Position numbers and translations under genes: made by a program
Notes under the pieces: generated by a model
Databases searched by the model: none
What the model was told of the DNA's origin: nothing
What the model saw: the letters and a program-made list of their open reading frames with translations, nothing else
DNA from: a virus
Lineage: Duplodnaviria; Heunggongvirae; Uroviricota; Caudoviricetes
Virus record (IMG/VR): IMGVR_UViG_2698536403_000004
Reading direction: 5' to 3' (one strand)
Length of the DNA: 6,450 bases
Part shown: one piece after another, positions 1 through 6,450 of the stretch
Numbering within the stretch: the first letter of the stretch is position 1
How the letters are laid out: each line of letters opens with the position of its first letter

Positions 1-438
1 GAATGTTGCCATGTCTTCCTGCAACAATTCCTGTGCGCTAATAACCATATCAACGGTGATGTTTTCACATGTGTCGAACTTAACCATGAGAGCGTTCTGT
101 ACTTCAGGGGCCAGCTTGTCAAAAGTGACGTTCATTAGATCGGATTCAGTCTCAACCGGGACAAAAGAAGCAGAATCCTCATCCCAGCGGTTTTCCTGCA
201 TATATTCAGCATCCCATGAATCGAGGGCAGGGCGGGGTATGCCAGGTTTATCCTCGCAGATAATAAATTTATAAGCGCAGTCCTGAGCAGCCGGATAATG
301 TTCCAGGAATTGCCAGTGAAATTTTGCTCGAGCACGGCGTTCGTCGCCAGCTTCAATAGCTGTGGCTACAGCCACAGCGCCTTCTTCCCTTGTTGCCAGT
401 TCGTCAGGAATGGCGGCGCAAATAAAGACTTTACTCAT
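1..438 (-). CDS. Hypothetical prophage early protein, acidic; 5' end complete, 3' end runs off the window (146 codons visible)
   Basis: ATG at 438..436 on minus strand with GAGGT about 9 nt upstream; frame open without stop to position 1; begins MSKVFICAAIPDELATREEG. Not in the ORF track because no stop lies inside the window. Confidence 0.55.
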   Translation of the reverse strand, partial: MSKVFICAAIPDELATREEGAVAVATAIEAGDERRARAKFHWQFLEHYPAAQDCAYKFIICEDKPGIPRPALDSWDAEYMQENRWDEDSASFVPVETESDLMNVTFDKLAPEVQNALMVKFDTCENITVDMVISAQELLQEDMATF

Positions 439-531
439 TTTGTTTTAACCTCATGACAGATTTAAGGATGAACAAATCCCTGCCATTGCTGGCATATAAG
501 AATGAAACCGGATATTTATTACGGAACTGTT

Positions 532-723
532 TTAAAGACCTGCCGGGATTTCGATATTATCCTGGTGAATAACTTTATCGACCGGGTAACAGTTACCGGG
601 AATTTTCTGTTCGGTTGCTGCAGTCATACACTCCTGCATTGTCCTGTGAACACTGACTGCAATATCAACTGGCTCTCCGGAAACAAGAAAAACTGTCAGA
701 ACAAGTGCAAATGCTGTATTCAT
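532..723 (-). CDS. Small protein (63 aa) with hydrophobic N-terminus (signal peptide or TM) and two Cys in the C-terminal part
   Basis: ATG at 723 preceded by AAGGA 8 nt upstream; start overlaps the stop of the upstream gene in an ATGA junction (721..723 / 720..722), suggesting translational coupling. Track ORF 532..777 trimmed to the RBS-supported start. Product MNTAFALVLTVFLVSGEPV... Confidence 0.45.
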   Translation of the reverse strand: MNTAFALVLTVFLVSGEPVDIAVSVHRTMQECMTAATEQKIPGNCYPVDKVIHQDNIEIPAGL

Positions 724-908
724 TGCCAGCATCCTTTTTGTATCGGACGTAAACGGGCCAGCATTGAAAGAATGCATATTTTATTTAATAACTCCCGTTC
801 GTGTTTTCTCTTGTTAATGGCATCTTCAGTAAATACAGGGTTACTGATAGTGACACCAATTTCAAAACAACCTTCAGACGTATTAACGTTTGGTAATAAC
901 GTTTCCAT
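720..908 (-). CDS. Small hypothetical protein (62 aa)
   Basis: ATG at 908 with GAGGA 7 nt upstream; track ORF 720..1013 begins at a non-ATG start with no RBS, so the internal ATG is preferred. Product METLLPNVNTSEGCFEIGVT... Confidence 0.45.
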   Translation of the reverse strand: METLLPNVNTSEGCFEIGVTISNPVFTEDAINKRKHERELLNKICILSMLARLRPIQKGCWQ

Positions 909-925
909 TATCGCGTCCTCAACAA

Positions 926-1073
926 TGAATTTTGTGATGCGGTGCCTGGTGCCTCCAGGTGACGTTAACCAGTTAACAATTAACGCCGGATACAGAGAAT
1001 CCACCCATAACACTGTTTTTGGTTTTAACTGTTCCGCGTGCGCTGAGCCGCATTCACCGCATCACAAAATTCA
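926..1073. repeat. Perfect 19-bp inverted repeat pair (926..944 TGAATTTTGTGATGCGGTG and 1055..1073 CACCGCATCACAAAATTCA) bracketing 110 bp that contains further nested palindromes
   Basis: Arms are exact reverse complements when read directly from the sequence; the interior holds CCTGG..CCAGG and GTTAAC..GTTAAC dyads; located just upstream of the minus-strand gene starting at 908. Confidence 0.8.
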
Positions 1074-1475
1074 CTTTAAAAAGGGCGGCAGAGCAGCCAC
1101 GGAGTAAAACTGATACCGCCAAACGTCACCAGAAAATTGATAACAGAGGGCGTTGCAGCGGGGTTGTCACTTAAGCGTATGGTCAACCTGACAACCCGAT
1201 GTCCTCAACGGGGAAGGAATAACCCCGCCATACTTACCGCCGCGCCATTTCGCGGAGTGCCACAACCGGAAGCGCACGGTCGACGAAAATTTAACGACAG
1301 GTTATCTATGAACCAGCTACCTCGCCGTGCGCTTTCGCGTTATGGTCTGACTTTTCATGGAAATATCCTTTCAGTAAACTGTCAGTGCCGGATGCTCACC
1401 CGTGTCCGGCGCACGCACTCCACCTCACCCGTGGAGAACTCCTTAATTACCAACCTTAGCTTCGTTGGTTAGCTA

Positions 1476-1694
1476 TTAACGCGGGTATGTAATCATTCTG
1501 GCAATGCTTAATGCCGCTGCTTTTTCCAGCCTGGTGATATCCTGCTCCAGAGCGGACAGATTTTCAGCCTGCTTAGCCCTGGCTTCATTAGCCCATTTCA
1601 GATCCTGCGCTGCATTAATTTTCTGGCGCATCCACTCATAAAGTTCATCATCGGTATAGTCTGGCGCGATGATGACGGGTTCTCGTTTCTGCAT
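1476..1694 (-). CDS. Small hypothetical prophage protein (72 aa), charged and helical
   Basis: ATG at 1694 with GAGGA 6 nt upstream; product MQKREPVIIAPDYTDDELYEWMRQ...; same strand as the leftward operon. Confidence 0.55.
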   Translation of the reverse strand: MQKREPVIIAPDYTDDELYEWMRQKINAAQDLKWANEARAKQAENLSALEQDITRLEKAAALSIARMITYPR

Positions 1695-1723
1695 ACTGAT
1701 TCCTCGCGGTGCTGTTTCGCTTA

Positions 1724-1852
1724 TCAGCCGTTAGATTTTGCCGAACTGGAAAGCGCCTGTTTAAACTCACTGAAGCTGAGAGCTTCTTCGCCTTCGGCAA
1801 GGCCTTCGAAGTATTCTTCGTAAGCCTTTTCCATGATTGTGTCGAAATCCAT
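1724..1852 (-). CDS. Very small acidic protein (42 aa), below the length cutoff of the ORF track
   Basis: ATG at 1852 with GGTGA 5 nt upstream; starts 1 nt after the stop of the upstream gene (1854..1856); product MDFDTIMEKAYEEYFEGLAEGEEALSFSEFKQALSSSAKSNG. Confidence 0.4.
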   Translation of the reverse strand: MDFDTIMEKAYEEYFEGLAEGEEALSFSEFKQALSSSAKSNG

Positions 1853-1853
1853 A

Positions 1854-2090
1854 TCACTCACCTGAGTTTCTTTCCAGCCAGCGACGGGCACCATTTTCGG
1901 TTTTAAACGTTTTGCTTTTGGTATACGTCATTGCGGTGAACGTGCCGTCCTGGTTTGGAAATACGCCGTACACCAGAGATTCGTTGTTGCCAAGATCGAT
2001 AGTATCCATGCTGACCTCATTTCCCCTTAACGCCGGGGTAGCGGAACAAAAACCTGCTGCATAGTTATTAAAGTTGAACCCTGCCGTCAT
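1854..2090 (-). CDS. Small hypothetical protein (78 aa), first gene of the leftward early operon
   Basis: ATG at 2090 with GAGG about 9 nt upstream; an internal Met would give a 51-aa product, so the start is uncertain. No arginine-rich motif, so not obviously an N-type antiterminator. Confidence 0.5.
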   Translation of the reverse strand: MTAGFNFNNYAAGFCSATPALRGNEVSMDTIDLGNNESLVYGVFPNQDGTFTAMTYTKSKTFKTENGARRWLERNSGE

Positions 2091-2195
2091 GTTCTTACGC
2101 CTCGGGCTGGCTACTTAACCCCTGACCACTGCCTGGTAACTCGAAGTATTGCCCTGCATTCTGTGGGGCGGGGTGGGTTGGTATGAAAAGAAGGA

Positions 2196-2232
2196 TACCC
2201 ATAGGTATTTAAAAAGTAAATACCCATGGGTA
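2196..2232. promoter_or_regulatory. Candidate oL/pL: 16-bp-arm palindrome TACCCATAGGTATTTA-aaaag-TAAATACCCATGGGTA (15/16 symmetric) overlapping a possible leftward promoter
   Basis: Palindrome read directly; on the minus strand TTTACT, a 17-nt spacer and TATCCT fit a -35/-10 pair; the arms contain the same TGGGTATT/TAGGTATT motif seen at oR. Confidence 0.45.
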
Positions 2233-2274
2233 ACTTTTTGCGGTGTCTTAACTGGTGACTAGTTGTTTGGTGAG

Positions 2275-2694
2275 CTATGATGCGTTTTGTGCTTTCTTTT
2301 TACGGATTTCTTCGTAGATCATATTGTAATACTGTTTTTTCTCTTCAAGAGTTTTTAATAAGTTATCCGCTTCACTTTCTGGCAGTTCGTCTAAGAGATC
2401 TAAAAAAATACGTTGTCGTGGCGTTAGAACCCTTGTTTCATAACTGGAGGCTGTGTTCGTTGATGATGAAACGATACCATCCATCCATCCCCGGGGTAAC
2501 CCAAAGGACTCTTCGATAATCTCCACCATATCATCAGCGATCCGTTTTTTTCCCTTTTTCCCCTCTGGGTACAACATTCTTGATACATAAGAAGGCTCGC
2601 GCCCGATCTTTCTGGCCACGTTAACCGCTTTACCATCGCATTTCTCATCACGAATTTTGATGAGTTGCTGTCGTCTAAATTCATATTTGTCCAT
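2275..2694 (-). CDS. Prophage repressor, short HTH type (139 aa; CI/RacR-like role), no C-terminal peptidase domain
   Basis: Divergent from a Cro-like gene across an operator-rich spacer; HTH-like segment GKAVNVARKIGREPSYVSRMLY; length too short for an S24 peptidase domain. No SD upstream of the ATG and a TATTAT hexamer 5-10 nt upstream suggest a leaderless mRNA. Confidence 0.7.
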   Translation of the reverse strand: MDKYEFRRQQLIKIRDEKCDGKAVNVARKIGREPSYVSRMLYPEGKKGKKRIADDMVEIIEESFGLPRGWMDGIVSSSTNTASSYETRVLTPRQRIFLDLLDELPESEADNLLKTLEEKKQYYNMIYEEIRKKKAQNAS

Positions 2695-2722
2695 AGGTAA
2701 ATAATAGATGCGATTACTGCAA

Positions 2723-2770
2723 GGTAAACAACCTGTGGGTATTGACTTTTGTTTACCTGTGGGTATTCTT
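2723..2770. promoter_or_regulatory. Candidate oR/pR: two exact 13-bp direct repeats ACCTGTGGGTATT (2731..2743, 2755..2767) plus an 8-bp inverted repeat GGTAAACA/TGTTTACC (2723..2730, 2750..2757), overlapping -35 TTGACT (2742..2747) and -10 TATTCT (2764..2769)
   Basis: Repeats and hexamers read directly; 16-bp spacer; AAGGAG RBS at 2783..2788 precedes the ATG at 2795 of the Cro-like gene. Confidence 0.55.
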
Positions 2771-2794
2771 TGCTGTGTTTACTAAGGAGTAGCT

Positions 2795-3076
2795 ATGGAA
2801 GAATTAAGAATATTTCTCAATTCTCTTTCGTCAGATGAACAGCGTATGTTTGCATGCGAGTGTGGTACCAGCATCGGTTATCTAAGAAAGGCATTGAGTA
2901 AAGGTCAAGTGTTAGGGGCATCGTTATGTGTCCTTATTGAGCGAGCCAGTAATGGTGAAGTTACACGTCAGCAACTAAGGCCTTTTGATTGGATGAATAT
3001 TTGGCCCGAGCTGGAAGATACCAAAACGTTAACACAACCACTTTCTAGGAGCTTGATTCATGAAAATCAAGCATGA
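2795..3076 (+). CDS. ydaS: Cro-like HTH regulator of the YdaS type (93 aa)
   Basis: AAGGAG 6 nt upstream of ATG; divergent from the repressor; protein pattern ...CGTSIGYLRKALSKGQ...IERASNGEVTRQQLRPFDW resembles the YdaS/Cro-like family as I remember it; not verified by search. Confidence 0.55.
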   Translation: MEELRIFLNSLSSDEQRMFACECGTSIGYLRKALSKGQVLGASLCVLIERASNGEVTRQQLRPFDWMNIWPELEDTKTLTQPLSRSLIHENQA

Positions 3077-3485
3077 ACACATCCGCATGGCGATGAATGC
3101 CTGGGCGCGTCCTGATGGCGAAAAAGTTCCAGCAGCTGGAATAACCCAGGCTTATTTTGAGTTGGGTATAACGTTTCCTGAACTGTATGACGACAGCCAT
3201 CCGGAAGCCCTGGCTCGCAATACACAGAAAATTTTCCGCTGGGTAGAGAAAGACACCCCTGATGCTGTTGAAAAAATTCAGGCGTTGTTACCAGCGATCG
3301 AAAAGGCAATGCCACCTTTGCTGGTGGCCCGAATGCGCAGCCACAGTTCAGCCTATTTTCGGGAGCTGGTGGAGACGCGGGAACGACTGGTGAGAGACGC
3401 TGATGATTTTGTCGCAGTGGCGATTGCCGGTTTCAATCAGATGAACCGTGGTGGCCCTGCAGGAAATGCCGTGGTGATGCACTAA
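3060..3485 (+). CDS. ydaT: YdaT-like protein (141 aa), in the cII-equivalent position
   Basis: AGGAG 8 nt upstream of ATG at 3060; overlaps the preceding gene by 17 nt; N-terminus MKIKHEHI matches my recollection of YdaT family proteins; follows the Cro-like gene as in Rac-type prophages. Confidence 0.5.
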   Translation: MKIKHEHIRMAMNAWARPDGEKVPAAGITQAYFELGITFPELYDDSHPEALARNTQKIFRWVEKDTPDAVEKIQALLPAIEKAMPPLLVARMRSHSSAYFRELVETRERLVRDADDFVAVAIAGFNQMNRGGPAGNAVVMH

Positions 3486-3493
3486 AAGCACGG

Positions 3494-3715
3494 ATGGCGT
3501 TAACAATGACGGAGGGGGCTGTGAATCTACCTGATTTTTTTACTGTTCTTGCCTGTGGTATTGGTGGGGCTCTGGCCGGACATTTTATCGTGAATCTGTT
3601 CACCTGGTATCTCTTTGGTTTCAGGGATTACTTCACCCGATGGACTTTAAATTGTCTTCGTCGGTTCATTGGGCGCAAGCCTGATATGAGGATTTGGAAA
3701 GATGAAAAACGCTGA
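3494..3715 (+). CDS. Small hydrophobic protein, one predicted TM segment (65-73 aa depending on start)
   Basis: ORF with TM-like stretch FFTVLACGIGGALAGHFIVNLFTWYLFGF; the best RBS (GGAGG, 5-nt spacer) precedes GTG at 3521 rather than ATG at 3494; stop lies 4 nt from the stop of the convergent minus-strand gene. Confidence 0.4.
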   Translation: MALTMTEGAVNLPDFFTVLACGIGGALAGHFIVNLFTWYLFGFRDYFTRWTLNCLRRFIGRKPDMRIWKDEKR

Positions 3716-3719
3716 TTGT

Positions 3720-4115
3720 TTATGGCATCGGGAGGCCGTTTTTCTCCCGATATCGCTCGATCTCTGCCTGAATTGCTGCAACAGCACACATGGAGTCGTA
3801 CTGGATCAGTCTGAGATTTTCAATCGTGAATTTGTCTTCCTCCATCAGGTTGAGCATACGAAAGTATCGAAAGACGTAAACTTCTGGGCCGCTGACACCA
3901 TACCCCTTTGCCTTCGATATGGTTTGGTGGAGCTCCCATTCTTTCAATGCGAGGGTGAGAGCCATTTCTCTTATTTTTGCTCTGGCTTCAGCAGCCCGGC
4001 GTTGCGCTTCAATGGTTCGTTCCGATTTGCGTTGCCAGGCACCATTAACCAGCGAAACCACGCCAGCAACACACGCACTCAACACAACGCTACTTGTGAT
4101 AGTTGCAAAATCCAT
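3720..4115 (-). CDS. Membrane-anchored protein (131 aa): N-terminal TM helix followed by a basic, helical cytoplasmic domain; moron-like, function unknown
   Basis: ATG at 4115 with GAGGAGG 6 nt upstream; TATAAT (complement of 4155..4160) upstream on the minus strand; product MDFATITSSVVLSACVAGVVSLVNGAWQRKSERTIEAQRRAAEARAK...; positive residues after the TM place the C-domain in the cytoplasm. Confidence 0.65.
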   Translation of the reverse strand: MDFATITSSVVLSACVAGVVSLVNGAWQRKSERTIEAQRRAAEARAKIREMALTLALKEWELHQTISKAKGYGVSGPEVYVFRYFRMLNLMEEDKFTIENLRLIQYDSMCAVAAIQAEIERYREKNGLPMP

Positions 4116-4194
4116 TTCGAACCTCCTCTGGTTCTGTTGATTAGTGAATCACAGATTATAACCAGAGGAAGGTTTGGCTCCAGACGAGGTGAAC
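4116..4194. promoter_or_regulatory. Divergent promoter/RBS region between the moron and the replication gene, with an imperfect inverted repeat (4121..4133 vs 4160..4173)
   Basis: Minus strand: TATAAT then GAGGAGG then ATG. Plus strand: possible TGTTGA -35 and TATAAC -10, then GAGG 5 nt before ATG 4195. CCTCTGGT / ACCAGAGG form an exact 8-bp inverted repeat. Confidence 0.4.
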
Positions 4195-5280
4195 ATGCGT
4201 GATTATGCAAAAGTTTCCCCGCGATTCTGGCTGGGAGAAACGGGGAGAGAACTTAGAAAGGCGGGTGCAGAAGCGCAAGTTGTTGCTTTTTACCTGATGA
4301 CATCCCCTCACGCAAATATGTTGGGTTTGTATTACCTGCCAGTTTTGTACCTTGCTCATGAAACCGGGCTTGGTCCGGAAGGGGCTTCGAAGGGGCTTAA
4401 AAGGGCTGTTGAAGCTGGTTTTTGTAGCTATGACCATGATGCCGAGATGGTCTGGGTCCATGAAATGGCAGCCTGGCAGGTTGGGGAAACGTTGAAGCCT
4501 GGAGATAACCGTTGTGCAGGTGTCAGGAATGAGTATGCATCATTACCTGAAAACGCCTTTCTGTCAGCCTTTTACGACAGATATAAAACGGATTTCCATC
4601 TGGATGTGAGGCGGAATAATCGCCGGAATTCAGCAAGGGGCTTCGAAGAGGCTTTAAAGGGGCTTCTAAGCCAAGAACAGGAACAGGAGAAAGAACAGGA
4701 GCAGGATAAAAATACTATGCTTCATGGCGAAAAAATCGCCACGAACCAGGCAGGGGATGTTCAGAACGTCAATCCTGGTCAGCCAGCAGGCACGACACCG
4801 GAAGCCGATTCGGGCGCTGTGCAGCAGGCGATGACCGCAAGGCCGGAACAATCACACCAACTGCAGCAGCCTGAAGCCGATTCCGCCATTCAGCGGGAAG
4901 CCGATCAGGTAGTCCCGGAAAACACCGGGCAGCCTGTGGGACGAGTGGATTATCCGGATGTGTTCGAACAGGTCTGGCGGGAATACCCGTTGCGTGCCGG
5001 AGCAAACCCGAAGAAATCCGCTTTCAGTGCCTGGAAGGCCAGATTACGCGAGGGGGTGCCACCAGAGGCCATGCTGGATGGCGTGAGGCGTTACGCAAGA
5101 TACCTGGCGACTACCGGGAAAACGGGAACGGAATTTGTTCAGCGAGCGACGACGTTTTTTGGACCGGACCGGAATTTTGAAAACCCCTGGTTGCTCCCGG
5201 TAAGCGGCACGAACAACCAGCGTTGTGTGAATCATGTTTCTGAACCGGATACCGAAATTCCGCCAGGCTTCAGGGGGTAA
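4195..5280 (+). CDS. Putative replication initiation / replisome-organiser-type protein (361 aa; YdaU/O-position analogue), with a low-complexity acidic Q/E-rich linker
   Basis: ATG at 4195 with GAGG 5 nt upstream (in-frame TTG at 4174 is an alternative); sits where O-type genes lie; C-terminal segment DYPDVFEQVWREYPLRAGANPKKSAFSAWKARL...FFGPDRNFENPW resembles conserved phage replication-protein C-terminal domains as I remember them; unverified. Confidence 0.55.
   Translation: MRDYAKVSPRFWLGETGRELRKAGAEAQVVAFYLMTSPHANMLGLYYLPVLYLAHETGLGPEGASKGLKRAVEAGFCSYDHDAEMVWVHEMAAWQVGETLKPGDNRCAGVRNEYASLPENAFLSAFYDRYKTDFHLDVRRNNRRNSARGFEEALKGLLSQEQEQEKEQEQDKNTMLHGEKIATNQAGDVQNVNPGQPAGTTPEADSGAVQQAMTARPEQSHQLQQPEADSAIQREADQVVPENTGQPVGRVDYPDVFEQVWREYPLRAGANPKKSAFSAWKARLREGVPPEAMLDGVRRYARYLATTGKTGTEFVQRATTFFGPDRNFENPWLLPVSGTNNQRCVNHVSEPDTEIPPGFRG
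4379..4666. repeat. Short direct repeats inside the replication gene: AAGGGGCTT at 4379, 4390, 4635 and 4657, including an exact 14-mer AAGGGGCTTCGAAG at 4379..4392 and 4635..4648
   Basis: Read directly; two pairs about 250 bp apart; further repeats GAACAGGA x3 (4675..4700) and GAAGCCGAT x3 (about 4801, 4874, 4898) lie in the linker. Confidence 0.6.
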
Positions 5281-5320
5281 GTGTTTATTTCAGGTCATGA
5301 GGTAATTTTCAGGAGGGCTT

Positions 5321-5746
5321 GTGGCAAAAGTTTTTACACAAGAAGAGCGAGAAAAAATTAAAGGGCAGGTTGTTGAGCTAGTACGCCGGAGTGGGCGCGA
5401 GACGTTACGGCAACTGGAAGCCAAGACAGGTGCGACAAGATATCTGATGAGCGTTCTCGCCAGAGAGCTGGTTGCCAGTGGTGATGTATACAACTCTGGT
5501 TACGGGTTATTCCCGTCTGAACAGGCTCGTAAGGACTGGCAAAACGCCCGCAAAAAACTCTCAAGGGCAAAGCTGAAGAAAAAAACACCTGTGGTTGATC
5601 CGGACCTTATCTGGTCGTTACCAGACGGAGAAATACGTCGTTATGACAGGCGTCAGAACATAATCTGTAGCGAGTGCCGGAAGAGCGAAGTTATGCAGCG
5701 CGTGCTGGCGTTTTATCAGGGGAATTTTCAGGAGGTGGTGCTGTGA
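5321..5746 (+). CDS. Hypothetical protein (141 aa), possible winged-helix-like N-terminus
   Basis: GTG start at 5321 preceded by AGGAGGG (short 4-nt spacer); long ORF co-directional with the replication gene; product MAKVFTQEEREKIKGQVVELVRRSG... Confidence 0.5.
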   Translation: MAKVFTQEEREKIKGQVVELVRRSGRETLRQLEAKTGATRYLMSVLARELVASGDVYNSGYGLFPSEQARKDWQNARKKLSRAKLKKKTPVVDPDLIWSLPDGEIRRYDRRQNIICSECRKSEVMQRVLAFYQGNFQEVVL

Positions 5747-5803
5747 GTGAAATTAGCTATCAGGCTTCAATTGCCGCTGGCATTCGCATCAAAGGAGAGG
5801 AGC

Positions 5804-6160
5804 ATGGAAATAAAACCAGAAGATGAGTTAAGTAATATTGTTTTATTTCCGGTAAAAGAGGATGACCCACGTAATCAGGTTAATTTTCTTTATGAGCCAT
5901 CGGAAAGACCATATTGTCATCACGCCTCTGTCCGGGTTGACGAAAAAGAGCGTCAGGTCCGCTGTAAAATCTGCGGTGCAGTTGTGGAGCCATTTGACTG
6001 GATGCTCTCTGTGGCGAAAAGAGAAACCAGACTGGCAGATGATGTAAGGCTCTTGCGCCAGGAGGAACGGGAAAGGCGGAGAAATATAGAAAAGCTAATT
6101 CAGATTGAGCGTAACGCGAAAGCGCGGATACGCAGGGCGGCAAAATCAAGAACTGAATAA
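5804..6160 (+). CDS. Hypothetical protein (118 aa) with a possible zinc-ribbon (C-H-H...C-x2-C) and a basic coiled-coil C-terminus
   Basis: ATG at 5804 with AAGGAG 6 nt upstream (the track's GTG start at 5747 lacks an RBS); product MEIKPEDELS...YCHHASVRVDEKERQVRCKICG... Confidence 0.5.
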   Translation: MEIKPEDELSNIVLFPVKEDDPRNQVNFLYEPSERPYCHHASVRVDEKERQVRCKICGAVVEPFDWMLSVAKRETRLADDVRLLRQEERERRRNIEKLIQIERNAKARIRRAAKSRTE

Positions 6161-6245
6161 TTAAATTTAGCACTGTTAAAAATTTAATCCTTAACCGGAG
6201 GGATTTCTGCACCCTCAGAACATCAGGAGGCCGTTCGAAATGGCG

Positions 6246-6450
6246 GTAAGCGTGCAGCAAGAACCGTATTGACGGGGATGTGTTATTCAGTCGGCAGTGC
6301 TACGCGCCAGGGGAGCAGTTCGCCGACCCGGCGTTACGGTCGTCACGAACGTAGGTCCATAACCGCCCGGTCTTCGTTTTCTTATTGCCTGGCAACAGCA
6401 CCGGGACAGGCGTGTCATCAGCATGGAGCTTACCGTCAGTCAGCACATAG
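6246..6450 (-). mobile_element. IS66-family insertion sequence remnant: terminal GTAAGCG end at 6246 and an internally deleted transposase; continues past the window
   Basis: Minus-strand translation gives ...HADDTPVPVLLPGNKKTKTGRLWTYVRDDRNAGS, matching the middle of IS66-type transposases as I remember them, then jumps in another frame to a C-terminal-like tail ...ELLPWRVALPTE-stop; the plus strand carries GTAAGCGTGCAGCAAGAACCGTATTGACGG at 6246, consistent with the 5'-GTAA terminal repeat of this family. Confidence 0.55.
6283..6449 (-). pseudogene. IS66-family transposase fragment with a large internal deletion and frameshift (junction near 6315..6327)
   Basis: N-terminal/middle homology ends after RDDRNAGS (about 6324); the C-terminal tail is read in a different frame (6286..6327) and ends at the stop 6283..6285. 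Confidence 0.5.

Follow-up and report, generated by a model that had tools for sequence, protein, structure and literature searches.

The two small overlapping genes at positions 532 to 908 of the window (the whole 6,450-nt stretch of DNA that was analyzed) are dicB and ydfD. With a probability of about 0.93, the region forms the distal end of a dicBF operon (ydfA-ydfB-ydfC-DicF-dicB-ydfD) carried by a Qin-like lambdoid prophage of Escherichia coli, in which the pair would act by the mechanism proposed below. The identity of both genes, their synteny, the start of ydfD, and the conservation of their junction are established here; the activities of the proteins are those found in experiments on the orthologs of E. 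coli K-12. The original prediction likened the pair to the small host-modulation, exclusion, or toxin-like modules of prophages, which was right in kind, as DicB inhibits division and excludes phages and YdfD is lytic (PMC6832061, PMC8835842). It also considered the function unknown, a statement that no longer holds, since both are named and characterized K-12 genes (b1575 and b1576). The genes, the sRNA, the operon, and the phenotypes are already present in the K-12 literature and in RefSeq, and the copy in the window departs in nothing from the known pair.

Identity of DicB and YdfD

DicB matches the Pfam family PF05358 over its entire length (residues 1-62 of 62; E=1.7e-37, 127.4 bits, cutoff 27), and scores 132.7 bits (cutoff 100) against the NCBIfam model NF049927, named "cell division inhibition protein DicB". 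It shares 55 of 62 residues (89%) with DicB from K-12 (b1575), and a 99.6%-identical locus in RefSeq carries the dicB annotation. Five of the seven substitutions relative to K-12 fall within the last 17 residues, where the window protein reads RPIQKGCWQ and the K-12 protein RLMPKGCAQ.

YdfD aligns through its residues 4-61 with the whole Pfam model PF07358 (DUF1482, positions 1-57 of 57), with an E-value of 2.1e-26 and 92 bits (cutoff 25), and belongs to PHROG 1092 (E=6.5e-37). The protein is 97% identical (61 of 63 residues) to YdfD from K-12 (b1576, "lysis protein"), with T3S and A6V as the differences, and matching loci in RefSeq are annotated as "lysis protein YdfD"; NCBIfam holds no model for it. 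In PHROGs, both DicB and YdfD are placed in families of "unknown function". No solved relative of either protein was retrieved from the PDB by sequence or profile search, the best E-values (0.21 and 0.39) being at chance level.

A close relative of the region is found in L001, an ompW-integrated prophage of E. coli 2023CK-01509 (NZ_CP141736.1), which shares 99.6% DNA identity with window positions 420-1500 and carries the same annotation. Its genes are arranged in the order integrase, excisionase, exonuclease, ydfD, dicB, ydfC, ydfB, DUF1391 (ydfA), and repressor. The features of the pair and of the operon in the window are collected in Table 1.

Table 1. Features of the dicB-ydfD pair and its operon in the window.
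Feature	Position	Strand	Description	Evidence
dicB	720..908	-	62-aa cell-division inhibition protein DicB; ORF 908->720, ATG...TGA	Pfam, NCBIfam, K-12 identity, RefSeq annotation
ydfD	532..723	-	63-aa lysis protein YdfD (DUF1482/YebW family); ORF 723->532, ATG...TAA	Pfam, K-12 identity, PHROG 1092, RefSeq annotation
ATGA overlap	720..723	-	dicB stop/ydfD start	Read from sequence; kept in 85/85 related loci
SD-like GAGGA	916..920	-	7 nt 5' of dicB ATG	Sequence; identical in K-12
SD-like AAGGA	732..736	-	Within dicB 3' end, 8 nt 5' of ydfD ATG	Sequence; identical in K-12
DicF	1083..1134	-	sRNA and intrinsic terminator hairpin	Rfam RF00039, 75 bits (gathering 48), E=1e-15, 1-52 of 52
ydfC	1476..1694	-		RefSeq annotation of matching loci; PHROG 1744
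ydfB	1724..1852	-	42 aa	Coordinates transferred from L001 annotation; ORF present
ydfA-like gene	1854..2009	-	DUF1391 gene, first of operon	Pfam PF07151, E=5.5e-28; L001 annotation
Exonuclease gene, 5' part	1..438	-	Large exonuclease gene; equivalent to ydfE pseudogene of K-12	PHROG 2082 "exonuclease", E=1.5e-104; 2472-nt exonuclease CDS at same place in L001

The dicB-ydfD Junction and the Start of ydfD

The two genes meet in the sequence GGCAATGAATAC, where the ATG of ydfD (723-721) lies over the TGA of dicB (722-720) and forms a 4-nt ATGA overlap. The pair, the overlap, and an SD-like motif before each gene had all been predicted, and all were confirmed on the minus strand by the ORF list and a reading of the sequence. 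Both SD-like motifs are unremarkable when taken alone, since 16-20% of the window's ATGs have equally good pairing with the anti-SD (within 20 nt), and the pairing energy separates the starts of dicB and ydfD neither from the background ATGs of the window nor from the ATG at 777. It is homology, and not these motifs, that gives the two ORFs their status as genes: with full-length matches to curated families and a junction kept in related loci, both stand far beyond chance. The conserved 4-nt overlap makes it most likely that translation of ydfD is coupled to that of dicB.

This arrangement depends on the start codon of ydfD. Were the true start the ATG at 777, the product would be an 81-aa protein with the hydrophobic segment in its interior, and there would be no ATGA coupling. 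The window, L001, and K-12 do all have the 81-codon frame open, a GGGAG motif is found 5' of the ATG, and the long form has often been adopted in automatic gene calls on metagenome assemblies (for example P0002, P0006, and P0055). However, the 13 nt between the GGGAG motif and the ATG are excessive for a normal SD, and the DUF1482 model spans only residues 22-79 of the 81-aa form. The additional 18 residues are encoded within dicB in a different frame and vary as in an unconstrained frame. RefSeq and EcoGene both list 63 aa, the length of the protein that was shown to lyse cells.

The divergent PPompW phages, whose DicB region has about 73% DNA identity, also argue against the longer form. Their junction reads CAGCAGTGACTT, with a GTGA overlap in place of ATGA. 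Eight codons are open upstream in the PPompW ydfD homolog and none of them is a start codon, so that the GTG in the junction is the sole possible start there. Across the family, the start in the junction is, to judge from these sequences, the only one available, and initiation at 777 appears highly improbable. The original prediction had picked the 63-aa start and had named the ATG at 777, with no signal peptide, as the start that would undo its reading. Its choice is supported by the DUF1482 model, which begins at residue 4, and by the junction start of PPompW, and the Pfam boundary, the 13-nt spacing, and PPompW speak against the ATG at 777. Another ATG at 732-730, three codons upstream of the ydfD start, directly abuts AAGGA and so leaves no usable spacing. 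In metagenome protein clusters of 170 and 140 members, ydfD is called as an 81-aa (or 85-aa) protein (532-777, minus strand).

DicF and the dicBF Operon

DicF lies 226 nt upstream of the dicB ATG and contains a terminator-like hairpin with a T-run at 1100-1085. Together with the ydf genes farther upstream, it places the pair by synteny in the PL-side early operon, in line with the prophage early region that had been predicted. [quoted passage not shown] Transcription of this polycistronic unit begins at dicBp, upstream of ydfA; derepression is brought about by the antirepressor Rem, urea, or heat, or occurs spontaneously in some 1% of cells (PMC10448788). The DicF of the window carries a G at position 38 (window 1097), where K-12 has an A (CCGUGGCUG versus CCGUGACUG). 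This base sits where loop and stem of the terminator hairpin meet and is not part of the 5' seed that pairs with the ftsZ mRNA.

The cryptic prophage Qin of K-12 MG1655 shows the same order, ydfA-ydfB-ydfC-DicF-dicB-ydfD followed by the exonuclease/ydfE, and the same ATGA overlap, SD motifs, and spacing between DicF and dicB. Its ydfC-dicF-dicB-ydfD segment is collinear with window positions 480-1500, with about 3% of the aligned positions differing (about 97% DNA identity). In contrast to Qin, where ydfE is a pseudogene cut by IS2, the exonuclease gene of the window appears intact, as does that of L001, and the gene is intact in related prophages.

The immunity region also differs from that of Qin. 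The repressor encoded at 2275-2694 (minus strand, 139 aa) resembles DicA only over 46 C-terminal residues, with 33% identity, and the rightward genes, one YdaS-like (2795-3076) and one YdaT-like (3060-3485) as in Rac, take the place of dicC-ydfX. Because the resemblance to DicA is confined to that short C-terminal stretch and the neighbors are YdaS/YdaT-like, the region (2275-3485) reads as mosaic with respect to Qin, with an immunity module of another specificity joined to the same early operon. By its position, the local repressor, rather than DicA, would control the operon. An inverted repeat with 16-bp arms (TACCCATGGGTATTTA...TAAATACCTATGGGTA) and a T-rich tail is found at 2196-2232 (minus strand), between the repressor gene and ydfA, and could be the terminator of the repressor gene or an operator at the dicBp-equivalent promoter.

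Beyond the immunity region, the window holds a 688-bp insert (3486-4173) flanked by the ydaT-like and replisome-organizer genes and absent from the replication region of the otherwise near-identical L001. The product of its ORF at 3720-4115 (minus strand) is 131 aa long and hydrophobic at the N-terminus; it gives a full-length match to the PADLOC anti-phage model PD-Lambda-6 (E=9e-90) and also matches PHROG 36733. Only 17 of 5426 complete E. coli genomes contain the insert, with the annotation "hypothetical protein". An IS66-family transposase fragment (PF03050, E=4e-9) on the minus strand at 6300-6446, the right edge of the window, suggests an IS insertion in or beside the replication/nin region of the prophage.

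Distribution and Conservation

Of 5426 complete E. coli genomes, 4750 were matched in a megablast search with window positions 420-1500, and in 3813 the match covered at least 80% of the query. In the top records, with 99-99.6% identity, the annotations read "lysis protein YdfD", "cell division inhibition protein DicB", "protein YdfC", and "exonuclease". The hosts of the pair belong to Escherichia (E. coli, E. albertii, E. ruysiae, and E. marmotae) and Shigella.

Conservation of the architecture was followed in 87 dicB loci, seven from species-representative genomes and the best 80 of at least 589 from viral contigs, these 80 having been picked for the highest DicB identity, so that they are not independent samples. 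The original prediction had called for an analysis of co-occurrence across prophages, and the pairing came out consistently: the ATGA is present in all 85 loci with enough downstream sequence, and an intact DUF1482 ORF of 62-67 aa starts from the junction in 81 of them, the ORF being truncated in the other four. The 5' motif of DicF was found on the dicB strand in 70 of the 87 loci, and its position was identical, 227 nt ahead of the dicB match, in 69 of these. At greater divergence, the same architecture is kept in the PPompW and E. albertii copies (three loci).

The pair is also carried by isolated temperate coliphages (eight records) at 92-99% identity, including mEp460_ev081 (LR597641.1), Tritos (OV696610.1), HannyBb (PP925841.1), PhiR42_1, and the vB_Eco series, and is therefore not confined to defective prophages. 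The first three phages are 96-99% identical over dicB and ydfD and carry the same annotation. A 2016 paper had reported no matches to DicB or DicF in about 2000 phage genomes (PMC5069750). One locus (JAGZPX010000007.1) comes from a 22.9-kb contig labeled "MAG: Veillonella parvula" and contains a dicB with 85% identity, an intact ydfD, and the ATGA junction. Most likely, this is an Escherichia prophage contig that was mis-binned into the V. parvula MAG.

Activities of DicB and YdfD

DicB from K-12 binds MinC, and the complex is brought to the septal ring via ZipA, where FtsZ is depolymerized and division is inhibited (PMC6832061). Through the same interaction with MinC, DicB inhibits ManYZ, and lambda and other ManYZ-dependent phages infect about 100-fold less (PMC6832061). 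Binding to MinC is assumed to be retained by the DicB allele of the window, which has five of its seven substitutions in the last 17 residues. The Kil protein of lambda and KilR of Rac are encoded in the same PL-side early-operon niche as dicB, and block the formation of the FtsZ ring, causing filamentation. DicB has no sequence similarity to Kil or KilR, and acts via MinC and ZipA instead of directly on FtsZ or ZipA.

YdfD from K-12 lyses cells when expressed (PMC8835842; Masuda, Awano and Inouye 2016, as relayed there and in PMC11430063). According to PMC8835842, co-expression of either DicB or SulA stops this lysis, from which it follows that lysis by YdfD requires active division. Levels of ydfD mRNA rise under several stresses and upon inactivation of CRISPR-Cas.

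Two small overlapping genes, with the product of the second losing its toxicity when that of the first is co-expressed, could be taken for a type II toxin-antitoxin system, with DicB as a protein antitoxin that binds and neutralizes YdfD directly. However, SulA is unrelated to DicB and suppresses lysis equally well (PMC8835842); as another division inhibitor does likewise, suppression by DicB is indirect and goes through the arrest of division. DicB is moreover toxic itself (PMC10448788, PMC6832061), the publications consulted report neither binding between DicB and YdfD nor autoregulation by the pair, and neither protein matches the defense or toxin-antitoxin models of PADLOC. Direct neutralization by DicB is thus scarcely credible, and suppression through division arrest is the reading followed below.

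The published model for YdfD involves IspG, an enzyme of the MEP isoprenoid pathway. YdfD binds IspG in pull-down, SEC, ITC (Kd 18 uM), and FRET experiments, and cells expressing YdfD are rescued by overexpression of ispG or by added HMBPP (PMC8835842). The IspG-binding part of YdfD is its hydrophobic N-terminal domain, and mutants devoid of Cys retain the binding (PMC8835842). The mechanism comes from a single study, in which the affinity was moderate and binding, rather than inhibition of the enzyme, was measured. With the hydrophobic N-terminal domain as the binding part, the interaction could be a sticky-peptide artifact.

Topology of YdfD

The N-terminus of YdfD reads MNTAFALVLTVFLVSG, and its residues 4-14 (AFALVLTVFLV) have a mean Kyte-Doolittle value of 2.95 over 11 residues. 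Two Cys follow, at positions 32 and 45. The original prediction of a hydrophobic start and two Cys in the second product is therefore accurate, and both Cys are conserved: among 24 homologs, F5, L7, V11, L13, G16, C32, Q39, K40, and I41 are invariant, and C45 is kept in at least 90%. An AlphaFold2 model built from a 19-sequence alignment places helices at residues 3-15 and 19-38, followed by a disordered tail, at low confidence (pLDDT 56.5, pTM 0.32).

The description of this product as a secreted or membrane peptide fared unevenly. The hydrophobic core is present, and V14-S15-G16 is a possible cleavage motif by sequence. However, residues 1-26 (MNTAFALVLTVFLVSGEPVDIAVSVH) contain no K or R, so that the charged n-region of a Sec-type signal is missing, and the published target, IspG, is cytoplasmic. 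Both points argue against secretion, and an association with the membrane stays plausible.

Spelled out in full, this description would have YdfD exported by means of an N-terminal Sec signal or a type II anchor, with a periplasmic, acidic, and possibly disulfide-bonded two-Cys C-terminus that damages the envelope from outside; the binding of IspG would then be secondary or an artifact. The strongly hydrophobic segment is followed by V-S-G and then E-P, as would suit such a topology, and the C-terminal part is acidic (7 D/E versus 3 K/R), a composition for which the positive-inside rule disfavors a cytoplasmic location. The conservation of both Cys fits a disulfide, and the weak Kd of IspG, its dependence on the hydrophobic domain, and the measurement of binding instead of inhibition leave room for an artifact. 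Yet the first basic residue of YdfD is R27, and its hydrophobic run extends unbroken for only 11-12 residues or so before it meets E17 and D20. Experiments on the K-12 protein point the same way: YdfD with N-terminal GST, MBP, or His tags, produced in the cytoplasm, bound IspG, FRET was observed in vivo between YdfD-CFP and IspG-YFP, the Cys-less mutants still bound IspG, and the rescue by ispG overexpression or HMBPP also goes against damage from outside (PMC8835842). On balance, export is unlikely, and the action of YdfD on IspG in the cytoplasm is kept as the published model.

Under the published model, YdfD resembles the single-gene lysis proteins E of phiX174 (target MraY), A2 of Qbeta (MurA), and LysM of phage M (MurJ), as it is small, has a hydrophobic N-terminal segment, and causes division-dependent lysis by blocking a host biosynthetic enzyme. 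It differs from E, A2, and LysM in its unrelated sequence and in its proposed target, the cytoplasmic MEP enzyme IspG. It is also not the lysis gene of its phage, since ydfD sits in the PL-side early operon of a tailed temperate phage equipped with a separate holin/endolysin system.

Proposed Mechanism of the Pair

Transcription of the operon would run along the minus strand and begin at the PL-equivalent promoter beside the prophage repressor gene, and expression of dicB and ydfD would require derepression together with read-through or processing past the DicF terminator. Once made, DicB would form a complex with MinC that reaches the septal ring via ZipA and dismantles the FtsZ ring, leading to filamentation. 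By its interaction with MinC, DicB would also disable the inner-membrane channel ManYZ and block the entry of lambda-type phage DNA.

YdfD, with its hydrophobic N-terminal segment and its acidic two-Cys C-terminus, would lyse dividing cells. In the published model, it binds and inhibits IspG, and the resulting shortage of undecaprenyl phosphate would affect cell-wall synthesis. As this lysis needs active division, it would be suppressed whenever DicB is co-expressed. The ATGA overlap would couple translation of ydfD to that of dicB, so that the lysis protein would be made only together with its phenotypic suppressor.

An extension of this mechanism would see in dicB-ydfD a linked "arrest plus latent lysis" module, in which functional coupling at the ATGA fixes the ratio of YdfD to DicB. 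In such a module, YdfD may be harmless during the division block and kill only those cells that resume division or escape DicB/MinC. [quoted passage not shown] This extension is rather unlikely in either version.

Biological Implications

As a discovery, the pair carries little weight, as dicB-ydfD is found in most sequenced E. coli. The analysis places the window in the early operon of a Qin-type prophage and confirms that ydfD has the 63-aa form, against the 81-aa form that many automatic pipelines call. If the linked module of arrest and latent lysis were true, YdfD would be a fail-safe, or an abortive-infection-like back-up, to the ManYZ-based phage exclusion exerted by DicB.

Follow-up and report, generated by a model that had tools for sequence, protein, structure and literature searches.

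The perfect inverted repeat found upstream of dicB in this window, by which we mean the whole stretch of 6,450 nucleotides of viral DNA that was analysed, is very probably the closing helix of a folded RNA of approximately 150 nt which follows the terminator of the sRNA DicF, precedes the ribosome-binding site of dicB and is cut by RNase III. An RNase III site in the dicF-dicB spacer has already been described for the corresponding locus of Escherichia coli K-12, and, judged by its sequence, the window carries the orthologue of a feature known since 1990. A cut downstream of dicF explains how a single transcript can yield a small RNA and a toxic protein which are nevertheless uncoupled. In the literature accessible to us, no description was found of one covarying five-helix RNA preceding toxic genes which are unrelated to each other (dicB, kilR and the P1-type tciA/terB), of a closing helix of about 20 bp kept by compensation across genera, or of a kinship between the interior of this RNA and the STnc100-type prophage sRNAs, which can be found in tandem arrays. 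The unit offers a testable handle on the post-transcriptional control of prophage kill genes.

The inverted repeat and its operon

A repeat search of the window confirmed that positions 926-944 (TGAATTTTGTGATGCGGTG) and 1055-1073 (CACCGCATCACAAAATTCA) are exact reverse complements over 19 nt with a spacer of 110 nt, as the initial annotation had stated. Its judgement that such a repeat would hardly arise by chance also held: none of 200 dinucleotide-preserving shuffles of the window contained an exact inverted repeat longer than 15 nt, and the analytic expectation for a 19-mer inverted repeat within 300 nt is 7e-6. The further dyads described for the enclosed segment are both there, CCTGG-n5-CCAGG at 945-959 and the two GTTAAC hexamers at 964-969 and 972-977, the hexamers being 2 nt apart and not 3 nt as had been thought. 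The distance of 17 nt between the arm at 926-944 and the dicB start codon, the A of which is at 908, was likewise correct. What the first description of a palindrome-rich interior close to dicB had missed was DicF on the upstream side and the presence of a conserved, covarying multi-helix RNA domain between the arms.

From its sequence, the minus strand of the window is the early-left operon of a lambdoid prophage of the dicBF type, with the order ydfA-ydfB-ydfC, DicF, the unit (1075->924), dicB and ydfD (Table 1). The DicF match scores above the gathering threshold of its family and lies between ydfC and dicB; it differs from K-12 dicF by one base, a terminator-like site is found at it, and it ends 9 nt upstream of the arm at 1073 and 7 nt before the start of the closing helix, P1, at 1075. 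The Qin prophage of K-12 has the same order and spacing, with approximately 96% identity from dicF through dicB; its arms differ from those of the window at two positions (window 1059 and 941), each of which gives a G.U pair. The rightward genes of the window are YdaS/YdaT-like and, with a repressor lacking a Pfam match, form an immunity region which is not dicA/dicC, so that the prophage is a Rac/Qin mosaic.

Table 1. Features of the window on the minus strand, in order of transcription. Arrows give the direction of transcription; two dots give the range covered.
Feature	Coordinates	Strand	Evidence and remarks
Repressor gene, cI position	2694->2275	-	No Pfam match
ydfA homologue	2090->1854	-	DUF1391
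ydfB-like ORF	between ydfA homologue and ydfC	-	
ydfC	1694->1476	-	
DicF sRNA with intrinsic terminator	1135->1083	-	Rfam RF00039, 75 bits against a gathering score of 48; match 1134->1083
P1, closing helix	1075-1055 with 944-924	-	
P1, promoter-proximal (5') strand	1055..1075	-	Arm 1055-1073 plus G1074 and A1075; exact repeat, folds, 7/21 P1 pairs compensatory
P2, inner hairpin (GCGGC...GC.CGC)	1036..1051; 1051-1047 with 1041-1036	-	
P3	988..1035; 1035-1033 with 990-988	-	Surrounds a variable insert; 2/3 pairs compensatory
P4 hairpin	961..987; 987-979 with 969-961	-	Loop conserved, contains GUUAACU; covers the GTTAAC hexamers
P5 hairpin, CCUGG-AGGCA-CCAGG	945..959; 959-955 with 949-945	-	The CCTGG-n5-CCAGG dyad
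P1, promoter-distal (3') strand	924..944	-	Arm 926-944 plus U925 and U924; repeat, folds, covariation
Spacer with dicB Shine-Dalgarno GAGGA (920-916)	909..923	-	Sequence; directly at the foot of P1
dicB, 62-aa cell-division inhibitor	908->720	-	Pfam PF05358, 127 bits; annotation of near-identical loci; first gene downstream of the unit
ydfD, DUF1482 lysis protein	723->532	-	Pfam PF07358 and K-12 annotation; overlaps the end of dicB by 4 nt

The locus is widespread. Segment 700-1500 was found in 4,742 of 5,426 complete E. coli genomes, at a median of 2 and a maximum of 10 places per genome, where it is annotated as dicB/ydfC/ydfD. The unit is present in 4,653-4,742 of the same genomes, again with a median of 2 places and a maximum of 9-10, and its copy number follows the number of lambdoid prophages. 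Within the window itself, a scan with the covariance model described below (R1) found a single copy.

Several other elements of the window were noted. A near-perfect palindrome, TACCCATAGGTATTTA-n5-TAAATACCCATGGGTA, lies at 2196-2232 between the repressor gene and the ydfA homologue, and two exact direct repeats of ACCTGTGGGTATT (2731-2743 and 2755-2767) lie in the divergent spacer between the repressor and the cro position; the early-left and early-right promoters probably have their operators in these elements. An ORF on the plus strand (4174-5280; 368 aa, no Pfam match) contains four GGGGCTTCGAAGGGGCTT-like repeat copies, arranged as two pairs 256 nt apart (4363-4405 and 4630-4672), which resemble iterons of a lambdoid origin within a replication-initiator gene. 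At the right end of the window (6300-6446, minus strand) there is a fragment matching the IS66-family transposase (Pfam PF03050, E = 4e-9), so that an insertion sequence interrupts or borders the prophage at this point.

A conserved five-helix RNA

When the 148-nt unit was folded as minus-strand RNA, a check which had been proposed at the outset, the arms closed a helix and the folding energy was -62.5 kcal/mol (z = -5.85 against shuffles). In both the minimum-energy and the centroid folds the 19-bp arm helix is extended by G1074.U925 and A1075-U924 to 21 bp, with an AU-rich foot and a GC-rich top. A helix of 19 Watson-Crick pairs with one G.U and one A-U pair has the dimensions of an RNase III substrate, which comprises about two helical turns, or roughly 20 bp, of nearly uninterrupted double-stranded RNA.

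The structure was then examined in an alignment of 22 distinct units, in which the pairs of the five-helix structure were counted. Standard pairs occupy 92.9% of cells, a share which falls to 31-41% if the 3' partners are displaced by 1-3 columns, and two-sided (compensatory) changes were found at 14 of the 43 pairs, seven of them in P1, two in P3, four in P4 and one in P5. Of 500 column shuffles, no more than 2 reached the observed values. In the copies from Citrobacter, Lelliottia, Pseudescherichia and Klebsiella, a closing helix of approximately 16-22 bp is kept with entirely different arm sequences, so that across homologues the arms diverge yet stay paired, whilst P2, the P4 loop and P5 of the interior are conserved. 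The covariance model built from this alignment, R1, scores 174.9 bits on the minus strand of the window and 33.3 bits on the plus strand. Taken together, the retention of pairs, the compensatory changes and the strand-specific score identify the unit as a selected, strand-specific RNA structure and not a transposon or a DNA operator.

The individual helices contribute to this in differing degrees. P2 is near-invariant in sequence among the dicB-type homologues, with 99% of its cells paired and little covariation evidence for or against it, whereas in P4 four of the nine pairs are compensatory (e.g., G-C to U-A and U-A to G-C) and P5 is paired in 100% of cells with a U-A to G-C change in five sequences. 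The core of P5, GGAGGCAC, is common to the STnc100-type RNAs discussed below. The insert surrounded by P3 varies between homologues in both length and sequence, the length differences being non-multiples of 3. An in-frame ORF with a GTG start (720-1013) does run from dicB into the unit, but a coding extension of dicB was rejected on account of these indels and of the compensatory variation of the pairs.

Homologous units were found approximately 20 nt upstream of kilR in Rac-type phages, approximately 37 nt before tciA/terB in P7 and D6, which are P1-like phages, and in front of other small ORFs in prophages of Klebsiella, Citrobacter, Lelliottia and Pseudescherichia. Wherever its context was examined, the unit immediately precedes a phage-operon gene encoded on the same strand. 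As a pattern scan of contigs returned mostly chance GC-rich matches, only the 14 loci in which the GGAGGCA module was also present were used. The copies in the P1-like phages retain the interior with a closing helix of only 8-9 bp, and RNase III cleavage therefore cannot be the sole reason for its conservation.

Some of these loci showed peculiarities of their own. In P7 (2729-2813) and D6 (2734-2818) a tRNA-like gene lies just upstream of the unit; against a selenocysteine-tRNA model it scores 46.6 bits in P7 and 43.1 bits in D6, where the threshold is 47, and the D6 record has it annotated on the other strand, as an unusual tRNA-Ser(UGA). The jumbo-phage record of Aeromonas phage AP1 (MT713136.1, 249906-250152) contains 247 bp which are 98% identical to E. 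coli dicF and the unit, the similarity ending a few codons into dicB. The stretch is located close to where the linear record ends, and a chimeric assembly, contamination or a very recent transfer could each account for it.

Probable processing by RNase III and competing explanations

In K-12, the full-length dicBF transcript is cut by RNase III to give a DicF of 72 nt (Faubladier, Cam and Bouche, 1990, as cited in PMC5069750 and PMC9438474). Counted from the annotated 5' end of K-12 DicF, nucleotide 72 is the tenth of the 19 nucleotides of the proximal arm, equivalent to window position 1064, and lies in the middle of P1, where RNase III is expected to cut a helix of roughly 20 bp. In the RNA-seq data of Gordon et al. 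(2017; Table S1), position 1649470 (dicF-dicB), which is flagged as a known site and falls 8 nt inside the unit, is covered by 26 reads in delta-rnc, the two wild-type replicates having 0 and 0 reads; this coverage in delta-rnc alone suggests that no excised interior builds up in exponentially growing wild-type K-12. We infer the placement of the published cut within P1 from the length of the 72-nt fragment, likely accurate to within 1-2 nt, and from these low-resolution, low-count reads. The proposal in the initial annotation that the repeat could be an RNase III processing site fits the K-12 data as they are reported in these sources, namely the 72-nt DicF and the delta-rnc-only coverage.

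Processing of the operon transcript by RNase III as well as RNase E was confirmed by Ragunathan et al. (2023), who detected a 1,146-nt ydfABC-dicF RNA and a 1,608-nt read-through RNA, ydfABC-dicFB-ydfD, and mapped a further RNase III site, upstream of DicF, from which a 190-nt species arises. The literature, as represented in these reports, thus has two RNase III sites for DicF, a 5' site yielding the 190-nt species and a 3' site yielding the 72-nt one (the latter in PMC5069750 and PMC9438474). In the window, the ydfC-dicF spacer (1136-1475) is itself highly structured (345 nt, -129.8 kcal/mol, z = -3.4) and contains a second inverted repeat of 13 nt, 92% complementary (1267-1279 and 1325-1337), which in the minus-strand RNA forms a long hairpin. 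If a DicF precursor of 190 nt ends at the terminator, its 5' end would fall near 1270, within the 3' strand of the 1267-1337 hairpin, which fits the upstream site of Ragunathan et al. (2023).

The following scheme would account for these observations. Most transcripts would end at the DicF terminator, and the read-through transcripts, which alone would be able to express dicB and ydfD, would include both arms; these would pair, closing the four inner helices P2-P5, and host RNase III would cut both strands approximately 10 bp above the foot of the helix. The enzyme makes staggered cuts which leave 2-nt 3' overhangs, and in general its substrates are free of antideterminant base pairs in the proximal and distal boxes. 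The proximal cut would be at about 1064/1063, a position taken from the end of the 72-nt DicF, and its partner on the second strand would, by the overhang rule, be at about 934/933; the equivalent K-12 positions are 1649453/54 and 1649583/84. Three products could be expected: the 72-nt DicF isoform, once its 5' end has been made by RNase E, an excised structured RNA of approximately 130 nt, and a separate dicB-ydfD mRNA bearing a 5' monophosphate on a leader of approximately 25 nt.

As to the consequences of cutting, our best guess is that it uncouples the toxic dicB message from the sRNA part and frees the Shine-Dalgarno sequence lying against the helix foot. For the uncut Qin-type RNA, partition-function folding predicts that the dicB Shine-Dalgarno pairs with the U-tract of the terminator at the foot of P1, with an unpaired probability of 0.02-0.07, and that this rises after the cut to 0.06-0.46 in Qin-type loci; in Rac-type loci, the effect of cutting on accessibility was not consistent in the same kind of folding. 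The second half of this proposal is therefore loosely held, as folding lends it weak support in Qin-type loci and no consistent support in Rac-type ones.

A different view of the unit is that it is mainly a cis-acting leader of the toxic gene downstream (dicB, kilR or tciA), the interior of which binds a protein, a small molecule or an RNA and so gates translation or stability, cutting by RNase III being secondary or confined to some lineages. That the start codons 17-45 nt downstream of it belong to a variety of small and mostly host-toxic genes (dicB, kilR, tciA/terB and others) would suit such a role, as would the conserved loop and junction sequences, the covariation of P3-P5, the retention of the interior in P1-like copies which lack the long stem, and the predicted pairing of the Shine-Dalgarno at the helix foot in Qin-type loci. 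However, no riboswitch or leader family of Rfam matched the unit and no ligand or partner is known; the compensated helix of approximately 16-22 bp in the lambdoid-type copies exceeds what a simple leader needs and suits a substrate for a double-strand-specific nuclease; and the STnc100-type relatives stand alone with their own terminators and have no downstream ORF. We consider it unlikely that the leader function is the principal one. Control by processive antitermination, with the unit acting like the put RNA of HK022 to allow read-through of downstream early-left terminators, would also be in keeping with a conserved structured RNA in a phage early operon, and no recognisable N protein is encoded in the window. 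Against this, the unit is downstream and not upstream of the DicF terminator, it is also found in N-encoding phages such as POCJ13, and its architecture differs from that of put, a 73-nt V-shaped RNA of two stems (PMC9378689); in addition, the STnc100 model had no match in HK022 (20-40.7 kb) at E <= 1, which is a weak test as this is not a put model. An antiterminator is thus a very improbable reading. A retron msr-msd RNA, in which inverted repeats (a1/a2) flank a structured RNA ahead of a reverse transcriptase gene, was also rejected, the downstream genes being dicB and ydfD and no reverse transcriptase match having been found among the ORFs scanned in the window.

Two readings at the level of DNA had been put forward initially, and neither survives well. 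The 148-bp unit has the terminal inverted repeats, the size and the many copies per genome of a miniature inverted-repeat element (MITE) that might have been inserted upstream of dicB; yet its flanks, CAACAA and CTTTAA, show no target-site duplication, the copies, whose number tracks that of lambdoid prophages in the E. coli genomes surveyed, have the identical operon position and orientation in every case examined, and neither of the two examined loci that lack all or part of the unit is a precise empty site, one being an IS1 junction and the other a deletion junction. The arms, moreover, diverge fully between genera but stay complementary, through G.U pairs and a 1-nt bulge, whilst P2, the P4 loop and P5 are conserved, which is the reverse of the MITE pattern. 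A mobile element was accordingly rejected on the missing duplication, the covarying arms, the fixed context and the want of empty sites among the loci examined, and we give it hardly any credence. The other suggestion was a regulator binding site. At the DNA level, the dyad would be bound by a repressor or some further dimeric DNA-binding protein, or would form a cruciform, readings which a perfect repeat with nested GTTAAC and CCTGG/CCAGG palindromes might well invite. The arms are, however, separated by 110 bp, homologues (K-12 included, with its two arm G.U pairs) pair through wobbles which on the opposite strand are C/A mismatches, R1 strongly favours the minus strand (174.9 against 33.3 bits), and the prophage has its likely operators at other sites, 2196-2232 and 2731-2767; the probability of a DNA-level site is correspondingly slight in the extreme.

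Comparison with STnc100 and other known systems

The closing helix of an RNase III-processed RNA, which we prefer as the reading of the repeat, encloses an interior with relatives outside the dicB-type loci. The Rfam model of STnc100 (RF02076) matches the window at 1085->876 with 37.7 bits (E = 1.3e-5), below its gathering score of 47, and the related loci behave in the same way, all 11 of the 11 tested scoring 30.8-43.8 bits; detection is reciprocal, in that R1 scores 40-68 bits on STnc100-type loci. Aligned to the Rfam consensus, the unit possesses the core architecture of STnc100, i.e., the GGUGAAU junction, a P4-like hairpin, the GGAGGCAC hairpin and the CACC closing strand. With STnc100 and PasD it has in common the GGUG/CACC closing pairing, a 5' hairpin after GGUGAAU, the P4-like hairpin and a 3' module, UCACC-(N)GGAGGCACC(N)GG-CACC. 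The STnc100-type units, however, look like stand-alone sRNA genes, composed of a promoter-like sequence, a folded domain of approximately 100 nt closed by a short stem, a linker and an intrinsic terminator of their own, found 20-40 nt downstream, whereas the unit in the window is intra-operonic, differs in its P2 hairpin, has a 21-bp closing helix and leads directly into an ORF, no terminator following it before the dicB start codon 17 nt away. By sequence comparison, it would be a distant relative of STnc100 and not a member of that family, with an interior belonging to the same RNA superfamily as the STnc100 prophage sRNAs. A 2026 preprint links STnc100 to the PasD sRNAs and leaves dicB, kilR and dicF unmentioned.

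In some viral contigs, STnc100-type units form tandem arrays of 3-5 units approximately 250 nt apart (L021, 2310-3366; L079, 4370-5471 and 8381-8514; L041, 1728-2340; L029, 363-1004), most of them with their own downstream intrinsic terminator; such arrays would amount to multiple paralogous sRNA genes which have one folded 5' domain in common.

It is tempting to go further and propose that the 110-nt interior is a functional domain of a large prophage RNA superfamily, comprising the dicB, kilR and tciA leaders, STnc100 and PasD, that its excision by RNase III through the flanking helix is an irreversible switch by which a host-killing protein is expressed in step with read-through of the sRNA terminator, and that the RNA of approximately 130 nt, or the uncut leader, binds a protein or RNA partner. 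We offer this as a speculation which may well prove wrong.

The closest known system is the RNase III site of dicBF in the Qin prophage of K-12, an orthologous locus with the order dicF-unit-dicB, the spacing and the fold of the window, in which the perfect 19-mer arms of the window are replaced by arms containing the two G.U pairs noted above. The Rac prophage of K-12 is like the window in possessing an Hfq-bound sRNA, KilS (1418502->1418405), with a DicF-like terminator hairpin, followed by a unit (159.5 bits with R1) and a small gene for an FtsZ inhibitor, kilR, and unlike it in that kilR is unrelated to dicB and a G.U pair and a bulge of 1 nt are found in the 3' arm. The Rac unit, between KilS and kilR (NC_000913.3, 1418230-1418404), also has one broken pair in P5 (CCUGG/CCAGA). 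The delta-rnc site which Gordon et al. (2017) assigned to kilR-sieB is at 1418510 and falls upstream of kilS, outside this unit, and no RNase III site has been reported inside the KilS-kilR unit of K-12.

On a wider scale, the arrangement recalls the processing sites of other phages. In the early and late mRNAs of T7, the N leader of lambda and lambda sib, a long helix in a polycistronic phage transcript is cut by host RNase III, which separates functional RNAs. In the precursors of 16S and 23S rRNA, the stems are helices made by the sequences which flank a structured RNA. The T7 and lambda sites are simple hairpins that lack a conserved multi-helix interior of 110 nt, unlike the dicF-dicB unit, the helix of which is formed, like the 16S and 23S precursor stems, by sequences flanking a structured RNA.

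Follow-up and report, generated by a model that had tools for sequence, protein, structure and literature searches.

The DNA analysed here, hereafter the window, is a stretch of 6,450 nucleotides from a Caudoviricetes virus record (IMGVR_UViG_2698536403_000004). Downstream of a gene for a DicA-type repressor, it carries on one strand the genes ydfA, ydfB, ydfC, dicF, dicB and ydfD, in that order, which is the arrangement of a Qin-type prophage. Judged from its sequence, the interval at positions 1074-1475, read on the minus strand, is very probably the untranslated spacer between ydfC and dicB in a dicBF operon of this type, and would encode the precursor of the small RNA DicF. The explanation of the interval is a long-known locus, DicF with its precursor, and as such is already known. 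Features of the spacer and its neighbours are collected in Table 1.

Table 1. Features of the ydfC-dicB spacer and neighbouring genes, in window positions, with DicF-like loci of other sequences in the last line
Feature	Position	Strand	Basis
ydfC, 72 aa	1476..1694	-	ORF list; annotated ydfC in 97-99% identical records
Start of ydfC 3' UTR: second in-frame stop TAG and hairpin ACCAAC/GUUGGU (1449-1469)	1449..1475	-	
Local hairpins of the ydfC-proximal module	CUCCAC/GUGGAG 1418-1436; GCCGGA/UCCGGC 1387-1410	-	MFE fold, sequence
Long imperfect duplex, predicted RNase III substrate (5' strand 1325-1343, 3' strand 1262-1279)	1262..1343	-	Inverted repeat, RNAalifold
Conserved structured core, 115 nt, 5' part of 190-nt long DicF	1152..1266	-	RNAalifold and hand-drawn structure
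Single-stranded A/U-rich linker GCCCUCUGUUAUCAA, ending at the DicF 5' end	1136..1151	-	Sequence read directly
dicF, 53-nt sRNA	1083..1135	-	Rfam RF00039; 52/53 bases as in K-12 b1574; seed identical to K-12
DicF intrinsic terminator, hairpin 1084-1120 and U tract 1078-1082	1078..1120	-	Rfam structure line and terminator scan
Perfect 19-bp inverted repeat in the dicF-dicB spacer, outside 1074-1475	926-944 with 1055-1073	-	Repeat search
dicB, 62 aa, cell-division inhibitor, downstream of DicF	720..908	-	Pfam PF05358 DicB, 127 bits, full length
DicF-like loci (upstream of TTTAAAGTGAATTTTGTGATG): L010, L029, L034, L040, L093, L111, L117, L254, L255, L258-L288			

Thousands of E. coli prophage copies that bear the annotation ydfA-ydfB-ydfC-dicB-ydfD match the flanking 1.4 kb at 97-99% identity, and the gene order is colinear with that of both the K-12 Qin prophage and phage Tritos, each of which has dicF annotated at the homologous place. 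The window and the dicBF operon of K-12 Qin have in common the order of the dicA-type repressor gene, ydfA, ydfB, ydfC, the spacer, dicF, dicB and ydfD, as well as the terminator and both of the duplexes described below; the spacer from the ydfC stop to dicF runs to 341 nt here and 340 nt in K-12, with 96.8% identity and free of gaps. Beyond DicB, YdfD is confirmed by Pfam (DUF1482, 91 bits), and the 139-aa repressor, which has no Pfam match at E 1e-3, has a homologue annotated as a CI repressor. The sRNA itself is matched by Rfam family RF00039 at 1134..1083 on the minus strand, over positions 1-52 of the 52 in the model, with 75 bits against a gathering score of 48 and an E-value of 1e-15. 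The single DicF base that differs from K-12 Qin is an A-to-G change in the terminator hairpin, from which no functional difference is expected. A sequence-only reading of this DNA had offered a non-coding RNA as one of three candidates, and on this point the Rfam scan and the K-12 and Tritos annotation bear it out, the interval containing DicF and its precursor; what it overlooked is that an annotated sRNA gene, dicF, takes up the 3' quarter of the interval, and that the relevant strand is the minus strand. The anti-sRNAs AgvB and AsxR were considered as identities and rejected, because they are located at the PR' moron site and not here.

Unlike the K-12 Qin operon, the one described here sits in a seemingly more complete lambdoid prophage, with a right operon of the YdaS/YdaT type. 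That right operon (2795-3485, plus strand) opens with YdaS-like and YdaT-like genes (PF15943, a weak match, and PF06254). With a Qin-type left operon next to a YdaS/YdaT-like right operon, the immunity region looks like a mosaic of Rac and Qin. Downstream of the repressor gene, window 2196-2232 forms a near-perfect 37-nt palindrome (TACCCATAGGTATTTA...TAAATACCCATGGGTA), and repeats of ACCTGTGGGTATT are found at window ~2741-2770, where the divergent repressor and cro-like genes are separated; the palindrome and the repeats probably serve the DicA-type switch as operators. At its right end (6300-6446, minus strand) the window holds part of an IS66-family transposase (PF03050, E 4e-9), so that an insertion sequence may interrupt the right operon of the prophage.

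The interval had been described as rich in GC, and the richness is genuine but modest, 0.525 against 0.48 for the whole window. Values for the neighbours are 0.48 for ydfA/B/C, 0.37 for dicB and 0.44 for ydfD. The excess falls within 1083-1277, with 0.57 for DicF and 0.57 for the structured core, against 0.50 for the ydfC-proximal half of the interval. Taken as minus-strand RNA, the interval is more stable than shuffled versions of itself (z = -3.9, with none of 100 shuffles as stable). A hairpin that had been pointed out near 1385-1412 also exists, as the 6-bp stem GCCGGA/UCCGGC listed in Table 1.

In K-12, DicF is cut from the polycistronic dicBp transcript, with RNase III giving rise to a 190-nt species and RNase E defining the 5' end of the 53-nt form; that work found no internal promoter, and its RT-PCR spans ydfA to dicF (PMC10448788). 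The DicF 3' end comes from Rho-independent termination, while on read-through RNA, cleavage by RNase III yields a 72-nt form (PMC5069750, PMC9438474). This mechanism has been shown for K-12 in the literature, and we transfer it to the window from 97% sequence identity. Relief of the DicA-type repressor would allow transcription from a PL-like dicBp to run through ydfA, ydfB and ydfC into the spacer. RNase III would then cleave the imperfect duplex of ~17 bp at 1262-1343, leaving a 190-nt species that consists of the structured core plus DicF, and cleavage by RNase E in the A/U-rich linker at ~1135/1136 would generate the 5' end of the 53-nt DicF, whose 3' end would be set by the intrinsic terminator. 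On transcripts that read through this terminator, RNase III cleavage of the duplex formed by the 19-bp repeat (926-944/1055-1073) would instead produce the 72-nt DicF. DicF, in an Hfq-dependent manner, would base-pair with the ftsZ, manX, xylR and pykA mRNAs.

The elements of this pathway can be located in the window. The predicted RNase III duplex comprises 17 pairs according to RNAalifold, an inverted repeat (1267-1279 with 1325-1337) lying within it, and three of its pairs show compensatory change between DicF-type and KilS-type loci; in the latter the sequence of the duplex differs while the pairing is kept. The 5' end of the 190-nt species falls at ~1272, a position obtained by arithmetic as the DicF 3' end plus 190 nt and accurate to a few nt, which places it within the 3' strand of the duplex, with 6-9 nt left between it and the closing helix of the core. 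Arithmetic likewise puts the 3' end of the 72-nt form at ~1064, in one arm of the 19-bp repeat. By analogy with K-12, the linker would be the junction processed by RNase E, the precise cleavage site in this strain being putative. For the terminator, the scan returned a match at 1100..1085 followed by CCTTTTT. An earlier suggestion that the interval might be a cis-acting site survives in a limited sense only, that of a predicted RNase III-site duplex, an RNase E junction and an intrinsic terminator.

Matches to Rfam family STnc100 below threshold (31-38 bits against a gathering score of 47) were observed at three places: at window 876-1085 on the minus strand, in the dicF-dicB spacer with the 19-bp repeat; at L254:1364-1571; and in P1 (L250:3883-4002), upstream of the putative division-inhibition genes tciABC.

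Between the 5' end computed for the 190-nt species and the linker lies the structured core. Its closing helix pairs 1259-1266 with 1152-1159 (GUUGUGGC with GCUGCAAC), with U-A and G-C pairs in cdtI-type copies where DicF-type copies have U·G and G·U. The remainder of the fold consists of H1 (1251-1255 with 1240-1244), a 4-bp helix P2 (1236-1239 with 1197-1200) that encloses H2 (1223-1227 with 1209-1213), and H3 of about 9 bp (1189-1196 with 1162-1169). Two alignments were used, one of 18 representatives at less than 95% identity and one built with a covariance model from 92 hits, 57 of them distinct. In the core, 95% of cells are paired, against 33-60% when partners are slid; eight pairs have changed on both sides, where the slid controls give 0-4; and the covariation score was reached by none of 500 shuffles. 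H2 is especially variable yet always paired, occurring as CGGGG/CCCCG, CUGGGG/CUCCAG, CAGGUG/CACCUG and CGAGG/CCUCG. A candidate 6-bp pseudoknot (1228-1233 with 1177-1182, GUAUGG with CCAUAC) is compatible with all of the sequences, and shows one compensatory event, in P1 (GCAUGG with CCAUGC), plus one wobble change, evidence that is thin, a motif from this very loop having served to retrieve the loci.

Searching with cmscan found no Rfam family (Rfam 15) for the core at E <= 1 in the window, P1 or cdtI, and at a permissive E-value the window, P1, cdtI and an Stx1c phage returned only DicF and sub-threshold STnc100; ARAGORN found no tRNA or tmRNA. The core may be new: a seemingly undescribed covarying RNA domain of four helices, possibly pseudoknotted. 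A pairing of the attenuation type between the core and the DicF terminator, looked for by eye, was rejected because it is not conserved, the terminator in P1 being unrelated. The GUUGU at 1262-1266 can pair either upstream, extending the predicted RNase III duplex, or downstream, as part of the core closing helix. Since these pairings are alternatives, cleavage could trigger refolding.

Similarity searches show the spacer to be a mosaic, with breakpoints at ~1455, 1433, 1415, 1355, 1266 and 1144. The ydfC-proximal module is found also in phiSTEC1589-Stx1c, a phage without the core. The segment 1144-1266 recurs without DicF, at 76-89% identity, in otherwise unrelated replicons: in phage cdtI and e14/CPS-53-like prophages, where the core lies between a cI-type repressor and the first PL gene, and in phage-plasmids of the P1/P7 type, where it lies ~45 nt downstream of the C1-controlled Pban (Op72). 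The core is always in sense orientation with an intrinsic terminator after it, and among relatives at least six different combinations of seed and terminator are found downstream of the same core. A pattern search of contigs with AAGTATGGN{20,45}GGTTGACCA proved too permissive and yielded little beyond chance matches; L136 (E. albertii) alone was retained from it.

In the ban leader of P1 the core fold recurs in sense orientation, 76-81% identical to the window and with compensatory changes. As in the window, an early promoter under repressor control lies upstream of the core and an intrinsic terminator comes after it; unlike the window, the P1 leader lacks both a DicF seed and an upstream duplex of the RNase III type, and the genes downstream of its core are tRNA genes, tciABC and ban. 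GenBank already labels positions 68791-68892 of NC_005856 (P1) as a "dicF-like region", an annotation of sequence similarity only, with no structure or function given. The P1/P7-type C1 operator/promoter Op72 (ATTGCTCTAATAAATTT...TAATAT) is present at L250:2470-2499 and in L007 at ~2940-2975. Because a strong terminator lies between the P1 core and the tRNA genes, expression of ban from Op72 would need read-through.

A homologous locus upstream of a cell-division inhibitor is that of KilS (b4833), in the kilR 5' UTR of the K-12 Rac prophage. Like long DicF, KilS has its 5' end in the 3' strand of the equivalent long duplex, and like DicF it has the GGUUGU...ACAAC helix, a terminator of the GGCGG type and the downstream block TTTAAAGTGAATTTTGTGATG. 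The two differ in the gene upstream (sieB for KilS, ydfC for DicF), in the seed (UUGCUGUGUGUAGUC for KilS, UUUCUGGUGACG for DicF), and in what caps the helix, which is a 5-nt loop in KilS and an inner core of ~100 nt in DicF. It is this pentaloop in place of the inner core that makes KilS 98 nt long where long DicF is 190 nt. KilS, at L290:1906-2003 on the minus strand and matched to window 1083-1272, lacks the core, and a pentaloop caps GGUUGU...ACAAC in 28 of the 31 extra viral loci (L258-L288) as well as in K-12 Rac (L290). With the Rac helix capped in this way, KilS is the counterpart of the 190-nt long DicF without its inner core, and it looks, on sequence grounds, like a core-less paralogue of long DicF. 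The paper that named KilS does not mention DicF.

Genes for DicF-like sRNAs, with swappable seeds (e.g. UUGCUGUGUGUAGUC, AUGUUGAUUACCUUUU, AUGCGUAGUC) and varied GGCGG-type terminators, occur as variants upstream of dicB or kil in many lambdoid prophages. The one variant scanned with the Rfam DicF model (L254) scored 35.6 bits, below threshold. DicF of Qin, KilS of Rac and the unnamed Stx/lambdoid variants look like a single modular family, one in which a common processing scaffold and terminator are combined with interchangeable seeds upstream of dicB and kil.

As to what the core does, we infer that its role is most likely to shape the processing or the stability of the precursor. Such a role leaves unexplained the strong conservation of the core loops and the presence of the core without DicF in P1 and in cdtI-type phages. 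It is possible, and we put it forward tentatively, that the core is an undescribed mobile module inserted in the tip of the precursor hairpin of the DicF/KilS family, with a function of its own that goes beyond being a passive part of the DicF precursor; control of terminator read-through, binding of a host factor, or setting the course of precursor processing would be examples of such a function. We tentatively rank a role in processing or stability within the precursor above an independent RNA function, and the latter above antitermination.

An independent function might be that of a free-standing functional RNA, either a domain that binds a protein or ligand or a sponge for sRNAs, to which DicF-type seeds are attached as swappable 3' payloads. 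The core is more conserved than the sequence downstream of it, where the payloads change, and a DicF seed is altogether missing from its copies in P1 and cdtI-type phages. Its loop and junction sequences are nearly invariant, and the RNase III and RNase E cuts together would free it as a fragment of ~137 nt. Accumulation of a core-only RNA, however, has not been reported, the dicF probe detecting the 190-nt and 53-nt species (PMC10448788); loop conservation is partly an artefact, as loci were retrieved with the loop motif; and no target or partner has been identified. We regard a free-standing RNA as unlikely.

That the interval apart from DicF is a spacer without function, its folds incidental, seems to us quite unlikely. 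The mosaic nature of the spacer, with modules gained and lost among relatives, agrees with such a reading, as does the ydfC-proximal module, in whose hairpins (1387..1436) no covariation was seen. Opposed to it are the compensatory changes both in the core and in the predicted RNase III duplex, the retention of the core in P1-type plasmids and cdtI-type prophages at the identities given above, and the experimental demonstration of RNase III processing in K-12 (PMC10448788). Absence of function is contradicted for 1152-1343, and stands as the default for 1344-1475.

We consider it very unlikely that the core is a put-like processive antiterminator RNA, acting in phages without N to secure read-through of the DicF terminator and later ones. 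Its placement invites the comparison: in three unrelated contexts the core lies in sense orientation in an early operon under repressor control, an intrinsic terminator follows it at a distance of 20-70 nt, and in Qin-type, cdtI/e14-type and P1 operons alike that terminator must be read through for the downstream genes. The cdtI/e14-type core is just downstream of cI, and that of P1 just downstream of the C1-controlled Pban; Tritos and cdtI, which bear the core, have no annotated N; and the fold is compact and possibly pseudoknotted. The likeness to the put RNAs of HK022, an N-less lambdoid phage whose early operon carries these structured cis RNAs upstream of terminators, is nevertheless one of position only. 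HK022 put consists of two stem-loops with a triplex, whereas the core is a four-helix junction, and putL and putR show no sequence or covariance-model similarity to it: blastn-short of the core against the HK022 PL-nun region gave only chance 9-mers, and the core covariance model had no match in the HK022 PL/PR region at E <= 1. The core is, moreover, optional, the hairpin into whose tip it is inserted being present also at loci that lack it. Among those Rac/KilS-type and other core-less loci for which 3.5 kb or more of upstream sequence is available, 18 of 20 are also without the one N type searched, that of phiSTEC1589 (tblastn), and such phages are a further point of difference from HK022 put. 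Because the search covered this one N type, the core-less loci merely fail to support an anticorrelation between N and the core.

The sequence-only reading had also proposed a decayed gene, pointing to sieB-like genes in this part of Rac-type prophages. That holds for the Rac-type relatives, where sieB, confirmed by Pfam (PF14163, 108 bits), lies immediately upstream of the homologous sRNA, KilS, and genes can indeed be found between ydfC and dicB elsewhere, PPompW and Stx2a phages carrying a cassette of a 135-aa and a 77-aa gene at the equivalent of window ~1455/1456. In the window there is no trace of sieB. Searches by tblastn with KilR, SieB and both cassette proteins found no match in 900-1600, the best that SieB (the 108-bit, Pfam-confirmed protein) produced being a match of 8 residues at E 0.29. 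Pfam scans of all local ORFs were negative for a decayed gene, and conservation tracks base pairs rather than codons. That the interval is the remnant of sieB, or of some other moron once present between ydfC and dicB, is thus highly improbable.

In L003 the cassette (1957-2571) sits directly behind ydfC and separates the two arms of the ACCAAC/GUUGGU hairpin, with the 135-aa gene in operon sense and the 77-aa gene in the opposite sense; neither protein has a Pfam match. The mosaic breakpoint at ~1455/1456 is the insertion point of the PPompW-type cassette (positions 20/21 of the similarity-search query). Because the cassette junctions are clean, the window looks like an empty cassette site, and not like a wrecked gene.

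Coding potential can be dismissed with similar firmness, as the sequence-only reading had already supposed in finding no credible ORF and in calling the plus-strand frame an artefact. The sole long frame is that on the plus strand at 1137-1472 (111 aa, TTG start), minus-strand ORFs being at most 36 aa long, and all six frames of the interval contain stops except one, which is broken by an indel in 17 of 37 homologues. It is hard to credit that either this frame or a tiny minus-strand ORF, such as one of 13 codons with its ATG at 1357, is a real gene: the 111-aa frame is intact in 20 of the 37 homologues, and a plus-strand "hypothetical protein" is called here by some automated phage annotations, but it starts with TTG without a ribosome-binding site, has no Pfam match, is cut to at most 71 aa by a 1-nt indel in the other 17 distinct full-length homologues, runs antisense to the core, ends 1 nt short of dicF, and has nothing annotated at its location in K-12 RefSeq, while the 13-codon ORF, despite an AGGA 7 nt upstream, has its ATG changed to CTG in many relatives (e.g. 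CCCTGAAAAG).

The interval ranks among the earliest known sRNA loci of bacteria, and a false "orphan" region is removed by recognizing it as such. What may be new is only the conserved structured core and the relationship among DicF, KilS and P1: a covarying domain of ~115 nt, with no Rfam entry, that is common to long DicF and to the early leaders of P1 and cdtI/e14-type phages. If the core controls processing or read-through, it would represent an extra regulatory layer in the release by prophages of toxic division inhibitors.

Follow-up and report, generated by a model that had tools for sequence, protein, structure and literature searches.

The repeats found between positions 2196 and 2770 of the 6,450-nucleotide DNA stretch analyzed here (the window) are probably the operators of a bistable switch of the lambda type, which controls the dicBF operon in a Qin-like lambdoid prophage of E. 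coli. The repeated unit is a 12- to 14-bp palindrome, (T)TACC-YRYR-GGTA(A), that occurs in five copies, three at oR and two at oL. Because these five copies of one palindromic site are placed as in the switch of phage lambda, the layout is an ordinary one. The initial annotation of this DNA had considered it unusual; its geometry is fixed and conserved in many related prophages, and the operator layout confirms the lambda paradigm rather than challenging it. The feature is new to the searchable literature, in which a search for the TACC-N4-GGTA operator, for motif notations, and for phage mEp043 returned nothing relevant, and it is of the classical lambdoid operator/repressor kind.

When tested against complete E. 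coli genomes, positions 2090–2800 of the window matched, at 100% identity, a prophage inserted between potC and potB in E. coli CFT073. At least 80% of this interval is carried by 822 of 5426 complete E. coli genomes (approximately 15%). The leftward operon, on the minus strand, contains ydfA, ydfB, and ydfC (1476–2090), the DicF sRNA (1083–1134, 75 bits), and dicB (719–907). Its first gene, the predicted target of pL/oL control, is ydfA (1854–2090, minus strand), which was identified from the CFT073 annotation and a Pfam match to DUF1391 (E = 5.5e-28). To the right of this operon, the minus strand encodes a 139-aa repressor (2275–2694; phrog_5736, "transcriptional regulator," E = 4e-70) and the plus strand a cro-like (YdaS-type) regulator of 93 aa (2795–3076; phrog_35, E = 5e-23), with the Shine-Dalgarno sequence AAGGAG at 2784–2789 and the ATG at 2795. 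The match of this Cro-like protein to Pfam YdaS_toxin, 25.8 bits, is below the gathering score of 30. A YdaT-like cII analogue follows on the plus strand (3060–3485; Pfam YdaT_toxin, 39.6 bits, cut-off 21), with replication genes downstream of it, and an exact YdaT site, TTGATT-N6-AATCAA as defined before (PMC9986795), is present at the ydaS/ydaT junction (window 3053–3070). This gene order is the layout of Qin (dicA-dicC-dicBF) with another immunity cassette. The immunity region is predicted to control DicB and DicF, which are cell-division inhibitors, and knowing the operator would give a direct handle on when the dicBF operon and the prophage are switched on.

Predicted operator sites and promoters at oR and oL

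The repressor gene and the cro-like gene are divergent, and the 100-bp gap between them holds three sites together with the hexamers of pR and pRM. In this gap, a repeat finder returned two exact copies of ACCTGTGGGTATT (2731–2743 and 2755–2767), 24 bp apart from start to start, which are the 13-bp direct repeats reported by the initial annotation. Their placement on the -35 and the spacer of a rightward promoter, as given there, is correct only in part: the first copy abuts the -35 hexamer TTGACT with a 2-nt overlap, and the second copy lies over the spacer and also over the -10 hexamer TATTCT. The flanking inverted repeat, previously listed with 8-bp arms, is present as well, AGGTAAACAA (2722–2731) pairing with TTGTTTACCT (2749–2758) at 10 of 10 positions. 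The direct repeats are OR2 and OR1, each a complete (imperfect) palindromic site, and the inverted repeat comes from two half-sites together with their flanks, the right one of OR3 and the left one of OR1.

Predicted OR1 (2754–2765, TACCTGTGGGTA) is a perfect TACC-N4-GGTA site that lies over the spacer of pR and the start of its -10 hexamer. OR2 (2730–2741, AACCTGTGGGTA) abuts the pR -35 and begins with AACC; it has 1 mismatch, and one of its half-sites is degenerate. OR3 (2715–2726, TACTGCAAGGTA), 15 bp from OR2, begins with TACT and is weak, with 1 mismatch and a centre that is not YRYR; it overlaps the pRM -35 and aligns with TACCTGCCGGTA of phage mEp043 and TACCTGTTGGTA of phage CharmingMan. 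The predicted promoter pR (2742–2769, plus strand) consists of the -35 TTGACT (2742–2747), a 16-nt spacer, and the -10 TATTCT (2764–2769), and scored 9/12 in a promoter scan. It is predicted to drive the cro-like gene, with a start expected at approximately 2776, and the positions of its hexamers are common to mEp043 and CharmingMan. On the minus strand, the scan returned pRM (2701–2728), with the -35 TTTACC (2728–2723), which is a half-site of OR3, a 16-nt spacer, and the -10 TATTAT (2706–2701). This -10 ends 6 nt ahead of the repressor ATG and no Shine-Dalgarno sequence precedes the gene in the window; because of this combination, a leaderless repressor mRNA is predicted that, by analogy with known systems, would start at the A of the ATG (2694). 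Relative to this predicted start, the centres of OR2, OR3, and OR1 are at -41.5, -26.5, and -65.5, respectively.

The palindrome described upstream of the leftward operon (2196–2232) was found with arms at 2196–2211 and 2217–2232 that are complementary at 15 of 16 positions; the arms can be extended to 21 nt, with complementarity then at 86%. The same region is also a direct repeat with an offset of 25 bp (ATACCCATAGGTA at 2195, ATACCCATGGGTA at 2220), and each of the copies is internally palindromic. The long palindrome arises because two similar palindromic sites sit 25 bp apart. Both of these sites are perfect: OL1 (2196–2207, TACCCATAGGTA) lies over the spacer and the first two -10 bases of the predicted promoter pL, and OL2 (2221–2232, TACCCATGGGTA) abuts its -35. 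The promoter, equivalent to dicBp (2192–2220, minus strand), has the -35 TTTACT (2220–2215), a 17-nt spacer, and the -10 TATCCT (2197–2192). Its start is predicted at approximately 2185, from where it would drive ydfA-ydfB-ydfC-dicF-dicB. It was not listed by the promoter scan, in which it scores 8/12, under the threshold of 9/12, and was identified by reading the sequence, via the register that it shares with pR and 30 related oL regions. The register is the same at both operators: OL2-TTTACT-17 nt including OL1-TATCCT at oL, and OR2-TTGACT-16 nt-TATTCT at oR. The promoters pR and pL are near-paralogous, and the idea that the repeats are arranged differently at oL and oR does not hold; each operator is a pair of full sites 24–25 bp apart, one abutting the -35 and the other over the spacer and the -10. 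As a separate observation, neither the weak OR3 nor the direct repeat at oL figured in the initial annotation.

On the repressor strand, the same two OL sites are predicted to fold into an RNA hairpin (2186–2232, minus strand; 16 bp with one G-U pair, tail UCCUUCUUUU) that was returned by a terminator scan as a candidate terminator of the repressor transcript. It is possible, although we regard it as rather doubtful, that the palindrome at 2196–2232 acts also, or mainly, at the RNA level, as an intrinsic terminator of the pRM transcript against read-through into the toxic dicBF operon. The scan scores the 16-bp stem with the tail TCCTTCTTTT as terminator-like, the RNA folds with -24.1 kcal/mol (z = -4.3), and the hairpin starts 43 nt past the repressor stop (2275), in a gap up to oL where the scan found no further terminator-like site. 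In mEp043 and CharmingMan a separate canonical GC-rich terminator precedes oL, and the window is without one. However, G-C pairs make up only 5 of the 16 in the stem, the U-tract of the tail is interrupted, two similar palindromic operators give hairpin potential automatically, and several relatives with a short gap have no T-rich tail after OL1. Moreover, termination as the sole function would leave unexplained the identity with the oR core and the family-wide conservation of a site pair on a promoter. An Rfam match of the same segment (2196–2232) to mir-2041 (E = 0.15; 25.6 bits, gathering score 70) was dismissed as a generic hairpin match.

Exact copies of TGGGTATT, the core that the initial annotation had correctly recognized in both operators, inverted at oL, number three in the window and are all within the feature (2736–2743, 2760–2767, and, on the minus strand, 2219–2226). 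When 1 mismatch is allowed, this core has 9 matches against 4.8 expected, a weak enrichment, since 10 of 200 shuffles also reach 9. The palindromic motif TACCNNNNGGTA, likewise at up to 1 mismatch, is much more strongly enriched: it matches the window 7 times where 1.24 matches are expected, a number reached by 0 of 200 shuffles, and 5 of the 7 fall in oR and oL. The search for further copies over the full prophage that had been proposed earlier was run with TACC-N4-GGTA: in 49.9 kb that take in the whole CFT073 prophage, exact sites occur at OL1, OL2, and OR1 only, the block-shuffle mean being 0.76.

Conservation of the sites in related loci

Scanning viral contigs with an alignment of the repressor yielded only copies 99–100% identical to the window, which are for that reason of no use for comparison. 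The comparison set comes from a scan of genome contigs, with one genome per species. This resulted in 42 proteobacterial loci, found in Yersinia, Edwardsiella, Klebsiella, Pantoea, Aeromonas, Neisseria, Burkholderiales, Xanthomonas, Stenotrophomonas, and others. The first 75 or so residues of the repressor are 70–82% identical to the N-termini of many prophage repressors of 220–242 aa of the S24/LexA type, among them the DNA-binding domains of the CI proteins of mEp043 (76%) and CharmingMan (70%). Both phages carry three TACC-N4-GGTA sites at oR and two at oL, with offsets and promoter hexamers that agree with those of the window.

The offsets of the window sites from the repressor ATG are -71, -47, and -32 at oR, and +462 and +487 for the oL pair; the oR offsets typical of the family are approximately -72, -47, and -32. 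Across the comparison set, the OR1-equivalent position (-76 to -70) is occupied in 37 of 42 loci, and in mEp043 and CharmingMan as well; the OR2-equivalent (-51 to -46) is occupied at up to 1 mismatch in 26 of 42, and the OR3-equivalent (-36 to -31) in 33 of 42. A downstream pair of sites 24–26 bp apart, with a -35-like hexamer immediately after the first site, is present in 30 of the 42 loci. Altogether, 157 of the 204 matches in these loci either lie 20–90 bp upstream of the repressor ATG or belong to the downstream pair, the background being 0.22 per kb. Within the sites, TACC and GGTA are conserved at 95–100%, the flanks are symmetric T/A, and the centre is YRYR, with centres and spacers varying between loci. 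Such symmetric conservation of the half-sites would be the signature of a site bound by a dimer.

Promoter elements are conserved along with the sites. The half of OR2 that faces OR3 is usually degenerate (last base T in 54% and A in 35% of 26 scored sites), and the TCAA next to OR2, corresponding to TTGA in the pR -35, is conserved at 85–96%. In the oL pairs, the first site is followed by a -35-like hexamer (TTGACn, TAGACA, or TTTACn) and the final TA of the second site opens the -10. A -10-like hexamer that starts 12–13 nt before the repressor ATG (14 in one locus), leaving a gap of 6–7 nt, was found in 31 of 45 loci against 5.7% of random positions, and a Shine-Dalgarno-like motif before this ATG in 7 of 45. 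A divergent Cro-like ORF homologous to that of the window is present in at least 29 of the 42 related loci.

The sites follow the repressor. Identity of the DNA-binding domain to the 39 loci that have sites is 43–82%, with the SYVSRML sequence of helix-3 kept: every site-bearing locus has SYVSRML with at most 1 substitution, and in the three loci without any site helix-3 reads SYVNRIF, ASISHML, or ATISHLL. The operator sites covary with the predicted recognition helix of the repressor, and the window fits a CI family, defined here, that combines an MDKYE...SYVSRML domain with TACC-N4-GGTA operators.

These comparisons bear directly on the proposal of the initial annotation that a single repressor recognizes TGGGTATT half-sites in different arrangements at the two operators. 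With 8-bp half-sites repeated directly at oR and in inverted orientation at oL, this would be an unusual mixed layout, resembling direct-repeat operators such as those of P2 C. Although the three exact copies do have these orientations and both 13-bp copies at oR are exact, we consider this model very unlikely. The bases that are invariant across 45 loci are TACC and GGTA, flanked by T/A, and both half-sites are equally conserved. The TG of TGGGTATT belongs to the variable YRYR centre, and its TT is contributed by the overlapping promoter hexamer, TTGACT in the case of OR2 and TATTCT in that of OR1. In the relatives, OR1 and OR2 resemble each other in the palindromic core only (in mEp043, AACCTATGGGTA versus TACCTACAGGTA), and oL is built, like oR, from two complete palindromes that form a direct repeat, 25 bp apart. 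Recognition of direct repeats in the manner of P2 C was rejected on the symmetric conservation of the half-sites. What stands of the proposal is the single repressor: judged by comparison, one specificity would fit both oL and oR, through the full palindromic site and not through TGGGTATT half-sites.

That the repeats are a chance similarity or a recombination relic with no regulatory role, as the marginal enrichment of TGGGTATT and the position of the region at a mosaic junction might suggest, is extremely improbable given the shuffling result for TACC-N4-GGTA, the retention of the site positions over at least 40 diverged loci despite variable spacers, and the covariation with the recognition helix.

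The predicted switch and its closest known systems

By analogy with lambda, CP-933P, and DicA, we infer that the repressor binds these sites as a dimer and cooperatively, and that it activates its own promoter. A dimer of the 139-aa protein would contact the 12- to 14-bp palindrome (T)TACC-YRYR-GGTA(A) through its HTH domain. Occupation of OR1, in the pR spacer and -10, and of OR2, abutting the -35, would block pR and keep the cro/ydaT and replication genes silent. From OR2, centred at -41.5 from the start of the leaderless mRNA, the repressor may activate pRM; lambda CI activates pRM from position -41.5. When the level of repressor is high, occupation of the weak OR3 over the pRM -35 would result in negative autoregulation. 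On pL, OL2 and OL1 are bound in the same register in this model, which would switch off the ydfABC-dicF-dicB operon, in which a cell-division inhibitor is encoded. The YdaS-like Cro presumably takes the same sites with reversed preference. The same logic has experimental precedents in PaaR2/YdaS of CP-933P (PMC8630535) and in DicA/dicBp (PMC3441716; bioRxiv 10.1101/2023.04.14.536235).

As in phage lambda, the repressor and cro genes of the window are divergent and oR is tripartite: two strong sites lie over pR at a distance of 24 bp, one site is at approximately -42 of pRM, and the third, placed over pRM, is weak. Downstream of the repressor gene, a paralogous promoter directed leftward has a second operator, and the repressor mRNA, leaderless in lambda, is predicted to be so in the window. 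The differences lie in the parts: the operator of the window is a 12- to 14-bp TACC-YRYR-GGTA whereas the lambda site has 17 bp, OR2 and OR3 are spaced by 15 bp, no more than two oL sites were detected, the repressor is without the S24 autocleavage domain, and YdaS- and YdaT-type proteins stand in for Cro and CII.

Prophage CP-933P of E. coli O157:H7 (PMC8630535, PMC9986795) likewise has a short repressor that lacks S24 and whose mRNA is leaderless (predicted in the window), a YdaS-like Cro, a YdaT-like CII, a YdaT site, and repeats shared by oR and oL. Its operators are 18-bp repeats with the consensus GTTTAGTAA (PMC8630535, PMC9986795), whereas those of the window are not of this type. Because the operator sequences differ, the window prophage and CP-933P are expected to be heteroimmune. 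The window also differs from CP-933P in being without the paaA2-parE2 toxin-antitoxin genes after the repressor. With the operator known, homoimmunity is predicted with mEp043 and CharmingMan, whose CI proteins, together with LexA/S24-type Enterobacterales repressors of approximately 220–240 aa, share with the window the 70–82% identical DNA-binding domain, the operators, their geometry, and the type of Cro. We found no experimental characterization of CI repressors of the mEp043/CharmingMan type in the searchable literature. This widespread repressor/operator pair, absent from the literature searched, could serve as an orthogonal genetic part.

Repressor domains and natural swaps

The 139-aa repressor is composed of an HTH domain (aa 1–75), a disordered linker (aa 76–87), and a DicA-like helical C-terminal domain (aa 86–136). 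The recognition helix SYVSRML is predicted at aa 35–41 and corresponds to helix 34–40 of the AlphaFold model, which has a pLDDT of 86 overall and above 90 over aa 1–70. In this model, the N-terminal domain has five helices and the C-terminal domain is a helix-turn-long helix. A Pfam search with the repressor gave no match, the DNA-binding domain included, and searching the PDB by sequence yielded nothing meaningful. By fold, Foldseek matched the model to HTH domains of Xre/C-proteins (rmsd 2.2–2.6 Å). The best PDB fold match was Rep of Salmonella phage SPC32H (5d50, E = 8e-4), also a non-S24 repressor in which the HTH is N-terminal and the C-terminal part helical (PDB 5d4z, 5d50); it differs in sequence (17–23% identity, TM-score approximately 0.45), and no antirepressor partner was identified for the window repressor.

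In the C-terminal domain, aa 86–136 match positions 81–131 of the NCBIfam DicA model (PRK09706, E = 2.8e-5), although membership of the whole protein fails (23.9 bits against a cut-off of 101), and its LxP..L..L..LPESE.D motif aligns with DicA and with CI of phage Tritos. An S24 domain (PF00717) is absent from the 139-aa repressor and present in relatives that share its DNA-binding domain: CI of the mEp043/CharmingMan type has an S24 peptidase C-terminal domain and is presumably RecA-cleavable, whereas the window repressor has the DicA-like helical domain. Since it has no S24 domain, direct RecA-mediated cleavage of the window repressor is unlikely. For DicA, whose C-terminal domain is homologous, the known antagonist is the antirepressor Rem (bioRxiv 10.1101/2023.04.14.536235). 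No Rem homologue was found at the equivalent position of the CFT073 prophage, and no convincing LexA box in that prophage, including near its Rha-family gene. Taken together, the repressor is by its domain matches a chimera of a CI-family DNA-binding domain and a DicA-like C-terminal domain.

The Qin prophage of K-12 (PMC3441716; bioRxiv 10.1101/2023.04.14.536235) has the same ydfABC-dicF-dicB leftward operon under a pL-like promoter and, in DicA, a short repressor with a homologous C-terminal domain and without a RecA cleavage site. The DNA-binding domain, the cro gene, and the operator sequences of the window are, however, unrelated to those of Qin, where DicA has its own sites of the TTGTTAG..CTAACAA type. 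This repressor/operator cassette is a clean natural example of mosaicism at the level of domains, and its very wide conservation together with the domain-swapped repressor adds modest interest to an otherwise classical switch.

A more speculative proposal, which we advance tentatively and think has perhaps a small chance of being right, joins a dual use of the oL pair with the portability of the cassette. As DNA, the pair would be OL1/OL2 on pL and, as RNA (37 nt), a terminator of the leaderless transcript just upstream of the pL start; the DNA-binding domain, OR3-OR2-OR1, and the YdaS-like Cro would form an ancient portable immunity unit, distributed from Enterobacterales to Xanthomonas and Neisseria. 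If true, one short element would keep the toxic dicBF operon silent and at the same time insulate it, and the mode of induction could be reset by swapping the repressor C-terminal domain alone (S24, DicA-like, or others).

Phage Tritos and the window share the left arm, and the C-terminal domains of their repressors are nearly identical; in Tritos this domain is joined to an Xre-type DNA-binding domain, and GTACT-type repeats occupy both operator positions. DNA homology between Tritos and the window runs up to 2178, approximately the predicted pL start, and is gone across oL; it resumes over the codons of the C-terminal domain (2275 to approximately 2425) and is gone again over the DNA-binding domain. 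The specificity (DNA-binding domain, operators, and cro) and the signal-receiving C-terminal domain are exchanged independently.

Sequence junctions and operator variants around the repressor gene

When the window was compared with Tritos, a heteroimmune phage whose repressor carries another DNA-binding domain, homology stopped at about the predicted transcription start of the leftward promoter pL and skipped the operator oL (2179–2274). It came back solely over the codons for the C-terminal domain of the repressor (2275–2425) and was gone again before the DNA-binding domain. The mosaic junctions between the two genomes are sharp. Several other E. coli genomes encode repressor variants of 135–136 amino acids (proteins P0010–P0018 and P0110), the N-terminus of which corresponds to an overlapping alternative frame (MNLDDSNSSKFV...) with a counterpart in the window (ORF 2424–2684, minus strand). 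These variants are frameshifted copies of the repressor DNA-binding domain, and they are probably inactivated.

Many members of the family, defined by a related DNA-binding domain and TACC-N4-GGTA sites, contain a conserved A-tract before the OL2 site (e.g., GCAAAAAGT; about 2233–2244 in the window). In related loci it falls within the 12 nt that precede OL2, roughly -50 to -58 with respect to the predicted pL. It could act as an UP element or else supply the A-side of a terminator that works in both directions. At oR, the Klebsiella loci L087, L089, and L091–L093 keep the -73 site and lack OR2, with the -33 site also kept in L091–L093; all of them retain either a single site at oL or a pair. 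The OR2-less loci represent a variant oR architecture inside the family. Among these loci, a divergent ORF was called only in L089, and it is not YdaS-like.

Candidate regulators beyond the repressor

An exact copy of the YdaT recognition palindrome TTGATTCATGAAAATCAA was found at 3053–3070, at the junction between the ydaS stop and the ydaT start. The operator OM of the E. coli O157:H7 prophage CP-933P is located at the same position (PMC9986795), and this palindrome suggests a pRE-like control point. In the CFT073 prophage (L128), outside the window, a hypothetical gene encoding 92 amino acids (11416–11694) lies directly upstream of a DUF968 gene, a position equivalent to that occupied by the antirepressor gene rem in Qin. 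The 92-amino acid protein shows no sequence similarity to Rem of Qin; it might be a cognate antirepressor.

Small RNA matches and accessory genes

Within the leftward operon, under predicted oL control, a sub-threshold STnc100-like match (876–1085, minus strand; 37.7 bits versus a gathering score of 47) adjoins the DicF sRNA (1083–1134, minus strand; Rfam, 75 bits). A 131-amino acid ORF (3720–4115, minus strand), which is flanked by the ydaT-like gene and the replication gene and lies in antisense orientation, matched the anti-phage defence protein PD-Lambda-6 over its full length (PADLOC, E = 9e-90). Because the CFT073 annotation differs from the window at this place, the ORF behaves like a moron insertion. 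The right end of the window contains a piece of an IS66-family transposase (6300–6446, minus strand; Pfam DDE_Tnp_IS66, E = 4e-9).

Follow-up and report, generated by a model that had tools for sequence, protein, structure and literature searches.

Organization of the Locus

The window, by which we mean the whole stretch of 6,450 nucleotides that was analyzed, belongs, judging by its sequence, to a lambdoid prophage of the Qin/Tritos-like type. On its minus strand, at 2275..2694, it carries an open reading frame with an ATG start, encoding a protein of 139 residues followed by a stop codon, which is taken to be the prophage's counterpart of CI. No other start codon lies between the preceding in-frame stop and the ATG, and the related proteins align from residue 1. 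The protein is assessed as a real, conserved gene product. A match to phrog_5736 ("transcriptional regulator") extends along the entire protein (E 4e-70), whose 99%-identical cluster comprises 543 member sequences. The 1-kb immunity region is covered to at least 80%, with identity of up to 99.9%, in 822 of the 5,426 complete genomes of E. coli, one of which is that of CFT073. Some copies of the gene have a frameshift in an A7 run. In RefSeq the repressor is labeled as "hypothetical protein", and no exact copy is present among the isolated phages of the INPHARED collection, where the best match is 65% identical and limited to the N-terminal domain.

The gene fills the cI/dicA slot, flanked on one side by the leftward ydfA-dicF-dicB operon and on the other by a divergent cro/YdaS-like gene. 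The order exo-ydfD-dicB-DicF-ydfC-ydfB-ydfA, repressor, divergent cro/YdaS, YdaT, and replisome organiser matches the layout found around dicA in Qin and around CI in phage Tritos. The Cro analogue (2795..3076, plus strand) is a YdaS-like protein of 93 residues, matched by phrog_35 (E 5e-23) and, below the cut-off, by PF15943 (E 9e-6), and it is preceded by a canonical Shine-Dalgarno (SD) sequence, AGGAG at 2785–2789, located 5 nt before the ATG. The CII analogue (3060..3485, plus strand) consists of 141 residues and belongs to the YdaT family (PF06254; phrog_163, "CII-like"), with matches to PDB entry 3c4r (E 2e-87) and to YdaT of CP-933P (8bt1, E 1e-79).

The DNA-Binding Domain at the N Terminus, and the Linker

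The presence of an N-terminal helix-turn-helix (HTH), proposed in the initial annotation, is borne out by both the AlphaFold model and homology. Residues 1–75 (2470..2694, minus strand) form a predicted four-helix DNA-binding domain, with helices comprising residues 3–18, 23–30, 34–41, and 54–63 (pLDDT about 86–91) and with the HTH located at residues 23–41. Residues 1–86 are 65% identical to the N terminus of mEp043 cI, and the identity to the N termini of repressors of 221–242 residues that carry PF00717 reaches at most 82%. No Pfam model covering this domain was found. The motifs of the mEp043-cI-type family, namely the MDKYE... start, SYVSRMLYPEGK, and LPRGWMD, are all present in alignments A1 and A2, and the domain is classified by its sequence as a member of that DNA-binding domain family, represented here by a set of 25 genome loci. 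It is followed by a Ser/Thr-rich linker (residues 76–87; 2434..2469, minus strand), variable in alignments A1 and A3 and predicted to be disordered, with pLDDT below 50 for residues 77–87.

The C-Terminal Module and the Absence of a Peptidase

Residues 88–139 (2278..2433, minus strand; LTPRQRIFLDLLDELPESEAD...KKQYYNMIYEEI) form, according to the AlphaFold2 model and to homology, a DicA-type two-helix module, in which helix 92–103 is followed by a turn and by the long helix 106–138 (pLDDT 84–92). The region had been described as a short acidic tail. The C terminus is indeed short and does include an acidic patch (residues 99–118, net charge −7), whereas in place of a simple acidic tail there is a folded module that is neutral overall, its 10 acidic residues balanced by 10 basic ones, and that ends with a basic segment (residues 119–139, net charge +4).

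The protein had also been considered too short to contain a RecA-cleavable peptidase domain, and this view is upheld by three kinds of evidence. Neither PF00717 nor any other Pfam domain matches the repressor at E ≤ 0.1, although relatives of its N-terminal domain that are 221–242 residues long do carry PF00717 (Peptidase_S24). The AlphaFold2 model is all-α, with two helices at the C terminus and no β structure, and neither an Ala-Gly nor a Cys-Gly cleavage dipeptide is found anywhere in the protein. A peptidase fold with a Ser-Lys dyad, searched for in the C-terminal region, was likewise not found. We infer that the repressor resists cleavage via RecA.

Sequence similarity to DicA is confined to residues 89–134, with 33% identity between the C-terminal module and residues 84–129 of DicA (BLASTP, E 1e-7). 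With the C terminus of Tritos CI, whose likeness to the repressor lies mainly in this region, the module shares 72% identity. Positions 81–131 of the NCBIfam DicA model also match the module, with a score of 23.9 bits where the cut-off is 101. In the Gifsy-2 repressor, residues 87–112 can be aligned with the module by hhalign over approximately 26 residues, with weak significance (E 5e-5, probability 67%), and BLASTP of the repressor against the Gifsy-2 protein (E 0.001) involves only helix 1 and the LPExE turn. Besides DicA and Tritos CI, a further 40 representative proteins have the module, joined to HTH domains that are unrelated, and in all HTH proteins found to carry it (117–216 residues) it is placed at the C-terminal end. 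Of 35 proteins, 27 combine it with HTH_3, four with Phage_CI_repr, and none with S24, and its identity amounts to 50–57% across short forms from Escherichia, Salmonella, Yersinia, Serratia, and Arsenophonus. These homologues come from an exhaustive HMMER search, as a word-index search with the module alone yielded nothing beyond fragments of the repressor itself. Searches of Pfam and of the PDB, including a profile search of the latter, gave no sequence match for the module, and a search of the PDB with the whole repressor sequence gave no significant match.

By sequence comparison, the module occupies the place of the S24 autopeptidase/oligomerisation domain seen in other members of the mEp043-cI family. 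The amphipathic helices of the monomer model suggest that dimerisation or oligomerisation may be supplied by this module.

Promoters and Operators

Seven matches to the operator motif were found in the window, a number reached in none of 200 shuffles of it. Three predicted operators occupy the region that separates the repressor gene from its divergent neighbor. OR1 (TTACCTGTGGGTAT, 2753..2766) conforms to TACC-N4-GGTA and is located at −71 from the repressor ATG, a position (−71 to −75) kept in 22 of 24 family loci. OR2 (CAACCTGTGGGTAT, 2729..2742), found by the same motif search at the conserved position −47/−48, shares with OR1 an exact 13-nt direct repeat. OR3 (TTACTGCAAGGTAA, 2714..2727) is a TACC-N4-GGTA-like site with one mismatch in the core, positioned at −32; an equivalent site is found at −32/−33 in 20 of the 24 family loci, or in 21 if one at −35 is counted. 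The spacing of the three sites (24/15 bp) is identical in mEp043. A possible fourth site, covering the start codon (2687–2700), was considered and dropped in favor of the positionally conserved OR3.

The promoter scan identified a PR-like promoter for the cro/YdaS-like gene (2742..2769, plus strand), consisting of TTGACT, a 16-nt spacer, and TATTCT. OR1 overlaps the spacer and the −10 element of this promoter, and the last base of OR2 is the first base of its −35 element. On the other side of the repressor gene, a PL-like promoter for the ydfA-ydfB-ydfC-dicF-dicB-ydfD operon was read from the sequence (2192..2220, minus strand), with the −35 element TTTACT (2220→2215), a 17-nt spacer, and the −10 element TATCCT (2197→2192). 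It scores 8/12, under the threshold of the scan, and its layout is like that of PR, with a −35 element, an operator in the spacer, and TATyCT. The predicted operator OL1 (ATACCCATAGGTAT, 2195..2208), a near-perfect palindrome with zero mismatches to the operator consensus, overlaps its −10 element and spacer, and OL2 (ATACCCATGGGTAA, 2220..2233), predicted from repeats and the motif search, lies 25 bp from OL1. Near-identity to phage Tritos resumes approximately 20 nt downstream of the PL-like −10 element.

The PRM-like promoter of the repressor gene itself (2701..2728, minus strand) was found in the promoter scan and comprises the −35 element TTTACC (2728→2723), a 16-nt spacer, and the −10 element TATTAT (2706→2701), in agreement with the proposal of the initial annotation that a −10 element abuts the ATG. 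OR2 is located just upstream of its −35 element, and OR3 covers that element together with the spacer. With TATTAT ending 6 nt before the ATG, the predicted start of transcription (2694) coincides with the A of the ATG, and by calculated geometry the center of OR2 is at −41.5 from this start. No SD-like tetramer is present in the 20 nt upstream of the ATG. In 22 of the 25 related loci a TAnnnT hexamer ends 6–7 nt before the ATG (1.0 expected), and ten different −10 hexamers are found among them, which indicates that it is the position that is conserved, and not the sequence. This geometry, together with the experiments by which both PaaR2 and lambda cI were found to be leaderless (PMC8630535), supports in silico the further proposal of a leaderless mRNA, and the PRM transcript is inferred to start at the A of AUG.

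A predicted YdaT operator, OM (TTGATTCATGAAAATCAA, 3053..3070), located by a motif match, corresponds exactly to TTGATT-N6-AATCAA (0.03 matches expected), a motif described together with PRE933P (PMC9986795, PMC8630535). OM would mark a PRE-like promoter and predicts a second, leadered transcript, made during establishment and running leftward into the repressor gene. Since this second transcript is implied by the operator, a leadered mRNA on its own would not argue against a leaderless PRM transcript.

Comparison with Other Repressors

The repressor has the features of the short, non-cleavable lambdoid class described by Lemire in 2011 (Gifsy GfoR/GtgR, DicA, RacR; PMC3121763), that is, about 130–150 residues, an N-terminal HTH, the cI position, and no cleavage motif, and by its sequence it is assigned to that class. 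DicA of the K-12 Qin prophage (135 residues) resides in the same slot, with ydfA-ydfB-ydfC-dicF-dicB downstream and a cro analogue transcribed divergently, falls into the same size class, and has a homologous C-terminal module. Both proteins are chimeras of an HTH domain and a C terminus unrelated to a peptidase; in DicA, the N terminus is 59% identical to that of P22 C2 and the C terminus is unrelated to the peptidase domain of C2 (PMC3441716), and no Ala-Gly bond is present (PMC10448788). The operators of the two systems are different, however, and no Rem homologue is found near the repressor described here. Because the score of 23.9 bits falls short of the cut-off of 101 of the NCBIfam DicA model (PRK09706), the repressor is regarded, on sequence criteria, as sharing the C-terminal module with DicA without being its orthologue.

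PaaR2 of CP-933P (E. coli O157:H7), which was compared by genetic context and by the homology of YdaT and OM, is also a short CI analogue in the cI/dicA position, divergent from ydaS-ydaT. Its mRNA is leaderless according to 5′ RACE and N-terminal sequencing, and YdaT activates a PRE-like promoter (PMC8630535). The YdaT proteins of the window and of CP-933P are closely homologous, and the operator is the same in both. Unlike the repressor of the window, which is followed by ydfA through dicB, PaaR2 heads a toxin-antitoxin operon (paaA2-parE2), and its operators are 18-bp palindromes of the GTTTAGTAA type (PMC8630535) and not TACC-N4-GGTA sites.

The Gifsy repressors of Salmonella (GfoR, GfhR, GftR/GtgR) are similar in length (~136–138 residues) and uncleaved (PMC3121763). 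The Gifsy-2 repressor resembles the present one in having an HTH, an acidic linker, and two C-terminal helices, with the signature LLxLFxxLPExE common to both. In contrast, the Gifsy antirepressors are LexA-controlled, and no LexA box was found in the window or in the CFT073 prophage.

The DNA-binding domains of mEp043 cI and of the "LexA family" repressors of 221–242 residues are 65–82% identical to that of the present protein over residues 1–75/86. Their genes also have the three operators, at −72, −47, and −32 from the ATG, and the same geometry between the −10 element and the ATG. These relatives carry Peptidase_S24 (PF00717) and are presumably RecA-cleavable, whereas a DicA-type module is present here instead. 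The structure most similar to the repressor model in the PDB is that of Rep, solved in complex with its antirepressor (Rep chain of the Rep–Ant complex from a temperate phage of Salmonella, 5d50; also 5d4z), which likewise consists of an HTH and a helical C-terminal region. The match is weak (E 7.7e-4, TM 0.46/0.38, rmsd 16 Å, 16% identity), with no similarity found at the sequence level.

A Model of the Switch and Its Alternatives

Taken together, the protein is quite probably a CI-type repressor that maintains lysogeny of a Qin/Tritos-type prophage, composed of an mEp043-cI-type HTH domain, a linker, and a DicA-type module, and operating the following switch. Dimers of the repressor would bind OR1/OR2 and OL1/OL2, turning off PR and PL. 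The dimer bound at OR2 would stimulate PRM, OR3 would limit it, and PRM would yield the leaderless maintenance mRNA, while a YdaT-activated PRE-like promoter would provide the second, leadered mRNA at establishment. As RecA-mediated cleavage is not expected to be possible, derepression would need either an antirepressor, as for DicA with Rem and for the Gifsy repressors with GfoA/GftA, or repressor loss, stochastic or stress-related, with a Cro-type lock setting in afterwards.

Induction by a mechanism other than cleavage, suggested in the initial annotation, gains support by analogy with characterized relatives, from which the route for the present repressor would be extrapolated. The Gifsy repressors are inactivated, uncleaved, by small antirepressors that are poorly conserved and able to act in trans from other prophages (PMC3121763). 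DicA is relieved by Rem, an antirepressor encoded in Qin, and its switching can also occur spontaneously or be brought about by urea or heat (PMC10448788). PaaR2, which is without a peptidase motif, is unresponsive to mitomycin C (PMC8630535). The possibility of an antirepressor of the Rem type in cis was rejected, as neither BLASTP nor tblastn with K-12 Rem gave a match in the window, in the CFT073 prophage, in Tritos, or in mEp043. A protein of 92 residues (phrog_1212), located in the rem position between hokD and the DUF968 gene, was discarded as a replacement because it has no similarity to Rem, co-occurs with Rem in phage mEp460_ev081, and is widespread, being found in Gifsy-2 and in many lambdoid nin regions. 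The genes of the CFT073 prophage and of the window all lack a canonical upstream LexA box; the sole exact match to CTGT-N8-ACAG lies inside the tape-measure gene, and scans allowing one mismatch or using the 20-mer gave only coding or weak sites. The CFT073 prophage does carry a Rha/Ant-like gene that matches families of anti-repressors. The repressor of the "pr" phage of Nissle 1917 (Bury 2018, PMC5987069) is not the product of this gene, as the primers used for its cloning have no match in the near-identical CFT073 prophage. A search of the literature on the inducibility of phage Tritos and of the CFT073 potB prophage found nothing usable.

The negative searches bear on a possible, if doubtful, version of the switch in which a repressor of the same identity operates with no dedicated antirepressor, and instability, host proteolysis, or heat and urea, combined with the Cro lock, create a bistable switch blind to the SOS response. 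The absence of both a Rem homologue and a LexA box in cis is what would be expected from such a switch, and there are precedents in the Rem-independent spontaneous, urea, and heat switching of DicA, which needs DicC (PMC10448788), and in the bistability of PaaR2/YdaS (PMC8630535). Yet antirepressors that are small, poorly conserved, and trans-acting (PMC3121763) make a failed search weak evidence, the Rha/Ant-like gene of the CFT073 prophage is a point against this version, and functional phages with the same C-terminal module (Tritos and the vB_EcoS phages) presumably require a reliable trigger. As to the maintenance transcript, an upstream promoter, PRE-like or another one in the cro region, could make it leadered, with SD-less translation achieved by some other mechanism. 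The poor −35 element of PRM, a promoter scan that gave 2 sites compared with 1.6 in shuffles, the leftward promoter implied by the YdaT operator, and an Orbus relative that has a clear SD and no −10 hexamer of this placement would all fit such a transcript, which we nevertheless consider unlikely in view of the fixed placement of ten different hexamers in 22 of the 25 loci, the missing SD, the alignment of relatives from the first available start codon, and the leaderless PaaR2 and lambda cI mRNAs in the same genetic position.

That the short protein is a remnant of a decayed S24-type cI, its last 52 residues being meaningless read-through, is very improbable and largely refuted. Most relatives of the N-terminal domain are indeed proteins of 221–242 residues with S24, and the A7-run frameshift in some copies points in the same direction, but the module is conserved at 50–57% in short forms from five genera, is common to DicA, Tritos CI, and 40 other representatives, and is confidently predicted to form two helices, and the same 139-residue product occurs in hundreds of genomes.

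Returning to the CI-type repressor with a DicA-type module, we can tentatively speculate that the latter is a portable substitute for S24 on a switch whose other features are those of the S24 type, serving in oligomerisation and possibly also providing a docking surface or the lability by which the switch responds to signals other than RecA, with induction by an antirepressor acting in trans from another prophage or by a non-SOS trigger. Such a reading would retain the three operators, the spacing, and the leaderless PRM of the S24-type switch, and it would render one of the commonest types of prophage immunity in E. coli (about 15% of complete genomes) SOS-blind.

Implications

The class of the repressor, its control by antirepressors, and leaderless expression have already been published, the class since 2011, with the Gifsy repressors, DicA/Rem, and PaaR2 as precedents, and the current understanding is not overturned. 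A repressor labeled as a "hypothetical protein" would control both the cell-division inhibitors dicB/DicF and the lytic genes in a prophage family present in approximately one-seventh of the sequenced E. coli, including a copy in CFT073, a model uropathogen. The class assignment predicts that DNA damage is not a direct inducer and points to a missing antirepressor or to a non-SOS trigger. The comparison also provides a clear natural case of domain exchange, in which one DNA-binding domain, operator layout, and leaderless promoter are combined either with S24 or with a helical module of 52 residues, and it may help to determine what S24 adds besides cleavage.

Fold of the Repressor and Absence of a Peptidase

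The open reading frame at 2275–2694 on the minus strand encodes a repressor of 139 residues, exactly as proposed in the initial annotation, and the gene is real, matching phrog_5736 over its full length (E 4e-70); its cluster, 99% identical to the repressor, has 543 members. The AlphaFold model (mean pLDDT 81) starts with a four-helix N-terminal domain (residues 3–18, 23–30, 34–41, and 54–63), followed by a linker disordered in the model (77–87) and by two C-terminal helices (92–103 and 106–138). The structure that matches this model best, although weakly, is the repressor chain of the Salmonella phage Rep–Ant complex (5d50, E 7.7e-4, TM 0.46). No β structure is present in the model, no Pfam family matches the protein at E ≤ 0.1, and neither Ala-Gly nor Cys-Gly occurs in its sequence. 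The identity of an S24 repressor is therefore ruled out, in agreement with the earlier claim that the peptidase is missing, and no Ser-Lys peptidase fold is found in the C-terminus. The description of this part as an acidic tail holds only for the patch of residues 99–118 (net −7), which belongs to a folded module with a basic end (119–139, net +4); residues 88–139 are neutral overall.

A homopolymer is located at 2545–2551 (T7 on the plus strand, A7 in the gene), within the GGGAAAAAAACGG run encoding Gly48-Lys-Lys-Arg51. At least three independent assemblies (CP041550, CP089254, and JAWPZY010000003) have A8 instead, which frameshifts the repressor after approximately residue 50, and gene callers report a 135–136-residue hybrid starting with MNLDD. 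Either a sequencing error in the homopolymer or a genuine hotspot of inactivation could explain the A8 form.

Mosaic Architecture

The repressor is a mosaic, the halves of which have different relatives. The N-terminus of cI of phage mEp043 (228 residues) is 65% identical to residues 1–~75, and the N-termini of many 221–242-residue enterobacterial "LexA family" repressors with Peptidase_S24 are up to 82% identical to the DNA-binding N-domain, with no alignment past residue ~86. The two-helix C-module (residues 88–139), in turn, aligns with residues 84–129 of DicA (33% identity, E 1e-7) and is matched by positions 81–131 of the NCBIfam DicA model, the score of which (23.9 vs. 101 bits) rules out a DicA orthologue. 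The C-terminus of the CI of phage Tritos, a protein with a different N-domain, is 72% identical to the C-module, and the Gifsy-2 repressor matches its first helix and LPExE turn (hhalign E 5e-5). An exhaustive HMMER search with the C-module found 42 representative proteins of 117–216 residues, in which it always forms the C-terminal end. Their N-terminal HTH varies (HTH_3 in 27 of 35, Phage_CI_repr in 4), and none has S24 alongside the C-module. No Pfam model exists for this module, and no solved relative is detectable by sequence. DicA is the same kind of chimera, since its 70 N-terminal residues are 59% identical to the DNA-binding domain of P22 C2, whereas its C-terminus has no relationship to the peptidase domain of C2 (PMC3441716).

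Organization of the Immunity Region

The window corresponds to the early region of a Qin/Tritos-type lambdoid prophage. The minus strand carries an exonuclease fragment, ydfD, dicB, the DicF sRNA (1083–1134; Rfam RF00039, 75 bits), ydfC, ydfB, and ydfA/DUF1391, followed by the repressor gene. Divergent from it, on the plus strand, are a Cro/YdaS-like gene (2795–3076), a YdaT/CII-like gene (3060–3485), a phage replisome organiser (4174–5280), and a DUF977 gene. The arrangement is the same for dicA in K-12 Qin and for the "CI repressor" gene of the isolated phage Tritos. As dicB and ydfD (532–1013) lie together with DicF downstream in a PL-type operon, the repressor, like DicA, presumably governs cell-division inhibitors. 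Aligned with Tritos DNA, the window diverges in the immunity cassette and returns to near-identity ~20 nt downstream of the PL −10, which is classical lambdoid mosaicism.

The 1-kb immunity region is found in 822 of 5,426 complete E. coli genomes, with identity of up to 99.9%. Among the carriers is the complete CFT073 prophage next to potB, in which the repressor gene is annotated "hypothetical protein". The YdaT/CII-like gene and the replisome organiser are separated by an inserted 131-residue gene (3720–4115, minus strand), which matches PD-Lambda-6, a single-gene anti-phage defence system, over its full length (PADLOC PDLC04020, E 9e-90; phrog_36733). This stretch is present in only 17 of the 5,426 genomes, and the CFT073 and MLI107 versions of the prophage lack it. 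Likeness to other E. coli prophages ends at about 6248, and the right end (6287–6450, minus strand) contains open reading frame fragments (e.g., ...LHADDTPVPVLLPGNKKTKTGRLWTYVRDDR...) which may belong to an IS66-family transposase.

Operators and Promoters

A 14-bp motif resembling a palindrome, ATACCCAT(A/G)GGTAT, occurs downstream of the repressor gene (predicted operators OL1, 2195–2208, and OL2, 2220–2233) and between the repressor and cro (OR2, 2729–2742, and OR1, 2753–2766), and nowhere else in the window; this count was reached in none of 200 shuffles. A third site, OR3 (2714–2727), has one core mismatch. In 24 loci sharing the N-domain, S24 and short forms both included, TACC-N4-GGTA lies at fixed distances from the start codon (−72/−73, −47/−48, and −32/−33), the sites of the window being at −71, −47, and −32. 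OR1 overlaps the predicted PR (TTGACT-16-TATTCT, 2742–2769), and OR2 touches it; the PL-like promoter (TTTACT-17-TATCCT, 2220→2192) follows the same plan, OL1 occupying its spacer and −10. OR3 covers the −35 and spacer of PRM (TTTACC-16-TATTAT, 2728→2701), and the center of OR2 is at −41.5 from the predicted PRM start. Lambda CI activates PRM from this position, and by analogy we infer that the repressor would activate PRM from OR2.

Together, the two OL palindromes (2196–2232, minus strand) make up a 16-bp hairpin with a T-rich run after it, called terminator-like in a scan. Since this lies directly 3' of the repressor gene, the pair of operators might double as a terminator of the repressor transcript. 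Between mEp043 (2420–2500 of that phage) and the window (2714–2766), the outer TACC/GGTA half-sites are common and the difference is mainly in the central 4 bp; with DNA-binding domains 65% identical, partial cross-recognition between the two immunity types is conceivable.

Predicted Leaderless and Leadered Transcripts

The −10 of PRM ends at 2701, placing the predicted +1 at 2694, the A of the repressor ATG. No SD-like tetramer precedes this ATG, in contrast to the cro-like gene, which has AGGAG at 2785–2789. A TAnnnT hexamer (at least 4/6 matches) ends 6–7 nt before the ATG in 22 of 25 related loci, with 1.0 expected from shuffles, and the earlier proposal of a leaderless mRNA with the −10 close to the ATG is thereby strengthened. 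As the hexamers of these 22 loci are of ten different kinds and their upstream sequences are all distinct (22), it is position rather than sequence that is conserved. The one clear exception is the Orbus locus, with a canonical SD. In CP-933P, the CI analogue is PaaR2, whose gene is also divergent from ydaS–ydaT; 5' RACE, N-terminal sequencing, and mass spectrometry showed its mRNA to be leaderless, as is that of lambda cI (PMC8630535).

At the cro/ydaT junction, the sequence matches the YdaT operator OM exactly (TTGATT-N6-AATCAA, TTGATTCATGAAAATCAA, 3053–3070; 0.03 expected by chance). The YdaT of the window is closely homologous to its crystallised counterpart from CP-933P (8bt1, E 1e-79) and nearly identical to PDB 3c4r (E 2e-87). 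Since OM in CP-933P marks a YdaT-activated PRE-like promoter yielding an alternative repressor transcript, a leadered establishment transcript would be expected besides the leaderless one.

Route of Induction

The class of short lambdoid repressors without a cleavage motif has been recognised since Lemire et al. 2011. The Gifsy repressors undergo no cleavage and are inactivated by small LexA-controlled antirepressors, and most E. coli genomes were noted to contain homologues, with DicA and RacR named explicitly (PMC3121763). The Qin-encoded antirepressor Rem derepresses DicA 165-fold (PMC10448788). Neither the window nor the CFT073 prophage has a Rem homologue or a convincing LexA box, Tritos also has no Rem homologue, and no isolated phage in INPHARED has this repressor; it is thus only by analogy that, as a non-cleavable protein, it may be induced by an antirepressor. 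In the CFT073 prophage, a Rha/Ant-like gene is flanked by the lysis and terminase genes, a position that suggests late expression. Proteolysis or a bistable route is a serious rival to antirepression. DicA also switches spontaneously or upon exposure to urea or heat, and this switching depends on DicC and not on Rem (PMC10448788). PaaR2, which has no peptidase motif, does not react to mitomycin C (PMC8630535).

The 92-residue protein in the rem slot (phrog_1212; CFT073 prophage 16916–17194, Tritos 38197–38475) was rejected as a Rem counterpart, as it is an ordinary nin-region gene product, co-occurs with Rem elsewhere, and is not similar to it. It is conserved, encoded between hokD and a DUF968 gene, and present in many lambdoid phages, including Gifsy-2; some phage records label it "toxin to Rem".

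Class Membership and Significance

The repressor has the features defining the class and, by its sequence, would work like DicA, PaaR2, and the Gifsy repressors. The protein was previously uncharacterised, and its class is already known. What is new is modest, namely that a single DNA-binding domain, together with its operator layout and leaderless promoter, is naturally combined either with an S24 domain or with a DicA-type module, and that the latter is a widespread, structurally uncharacterised unit.

Follow-up and report, generated by a model that had tools for sequence, protein, structure and literature searches.

A minus-strand gene at positions 3720..4115 of the window, the whole 6,450-nucleotide stretch of the Caudoviricetes record IMGVR_UViG_2698536403_000004 analysed here, is very probably PD-lambda-6, a known single-gene anti-phage moron, borne by a Rac/Qin-like lambdoid prophage within its early-right operon. 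The defence-moron inference that had been drawn from raw sequence is correct, and the system itself is already known. The present analysis adds an account of the PD-lambda-6 slot, its expression cassette and the neighboring small open reading frame (ORF), and casts doubt on the published lipoprotein label.

Identity and coding status of the minus-strand gene

The 131-codon ORF, which starts at an ATG at 4115-4113, is the sole minus-strand gene in the region from a YdaS-like gene (2795) to a zinc-ribbon gene (to 6160), and its stop is separated tail-to-tail by 4 nt (3716-3719) from that of a small plus-strand ORF. The other features that the sequence-only reading had described around it were also present: a minus-strand Shine-Dalgarno (SD) sequence GAGGAGG (4122..4128) followed by a 6-nt spacer, TTCGAA, before the ATG, and a perfect TATAAT hexamer upstream (4155..4160, minus strand). 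Pairwise comparisons between copies with saturated synonymous sites (dS 1.4-1.9) gave a dN/dS of 0.03-0.15 for the 131-aa frame. This coding frame is real, not a product of chance, and is under strong purifying selection. Because this selection fits the minus-strand frame, an antisense plus-strand ORF at 3702-4202 was rejected as a gene and treated as its shadow.

Although the product had not been recognised from the sequence, its family is already represented in PADLOC and in PHROG 36733, to which the 131-aa protein was assigned. The protein matched the PADLOC PD-Lambda-6 model PDLC04020 from end to end (all 131 residues, covering model positions 1-131 of 131; E 9.2e-90, 295.6 bits) and was 100% identical to RefSeq WP_000344866.1. 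The ORF has the length given for the published PD-lambda-6 ORF, 131 aa, and the gene in the window appears to be another PD-lambda-6 copy that differs in nothing substantive, its identity to the tested allele being judged from ORF length and from the fit to the HMM. The match to a validated defence system therefore supports the reading of this gene as a defence moron, and as one already known; the superinfection-exclusion or abortive-infection role that had been proposed for it agrees with the validation of PD-lambda-6 against lambda-vir by others. Pfam and NCBIfam searches returned no match for the 131-aa protein or for the product of the small ORF, and a PDB sequence-profile search gave a best E value of 0.23. 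No catalytic or pore-forming domain was recognisable in PD-lambda-6 by Pfam, profile and fold searches, and tblastn of the protein against 50,697 isolated phage genomes gave no match.

Vassallo et al. (2022, Nat Microbiol) described PD-lambda-6 as a single-gene defence system of lambdoid prophage origin from Escherichia coli UMB6655 (RRK48647.1, annotated as hypothetical), selected with phage lambda-vir and validated in their Figure 3 without escape plaques. In that study, the UMB6655 allele reduced lambda-vir plaquing with adsorption unaffected, and it was cloned in the promoterless low-copy vector pCV1 together with ~258 nt of flanking native sequence at either end. Defence from a promoterless vector with this flank implies that PD-lambda-6 has its own promoter.

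The cargo slot and its expression cassette

The gene sits in a swappable cargo cassette (3486..4106) that extends from the ydaT stop codon just into the coding sequence of the cargo. On the left it is flanked by ydaT, the cII-equivalent (3060..3485, plus strand; Pfam YdaT_toxin, E 7e-10, and RefSeq annotation), and on the right by a replication gene for a DnaD-like helicase loader or replication initiator (4195..5280, plus strand; PHROG 1701, E 1e-144), the RefSeq start of which corresponds to position 4195. The cassette borders were taken from an alignment with an ECs1072-type locus (L002), in which identity of ~92% stops ~9 nt into the cargo ORF and directly after the ydaT stop.

The presence/absence variation expected of cargo was found across related prophages. 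Of 5,426 complete E. coli genomes, 17 had the PD-lambda-6 module. The slot was occupied in ~1,660 E. coli genomes by the unrelated ECs1072 gene, which is preceded by the leftward promoter, SD and ATG that PD-lambda-6 also has. Replacement at sharp junctions, located at the ydaT stop and the cargo ATG, between otherwise collinear phage genomes, together with a -10 element and SD of its own, qualifies the gene as a moron. PD-lambda-6 occurred in four different backbones, always between cro/cII-type and replication genes, and the remnant of a prophage in E. albertii retained an intact copy. The genomic settings of more distant relatives included prophages, an integrative element and the vicinity of a type I restriction-modification system.

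The ECs1072 family phage-associated protein (NCBIfam NF033230) shares with PD-lambda-6 its slot, strand, promoter, SD and ATG, in DNA that is ~92% identical, but is an unrelated soluble protein of 151 aa with no PADLOC match and no adjacent small ORF. Homology between the two proteins was rejected (BLASTP E 4.5). Judging from these alignments, PD-lambda-6 would be driven by a leftward promoter/SD cassette that is common to an unrelated cargo gene in the slot. The defined hotspot and the shared expression cassette therefore make ECs1072, a gene that ~30% of complete E. coli genomes possess, a candidate for a role in defence.

The earlier suggestion of independent transcription was upheld in part. 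In its favor, the putative leftward cargo promoter has a perfect -10 hexamer that is conserved in position (transcription is predicted to start at ~4148), with A2, T3 and T6 retained in copies from Citrobacter, Trabulsiella, Salmonella and E. albertii, and the promoterless clone implies promoter activity within 258 nt. Against it, a consensus promoter scan found no full sigma-70 promoter upstream of PD-lambda-6, because the -35 element is weak. This -35-like element, CTGGAG in the window and TTGGTG in other copies, lies in a conserved block, TGGAGCCAAACC (4171..4182, minus strand), at the outer edge of the mobile module. Ten of the 12 positions of the block were invariant among dS-saturated copies, its motif was restricted to PD-lambda-6 and ECs1072 loci, and homology with other backbones ended just past it. 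A sigma-54 promoter reading of the conserved TGGnGCC block was rejected on inspection, the GC element being out of register.

The SD core was invariant in 8 loci from different backbones and is part of a conserved hairpin (4119..4175) that can form in RNA of either strand, the SD region (4119-4133) pairing with an anti-SD located within the spacer of the promoter (4160-4175). The hairpin includes an exact 10-nt inverted repeat and has a minimum free energy of -29.1 kcal/mol on the minus strand (z -3.7) and -33.3 kcal/mol on the plus strand (z -3.6). Across the 8 loci, 86.9% of cells in the hairpin columns were paired, versus 32-44% in slid controls, and compensatory changes were observed at 6 pairs.

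Over the predicted transcription start lies a palindrome, TTGATTAGTGAATCA (4137..4151), made of YdaT operator half-sites; a search with the half-site pattern gave 3 matches versus 0.06 expected. The YdaT operator of CP-933P is TTGATT-N6-AATCAA (PMC9986795), and a perfect copy, TTGATTCATGAAAATCAA (3053..3070), is located at the end of ydaS and the start of ydaT, the same position as operator OM in CP-933P (PMC9986795). YdaT may also bind at the TTGATTAGTGAATCA palindrome, the spacing of which is N4, versus N6 in the CP-933P operator; in the ECs1072-type cassette the YdaT-like palindrome was not conserved. No intrinsic terminators were found flanking PD-lambda-6. One between the convergent genes was considered and rejected, with only a weak 5-bp stem at 3722-3739 and a count not above that of shuffled sequence, and the nearest minus-strand terminator-like site was inside ydaT, at 3328-3311.

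The convergent small ORF

The small membrane-protein gene on the plus strand (3521..3715) encodes 64 aa from a GTG at 3521, or 73 aa if translation starts at the ATG at 3494; the GTG, preceded by the ribosome binding site GGAGGGGG, is the better start. Its product corresponds to RefSeq WP_135247427.1 and was modeled as a single long helix (residues 3-50; pLDDT 70.6). The dN/dS of the small ORF was 0.13-0.18 between dS-saturated copies, and it is a real gene under purifying selection, albeit one that is often unannotated. It lay downstream of every close PD-lambda-6 copy that was read through that position and was intact beside these copies except for a frameshift in E. albertii. A further 251 E. 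coli genomes, as well as Stx1 phages, had the small ORF but lacked PD-lambda-6, and the small ORF also borders other opposite-strand cargo in the nin region. The view that the two genes form a cargo module therefore held insofar as the small ORF is real and adjoins close PD-lambda-6 copies, but not in making it a dedicated partner.

By coordinate mapping, the validated 912-bp clone probably also contained the small ORF, and it follows that a one-gene PD-lambda-6 system is not strictly proven. The functional unit could accordingly be the convergent pair, the small protein being made from pR and partnering or neutralising PD-lambda-6, either as a prophage-sparing antidote or as a holin/antiholin-like couple. 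We consider this unlikely. Besides the purifying selection on the small ORF and its place, by coordinates, within the clone, such a unit would be consistent with the adjacency of the two genes in four different backbones (4 nt tail-to-tail where gene calls were available) and with small-residue motifs in the membrane helices of both proteins. PD-lambda-6 homologues of 45% identity from Enterobacter, which lie in a different prophage region, likewise face a convergent small ORF that encodes a membrane helix and a basic tail; this 46-aa ORF, however, had no detectable sequence similarity to the 64-aa ORF, and homology between the two was rejected. Co-occurrence is also not obligate, given the copies beside unrelated cargo, and in E. 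albertii PD-lambda-6 is intact where the small ORF is frameshifted. Furthermore, the small ORF has no evident promoter in the promoterless clone, and PADLOC models PD-Lambda-6 as one gene.

A broader and distinctly unlikely scheme treats the site between the cII-equivalent and replication genes as a regulated plug-in cassette, in which the YdaT palindrome over the start site and the anti-SD, by sequestering the SD, would silence unrelated cargo of the lysogen (PD-lambda-6, ECs1072) once the prophage turns lytic, and the small membrane protein made from pR would be the cognate neutraliser of PD-lambda-6. If true, this would constitute built-in self-immunity avoidance in a lambdoid defence moron, and ECs1072 and the nin-region cargo beside the same small ORF would become candidate defence genes.

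Membrane topology, mode of action and known systems

The AlphaFold model of PD-lambda-6 (pLDDT 86.6) has helices at residues 3-70, 77-92 and 98-126, with the membrane helix at about residues 3-28. The single N-terminal transmembrane helix predicted earlier is borne out by the uncharged stretch F3-Q28, which is followed by RKSER, and by the continuous modeled helix 3-70. The cytoplasmic domain, which had been called basic and helical, is helical in the model but only slightly basic (18 K+R versus 16 D+E). As modeled, PD-lambda-6 is bitopic, with an N-terminal helix, positive charges and then a three-helix domain of ~100 residues, for which no fold relative was found. Since RKSER follows the hydrophobic stretch, the positive-inside rule predicts a cytoplasmic C-terminus, that is, an N-out/C-in topology, with only two residues predicted to face the periplasm.

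This topology differs from the published description: Vassallo et al. (2022) list "a lipoprotein" among the features, and two later papers citing that work call PD-Lambda-6 lipoprotein-related or lipoprotein-containing. Under that label, the protein would be cleaved and lipidated at Cys15, and a periplasmic or outer-membrane helical domain would block genome injection from outside the inner membrane. The sequence L12-S-A-C15 does conform to the lipobox pattern [LVI][ASTVI][GAS]C, and an injection block would suit a periplasmic domain, yet we regard this alternative as very unlikely. The N-terminus, MD, lacks the K/R n-region of lipoproteins, and Cys15 is followed not by a polar mature N-terminus but by 13 more uncharged residues and then RKSER. 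Cys15 occurs in only 4 of 21 family sequences, all copies of at least 83% identity, and is replaced by G, I, A, L, T, V or H in 17 of 17 more distant members; in the AlphaFold model the unbroken helix 3-70 spans it. Within the original HHpred table, PD-lambda-6 matches were confined to the membrane-helix region, and the only related hit, LapA_dom (lipopolysaccharide assembly protein A domain), covers the membrane helix and may be the origin of the label. The published label is probably wrong, and the target of the bitopic protein is therefore to be sought at the cytoplasmic face of the inner membrane, not in the periplasm.

In a lysogen with pR off, the leftward promoter would make PD-lambda-6 constitutively, and after a lambda-like phage adsorbs, the cytoplasmic domain might detect or impede an early step that takes place at the inner membrane. 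An abortive or holin/RexB-like action on the membrane is possible and is tentatively favored over a block of DNA entry, itself somewhat unlikely, because only two residues are predicted to be periplasmic. Upon induction, rightward transcription from pR would run antisense through PD-lambda-6, and YdaT may bind the start-site palindrome, switching the gene off.

Canonical lambdoid genomes had been said to pass directly from the cII-equivalent to the replication gene. Lambda itself, however, has a leftward promoter at the position of the slot, pO for oop RNA, and the slot therefore has some precedent in the lambdoid layout. In both phages the leftward promoter abuts the start of the replication gene and reads antisense into the cII-equivalent region, but the transcript in the window encodes a protein and has no sequence homology to its lambda equivalent. 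That this transcript is mainly regulatory, an oop-like antisense RNA against the end of ydaT or the small-ORF message with the protein secondary, is highly improbable: the promoter matches pO in position and orientation, and no intrinsic terminator follows the PD-lambda-6 stop codon before the candidate in ydaT, but the protein is under strong purifying selection, has a strong SD and, according to the published account, a protein-level defence phenotype, and the lambda oop region had no sequence similarity on inspection.

HK97 gp15, P22 SieA and T4 Imm are membrane superinfection-exclusion proteins from phage morons. By analogy, PD-lambda-6 would resemble them as a small prophage-encoded membrane protein that is expressed in the lysogen and acts after adsorption. 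No sequence or fold similarity to these proteins was detected, and PD-lambda-6 differs in its predicted topology, which leaves hardly any of the protein in the periplasm. PD-lambda-6 resembles holins in having a charged tail after the membrane helix, and the original HHpred table gives Phage_holin_2_4 at 87% over 32 columns only. The Pfam holin model had no match to the protein in the window and reached E 0.0012 in 1 of 21 family members, so that the resemblance to holins extends no further than the membrane helix and lies below Pfam thresholds. Membrane-level abortive infection is represented by lambda RexAB, SieB and lactococcal AbiZ. By contrast, PD-lambda-6 consists of one protein of 131 aa and lacks a RexA-like sensor; like these systems, it is prophage-borne, membrane-located by prediction and excludes lambdoid phages.

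Identity and published function of the 131-codon gene

The minus-strand 131-codon ORF at 3720-4115, its Shine-Dalgarno (SD) sequence GAGGAGG (4128-4122, minus strand, 6-nt spacer to the ATG) and its perfect -10 hexamer TATAAT (4160-4155, minus strand) were all found where a sequence-only reading of the window had placed them, as was the convergent plus-strand small ORF, which ends at 3715, 4 nt from the stop codon of the 131-codon gene. Both frames were considered real genes because dN/dS was low at saturated synonymous divergence (0.03-0.15 for the 131-aa frame and 0.13-0.18 for the small ORF, each compared with the Citrobacter, Trabulsiella and E. albertii copies). No family for the 131-aa protein was found in Pfam or NCBIfam. 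The same reading had not recognised this protein, but it is recognisable: PADLOC model PDLC04020 "PD-Lambda-6" was matched over its full length (E 9.2e-90, positions 1-131 of 131), and PHROG 36733 (unknown function) was matched as well. The protein is 100% identical to RefSeq WP_000344866.1, and its exact sequence is present on at least 1,000 E. coli and Salmonella contigs. By sequence, the window gene is PD-lambda-6, and the HMM match and ORF length point to the same allele as the tested RRK48647.1.

PD-lambda-6 is an already known gene, one of the 21 systems that Vassallo et al. 2022 identified (PMC9519451), and novelty is therefore low. The additions made here are modest and testable, namely the hotspot junctions, the shared promoter/SD/hairpin cassette, a YdaT-like palindrome, the conserved small ORF and a doubtful lipoprotein label. 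The published entry gives E. coli UMB6655 as the source (RRK48647.1, ORF 426209-426605, cloned region 425952-426863) and lists the system as "Hypothetical", validated (Figure 3), from a sub-library peak and without escape plaques (PMC9519451). According to that study's account of its systems, they were cloned with native promoters in the promoterless, low-copy destination vector pCV1, left adsorption unaffected and lowered plaquing of the selecting phage, lambda-vir for PD-lambda-6; for this gene, a short native fragment was shown to protect against lambda-vir at a stage after adsorption (PMC9519451).

Protein family, topology and possible mode of action

The PD-lambda-6 family is very small: a search of 5.8 billion proteins yielded 8 clusters at 90% identity, and one of 1.84 billion yielded 27 representatives at E <= 1e-3. 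Members range from 110 to 140 aa and have in common a hydrophobic helix at the N-terminus, the motif QR(K/R)xE and the pattern RE(L/M)AL..A..EW(E/K)xH...P.(V/I)Y..(R/H)Y...(L)ME. No solid Pfam domain was found in any member, and the PDB held no sequence relative. Homologues with 45% identity each stand alone on the opposite strand, between the lysis and terminase genes of an Enterobacter prophage (L021-L023; also L013). The upstream DNA of these homologues and the Salmonella copies have the words TTGGTG..AACCTTC..GATACTCT in common. One distant member adjoins a type I restriction-modification system on an element that also carries an integrase and MobA, and another (about 20% identity) lies in the Trichlorobacter thiogenes chromosome (L024 6001-7358). 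At the latter locus, two small multi-pass membrane proteins (135 and 134 aa) follow on the same strand, with a WGR/DUF4132 gene nearby.

The AlphaFold2 model of PD-lambda-6 (pLDDT 86.6, 26 sequences) has a helix at residues 3-70, comprising the membrane segment and a stalk, followed by helices at 77-92 and 98-126. This predicted fold amounts to a membrane-anchored three-helix domain, in line with the N-terminal TM helix and helical domain originally proposed. The uncharged stretch F3-Q28 lies between MD and RKSER, and the positive-inside rule therefore predicts an N-out/C-in topology. PD-Lambda-6 has been called a lipoprotein system in two later papers (bioRxiv 2024.10.26.620412; PMC11381338), and the window protein does carry LSAC at residues 12-15. 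The original HHpred table gives weak matches only, over the membrane segment (LapA_dom 87.5%, Phage_holin_2_4 87%); the one entry in it related to that label is LapA_dom, the lipopolysaccharide assembly protein A domain, which aligns to the membrane helix (PMC9519451). Because the window protein is missing a basic n-region, its hydrophobic run extends beyond the Cys of LSAC, and this Cys is missing in 17/17 family members below 83% identity, the N-terminal segment would be a membrane anchor rather than a lipoprotein signal, and the lipoprotein label appears doubtful.

No enzymatic domain was found in PD-lambda-6. The protein is membrane-anchored, and its soluble domain is predicted to be cytoplasmic; lysogens would express it constitutively, and its site of action would be the inner membrane, on the cytoplasmic face. 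The mode of action that we tentatively favour is sensing and then perturbation of the membrane, through abortive or holin/RexB-like action. It was preferred over a block of DNA entry, which we regard as rather unlikely, because almost nothing of the protein is predicted to be periplasmic.

A replaceable cargo slot and the convergent small ORF

The proposal that the gene is acquired cargo was borne out by presence/absence variation across related prophages. Region 3400-4300 was found in full in 17 of 5,426 complete E. coli genomes, and its flanks only were matched in about 1,660, where an unrelated gene of the "ECs1072 family" (151 aa, same strand) fills the slot between ydaT and the replication gene. 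In these genomes, as at L002 3293-3748 (minus strand), the ECs1072-family gene has the same promoter, SD and ATG as PD-lambda-6. At L002, DNA identity with the window is about 92% leftward from the replication gene via the conserved block, -10, SD and ATG, and stops about 9 nt inside the cargo ORF; the opposite junction lies directly after the ydaT stop codon. Given these sharp junctions on both sides, 3486-4106 is a replaceable cassette behind a common expression cassette. This replacement, the full-length PADLOC match and the published defence against lambda-vir together support the proposed cargo and defence role of the window gene. The ECs1072 protein is soluble in appearance and had no PADLOC match; its genomic position makes the ECs1072 gene a candidate cargo or defence gene expressed in the lysogen.

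PD-lambda-6 and the small ORF were also found in other backbones, directly after P22_Cro/YdaS in Salmonella and Citrobacter and after a pRha-like gene in another prophage, with differing replication modules downstream. In E. albertii (L017-L020 and L005, beside icd), PD-lambda-6 (83% identity) has stayed intact in a decayed prophage remnant, except in L005, where it is frameshifted. The gene was absent from the 50,697 isolated phage genomes searched.

The better start of the small ORF is GTG 3521, preceded by GGAGGGGG, which gives 64 aa and agrees with RefSeq annotation WP_135247427.1. Its model (pLDDT 70.6) shows one long helix over residues 3-50, and the tail is basic. The small ORF lies within the validated 912-bp clone by coordinate mapping, and it was found downstream of every close PD-lambda-6 copy readable through that position, with a 4-nt gap wherever gene calls exist. 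That it is a partner of PD-lambda-6 is nevertheless improbable, because it occurs with other cargo, is frameshifted in E. albertii (in a GGGG run, adjoining an intact PD-lambda-6 outside L005), and has a dissimilar counterpart in Enterobacter, where the 3' end of the 45%-identical homologues is overlapped by a convergent 46-aa ORF (membrane helix and basic tail) with no sequence similarity to it. Far from being exclusive to PD-lambda-6, the small ORF has an 84%-identical, mostly unannotated copy in 251 further E. coli genomes, and it is also present after ninE in Stx1 phages AU6Stx1 (unannotated, L027 3001-3174) and SH2026Stx1 and in related prophages (likewise L032-L034). The convergent cargo that follows it at these loci varies (590 or 600 aa; 209 + 158 aa; 275 + 310 aa), and the 590-aa protein had no Pfam or PADLOC match. 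The small ORF seems to be a border marker of opposite-direction cargo islands.

Prophage setting and the shared expression cassette

The window comes from a Rac/Qin-like lambdoid prophage of E. coli and represents its immunity and early region. Leftward features are DUF1482 (532-777), DicB (720-908, minus strand, Pfam E 1.7e-37), the DicF sRNA (1083-1134, minus strand, Rfam RF00039, 75 bits versus a gathering score of 48), a YdfC-like gene (1476-1694), DUF1391 (1854-2090) and a DicA/RacR-like repressor (2275-2694). Rightward genes encode a YdaS-like HTH protein (2795-3076), YdaT (3060-3485), a DnaD-like replication protein (4195-5280), DUF977 (5321-5746) and a zinc-ribbon protein (5747-6160), and an IS66-family transposase fragment (6300-6446, minus strand, Pfam DDE_Tnp_IS66, E 4e-9) occupies the right end. 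As in the Qin prophage, the leftward genes form a cell-division-inhibitor operon of the dicB type; an STnc100 match below threshold (37.7 bits versus 47) overlaps 876-1085. The closest complete genome (L001, strain PG20180057) has other genes in place of the IS66 fragment. In this same prophage, ABC-three-component-system genes and a DUF2326 gene (L001 6919-8901), about 2 kb downstream of the replication genes, are probably a second defence locus of the prophage type.

A simple consensus scan called no complete sigma-70 promoter upstream of PD-lambda-6 because the -35 is poor (CTGGAG). Across unrelated backbones, conservation begins at TGGnGCCrAACC, 11-22 nt upstream of the -10, and continues to the SD and ATG, with -10 positions A2, T3 and T6 invariant; among the 37 loci fetched, this block was confined to PD-lambda-6 and ECs1072 loci. 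The spacer sequence AACCTTCCTCTGG (4175-4161) can base-pair with the SD region (4133-4119). The resulting hairpin (4119-4175), in RNA of either strand, is indicated by folding (-29 to -33 kcal/mol, z about -3.6) and covariation, being kept in 8 loci with 86.9% of cells paired versus 32-44% in slid controls and compensatory changes in 6 pairs. Its role is a matter of inference. If transcription starts about 7 nt past the -10, the RNA would be without the anti-SD and translatable, and the full hairpin would be present in leftward read-through transcripts and in the rightward transcript from the early promoter pR.

In function, YdaT is the counterpart of lambda CII (PMC9986795). A perfect YdaT operator, TTGATTCATGAAAATCAA (3053-3070), spans the ydaS end and the ydaT start codon, the position equivalent to that of operator OM in CP-933P (PMC9986795). 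The palindrome TTGATTAGTGAATCA (4137-4151), with YdaT half-sites at N4 spacing, lies between the -10 and SD, over the predicted start site; a YdaT-type pattern is expected 0.06 times per window. This putative site suggests that YdaT made on induction may repress the cargo promoter. The ECs1072-type cassette has a degenerate version of the site, and in Citrobacter, which is without YdaT, its equivalent is TTGGTT-N6-AACCAA. In lambda, the leftward pO/oop promoter abuts the O gene, a place equivalent to that of the cargo promoter in the window.

Follow-up and report, generated by a model that had tools for sequence, protein, structure and literature searches.

A 9-bp direct repeat phased at 11 bp within a prophage replication-initiator gene as a candidate origin core

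Plasmids replicating from iterons use winged-helix initiators of the RepA/pi type or RepA_N initiators such as PDB 4pta, and their iterons are found outside the rep gene, with a typical length of 17–22 bp and a phasing of about 22 bp. The iterons of phage lambda measure about 19 bp, and those of other lambdoid phages vary from phage to phage. In lambda, the origin (ori-lambda) is located in the middle of O and comprises iterons and an AT-rich tract (PMC7466680). In phage SPP1, oriL is part of gene 38 and serves as the binding site of gp38, an organiser that works with a separate loader and helicase; the repeats of oriL adjoin an AT-rich unwinding element (PMC6316719). The Eru4 type of phages has been defined by gene content only, with no origin or iterons given, and nothing is known about the Eru replication proteins according to the same source (PMC8951638); the Eru literature provided no origin or iteron information.

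The window analyzed here, a stretch of 6,450 nucleotides of viral DNA, represents a Qin/Rac-like prophage without stx and without a loader gene. A 361-aa open reading frame on its + strand (4195–5280) was assigned as a replication-initiator or replisome-organiser gene using the ORF list, PHROGs 1701, 3729 and 270, and an AlphaFold model. The ORF matches PHROG 1701, whose name 'DnaD-like helicase loader' is no more than an annotation, together with replication-initiator PHROGs, the latter aligning to aa 164–361. The predicted architecture consists of an N-terminal winged-helix domain (aa 1–145; 4195–4629, + strand), which is modelled with confidence, a disordered acidic linker and a small C-terminal domain of three helices (aa 255–307; 4957–5115, + strand), which we regard as a putative partner-recruiting module. 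The C-terminal tail with the sequence ...SEPDTEIPPGFRG (5242–5277, + strand) matches the NCBIfam model DnaT over aa 338–361 (E 0.0017) and, weakly, PDB 6aep; its motif IPxGFRG is common to otherwise different C-terminal modules and bears a weak likeness to the end of the primosomal protein DnaT. No Pfam match was obtained for the whole protein at E ≤ 0.01 or for the N-domain even at E ≤ 10, while the C-terminal part, searched at E ≤ 10, gave PhyR_sigma2 alone (E 0.025, under its cut-off). The protein thus differs from lambda O in having no match to Phage_rep_O or any other Pfam family, and its N-domain differs from the Phage_rep_org_N organisers (PF09681) in showing no significant match to that model. 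Sequence searches of NCBIfam and PDB with the N-domain were also negative, and Foldseek returned weak, generic winged-helix matches only.

With its winged-helix N-domain followed by a putative partner-recruiting C-domain, and with a helicase or loader gene adjacent in relatives, the protein shares the layout of phage replisome organisers. In relatives the helicase or loader is a DnaC-like protein or a primase-helicase, whereas the window contains no such gene; the gene 3' of the initiator encodes a DUF977 protein (5321–5746), and the DnaC-like and DUF1627 genes of the 75/02 and O157 prophages are absent from the window. The Eru4 reference, Shigella phage 75/02 Stx, carries a full-length homologue with 76.6% DNA identity over 100% of the gene and a protein aligning from end to end, and there a DnaC-like loader gene follows, in contrast to the window, where the second gene encodes the DUF977 protein and not an AAA/DnaC-like protein. 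Homologues of the N-domain are rare in plasmids: most of the 10 records found correspond to prophage-like regions in replicons that are large or mislabelled, and they therefore provide no evidence for a plasmid replicon.

Within the window, the 9-mer AAGGGGCTT is present in four exact copies starting at 4379, 4390, 4635 and 4657, all on the + strand, compared with 0.10 copies expected by chance; none of 200 shuffled sequences contained at least four. A fifth copy with one mismatch, AAGAGGCTT, starts at 4646, and all five units lie inside the replication gene (4195–5280). They form two clusters, 4379/4390 and 4635/4646/4657, with an exact start-to-start distance of 11 bp within each cluster and a gap of about 250 bp between the two. 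An earlier note on this DNA had listed four copies, including an exact 14-mer at 4379 and 4635; the copies were recovered exactly, and the 14-mer (AAGGGGCTTCGAAG) can be read directly from the sequence at both positions. The 11-bp period, the fifth copy and the three-frame reading described below had been missed. Cluster 1 (4379–4398, + strand) consists of two exact units 11 bp apart and codes for E62–L68 (EGASKGL, GAAGGGGCTTCNAAGGGGCTT), which corresponds to the N-terminal half of helix 3 in the AlphaFold model, the putative recognition helix. Cluster 2 (4635–4676, + strand) consists of AAGGGGCTT, AAGAGGCTT and AAGGGGCTT at 11-bp spacing followed by a terminal half-unit, AAGCCAAGA, and provides the codons of aa 147–160, within a segment at the end of the N-module that is predicted to be disordered (aa 145–160). 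With a period of 11 bp, which is not divisible by 3, the five units fall in all three reading frames, where they read EGA, KGL, RGF, EEA and KGL; the peptide of cluster 2 is accordingly ARGF-EEAL-KGL, with its units in three different frames.

The array resembles that of lambda in that it is part of the initiator gene and marks the point where an N-terminal DNA-binding module meets a putative partner-recruiting module at the C-terminus, in a region coding for a flexible linker, where the N-module and its sites are swapped together between phages and a change in repeat number adds or removes residues (PMC7466680). It resembles SPP1 in having direct repeats inside the organiser's own gene; for the window gene, binding by the product is putative, and the moderately AT-rich stretch nearby is a candidate for unwinding. 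However, the units are 9 bp long with a period of 11 bp, while the lambda iterons are longer; the array is split into two clusters about 250 bp apart, one of them over recognition-helix codons; the AT-rich stretch conserved in the family separates the two clusters and thus precedes the main array; and one site sequence is kept across very distant hosts. The position inside the gene, the unit length and the 11-bp period likewise distinguish the locus from plasmid iteron replicons, and the units are shorter and more tightly packed than classical iterons of 17–22 bp. The linker position that the earlier note proposed for iterons, as in lambda, is that of cluster 2, which is in the disordered segment before the Q/E linker, but not that of cluster 1, which occupies predicted recognition-helix codons.

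Conservation of the 9-mers was assessed in 68 non-redundant homologues (<90% aa identity) from Gamma- and Betaproteobacteria. The codons of cluster 1 were GAA in 100%, GGG in 100%, GCT in 81%, AAG in 98%, GGG in 92% and CTT in 85% of them, while the spacer codon varied freely. In cluster 2, GAA for E151 and AAG for K155 were found in 100%, CCC for P156 in 88% and AGC for S159 in 98%. Thus, the site codons are fixed to one codon in 81–100%, compared with a background of 12–23% for GGG, GCT, CTT, CCC and AGC (background codon use of 0.21 for GGG, 0.18 for GCT and 0.12 for CTT), while the 2-nt spacer and the neighbouring conserved Gly/Leu columns are saturated (1.6–2.4 bits). Cluster 2 was present as the reverse complement, AAGCCCCTT, in 40 homologues, in forward orientation in about 9 and in mixed orientation in about 12. 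The reverse complement prevails in most non-enteric homologues, and enteric members including that of the window carry both clusters in the same orientation; in the Eru4 phage 75/02 Stx, cluster 1 is identical to that of the window and cluster 2 is the reverse-complement version. Despite these flips, the 11-bp phase was kept in 77 of 87 cluster 2 spacings. A reversed cluster 2 codes for APSKPL and not for GASKGL, and the peptides found at this position include GASKGL, APSKPL and RGFEEALKGL. The register offset between the clusters was 1–4 (mod 11) in 53 of 58 cases, which may be phylogenetic inertia.

Across 63 loci (322 kb), 148 exact 9-mers were found in the two zones and 17 elsewhere, an enrichment of about 200-fold. 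In Acinetobacter loci, two more units are located upstream of the coding sequence, in the untranslated leader (−38/−27); these copies are also compatible with autoregulation. Additional arrays upstream of the gene in one locus (L059) belong to a tandem second copy of the whole gene, and a separate upstream site cluster was therefore rejected. In L087 both clusters are changed to GRGAGGGGTY, and matched variants in both clusters also occur in L086 and in L064/L066; in L087 and L086 the change of motif is accompanied by a changed helix-3 sequence. A few divergent homologues (L068, L074, L081) have no cluster 1, which therefore may be accessory. The sites are always accompanied by the N-domain, which is co-inherited with the 9-mer arrays, while neighbouring regulators and helicase or loader genes vary by locus.

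In phage Tritos and E. coli MLI107, the C-module of the window gene is combined with another N-module. This alternative N-module weakly matches Phage_rep_org_N (PF09681; E 0.016 for the Tritos-type module, below the cut-off) and shows the same two-array layout with the unit GTCACG: 10 copies, compared with 2.1 expected, are arranged at a spacing of 10–11 bp in two arrays, one internal and one just 5' of the acidic linker. The synonymous freezing, the reverse-complement versions, the leader copies and this replicate with GTCACG identify the AAGGGGCTT units as DNA elements. As judged from these sequence comparisons, the 9-mers are under DNA-level selection, with conserved phasing, independence of orientation and co-inheritance with the N-module. 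The earlier note had called for an alignment with homologous genes and had named a conserved peptide motif with synonymous divergence as the result that would speak against its idea; for AAGGGGCTT the outcome was the opposite, the homologues keeping the DNA at synonymous sites while the peptide changes.

The two other repeats behaved differently. GAACAGGA occurs three times (4675, 4681 and 4693; 0.2 expected), as does GAAGCCGAT (4801, 4873 and 4897; 0.04 expected), which reproduces the earlier observation of both triplets. The GAACAGGA copies are part of a (CAR GAR)n hexamer repeat encoding the acidic linker QEQEQEKEQEQ (4672–4704, + strand). Their Q/E codons show ordinary synonymous variation in homologues, the number of Q/E repeats differs between near-identical relatives, and in other lineages their place is taken by KE, TE or QD repeats. 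The GAAGCCGAT copies (4801–4905, + strand) are located in the linker of the C-module predicted to be disordered (aa 174–246), in frame as E-A-D within a duplicated 24-nt peptide unit. The copy number of this unit varies, with four copies in Tritos; in PhiR5_2, GAAGCAGAT and a frameshifted copy are found at the GAAGCCGAT repeat, and a homologue of 77% identity carries a synonymous variant. We also considered GAAGCCGAT as a reverse-type unit (GAAGCCGATTC versus GAAGCCCCTTC) and rejected this, since the copies are in frame, their spacings are multiples of 3 and synonymous sites are not conserved. The comparison of copy number among relatives that had been suggested thus revealed variability for both GAACAGGA and the 24-nt GAAGCCGAT unit. 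As far as the alignments indicate, GAACAGGA and GAAGCCGAT are not sites but arise as by-products of a protein linker of low complexity that is prone to slippage. Of the repeats presented earlier as possible iterons, AAGGGGCTT consequently stands as a DNA-level element, while GAACAGGA and GAAGCCGAT, with their normal synonymous variation and variable copy number, do not.

The top strand is A-rich over 4660–4740 (AT skew +0.54 to +0.59), and this region is moderately AT-rich (GC 0.42–0.43). It includes the A-rich tract pointed out earlier (GATAAAAATACT...GAAAAAATC; 4705–4740, + strand), which holds the mosaic junction between the N- and C-modules at about 4705–4713 (gene nt 511–519); the BLAST matches break there, with Klebsiella and Acinetobacter phages covering gene nt 1–512/519 and Tritos-type phages 511–1086. 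The tract is indeed A-rich in the window, but its AT content is not shared by the family at large, where the same offset shows about 6% less AT than the gene mean, and it was rejected as a conserved unwinding element. A candidate DNA-unwinding element is instead the AT-rich segment between the clusters, directly 5' of cluster 2 (4540–4620, no strand assigned), which has the lowest GC content of the gene (0.38–0.42), a moderate AT-richness; the part conserved in the family is at about 4560–4620. In 97% of the 68 homologues an AT excess, with a peak of +14.5%, is located 50–110 nt upstream of the S159 codon, and third-codon positions are AT-shifted over aa 116–150. The AT-richness of 4540–4620 is partly explained by F/Y/K/D-rich coding.

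Rfam identified only DicF in the whole window, far from the repeats, scans for sigma-70 promoters and terminators over 3650–5400 remained at chance level, and 5 DnaA boxes were found compared with 5.1 expected. A literature text search with the tandem-unit strings of the AAGGGGCTT arrays yielded nothing relevant, and with the single 9-mer there was nothing on this initiator family among the matches listed.

The conservation, phasing and location of the AAGGGGCTT units suggest that they are probably iterons, at which the gene's own product would bind double-stranded DNA, and the core of a prophage origin embedded in the initiator gene. The N-terminal winged-helix domain would bind the 9-bp sites, and because these are one helical turn (11 bp) apart, the bound molecules would be aligned along the same side of the double helix. 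Cluster 1 with its two units (4379–4398) and cluster 2 with three and a half (4635–4676) could then be bridged into one nucleoprotein complex, which would strain and open the conserved AT-rich stretch at about 4540–4620. The C-terminal module would recruit the helicase or its loader via the acidic, disordered Q/E linker; as the window has no helicase or loader gene, host factors are presumed to take part. Binding by the initiator, melting of the DNA by the complex and the start of replication at this locus are the inferred parts of this model.

Alternatively, the 9-mers could be initiator-binding sites that serve regulation, as autorepression roadblocks or through titration or handcuffing, with strand opening taking place elsewhere in the phage. 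The two Acinetobacter leader units just 5' of the start codon, a typical autoregulatory position, would fit this explanation, as would the lack of a strong AT-rich element and the chance-level number of DnaA boxes. However, a near-universal array at the domain boundary of the initiator together with a conserved AT-rich stretch is the arrangement of the lambda and SPP1 origins (PMC7466680, PMC6316719), and a second, unrelated N-module repeats the two-array layout. Regulation and origin function are, moreover, not mutually exclusive in iteron systems, and we consider a purely regulatory role unlikely.

It is quite improbable that a host factor or another phage protein binds the sites in place of the initiator itself. 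The unusual conservation of the 9-mer across Gamma- and Betaproteobacteria is what might be expected of a host-factor site, but the flanking phage genes vary by locus and the N-domain alone always accompanies the sites. In addition, the divergent lineages L087 and L086 have an altered motif in both clusters along with an altered helix-3 sequence, and the 9-mers, which are not DnaA boxes, are concentrated in two zones, with only 17 elsewhere in the 63 loci.

The conserved stretch with which the N-module ends (the units and AGCCAAGARCAGGA) might also be a recombination linker, a patch common to different phages that favours the exchange of N- and C-modules and not a binding array, given that the mosaic junction follows directly downstream at about 4705–4713 and that AGC-CAA and the Q/E repeat are common to very distant homologues with unrelated C-modules. 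This explanation is very improbable: cluster 1 is equally constrained although it is 250 bp from any junction, the 11-bp phasing, the flips, the covariation of the clusters and the leader copies have no role in homologous exchange, and the Tritos-type module joins the same C-module without this sequence.

The repeats might further have no function at the DNA level and result only from a duplicated peptide motif and a variable linker of low complexity, as the earlier note had considered. This applies to GAACAGGA, with its normal synonymous variation and variable copy number, and to GAAGCCGAT, with its in-frame EAD, variable 24-nt unit and synonymous variant, and Klebsiella-type homologues do encode EGASKGL in frame at both clusters. 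For AAGGGGCTT it is hardly credible and was already refuted for the 9-mers, as the units use three frames within the window, the synonymous sites are frozen although the peptide of cluster 2 varies, and there are reverse-complement arrays and non-coding copies. A long-range mRNA stem between cluster 1 and a reverse-complement cluster 2 that controls translation or stability, for which about 20 bp could pair in most non-enteric homologues where cluster 2 is the exact reverse complement, was rejected and has next to no probability, since the window and other enteric members have both clusters in the same orientation, unable to pair and yet equally frozen, mixed orientations occur, complementarity between the spacer dinucleotides is limited to 13 of 52 cases, mostly with self-complementary CG, direct repeats are found both in the leader copies and in the GTCACG arrays of the other module, and no Rfam family matches this locus.

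Returning to the 9-mers as iterons of the initiator, we tentatively propose that the origin may be self-referential, in that one pair of sites is the DNA coding for the start of the initiator's own recognition helix (EGASKGL in cluster 1). If so, protein specificity and site sequence would constrain each other, which would explain why the 9-bp word is fixed from Enterobacteriaceae to Acinetobacter and Burkholderiales. In such an origin, bipartite arrays with free relative orientation would flank the AT-rich DNA and bring about its opening, a compact architecture of one turn per site that would be distinct from classical iteron origins.

Taken together, our results provide a concrete candidate pair of origin and initiator sites for a widespread initiator family without a Pfam model, which spans Eru4-type Shiga-toxin phages, O157:H7 prophages, and Klebsiella, Acinetobacter and Burkholderiales prophages. 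The locus is also a clean natural example of how DNA-level and protein-level repeats can be told apart by an 11-bp period, three reading frames, reverse complements and non-coding copies. The rule that a specificity module and its own sites move together holds here for two different N-modules at one locus.

The gene that holds the repeats (4195-5280, plus strand, 361 aa) belongs to the early genes of a lambdoid, Qin/Rac-like E. coli prophage, an assignment based on the presence of both DicF and dicB. The minus strand carries a DUF1482 gene, dicB (720-1013), the DicF antisense sRNA (1083-1134; Rfam, 75 bits), a DUF1391 (ydfA-like) gene and a cI-like regulator (2275-2694), while a YdaS-like gene (2795-3076) and a YdaT/CII-like gene (3060-3485) are on the plus strand. 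A minus-strand ORF of 131 aa (3720-4115; PHROG 36733, no match in Pfam) lies where O157 prophages have an ECs1072-family gene, ahead of the initiator, and DNA similarity to O157 begins at about 4107, within the 5' end of this ORF. The short divergent intergenic region between it and the initiator gene contains a perfect 10-bp inverted repeat, TCCTCTGGTT / AACCAGAGGA (4124-4133 and 4160-4169, 26 nt between the arms), a possible operator or RNA hairpin. The initiator gene is directly followed by a DUF977/Ren-like gene (5321-5746), and a minus-strand fragment of an IS66-family transposase (6300-6446; Pfam DDE_Tnp_IS66, E 4e-9) marks the right end of the window. Likeness to intact prophages ends at about 6248, and the prophage is therefore interrupted at its right end. 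Among complete E. coli genomes, the nearest ones align with 78% of the window at ~96% and have a different N-terminal half of the initiator gene; the window's version of the gene is found at ≥99% in 15 genomes and at 90-95% in ~455, mostly O157:H7.

Counts in the window confirmed all the repeats on which the earlier note had based its proposal of iterons in the replication gene. Exact copies of AAGGGGCTT occur at 4379, 4390, 4635 and 4657, while 0.10 are expected by shuffling and four were reached in 0 of 200 shuffles; a fifth copy with one mismatch lies at 4646. The copies form two clusters with a spacing of exactly 11 bp, and the 14-mer AAGGGGCTTCGAAG is common to both. GAACAGGA and GAAGCCGAT, each present three times, are also more frequent than chance. 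The five AAGGGGCTT units are translated as E-G-A, K-G-L, R-G-F, E-E-A and K-G-L, so that all three frames are used, and the 11-bp period is incompatible with a peptide period.

Homologues were taken from annotated phages, 79 genome loci (Gamma- and Betaproteobacteria, assorted MAGs) and 80 viral contigs, and were reduced for codon statistics to 68 sequences with less than 90% amino-acid identity. In these, the site codons of both clusters are nearly invariant: in cluster 1, GAA for E62 (100%), GGG for G63 (100%), GCT for A64 (81%), AAG for K66 (98%), GGG for G67 (92%) and CTT for L68 (85%); in cluster 2, GAA for E151 (100%), AAG for K155 (100%), CCC for P156 (88%), AGC for S159 (98%) and CAA for Q160 (80%). 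Five different codons are used for S65, which supplies the spacer, and at other conserved Gly/Leu columns the top codon reaches 29-54% (entropy 1.7-2.4 bits); background frequencies in the same sequences are 0.21 for GGG, 0.18 for GCT and 0.12 for CTT. The earlier note named a protein motif kept with synonymous divergence as what would refute its iteron idea, and the alignment gave the opposite.

Across 63 loci (322 kb), 148 exact 9-mers fall in the two cluster zones and 17 elsewhere, an enrichment of ~200-fold, and neighbouring units in the 68 sequences are exactly 11 bp apart in 54 of 59 cases in cluster 1 and 77 of 87 in cluster 2. Divergent lineages alter the word in both clusters jointly, to GRGAGGGGTY in locus L087 and with matched variants in L086 and L064/L066. 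Cluster 2 seems to be the main array, since a few divergent members (L068, L074) keep it and lack cluster 1. We conclude with high confidence that the AAGGGGCTT arrays are DNA-level cis elements. From the last unit of cluster 1 to the last of cluster 2 there are in most cases 244, 255 or 267 bp (68 homologues, gene nt 184-470), and in 53 of 58 cases the 11-bp registers are 1-4 nt out of step, which may be due to a conserved phase or just to common ancestry.

The orientation of the units also varies. In PhiR5_2, Shigella phage 75/02 Stx, Acinetobacter phages and most non-enteric loci, cluster 2 consists of AAGCCCCTT, the reverse complement of the unit, at the same 11-bp spacing and immediately 5' of AGC-CAA and the Q/E repeat, the peptide being A-P-S-K-P-L versus G-A-S-K-G-L. 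Of the 68 sequences, 40 have only reverse units in cluster 2, ~9 have only forward units and ~12 have both; their cluster 1 is forward. In Acinetobacter members, the untranslated leader contains another two units, at -38/-27 relative to the start codon and just 5' of the ribosome-binding site (L022, L023, L033, L034, L038, L054; also L004 at about 2960-2985), suggesting autoregulation or a third iteron cluster. The three frames, frozen synonymous codons, flips and non-coding copies rule out that the 9-mers are mere peptide repeats. On a gammaproteobacterial MAG contig (L059), the whole initiator gene is present as tandem, slightly diverged copies (1404-2318 and 2501-3421), each with its own site clusters, the Q/E linker of the second being frameshifted.

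The other two repeat families are by-products of linker coding. The Q/E hexamers show ordinary synonymous variation in the 68 homologues, vary in number between near-identical relatives and are replaced by KE, TE or QD repeats in other lineages, as befits a slippage-prone acidic linker. GAAGCCGAT is in frame as E-A-D throughout, with spacings of 72 and 24 nt; phage Tritos has a fourth copy through a 24-nt duplication, and in PhiR5_2 one copy reads GAAGCAGAT and the third is frameshifted. It is thus a duplicated peptide unit in a frameshift-tolerant disordered linker. The alternative in the earlier note, a peptide motif and variable linker, therefore holds for GAACAGGA and GAAGCCGAT with their synonymous variation and changing copy number, but not for AAGGGGCTT, whose synonymous sites are frozen.

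An AlphaFold model built from a 29-sequence alignment is confident for the N-domain (pLDDT 81-94 over aa 10-140), and its predicted element order (H25-36, E45-47, H50-57, H60-73, E77-80, E85-88) is that of a canonical winged helix. Foldseek was weakly consistent with this fold, and sequence search found no Pfam family or solved relative of the domain. Helix 3 is the usual DNA-reading helix of winged helices. Given the element order in the model, cluster 1 is predicted to encode the N-terminal half of this helix. Residues 145-160 and 174-246 are modelled as disordered, and three helices span aa 255-307 in the C-domain. Cluster 2 would lie in a disordered segment, in which amino-acid changes cost little, and this fits DNA-level selection overriding the peptide. 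The C-terminal tail ...EPDTEIPPGFRG (5242-5277) weakly resembles the extreme C-terminus of the primosomal protein DnaT (NCBIfam E 0.0017; PDB 6aep weak); its IPxGFRG ending recurs on otherwise unrelated C-modules among the homologues and could be a short motif for docking to a host replication protein.

BLAST against phages revealed a break at gene nt 511-519 (window 4705-4713). Klebsiella, Acinetobacter, LMessi and Fraca phages have only nt 1 to ~519 in common with the gene, while Tritos, Evi and other phages share only nt 511-1086. The N-module, which includes both clusters and the Q/E repeat, is found fused to many unrelated C-modules, and is followed by DnaC-like loaders, a primase-helicase or nothing. 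As flanking regulators vary between loci and the N-domain alone always accompanies the sites, it is most likely the protein bound to them. At the same locus, phage Tritos (L007) and E. coli MLI107 (L008) combine the same C-module with a different N-module, which matches Phage_rep_org_N weakly (E 0.016) and has its own word, GTCACG, in two arrays with 10-11 bp spacing in both loci. In L007 one array lies inside the domain (2658-2694; 2658, 2668, 2678 as GTCACA, and 2689) and the other just before the TDKD acidic linker and module junction (2918-2964; 2918, 2928, 2938, 2949 and 2959); GTCACG occurs in 10 copies versus 2.1 expected, with 0 of 200 shuffles reaching as many. There are therefore two distinct specificity modules with one layout and different words. 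Downstream of the initiator (stretch 5281-5746, compared with L009 4186-5724 and L002 4096-5632), the window lacks the DnaC-like loader and DUF1627 genes, as do phage Tritos and E. coli HY220605; both genes are present in O157 and Eru4 relatives whose C-module is almost the same. This suggests that a phage loader is optional with the window's C-module or that the prophage is defective.

The tract after the Q/E repeat, which the earlier note had pointed out in its proposal of an origin, is A-rich on the top strand but only moderately AT-rich (GC 0.42-0.43), and it is not conserved: averaged over the family, AT at offsets of +40 to +70 nt relative to the S159 codon is ~6% below the gene mean. 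A conserved AT peak instead lies 50-110 nt upstream of this codon (about 4560-4620; +14.5% AT, 97% of sequences), the region of lowest GC within the gene in the window (0.38-0.42). Since third-codon positions of aa 116-150 are also AT-shifted, by 8-13%, amino-acid composition explains the peak only in part. This peak is a suggestive, though not decisive, candidate for the unwinding element.

Binding of the sites with a regulatory role only is possible and would fit the leader copies. Regulatory binding is usual in iteron systems, and is compatible with an origin role of the 9-mers. A host factor is an unlikely ligand, as the site word covaries with helix 3 and a scan found no DnaA boxes above chance. 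A conserved patch serving recombination does not explain the sites, leaving cluster 1, the phasing, the flips and the leader copies unaccounted for. The two clusters point the same way in the window and other enterics, which rules out there a long-range mRNA stem formed by pairing between them, and spacers are complementary in only 13 of 52 cases.

Shigella phage 75/02 Stx, the Eru4 reference among Shiga-toxin phages, has a full-length homologue of the window gene. The Eru replication papers describe no origin (PMC8951638, according to which nothing is known on these proteins; PMC8044961), and none of four tandem-unit strings of the AAGGGGCTT arrays occurred in the literature searched for them. 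Ori-lambda lies in the middle of gene O with iterons and an AT-rich tract, and additional iterons lengthen O by residues (PMC7466680); SPP1 oriL lies within gene 38, is bound by gp38 and adjoins an AT-rich unwinding element (PMC6316719). By analogy, the window arrays would work alike, although the initiator, unlike lambda O and SPP1-type organisers, falls by sequence outside the O and Phage_rep_org_N families. As a putative origin the bipartite array is unusual, with units of only 9 bp that follow each other at one turn and one pair that overlaps recognition-helix codons. Judged from sequence comparison, the AAGGGGCTT arrays most likely serve as the iterons of an origin inside the initiator gene, and we consider the full mechanism, in which the initiator would bind them and open the DNA there, fairly probable.

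Follow-up and report, generated by a model that had tools for sequence, protein, structure and literature searches.

The stretch of DNA analyzed here (6,450 nucleotides, hereafter the window) comes from a Rac-like lambdoid prophage of Escherichia coli, of which it covers the immunity and early region. Two small genes, which we call ORF1 and ORF2, follow the replication initiator gene (Rep) on the same strand and together span positions 5321 to 6160. The features of the window, with the domains and motifs of Rep, ORF1, and ORF2 that carry our argument, are listed below in window order.

Minus strand, first in window order: genes for DicB, DUF1482, and DUF1391
2275-2694, minus strand: RacR/DicA-like repressor
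2795-3076: YdaS-like Cro
3060-3485: YdaT-like CII
3720-4115, minus strand: moron with a match to PD-Lambda-6
4174-5280, plus strand: replication initiator (Rep), 368 aa; PHROG 1701 and PHROG 3729
5227-5277, plus strand: DnaT-type tail of Rep, its last 17 residues, VNHVSEPDTEIPPGFRG
5321-5746, plus strand: ORF1, 141 aa, DUF977/Ren family; GTG start; PF06163 and PHROG 142
5321-5578, plus strand: N-terminal winged-helix domain of ORF1 and the next helix, residues 1-86, as predicted by AF2 and Foldseek
5642-5716, plus strand: C-terminal motif of ORF1, YDR..N..C.EC..S..MQR.L.FY, residues 108-132, common to lambda Ren
5804-6160, plus strand: ORF2, 118 aa, zinc ribbon and basic helix; ATG start; PHROG 1621
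5915-5974, plus strand: predicted zinc ribbon of ORF2, C38-x-H40...C54-x2-C57
5990-6154, plus strand: long C-terminal helix of ORF2, residues 63-117, as predicted by AF2 (pLDDT 86-94)
About 100 bp past ORF2: truncated IS66 transposase fragment

Both small genes are present as an earlier sequence-only reading of this DNA had described them, with products of 141 and 118 aa, and the RefSeq gene calls in a 99%-identical prophage of E. coli HY220605 are the same as those in the window. ORF1 begins 40 nt after the Rep stop codon (5280), with an AGGAGG Shine-Dalgarno sequence 5 nt before its GTG start, and the ATG of ORF2 is preceded by a strong Shine-Dalgarno sequence of its own, GGAGAGGAG. An alternative GTG start at 5747 would lengthen ORF2 to 137 aa. 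This longer form is unlikely: every one of the 30 homologues in our alignment starts at a Met matching position 5804, RefSeq gives the 118-aa form in the 99%-identical prophage, and in other genera the equivalent of this Met overlaps the stop codon of the gene before. A search of positions 5000 to 6450 found neither promoter-like nor terminator-like sites, so separate transcription units are unsupported.

ORF1 belongs to a known prophage family. It scores 112.4 bits with the Pfam model PF06163 (DUF977; cut-off, 22.1), residues 1 to 137 covering positions 1 to 134 of the 134-position profile; among the PHROGs it matches 142, "Ren-like exclusion protein," best (E = 4.5e-48; profile positions 1 to 115 of 116); and a RefSeq protein 99% identical to it, WP_001151231.1, bears the name "DUF977 family protein." DUF977 occurs in ~3,900 of the 5,426 complete E. 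coli genomes. Searches with ORF1 gave no match in NCBIfam, none to the PADLOC defense HMMs at E ≤ 0.1, and nothing below E = 0.3 in a sequence search of the PDB. The literature indexed under "LygF," a RAST-style name for DUF977, consists of papers on fish lysozyme and of unrelated papers. K-12 YdaW was considered as a DUF977 protein and rejected, as it has no BLASTP similarity and belongs to PHROG 630.

The possible winged helix-turn-helix noted earlier at the N terminus of the 141-aa protein is borne out by structure prediction. The matches listed for ORF1 in a homologue search were near-identical E. coli proteins, and a Salmonella DUF977 query was used to add diversity for the structure model. 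The resulting AF2 model has helices at residues 7-24, 29-36, 40-53, and 67-86, with pLDDT values of 91 to 94 at residues 11 to 70, and all of its top Foldseek matches are winged helices (GntR, MarR, ArsR, CadC, and IclR) at probabilities of 0.96 to 1.0. Kinch et al. (2009; PMC2686095) likewise assigned DUF977 to the winged-helix fold. The C-terminal half is modeled with low AF2 confidence; it contains the family motif, in which Y108, R110, N113, C116, E118, C119, S122, M125, Q126, and R127 are invariant columns.

Lambda Ren (lambdap62) also finds its best PHROG in 142 (E = 1.6e-41; profile positions 11 to 110 of 116). BLASTP aligns the two proteins over 57 C-terminal residues at 33% identity (E = 2e-6), pairing ECRKSEVMQRVLAFY in the C-terminal motif of ORF1 with ECRQSAAMKRVLAVY in that of Ren, and leaves the N-terminal halves unaligned pairwise. 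As judged by these profile and pairwise comparisons, ORF1 is a homologue of lambda Ren, whose gene comes last in the O-P-ren block, where the nin region begins. Lambda ren is a nonessential, delayed-early gene that is cotranscribed with O and P from pR (PMC10695390; PMC3640518), and the literature ties it to Rex exclusion; a lambda preprint, which reports that Ren and the Rex proteins make contact in two-hybrid assays, describes Ren as "likely involved in DNA replication." ORF1 is a Ren/DUF977 winged-helix protein, encoded by the gene that usually ends a lambdoid replication block, and by homology to Ren its role would most likely be nonessential and either replication-associated or antiexclusion.

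ORF2 is a member of PHROG 1621 (no known function) at E = 7.5e-56, and its most distinctive feature is a candidate zinc ribbon. The C-H-H...C-x2-C pattern reported for it stands in four of its five positions: none of 30 homologues of 45 to 94% identity departs from C38, H40, C54, or C57, whereas H39, the other histidine of the reported pattern, is not conserved. 43 more distant relatives, at ~30% identity, keep C38, C54, and C57 without exception and H40 in at least 90% of cases. On this pattern of conservation, the zinc motif is real and lies far beyond chance. The AF2 model (mean pLDDT 76.6) places the predicted ligands on two short beta-hairpins, with strands at residues 43-46 and 51-54. 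Similarity to known ribbons is faint: the Pfam family Zn_Ribbon_TF (PF08271, TFIIB) scores 21.6 bits (E = 1.6e-4), below its gathering threshold of 29, and is matched at E ≤ 0.01 by only 4 of the 43 distant relatives, and the best Foldseek match is the TFIIB ribbon 1pft at E = 0.15. Pfam, NCBIfam, and PADLOC (E ≤ 0.1) assign ORF2 to no family, a PDB sequence search gave nothing below E = 0.3, and Foldseek against the PDB and BFVD gave nothing below E = 0.1, the matches being generic zinc knuckles and BIR domains. A Pfam scan of the 43 distant relatives returned nothing beyond sporadic coiled-coil and zinc-ribbon noise.

The helix that follows the ribbon is the most conserved part of the ORF2 family, with the consensus LRxEExxRRxNIEKLIQIERNAKARIRR and invariant residues spanning L84 to R110; E102, N104, and R108 are kept at 90% or more in the distant relatives. 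The "basic coiled-coil tail" attributed to this protein survives as a basic helix, in that K and R outnumber D and E by 13 to 6 in the last 36 residues, but the coiled coil itself is putative: the heptad hydrophobicity of the modeled helix is only moderate (best register, 0.62), and dimerization through it is likewise plausible. A DksA/TraR-like identity, which would also combine a coiled coil with a zinc finger, was dropped for want of a family match and because the two elements come in the opposite order. A bZIP-like reading of the segment ERNAKARIRR is speculation. From its charge, its zinc ribbon, and the conserved polar residues of its helix we infer, with low confidence, that ORF2 is a nucleic acid-binding accessory factor; its target would be nucleic acid, or perhaps RNA polymerase, it may dimerize through the helix, and it would have no connection to helicase loading.

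The distribution of ORF2 is that of a mobile small gene. Its close homologues form 148 clusters, all from the Enterobacterales, and a profile search extends these to a wider superfamily of 1,629 clusters at 50% identity, whose common features are NVxxFP near the N terminus, the CHCC ribbon, DPFD, and a helix in which E, N, K, and R residues are conserved. The homologues of Serratia, Yersinia, Klebsiella, Kluyvera, Erwinia, and Pantoea prophages come last or next to last among the nin genes, with NinG, NinH, RusA, or YbcO ahead of them and a small ORF and Q behind, and these phages carry O and P, O and a DnaC-like gene, or O and DnaB. Stx2a phages such as ArgO145 hold a 98%-identical copy amid ead/Ea22 genes, and Tritos and mEp460_ev081, in which Rep and DUF977 are followed by unrelated genes, have no ORF2 at all.

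A phage-encoded helicase loader is truly absent from this module. The sequence-only reading had seen no P- or DnaC-type gene downstream of Rep, and rightly so: the gap between Rep and ORF1 is the 40 nt given above, and tblastn searches of the window with E. coli DnaC, YdaV, phage DnaC-like proteins, lambda P, and phage DnaB found nothing. Neither ORF1 nor ORF2 matches the DnaC/IstB-type AAA+ loader families PF01695 and PF00308 at E ≤ 1, the lambda P-type loader family PF06992 in Pfam, or the DnaB and DciA-type families. This loader-less architecture is both common and functional. The contiguous junction between the 3' end of Rep and DUF977 is present in 1,533 of the 5,426 complete E. coli genomes (~28%) and recurs in phage-collection records, and in many genomes the similarity (~90 to 96% nucleotide identity) is confined to the part of Rep that encodes the tail, the spacer, and DUF977. 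In the complete 46-kb genome of Tritos, DUF977 comes directly after Rep; no loader is annotated, and tblastn with DnaC, YdaV, P, or DnaB detected no homologue. Tritos is a plaque-forming phage that was propagated on MG1655 hsdR- (PMC9928086).

To describe ORF1 and ORF2 as standing where a helicase loader is expected, as had been done, is nevertheless misleading, for the pair also lies downstream of DnaC-like loaders in many relatives. Among 80 IMG/VR loci that carry ORF2 at ≥97% identity, a DnaC-like gene lies upstream in at least 30, and in ~29 DUF977 comes right after Rep. Four E. coli/Shigella loci (L021 to L024) have a YdaU-type Rep, a DnaC-like gene, DUF977 (73 to 74% identical), and the zinc-ribbon gene (97% identical) in that order, and DUF977 keeps the same gene position in relatives, 3' of DnaC-like genes. 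The pair follows a loader in these loci, ORF2 is mobile and is dispensable for loader-less modules, and each gene occurs without the other; by this synteny, ORF1 and ORF2 are not loader substitutes. The synteny comparison with related prophages that had been proposed thus favors the accessory reading of the two genes over the loader-substitute one. Homology to a common nin-region protein, which the sequence-only reading had named as an outcome that would refute it, is present, for ORF1 is homologous to lambda Ren and the ORF2 family resides in the nin region in other genera. Very probably, then, ORF1 and ORF2 are accessory genes that act independently of each other, belong to the early-rightward (pR-type) operon of this Rac-like lambdoid prophage, and have no role as a loader.

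The alternatives can be ranked by how they fare against the same gene orders. It is improbable that the two genes form one system, for instance a DNA-binding regulator with its partner or an anti-defense or exclusion pair. They are adjacent and codirectional in most of the 80 IMG/VR loci, as they are in 971 of the 5,426 complete E. coli genomes, and some database proteins (P0039 and P0041) look like a DUF977 segment joined to ORF2; an ead/Ea22 gene often intervenes between them in those 80 loci, however, and PADLOC matches neither. DUF977 occurs without ORF2 in Tritos, mEp460_ev081, and 75/02 Stx, and ORF2 occurs without DUF977 in nin regions and in ArgO145, so the two are no obligate pair.

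We give still less credence to the view that ORF1, alone or with ORF2, is a noncanonical helicase loader or adaptor acting in place of P or DnaC. Its appeal is positional: the genes sit where P or DnaC would be, DUF977 lies directly 3' of Rep in every loader-less module examined, and the Rep tail and DUF977 travel jointly at the nucleotide level. Against this, DUF977, with or without ORF2, comes after DnaC-like loaders in the 30 or more loci counted above and after P in lambda, the loader-less Tritos is viable without ORF2, which is found elsewhere in nin and ead regions, and ORF1 is a small winged-helix protein without an ATPase, neither product matching any of the loader families searched. 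The same co-conservation of the Rep tail with DUF977, and the direct succession of the two in loader-less modules, make a replication-accessory role for ORF1 possible. Least probable of all is a decayed module in which a cryptic prophage lost a DnaC-like gene (and DUF1627) that once separated Rep from ORF1 and ORF2, as the gene order of relatives such as Shigella phage 75/02 Stx (Rep 70% identical to that of the window, then DnaC-like, DUF1627, and a Ren-like gene) and the IS66 fragment that interrupts the prophage just past ORF2 might suggest, for the direct junction recurs in the 1,533 genomes and the phage-collection records, plaque-forming Tritos has it with no loader, and Rep, ORF1, and ORF2 are all intact.

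Where, then, might the loader function come from? Of the two explanations offered earlier, accessory genes and a different set of replication partners, the first is supported, and the second may hold as well, but the evidence for it lies in the DnaT-like C terminus of the initiator and not in ORF1 or ORF2. In Rep, a linker rich in Q and E connects an N-terminal domain to a C-terminal domain that resembles DnaT. Its PHROG matches are 1701 (E = 1e-144), named "DnaD-like helicase loader," and 3729, named "replication initiation protein." A profile of the C-terminal domain aligns with residues 107 to 179 of E. coli DnaT at a hhalign probability of 95.9% (E = 6e-9), and the last 17 residues, VNHVSEPDTEIPPGFRG, are identical at 14 of 17 positions to the DnaT C terminus, VNTVSEPDSQIPPGFRG (PDB 9zbt_D, 2ru8, and 6aep), both ending in IPPGFRG; phmmer and BLASTP give this match E values of 1e-4 to 8e-8. 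Because the tail dominates the signal, homology of the helical-bundle part is less certain. The same tail is found on K-12 Rac YdaU and on five other phage initiators with unrelated N-terminal domains, and its bearers include the 75/02 Rep, a Salmonella Rep, Tritos/640R1, and mEp460_ev081; existing annotation calls such initiators "primosomal protein I." A literature search for the tail peptide "PPGFRG" found nothing.

A DnaC-type gene lies 3' of DnaT, of YdaU, and of the 75/02 Rep, and the Rep of the window is without one. Since the former three precede DnaC-type genes, the tail or the C-terminal domain may be what joins the initiator to PriA or to a loader-helicase complex of the DnaC type. 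It has been proposed that the N-terminal domain of DnaT may recruit DnaB/DnaC while its C-terminal domain docks PriA and filaments on single-stranded DNA. The absence of a loader probably reflects the host-DnaT-like end of Rep, and this resemblance suggests that the initiator would engage the host DnaB-DnaC or PriA primosome machinery, presumably through its DnaT-like C-terminal domain and tail. A more specific proposal is possible, if rather unlikely: the tail (...VS.PD..IPPGFRG) would be a peptide that captures a host or phage DnaC-type loader-helicase complex, which would explain the loader-less modules of ~28% of E. coli genomes and of Tritos; the same tail on DnaT would link the restart preprimosome to DnaB-DnaC; and the coinherited Ren/DUF977 protein could be a third component.

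ORF1 and ORF2 are ordinary, already annotated prophage genes, near-identical copies of which are entered in thousands of genomes as "DUF977 family protein" or "Ren-like exclusion protein" and, for ORF2, as "hypothetical protein." The useful outcome of their analysis is a negative one, namely, that they should not be taken as loader substitutes. A side result is the large superfamily of zinc-ribbon and helix proteins to which ORF2 belongs, with ~1,600 clusters at 50% identity and no Pfam model. The more interesting lead lies outside positions 5321 to 6160, in the DnaT-type tail on loader-less initiators. Recent papers still describe the recruitment of DnaB-DnaC by DnaT-like proteins as unknown, and that step could be probed through the tail, which recurs on phage initiators whose DNA-binding domains are unrelated, whether or not a DnaC-like gene lies next to them.

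Each of the three proteins can be set beside known systems. Rep resembles DnaT, YdaU, and DopC in its C-terminal part, the N-terminal domains being unrelated; DopC, which joins an O-like N terminus to a DnaT_C domain, was described earlier by Brezellec et al. (2017; PMC5509034). ORF1 belongs at full length to DUF977 (PF06163), whose members in Rac-, Qin-, and Stx-type prophages are annotated as "LygF" or "Ren-like exclusion protein"; the sole difference lies in the upstream neighbor, which is Rep itself or else a DnaC-like gene, alone or accompanied by DUF1627. With lambda Ren it has in common a predicted winged-helix N terminus, the C-terminal EC(R)xSxxMxRVLAxY, and a position directly 3' of the replication genes in the pR operon (O-P-ren in lambda; Rep-ORF1 here). 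ORF1 is longer, however, at 141 aa against the 96 aa of Ren, with an extra basic linker or insert at residues ~75 to 105; Ren falls short of the Pfam DUF977 model, and C116 of the DUF977 CxxC is not conserved in it. ORF2 occupies, outside Escherichia, a position like that of the small nonessential nin proteins (the neighbors of NinG, NinH, YbcO, and RusA), but it matches no named Nin family in Pfam and here lies directly 3' of the replication block. Its predicted ribbon is like those of the TFIIB/S27e type in having two knuckles, four predicted metal ligands, and beta-hairpins, and unlike them in using C-H-C-C ligands rather than C4 and in being followed by a helix of ~55 residues.

The replication initiator gene (Rep) of this prophage is a mosaic. 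Its linker and C-terminal domain are ~90% identical in phages 640R1 and Tritos (loci L002 and L020), the N-terminal domain of Rep in these two phages is completely different from that of the window, and nucleotide homology to them begins at ~4705 in the window (Rep codon ~178). This position is a recombination joint at a domain boundary within the initiator gene. The features discussed here are as follows, in window coordinates.

3720-4115, minus strand: PD-Lambda-6 gene, 131 aa, matched by PADLOC
4363-4405 and 4630-4672: two repeat clusters within the Rep gene, in its N-terminal half
5227-5277: DnaT-like tail of 17 residues, at the end of the Rep gene (4174-5280)
5301-5316 and 5720-5735: 16-nt element GG(T/G)AATTTTCAGGAGG
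6300-6446, minus strand: truncated IS66-family transposase fragment (Pfam DDE_Tnp_IS66)

Of the 17 residues in the tail of Rep, 14 match the C terminus of Escherichia coli DnaT. This tail is shared by K-12 YdaU and several phage initiators, the N-terminal domains of which are unrelated. It is present on initiators both with and without an adjacent DnaC-like gene and may be a portable peptide that recruits the loader, the helicase, or PriA. Just beyond the Rep gene, one copy of the 16-nt element, which contains a Shine-Dalgarno sequence, precedes the start of the DUF977/Ren-family gene (ORF1), and another lies close to the end of that gene. This element possibly marks a mosaic junction or recombination boundary; alternatively, its recurrence may be due to chance.

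A profile of homologues of the zinc-ribbon and basic-helix gene (ORF2) retrieved 1629 clusters at 50% identity, 257 of them at E<=1e-10. These are small proteins (divergent superfamily alignment A2, proteins P0241-P0373) that have in common the motifs NVxxFP and DPFD, a CHCC ribbon, and an ExNxKxR helix. No Pfam model covers this superfamily, which is a large uncurated family. At three related Salmonella loci (L007-L009), the DUF977 gene ends at 3778 and the ORF2 homologue starts at 6001, leaving a gap of ~2.2 kb for which the stored gene table lists no called genes. Homology between the window and related prophages stops at ~6208-6249, and the IS66 fragment beyond it matches DDE_Tnp_IS66 over profile positions 65-101 of 284 (E=4e-9); the prophage is therefore interrupted just 3' of ORF2.

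Upstream of Rep, the 131-aa gene is inserted between the cII-like and replication genes and gives a full-length match to PADLOC PD-Lambda-6 (E=9e-90). It is a predicted anti-phage defence moron, located within the early-right operon on the opposite strand. Within the Rep gene itself, the repeats are spaced at 11 nt, resemble GAAGGGGCTTC / GAAGGGGCTTA, and form clusters 256 bp apart; they are candidate origin iterons. The ori of lambda is situated within O, and the placement of these candidate iterons inside the initiator gene resembles that arrangement.

Follow-up and report, generated by a model that had tools for sequence, protein, structure and literature searches.

The described systems closest to this locus are the insertion sequence ISEc22, of the IS66 family, and the Rac/Qin-like lambdoid prophages of E. 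coli. A terminal inverted repeat starting with GTAAGCG is, we assume, typical of IS66-family elements, and the 2454 bp seen for an intact copy in one relative of the present locus (L018) is presumably the length of ISEc22 itself. The element is multi-copy in many E. coli, with a median of 3 matching places per genome having any, and up to 23. Insertion of IS66-family elements duplicates 8 bp of the target (PMC6778807, citing Machida 1984; PMC3281130, table of IS characteristics). In prophages of the Rac/Qin kind intergenic IS insertions are routine, cases among the relatives compared here being the IS21-type genes of L009 and a second IS66-family element in L018. The two systems meet in the window, as we call the whole 6,450-nucleotide stretch of viral DNA that was analysed: its host locus is a Rac/Qin-like lambdoid prophage, adjoining potC in all relatives examined, and positions 6246-6450 are the tnpC-proximal end of ISEc22 (IRR, read as its reverse complement), antisense to the rightward early operon and lying between the replication genes and the nin/Q region.

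Protein and nucleotide comparisons both identify the element. At 6246 the window reads GTAAGCGTGCAGC...; translation of 6300-6449 on the minus strand gives YVLTDGKLHADDTPVPVLLPGNKKTKTGRLWTYVRDDRNAGSANCSPGA, the stop following at 6302-6300. This peptide matches Pfam PF03050, DDE_Tnp_IS66, over profile positions 64-101 of 284 (E=1.7e-9; 37.9 bits against a cut-off of 23.1 bits), and as a 49-aa fragment it matches NCBIfam NF033517, 'IS66 family transposase', at E=9e-7, under the whole-protein cut-off because it is a fragment. A megablast search of 5426 complete E. coli genomes and of PLSDB found 6325-6450 to be 100% identical to the tnpC gene whose product RefSeq names 'IS66-like element ISEc22 family transposase'. 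An intact ISEc22 copy (L003, from strain E2865; tnpC of 512 aa) was compared by local BLAST, which aligned the window's end with it as two blocks: 6246-6331 with L003 2258-2343, the last 86 bp of the element at its extreme tnpC-proximal end (100%, E about 1e-39), and 6325-6450 with L003 3001-3126, internal tnpC codons 237-278 (100% over 126 bp, E about 2e-61). A chimera of two IS66-family members, one supplying 6246-6324 and the other 6325-6450, was considered and rejected, as both blocks are 100% identical to a single intact copy, whether that of L003 or that of L018. What the window holds is a defective derivative of ISEc22, not an active copy, to judge from the structure of its transposase gene.

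That structure can be followed base by base from the phage side. The last phage gene before the IS (5804..6160, plus strand) belongs to the lambdoid early-right operon and encodes a Zn-ribbon-like hypothetical protein of 118 aa, whose match to Pfam Zn_Ribbon_TF is weak and below cut-off, and whose exact sequence is present in 342 blocks of the protein collection. GTAAGCG starts at 6246, which leaves a gap of 85 bp after this gene, and the last 8 bp of the gap, 6238..6245, are the left copy of a target-site duplication, AAATGGCG. The tnpC-proximal terminus follows on the minus strand (6246..6282), comprising IRR (GTAAGCGT...) and the 37-bp non-coding end, and is 100% identical to the element ends in L003 and L018. 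Next comes a remnant of the 3' end of tnpC (6283..6324, minus strand; stop TAA at 6283-6285), corresponding to native residues about 499-512 and reading ...VGELLPWRVALPTE* in frame 1, as does the C-terminus of intact TnpC. It gives way, through the heptamer GACCCGG (6325..6331), to the internal tnpC segment (6324..6450, minus strand), made up of the third base of codon 236 (at 6450) and codons 237-278, and 100% identical to L003 3001-3126 and L018 12795-12920. This segment covers the first third of the DDE_Tnp_IS66 domain, and its ORF runs past the end of the window.

The initial annotation, made from the letters alone, had placed here an IS66-type transposase with its middle portion fused out of frame to its C-terminal tail, and a GTAAGCG repeat 85 bp past the last phage gene. 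The Pfam and NCBIfam matches together with the 100% nucleotide blocks bear out the first of these statements, the presence of two different reading frames the second, and coordinates 6160 and 6246 the third.

The out-of-frame fusion is the product of a deletion within tnpC. Seven base pairs of the window belong to both 100% blocks, which sit 664 bp further apart in the intact copies of L003 and L018. Intact L018 retains both copies of the heptamer, at 12131-12137 and 12795-12801; deletion between these two GACCCGG direct repeats removed roughly codons 279-498. Since 664 is not a multiple of 3 the frame is shifted, and on translation the middle portion of tnpC and the native tail, VGELLPWRVALPTE*, read in different frames. 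The predicted product is TnpC 1-278 followed by seven foreign residues, ANCSPGA, and a new premature stop TAG (6300..6302, minus strand), 285 aa in all. Such a protein would keep both the leucine-zipper and the zinc-finger region, together with about 101 of the 284 DDE-domain profile positions, and would be without PF03050 positions 102-284 (~two thirds of the DDE domain) and PF13817, the IS66 C-terminal element; by Pfam and NCBIfam the intact TnpC of L018 has a complete domain architecture, whereas the protein reconstructed for the window is truncated. Microhomology of at least 7 bp is expected at a random junction with a chance of about 4e-4, and we infer that the deletion signature fits replication slippage or microhomology-mediated illegitimate recombination.

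BLAST against the 5426 complete E. coli genomes, PLSDB plasmids and phage records did not find the deletion junction, nor did scans for its exact pattern in 185,579 species-representative genomes, JGI metagenomes and IMG/VR viral contigs. At the protein level, the reconstructed 285-aa TnpC, for which L018-like upstream sequence was assumed, has no exact match in a collection of 15 billion proteins, and the C-terminal 72 aa, which include the frameshift tail, have no homology match there that covers ANCSPGA. As the junction is found nowhere else, there is no sign that the deleted copy has spread. The phage/IS junction itself is carried by L020 and by metagenome contig L044, both of which keep intact IS sequence beyond the deletion point, and by L021, whose contig stops short of it. 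It follows that the deletion is derived and the insertion older and shared; as far as could be determined, the 664-bp loss would be private to the window's lineage.

How the element came to be where it is can be read from its relatives. Exact-protein look-up with the window's replisome-organizer protein led to L018 (GCA_040813315.1, a 5.29-Mb contig), which is 99.9% identical to window 807-6331, ~5.5 kb. Inserted at the base where the window has its copy, and with the same orientation, L018 carries an intact ISEc22 of 2454 bp with the gene order tnpA (134 aa), tnpB (115 aa), tnpC (512 aa), whose proteins match the NCBIfam models NF047595/NF038385 (TnpA), NF033819 (TnpB) and NF033517 (TnpC). 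Both of its ends start GTAAGCGT, 17 of the first 26 positions being common to the two, and it is flanked by AAATGGCG at 12044-12051 and at 14506-14513, a perfect 8-bp duplication; the octamer had been put forward as the target-site duplication when the window was first read, and in this near-identical relative, both copies being present, it proves to be just that. When the IS and one copy of the duplication are removed in silico, the L018 sequence aligns without gaps over 501 bp with uninterrupted relatives, at 99.8% identity to L017, 99.2% to L016, 98.4% to L005 and 96.8% to L013. As read from these sequences, the comparison of filled with empty site is proof of simple transposition in the relatives.

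Carriers of this insertion were found only among draft and metagenome assemblies: L018, L020, L021 and L044. BLAST found the insertion site in none of the 5426 complete RefSeq E. coli genomes, nor, as a contiguous match, in PLSDB or the phage records. The exact pattern of the phage/IS junction occurs in no contig of the species-representative genomes and in no viral contig; one metagenome contig has it, L044, with intact IS sequence, and ends 450 bp into the IS. In 91 complete E. coli genomes ISEc22 has inserted independently about 220 bp to the right of this site, directly past the DUF7167 gene of related prophages, and in one of these genomes, E. coli VE-V11-M (L023 3604-5822), the element is frameshifted and truncated. 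The short spacer region around DUF7167 may be a recurrent ISEc22 target.

A more far-reaching claim of the initial annotation was that the IS truncates the prophage, with the nin, Q and lysis regions deleted or displaced. This is unsupported: the phage of L018 continues beyond the IS, and the window's deletion is internal to tnpC. A check of the downstream sequence for late genes, which the annotation had recommended and which we carried out in L018, shows DUF7167, hok, DUF968, RusA and the antiterminator Q to be present past the IS, in a genome that remains collinear with uninterrupted L017 for 5343 bp after it. The start codon of the DUF7167 gene lies in L018 8 bp beyond the second copy of AAATGGCG. 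In all ten of the uninterrupted places shown, the DUF7167 gene comes about 94 bp after the 118-aa gene, and is followed by a variable nin-like region (hok; Rem, DUF968 and RusA in most) and then by Q and the lysis genes. On the window's own side, the deletion lies strictly inside tnpC, leaving the IS terminus and its junction with the phage untouched, and the 6245 bp of phage DNA contain no disrupted genes. L022 is 99.97% identical to the window over 1-5996, the extent of its contig, with two substitutions, both outside complete ORFs; the only window-specific SNP is at position 136, in a gene running off the window. Of the annotation's phrase 'decay or rearrangement breakpoint', decay stands, in the form of a frame-shifting deletion internal to the IS, and rearrangement breakpoint is not supported, given the clean insertion in L018. 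The interpretation offered in the annotation is accordingly supported in part; by itself the IS is not shown to cut the prophage short, and the window ends inside it at 6450.

Losses of prophage DNA were observed at the other end. In L020 (6602-7085) potC is joined directly to window position about 1280, with no int, exonuclease, dicB or DicF; in L021 (8264-9163) a partial int is joined directly to about 3357, so that the stretch from int to ydaT is missing, the immunity region included. The prophage lineage may thus be decaying in some strains, on the opposite (left) arm and not demonstrably through this IS.

Other features of the window bear on the kind of prophage it represents. A full-length gene for the antisense sRNA DicF lies on the minus strand at 1083-1134 (Rfam RF00039; 75 bits against a gathering score of 48, E=1e-15), upstream of dicB (720-908, minus strand) and of the DUF1482 gene of the early-left operon (532-723, minus strand), an arrangement that marks this operon as Qin/Rac-like. 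The second IS66-family element of L018 (4083-6612) is a different one, with a TnpC of 537 aa; it is inserted at window position about 807-817, within dicB, and is absent from the window, and no dicB gene is called in L018. The repressor-like protein of 139 aa (2275-2694, minus strand) has no Pfam match at E<=0.01, and proteins of the same length at this position elsewhere have HTH_3-type matches; its exact sequence is present in 25,395 blocks, so that this type of immunity is widespread among E. coli prophages. An ORF of 131 aa (3720-4115, minus strand), lying antisense between ydaT and the gene for the replisome organizer, has no Pfam match, yet 1979 blocks of the collection contain its exact sequence, as befits a conserved moron-like gene.

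The explanation that best accounts for these data, and one that we hold with considerable confidence, is that a simple transposition of ISEc22 was followed by the 664-bp internal deletion of tnpC. In the first step, visible in the relatives, ISEc22 entered the intergenic spacer 85 bp past the 118-aa gene and 8 bp before DUF7167, duplicating its target, AAATGGCG. In the second, visible in the window, 664 bp were lost between the GACCCGG repeats in tnpC and the frame shifted. The copy so formed could presumably not make its own transposase, and would be mobile only with TnpC supplied in trans by another ISEc22 copy, and then only if its other end is intact. Beyond 6450 we would expect the 5' part of tnpC, tnpB, tnpA, IRL and the second AAATGGCG, then GTAGTGAAATGCGAAAATTC at the start of the DUF7167 gene, where the phage would resume; this extension of the L018 arrangement is probable, if somewhat less secure than the two steps themselves.

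Set against this explanation is the fact that the sequence past 6450 in the window's own genome is deduced, not observed. The rival reading is of a true rearrangement breakpoint, an IS-mediated adjacent deletion, or homologous recombination or inversion between ISEc22 copies, having removed or displaced nin, Q and the lysis genes so that the prophage ends at 6245. The window ends inside the IS with its far flank unseen, and the multi-copy nature of ISEc22 in many E. coli means that recombination between copies could have swapped that flank; the degenerate state of the IS copy shows that the locus has changed further since insertion, and the relatives L020 and L021, which share the insertion, have lost large parts of the other prophage arm. 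The absence of the 285-aa TnpC and its ANCSPGA tail from the protein collection bears on the same point, since the reconstruction assumes L018-like sequence upstream and the IS past 6450 may differ from that of L018. Yet L018, the sole relative with a contig across the whole IS, combines a perfect target duplication with unbroken phage downstream, the window's own deletion is internal to tnpC with terminus and junction intact, and its phage DNA is undisrupted when compared with L022 over 1-5996. We consider a breakpoint at 6245 unlikely.

Mis-assembly would also count against transposition followed by deletion: the 664-bp deletion might be an artefact of assembly or sequencing, and the real element an intact ISEc22. 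IS repeats assemble badly—this very IS is where the contigs of L020 and L021 break off, and that of L044 stops 450 bp into it—and the junction occurs nowhere else in the collections searched. A false join over 7 bp of identity is, however, not what k-mer or overlap assemblers are expected to produce; both blocks match at 100% and meet in a clean microhomology junction of the sort typical of real slippage deletions, and independent internal deletions of tnpC exist in finished plasmids. An artefact is thus very improbable, and we retain transposition followed by internal deletion as the preferred reading.

Even a defective IS might influence its surroundings. From its position it may be polar on DUF7167 and the genes downstream, unless antiterminated transcription reads through it. 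A scan of 6050-6450 for promoters and terminators found none. A Shine-Dalgarno-like AGGAGG can be read at 6225-6230, 9 nt upstream of an ATG at 6240, and in uninterrupted relatives this ATG opens a mini-ORF of 10 codons, MAVVKCENSK, that overlaps the start codon of DUF7167. The IS parts AGGAGG and ATG from DUF7167, so that translation of the latter may be affected. Truncated transposases inhibit transposition in other IS families, and by analogy the truncated TnpC, with its leucine-zipper and zinc-finger DNA-binding regions, might act as a trans-dominant inhibitor of other ISEc22 copies; alternatively, the deleted copy, with both ends, tnpA and tnpB presumed present, might be a non-autonomous element mobilised in trans. 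Either outcome appears extremely improbable.

For annotation, the 3' end of the window is best described as a defective ISEc22 copy (tnpC pseudogene) in an intergenic spacer of the prophage, not as a prophage boundary. More generally, the presence of an IS, decayed or not, where a window ends is not in itself proof that the host prophage is truncated. The shared insertion, like the private deletion of 664 bp, could be used as a lineage marker in strain typing.

Compared with the systems from which we started, the locus shows little that departs from them. Its likeness to the Rac/Qin-like lambdoid prophages of E. coli extends over exonuclease, DUF1482, dicB, DicF, DUF1391 and repressor, and on to the cro-like gene, YdaT, replisome organizer and DUF977. 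Its IS is 100% identical to ISEc22 (e.g. WP_000099160.1) over both blocks (86 + 126 bp), the terminus GTAAGCGT included, and in L018 the 8-bp target duplication is found at the same site; the window copy differs from intact ISEc22 in being without 664 bp of tnpC and in its predicted frameshifted product of 285 aa. Other ISEc22 copies have internal tnpC deletions of their own: one of 194 bp in the E. coli plasmid pE100416_79 (L001 3001-3676), and one of about 114 bp, which leaves an ORF of 474 aa, in large plasmids of Shigella dysenteriae (L002 3001-3755). Both fall in the 3' half of tnpC and leave the terminus in place, with breakpoints and sizes that differ from those of the window, so such decay is commonplace. 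The window thus shows a known element, in a defective copy, at a locus of a known type, an instance of ordinary IS decay.
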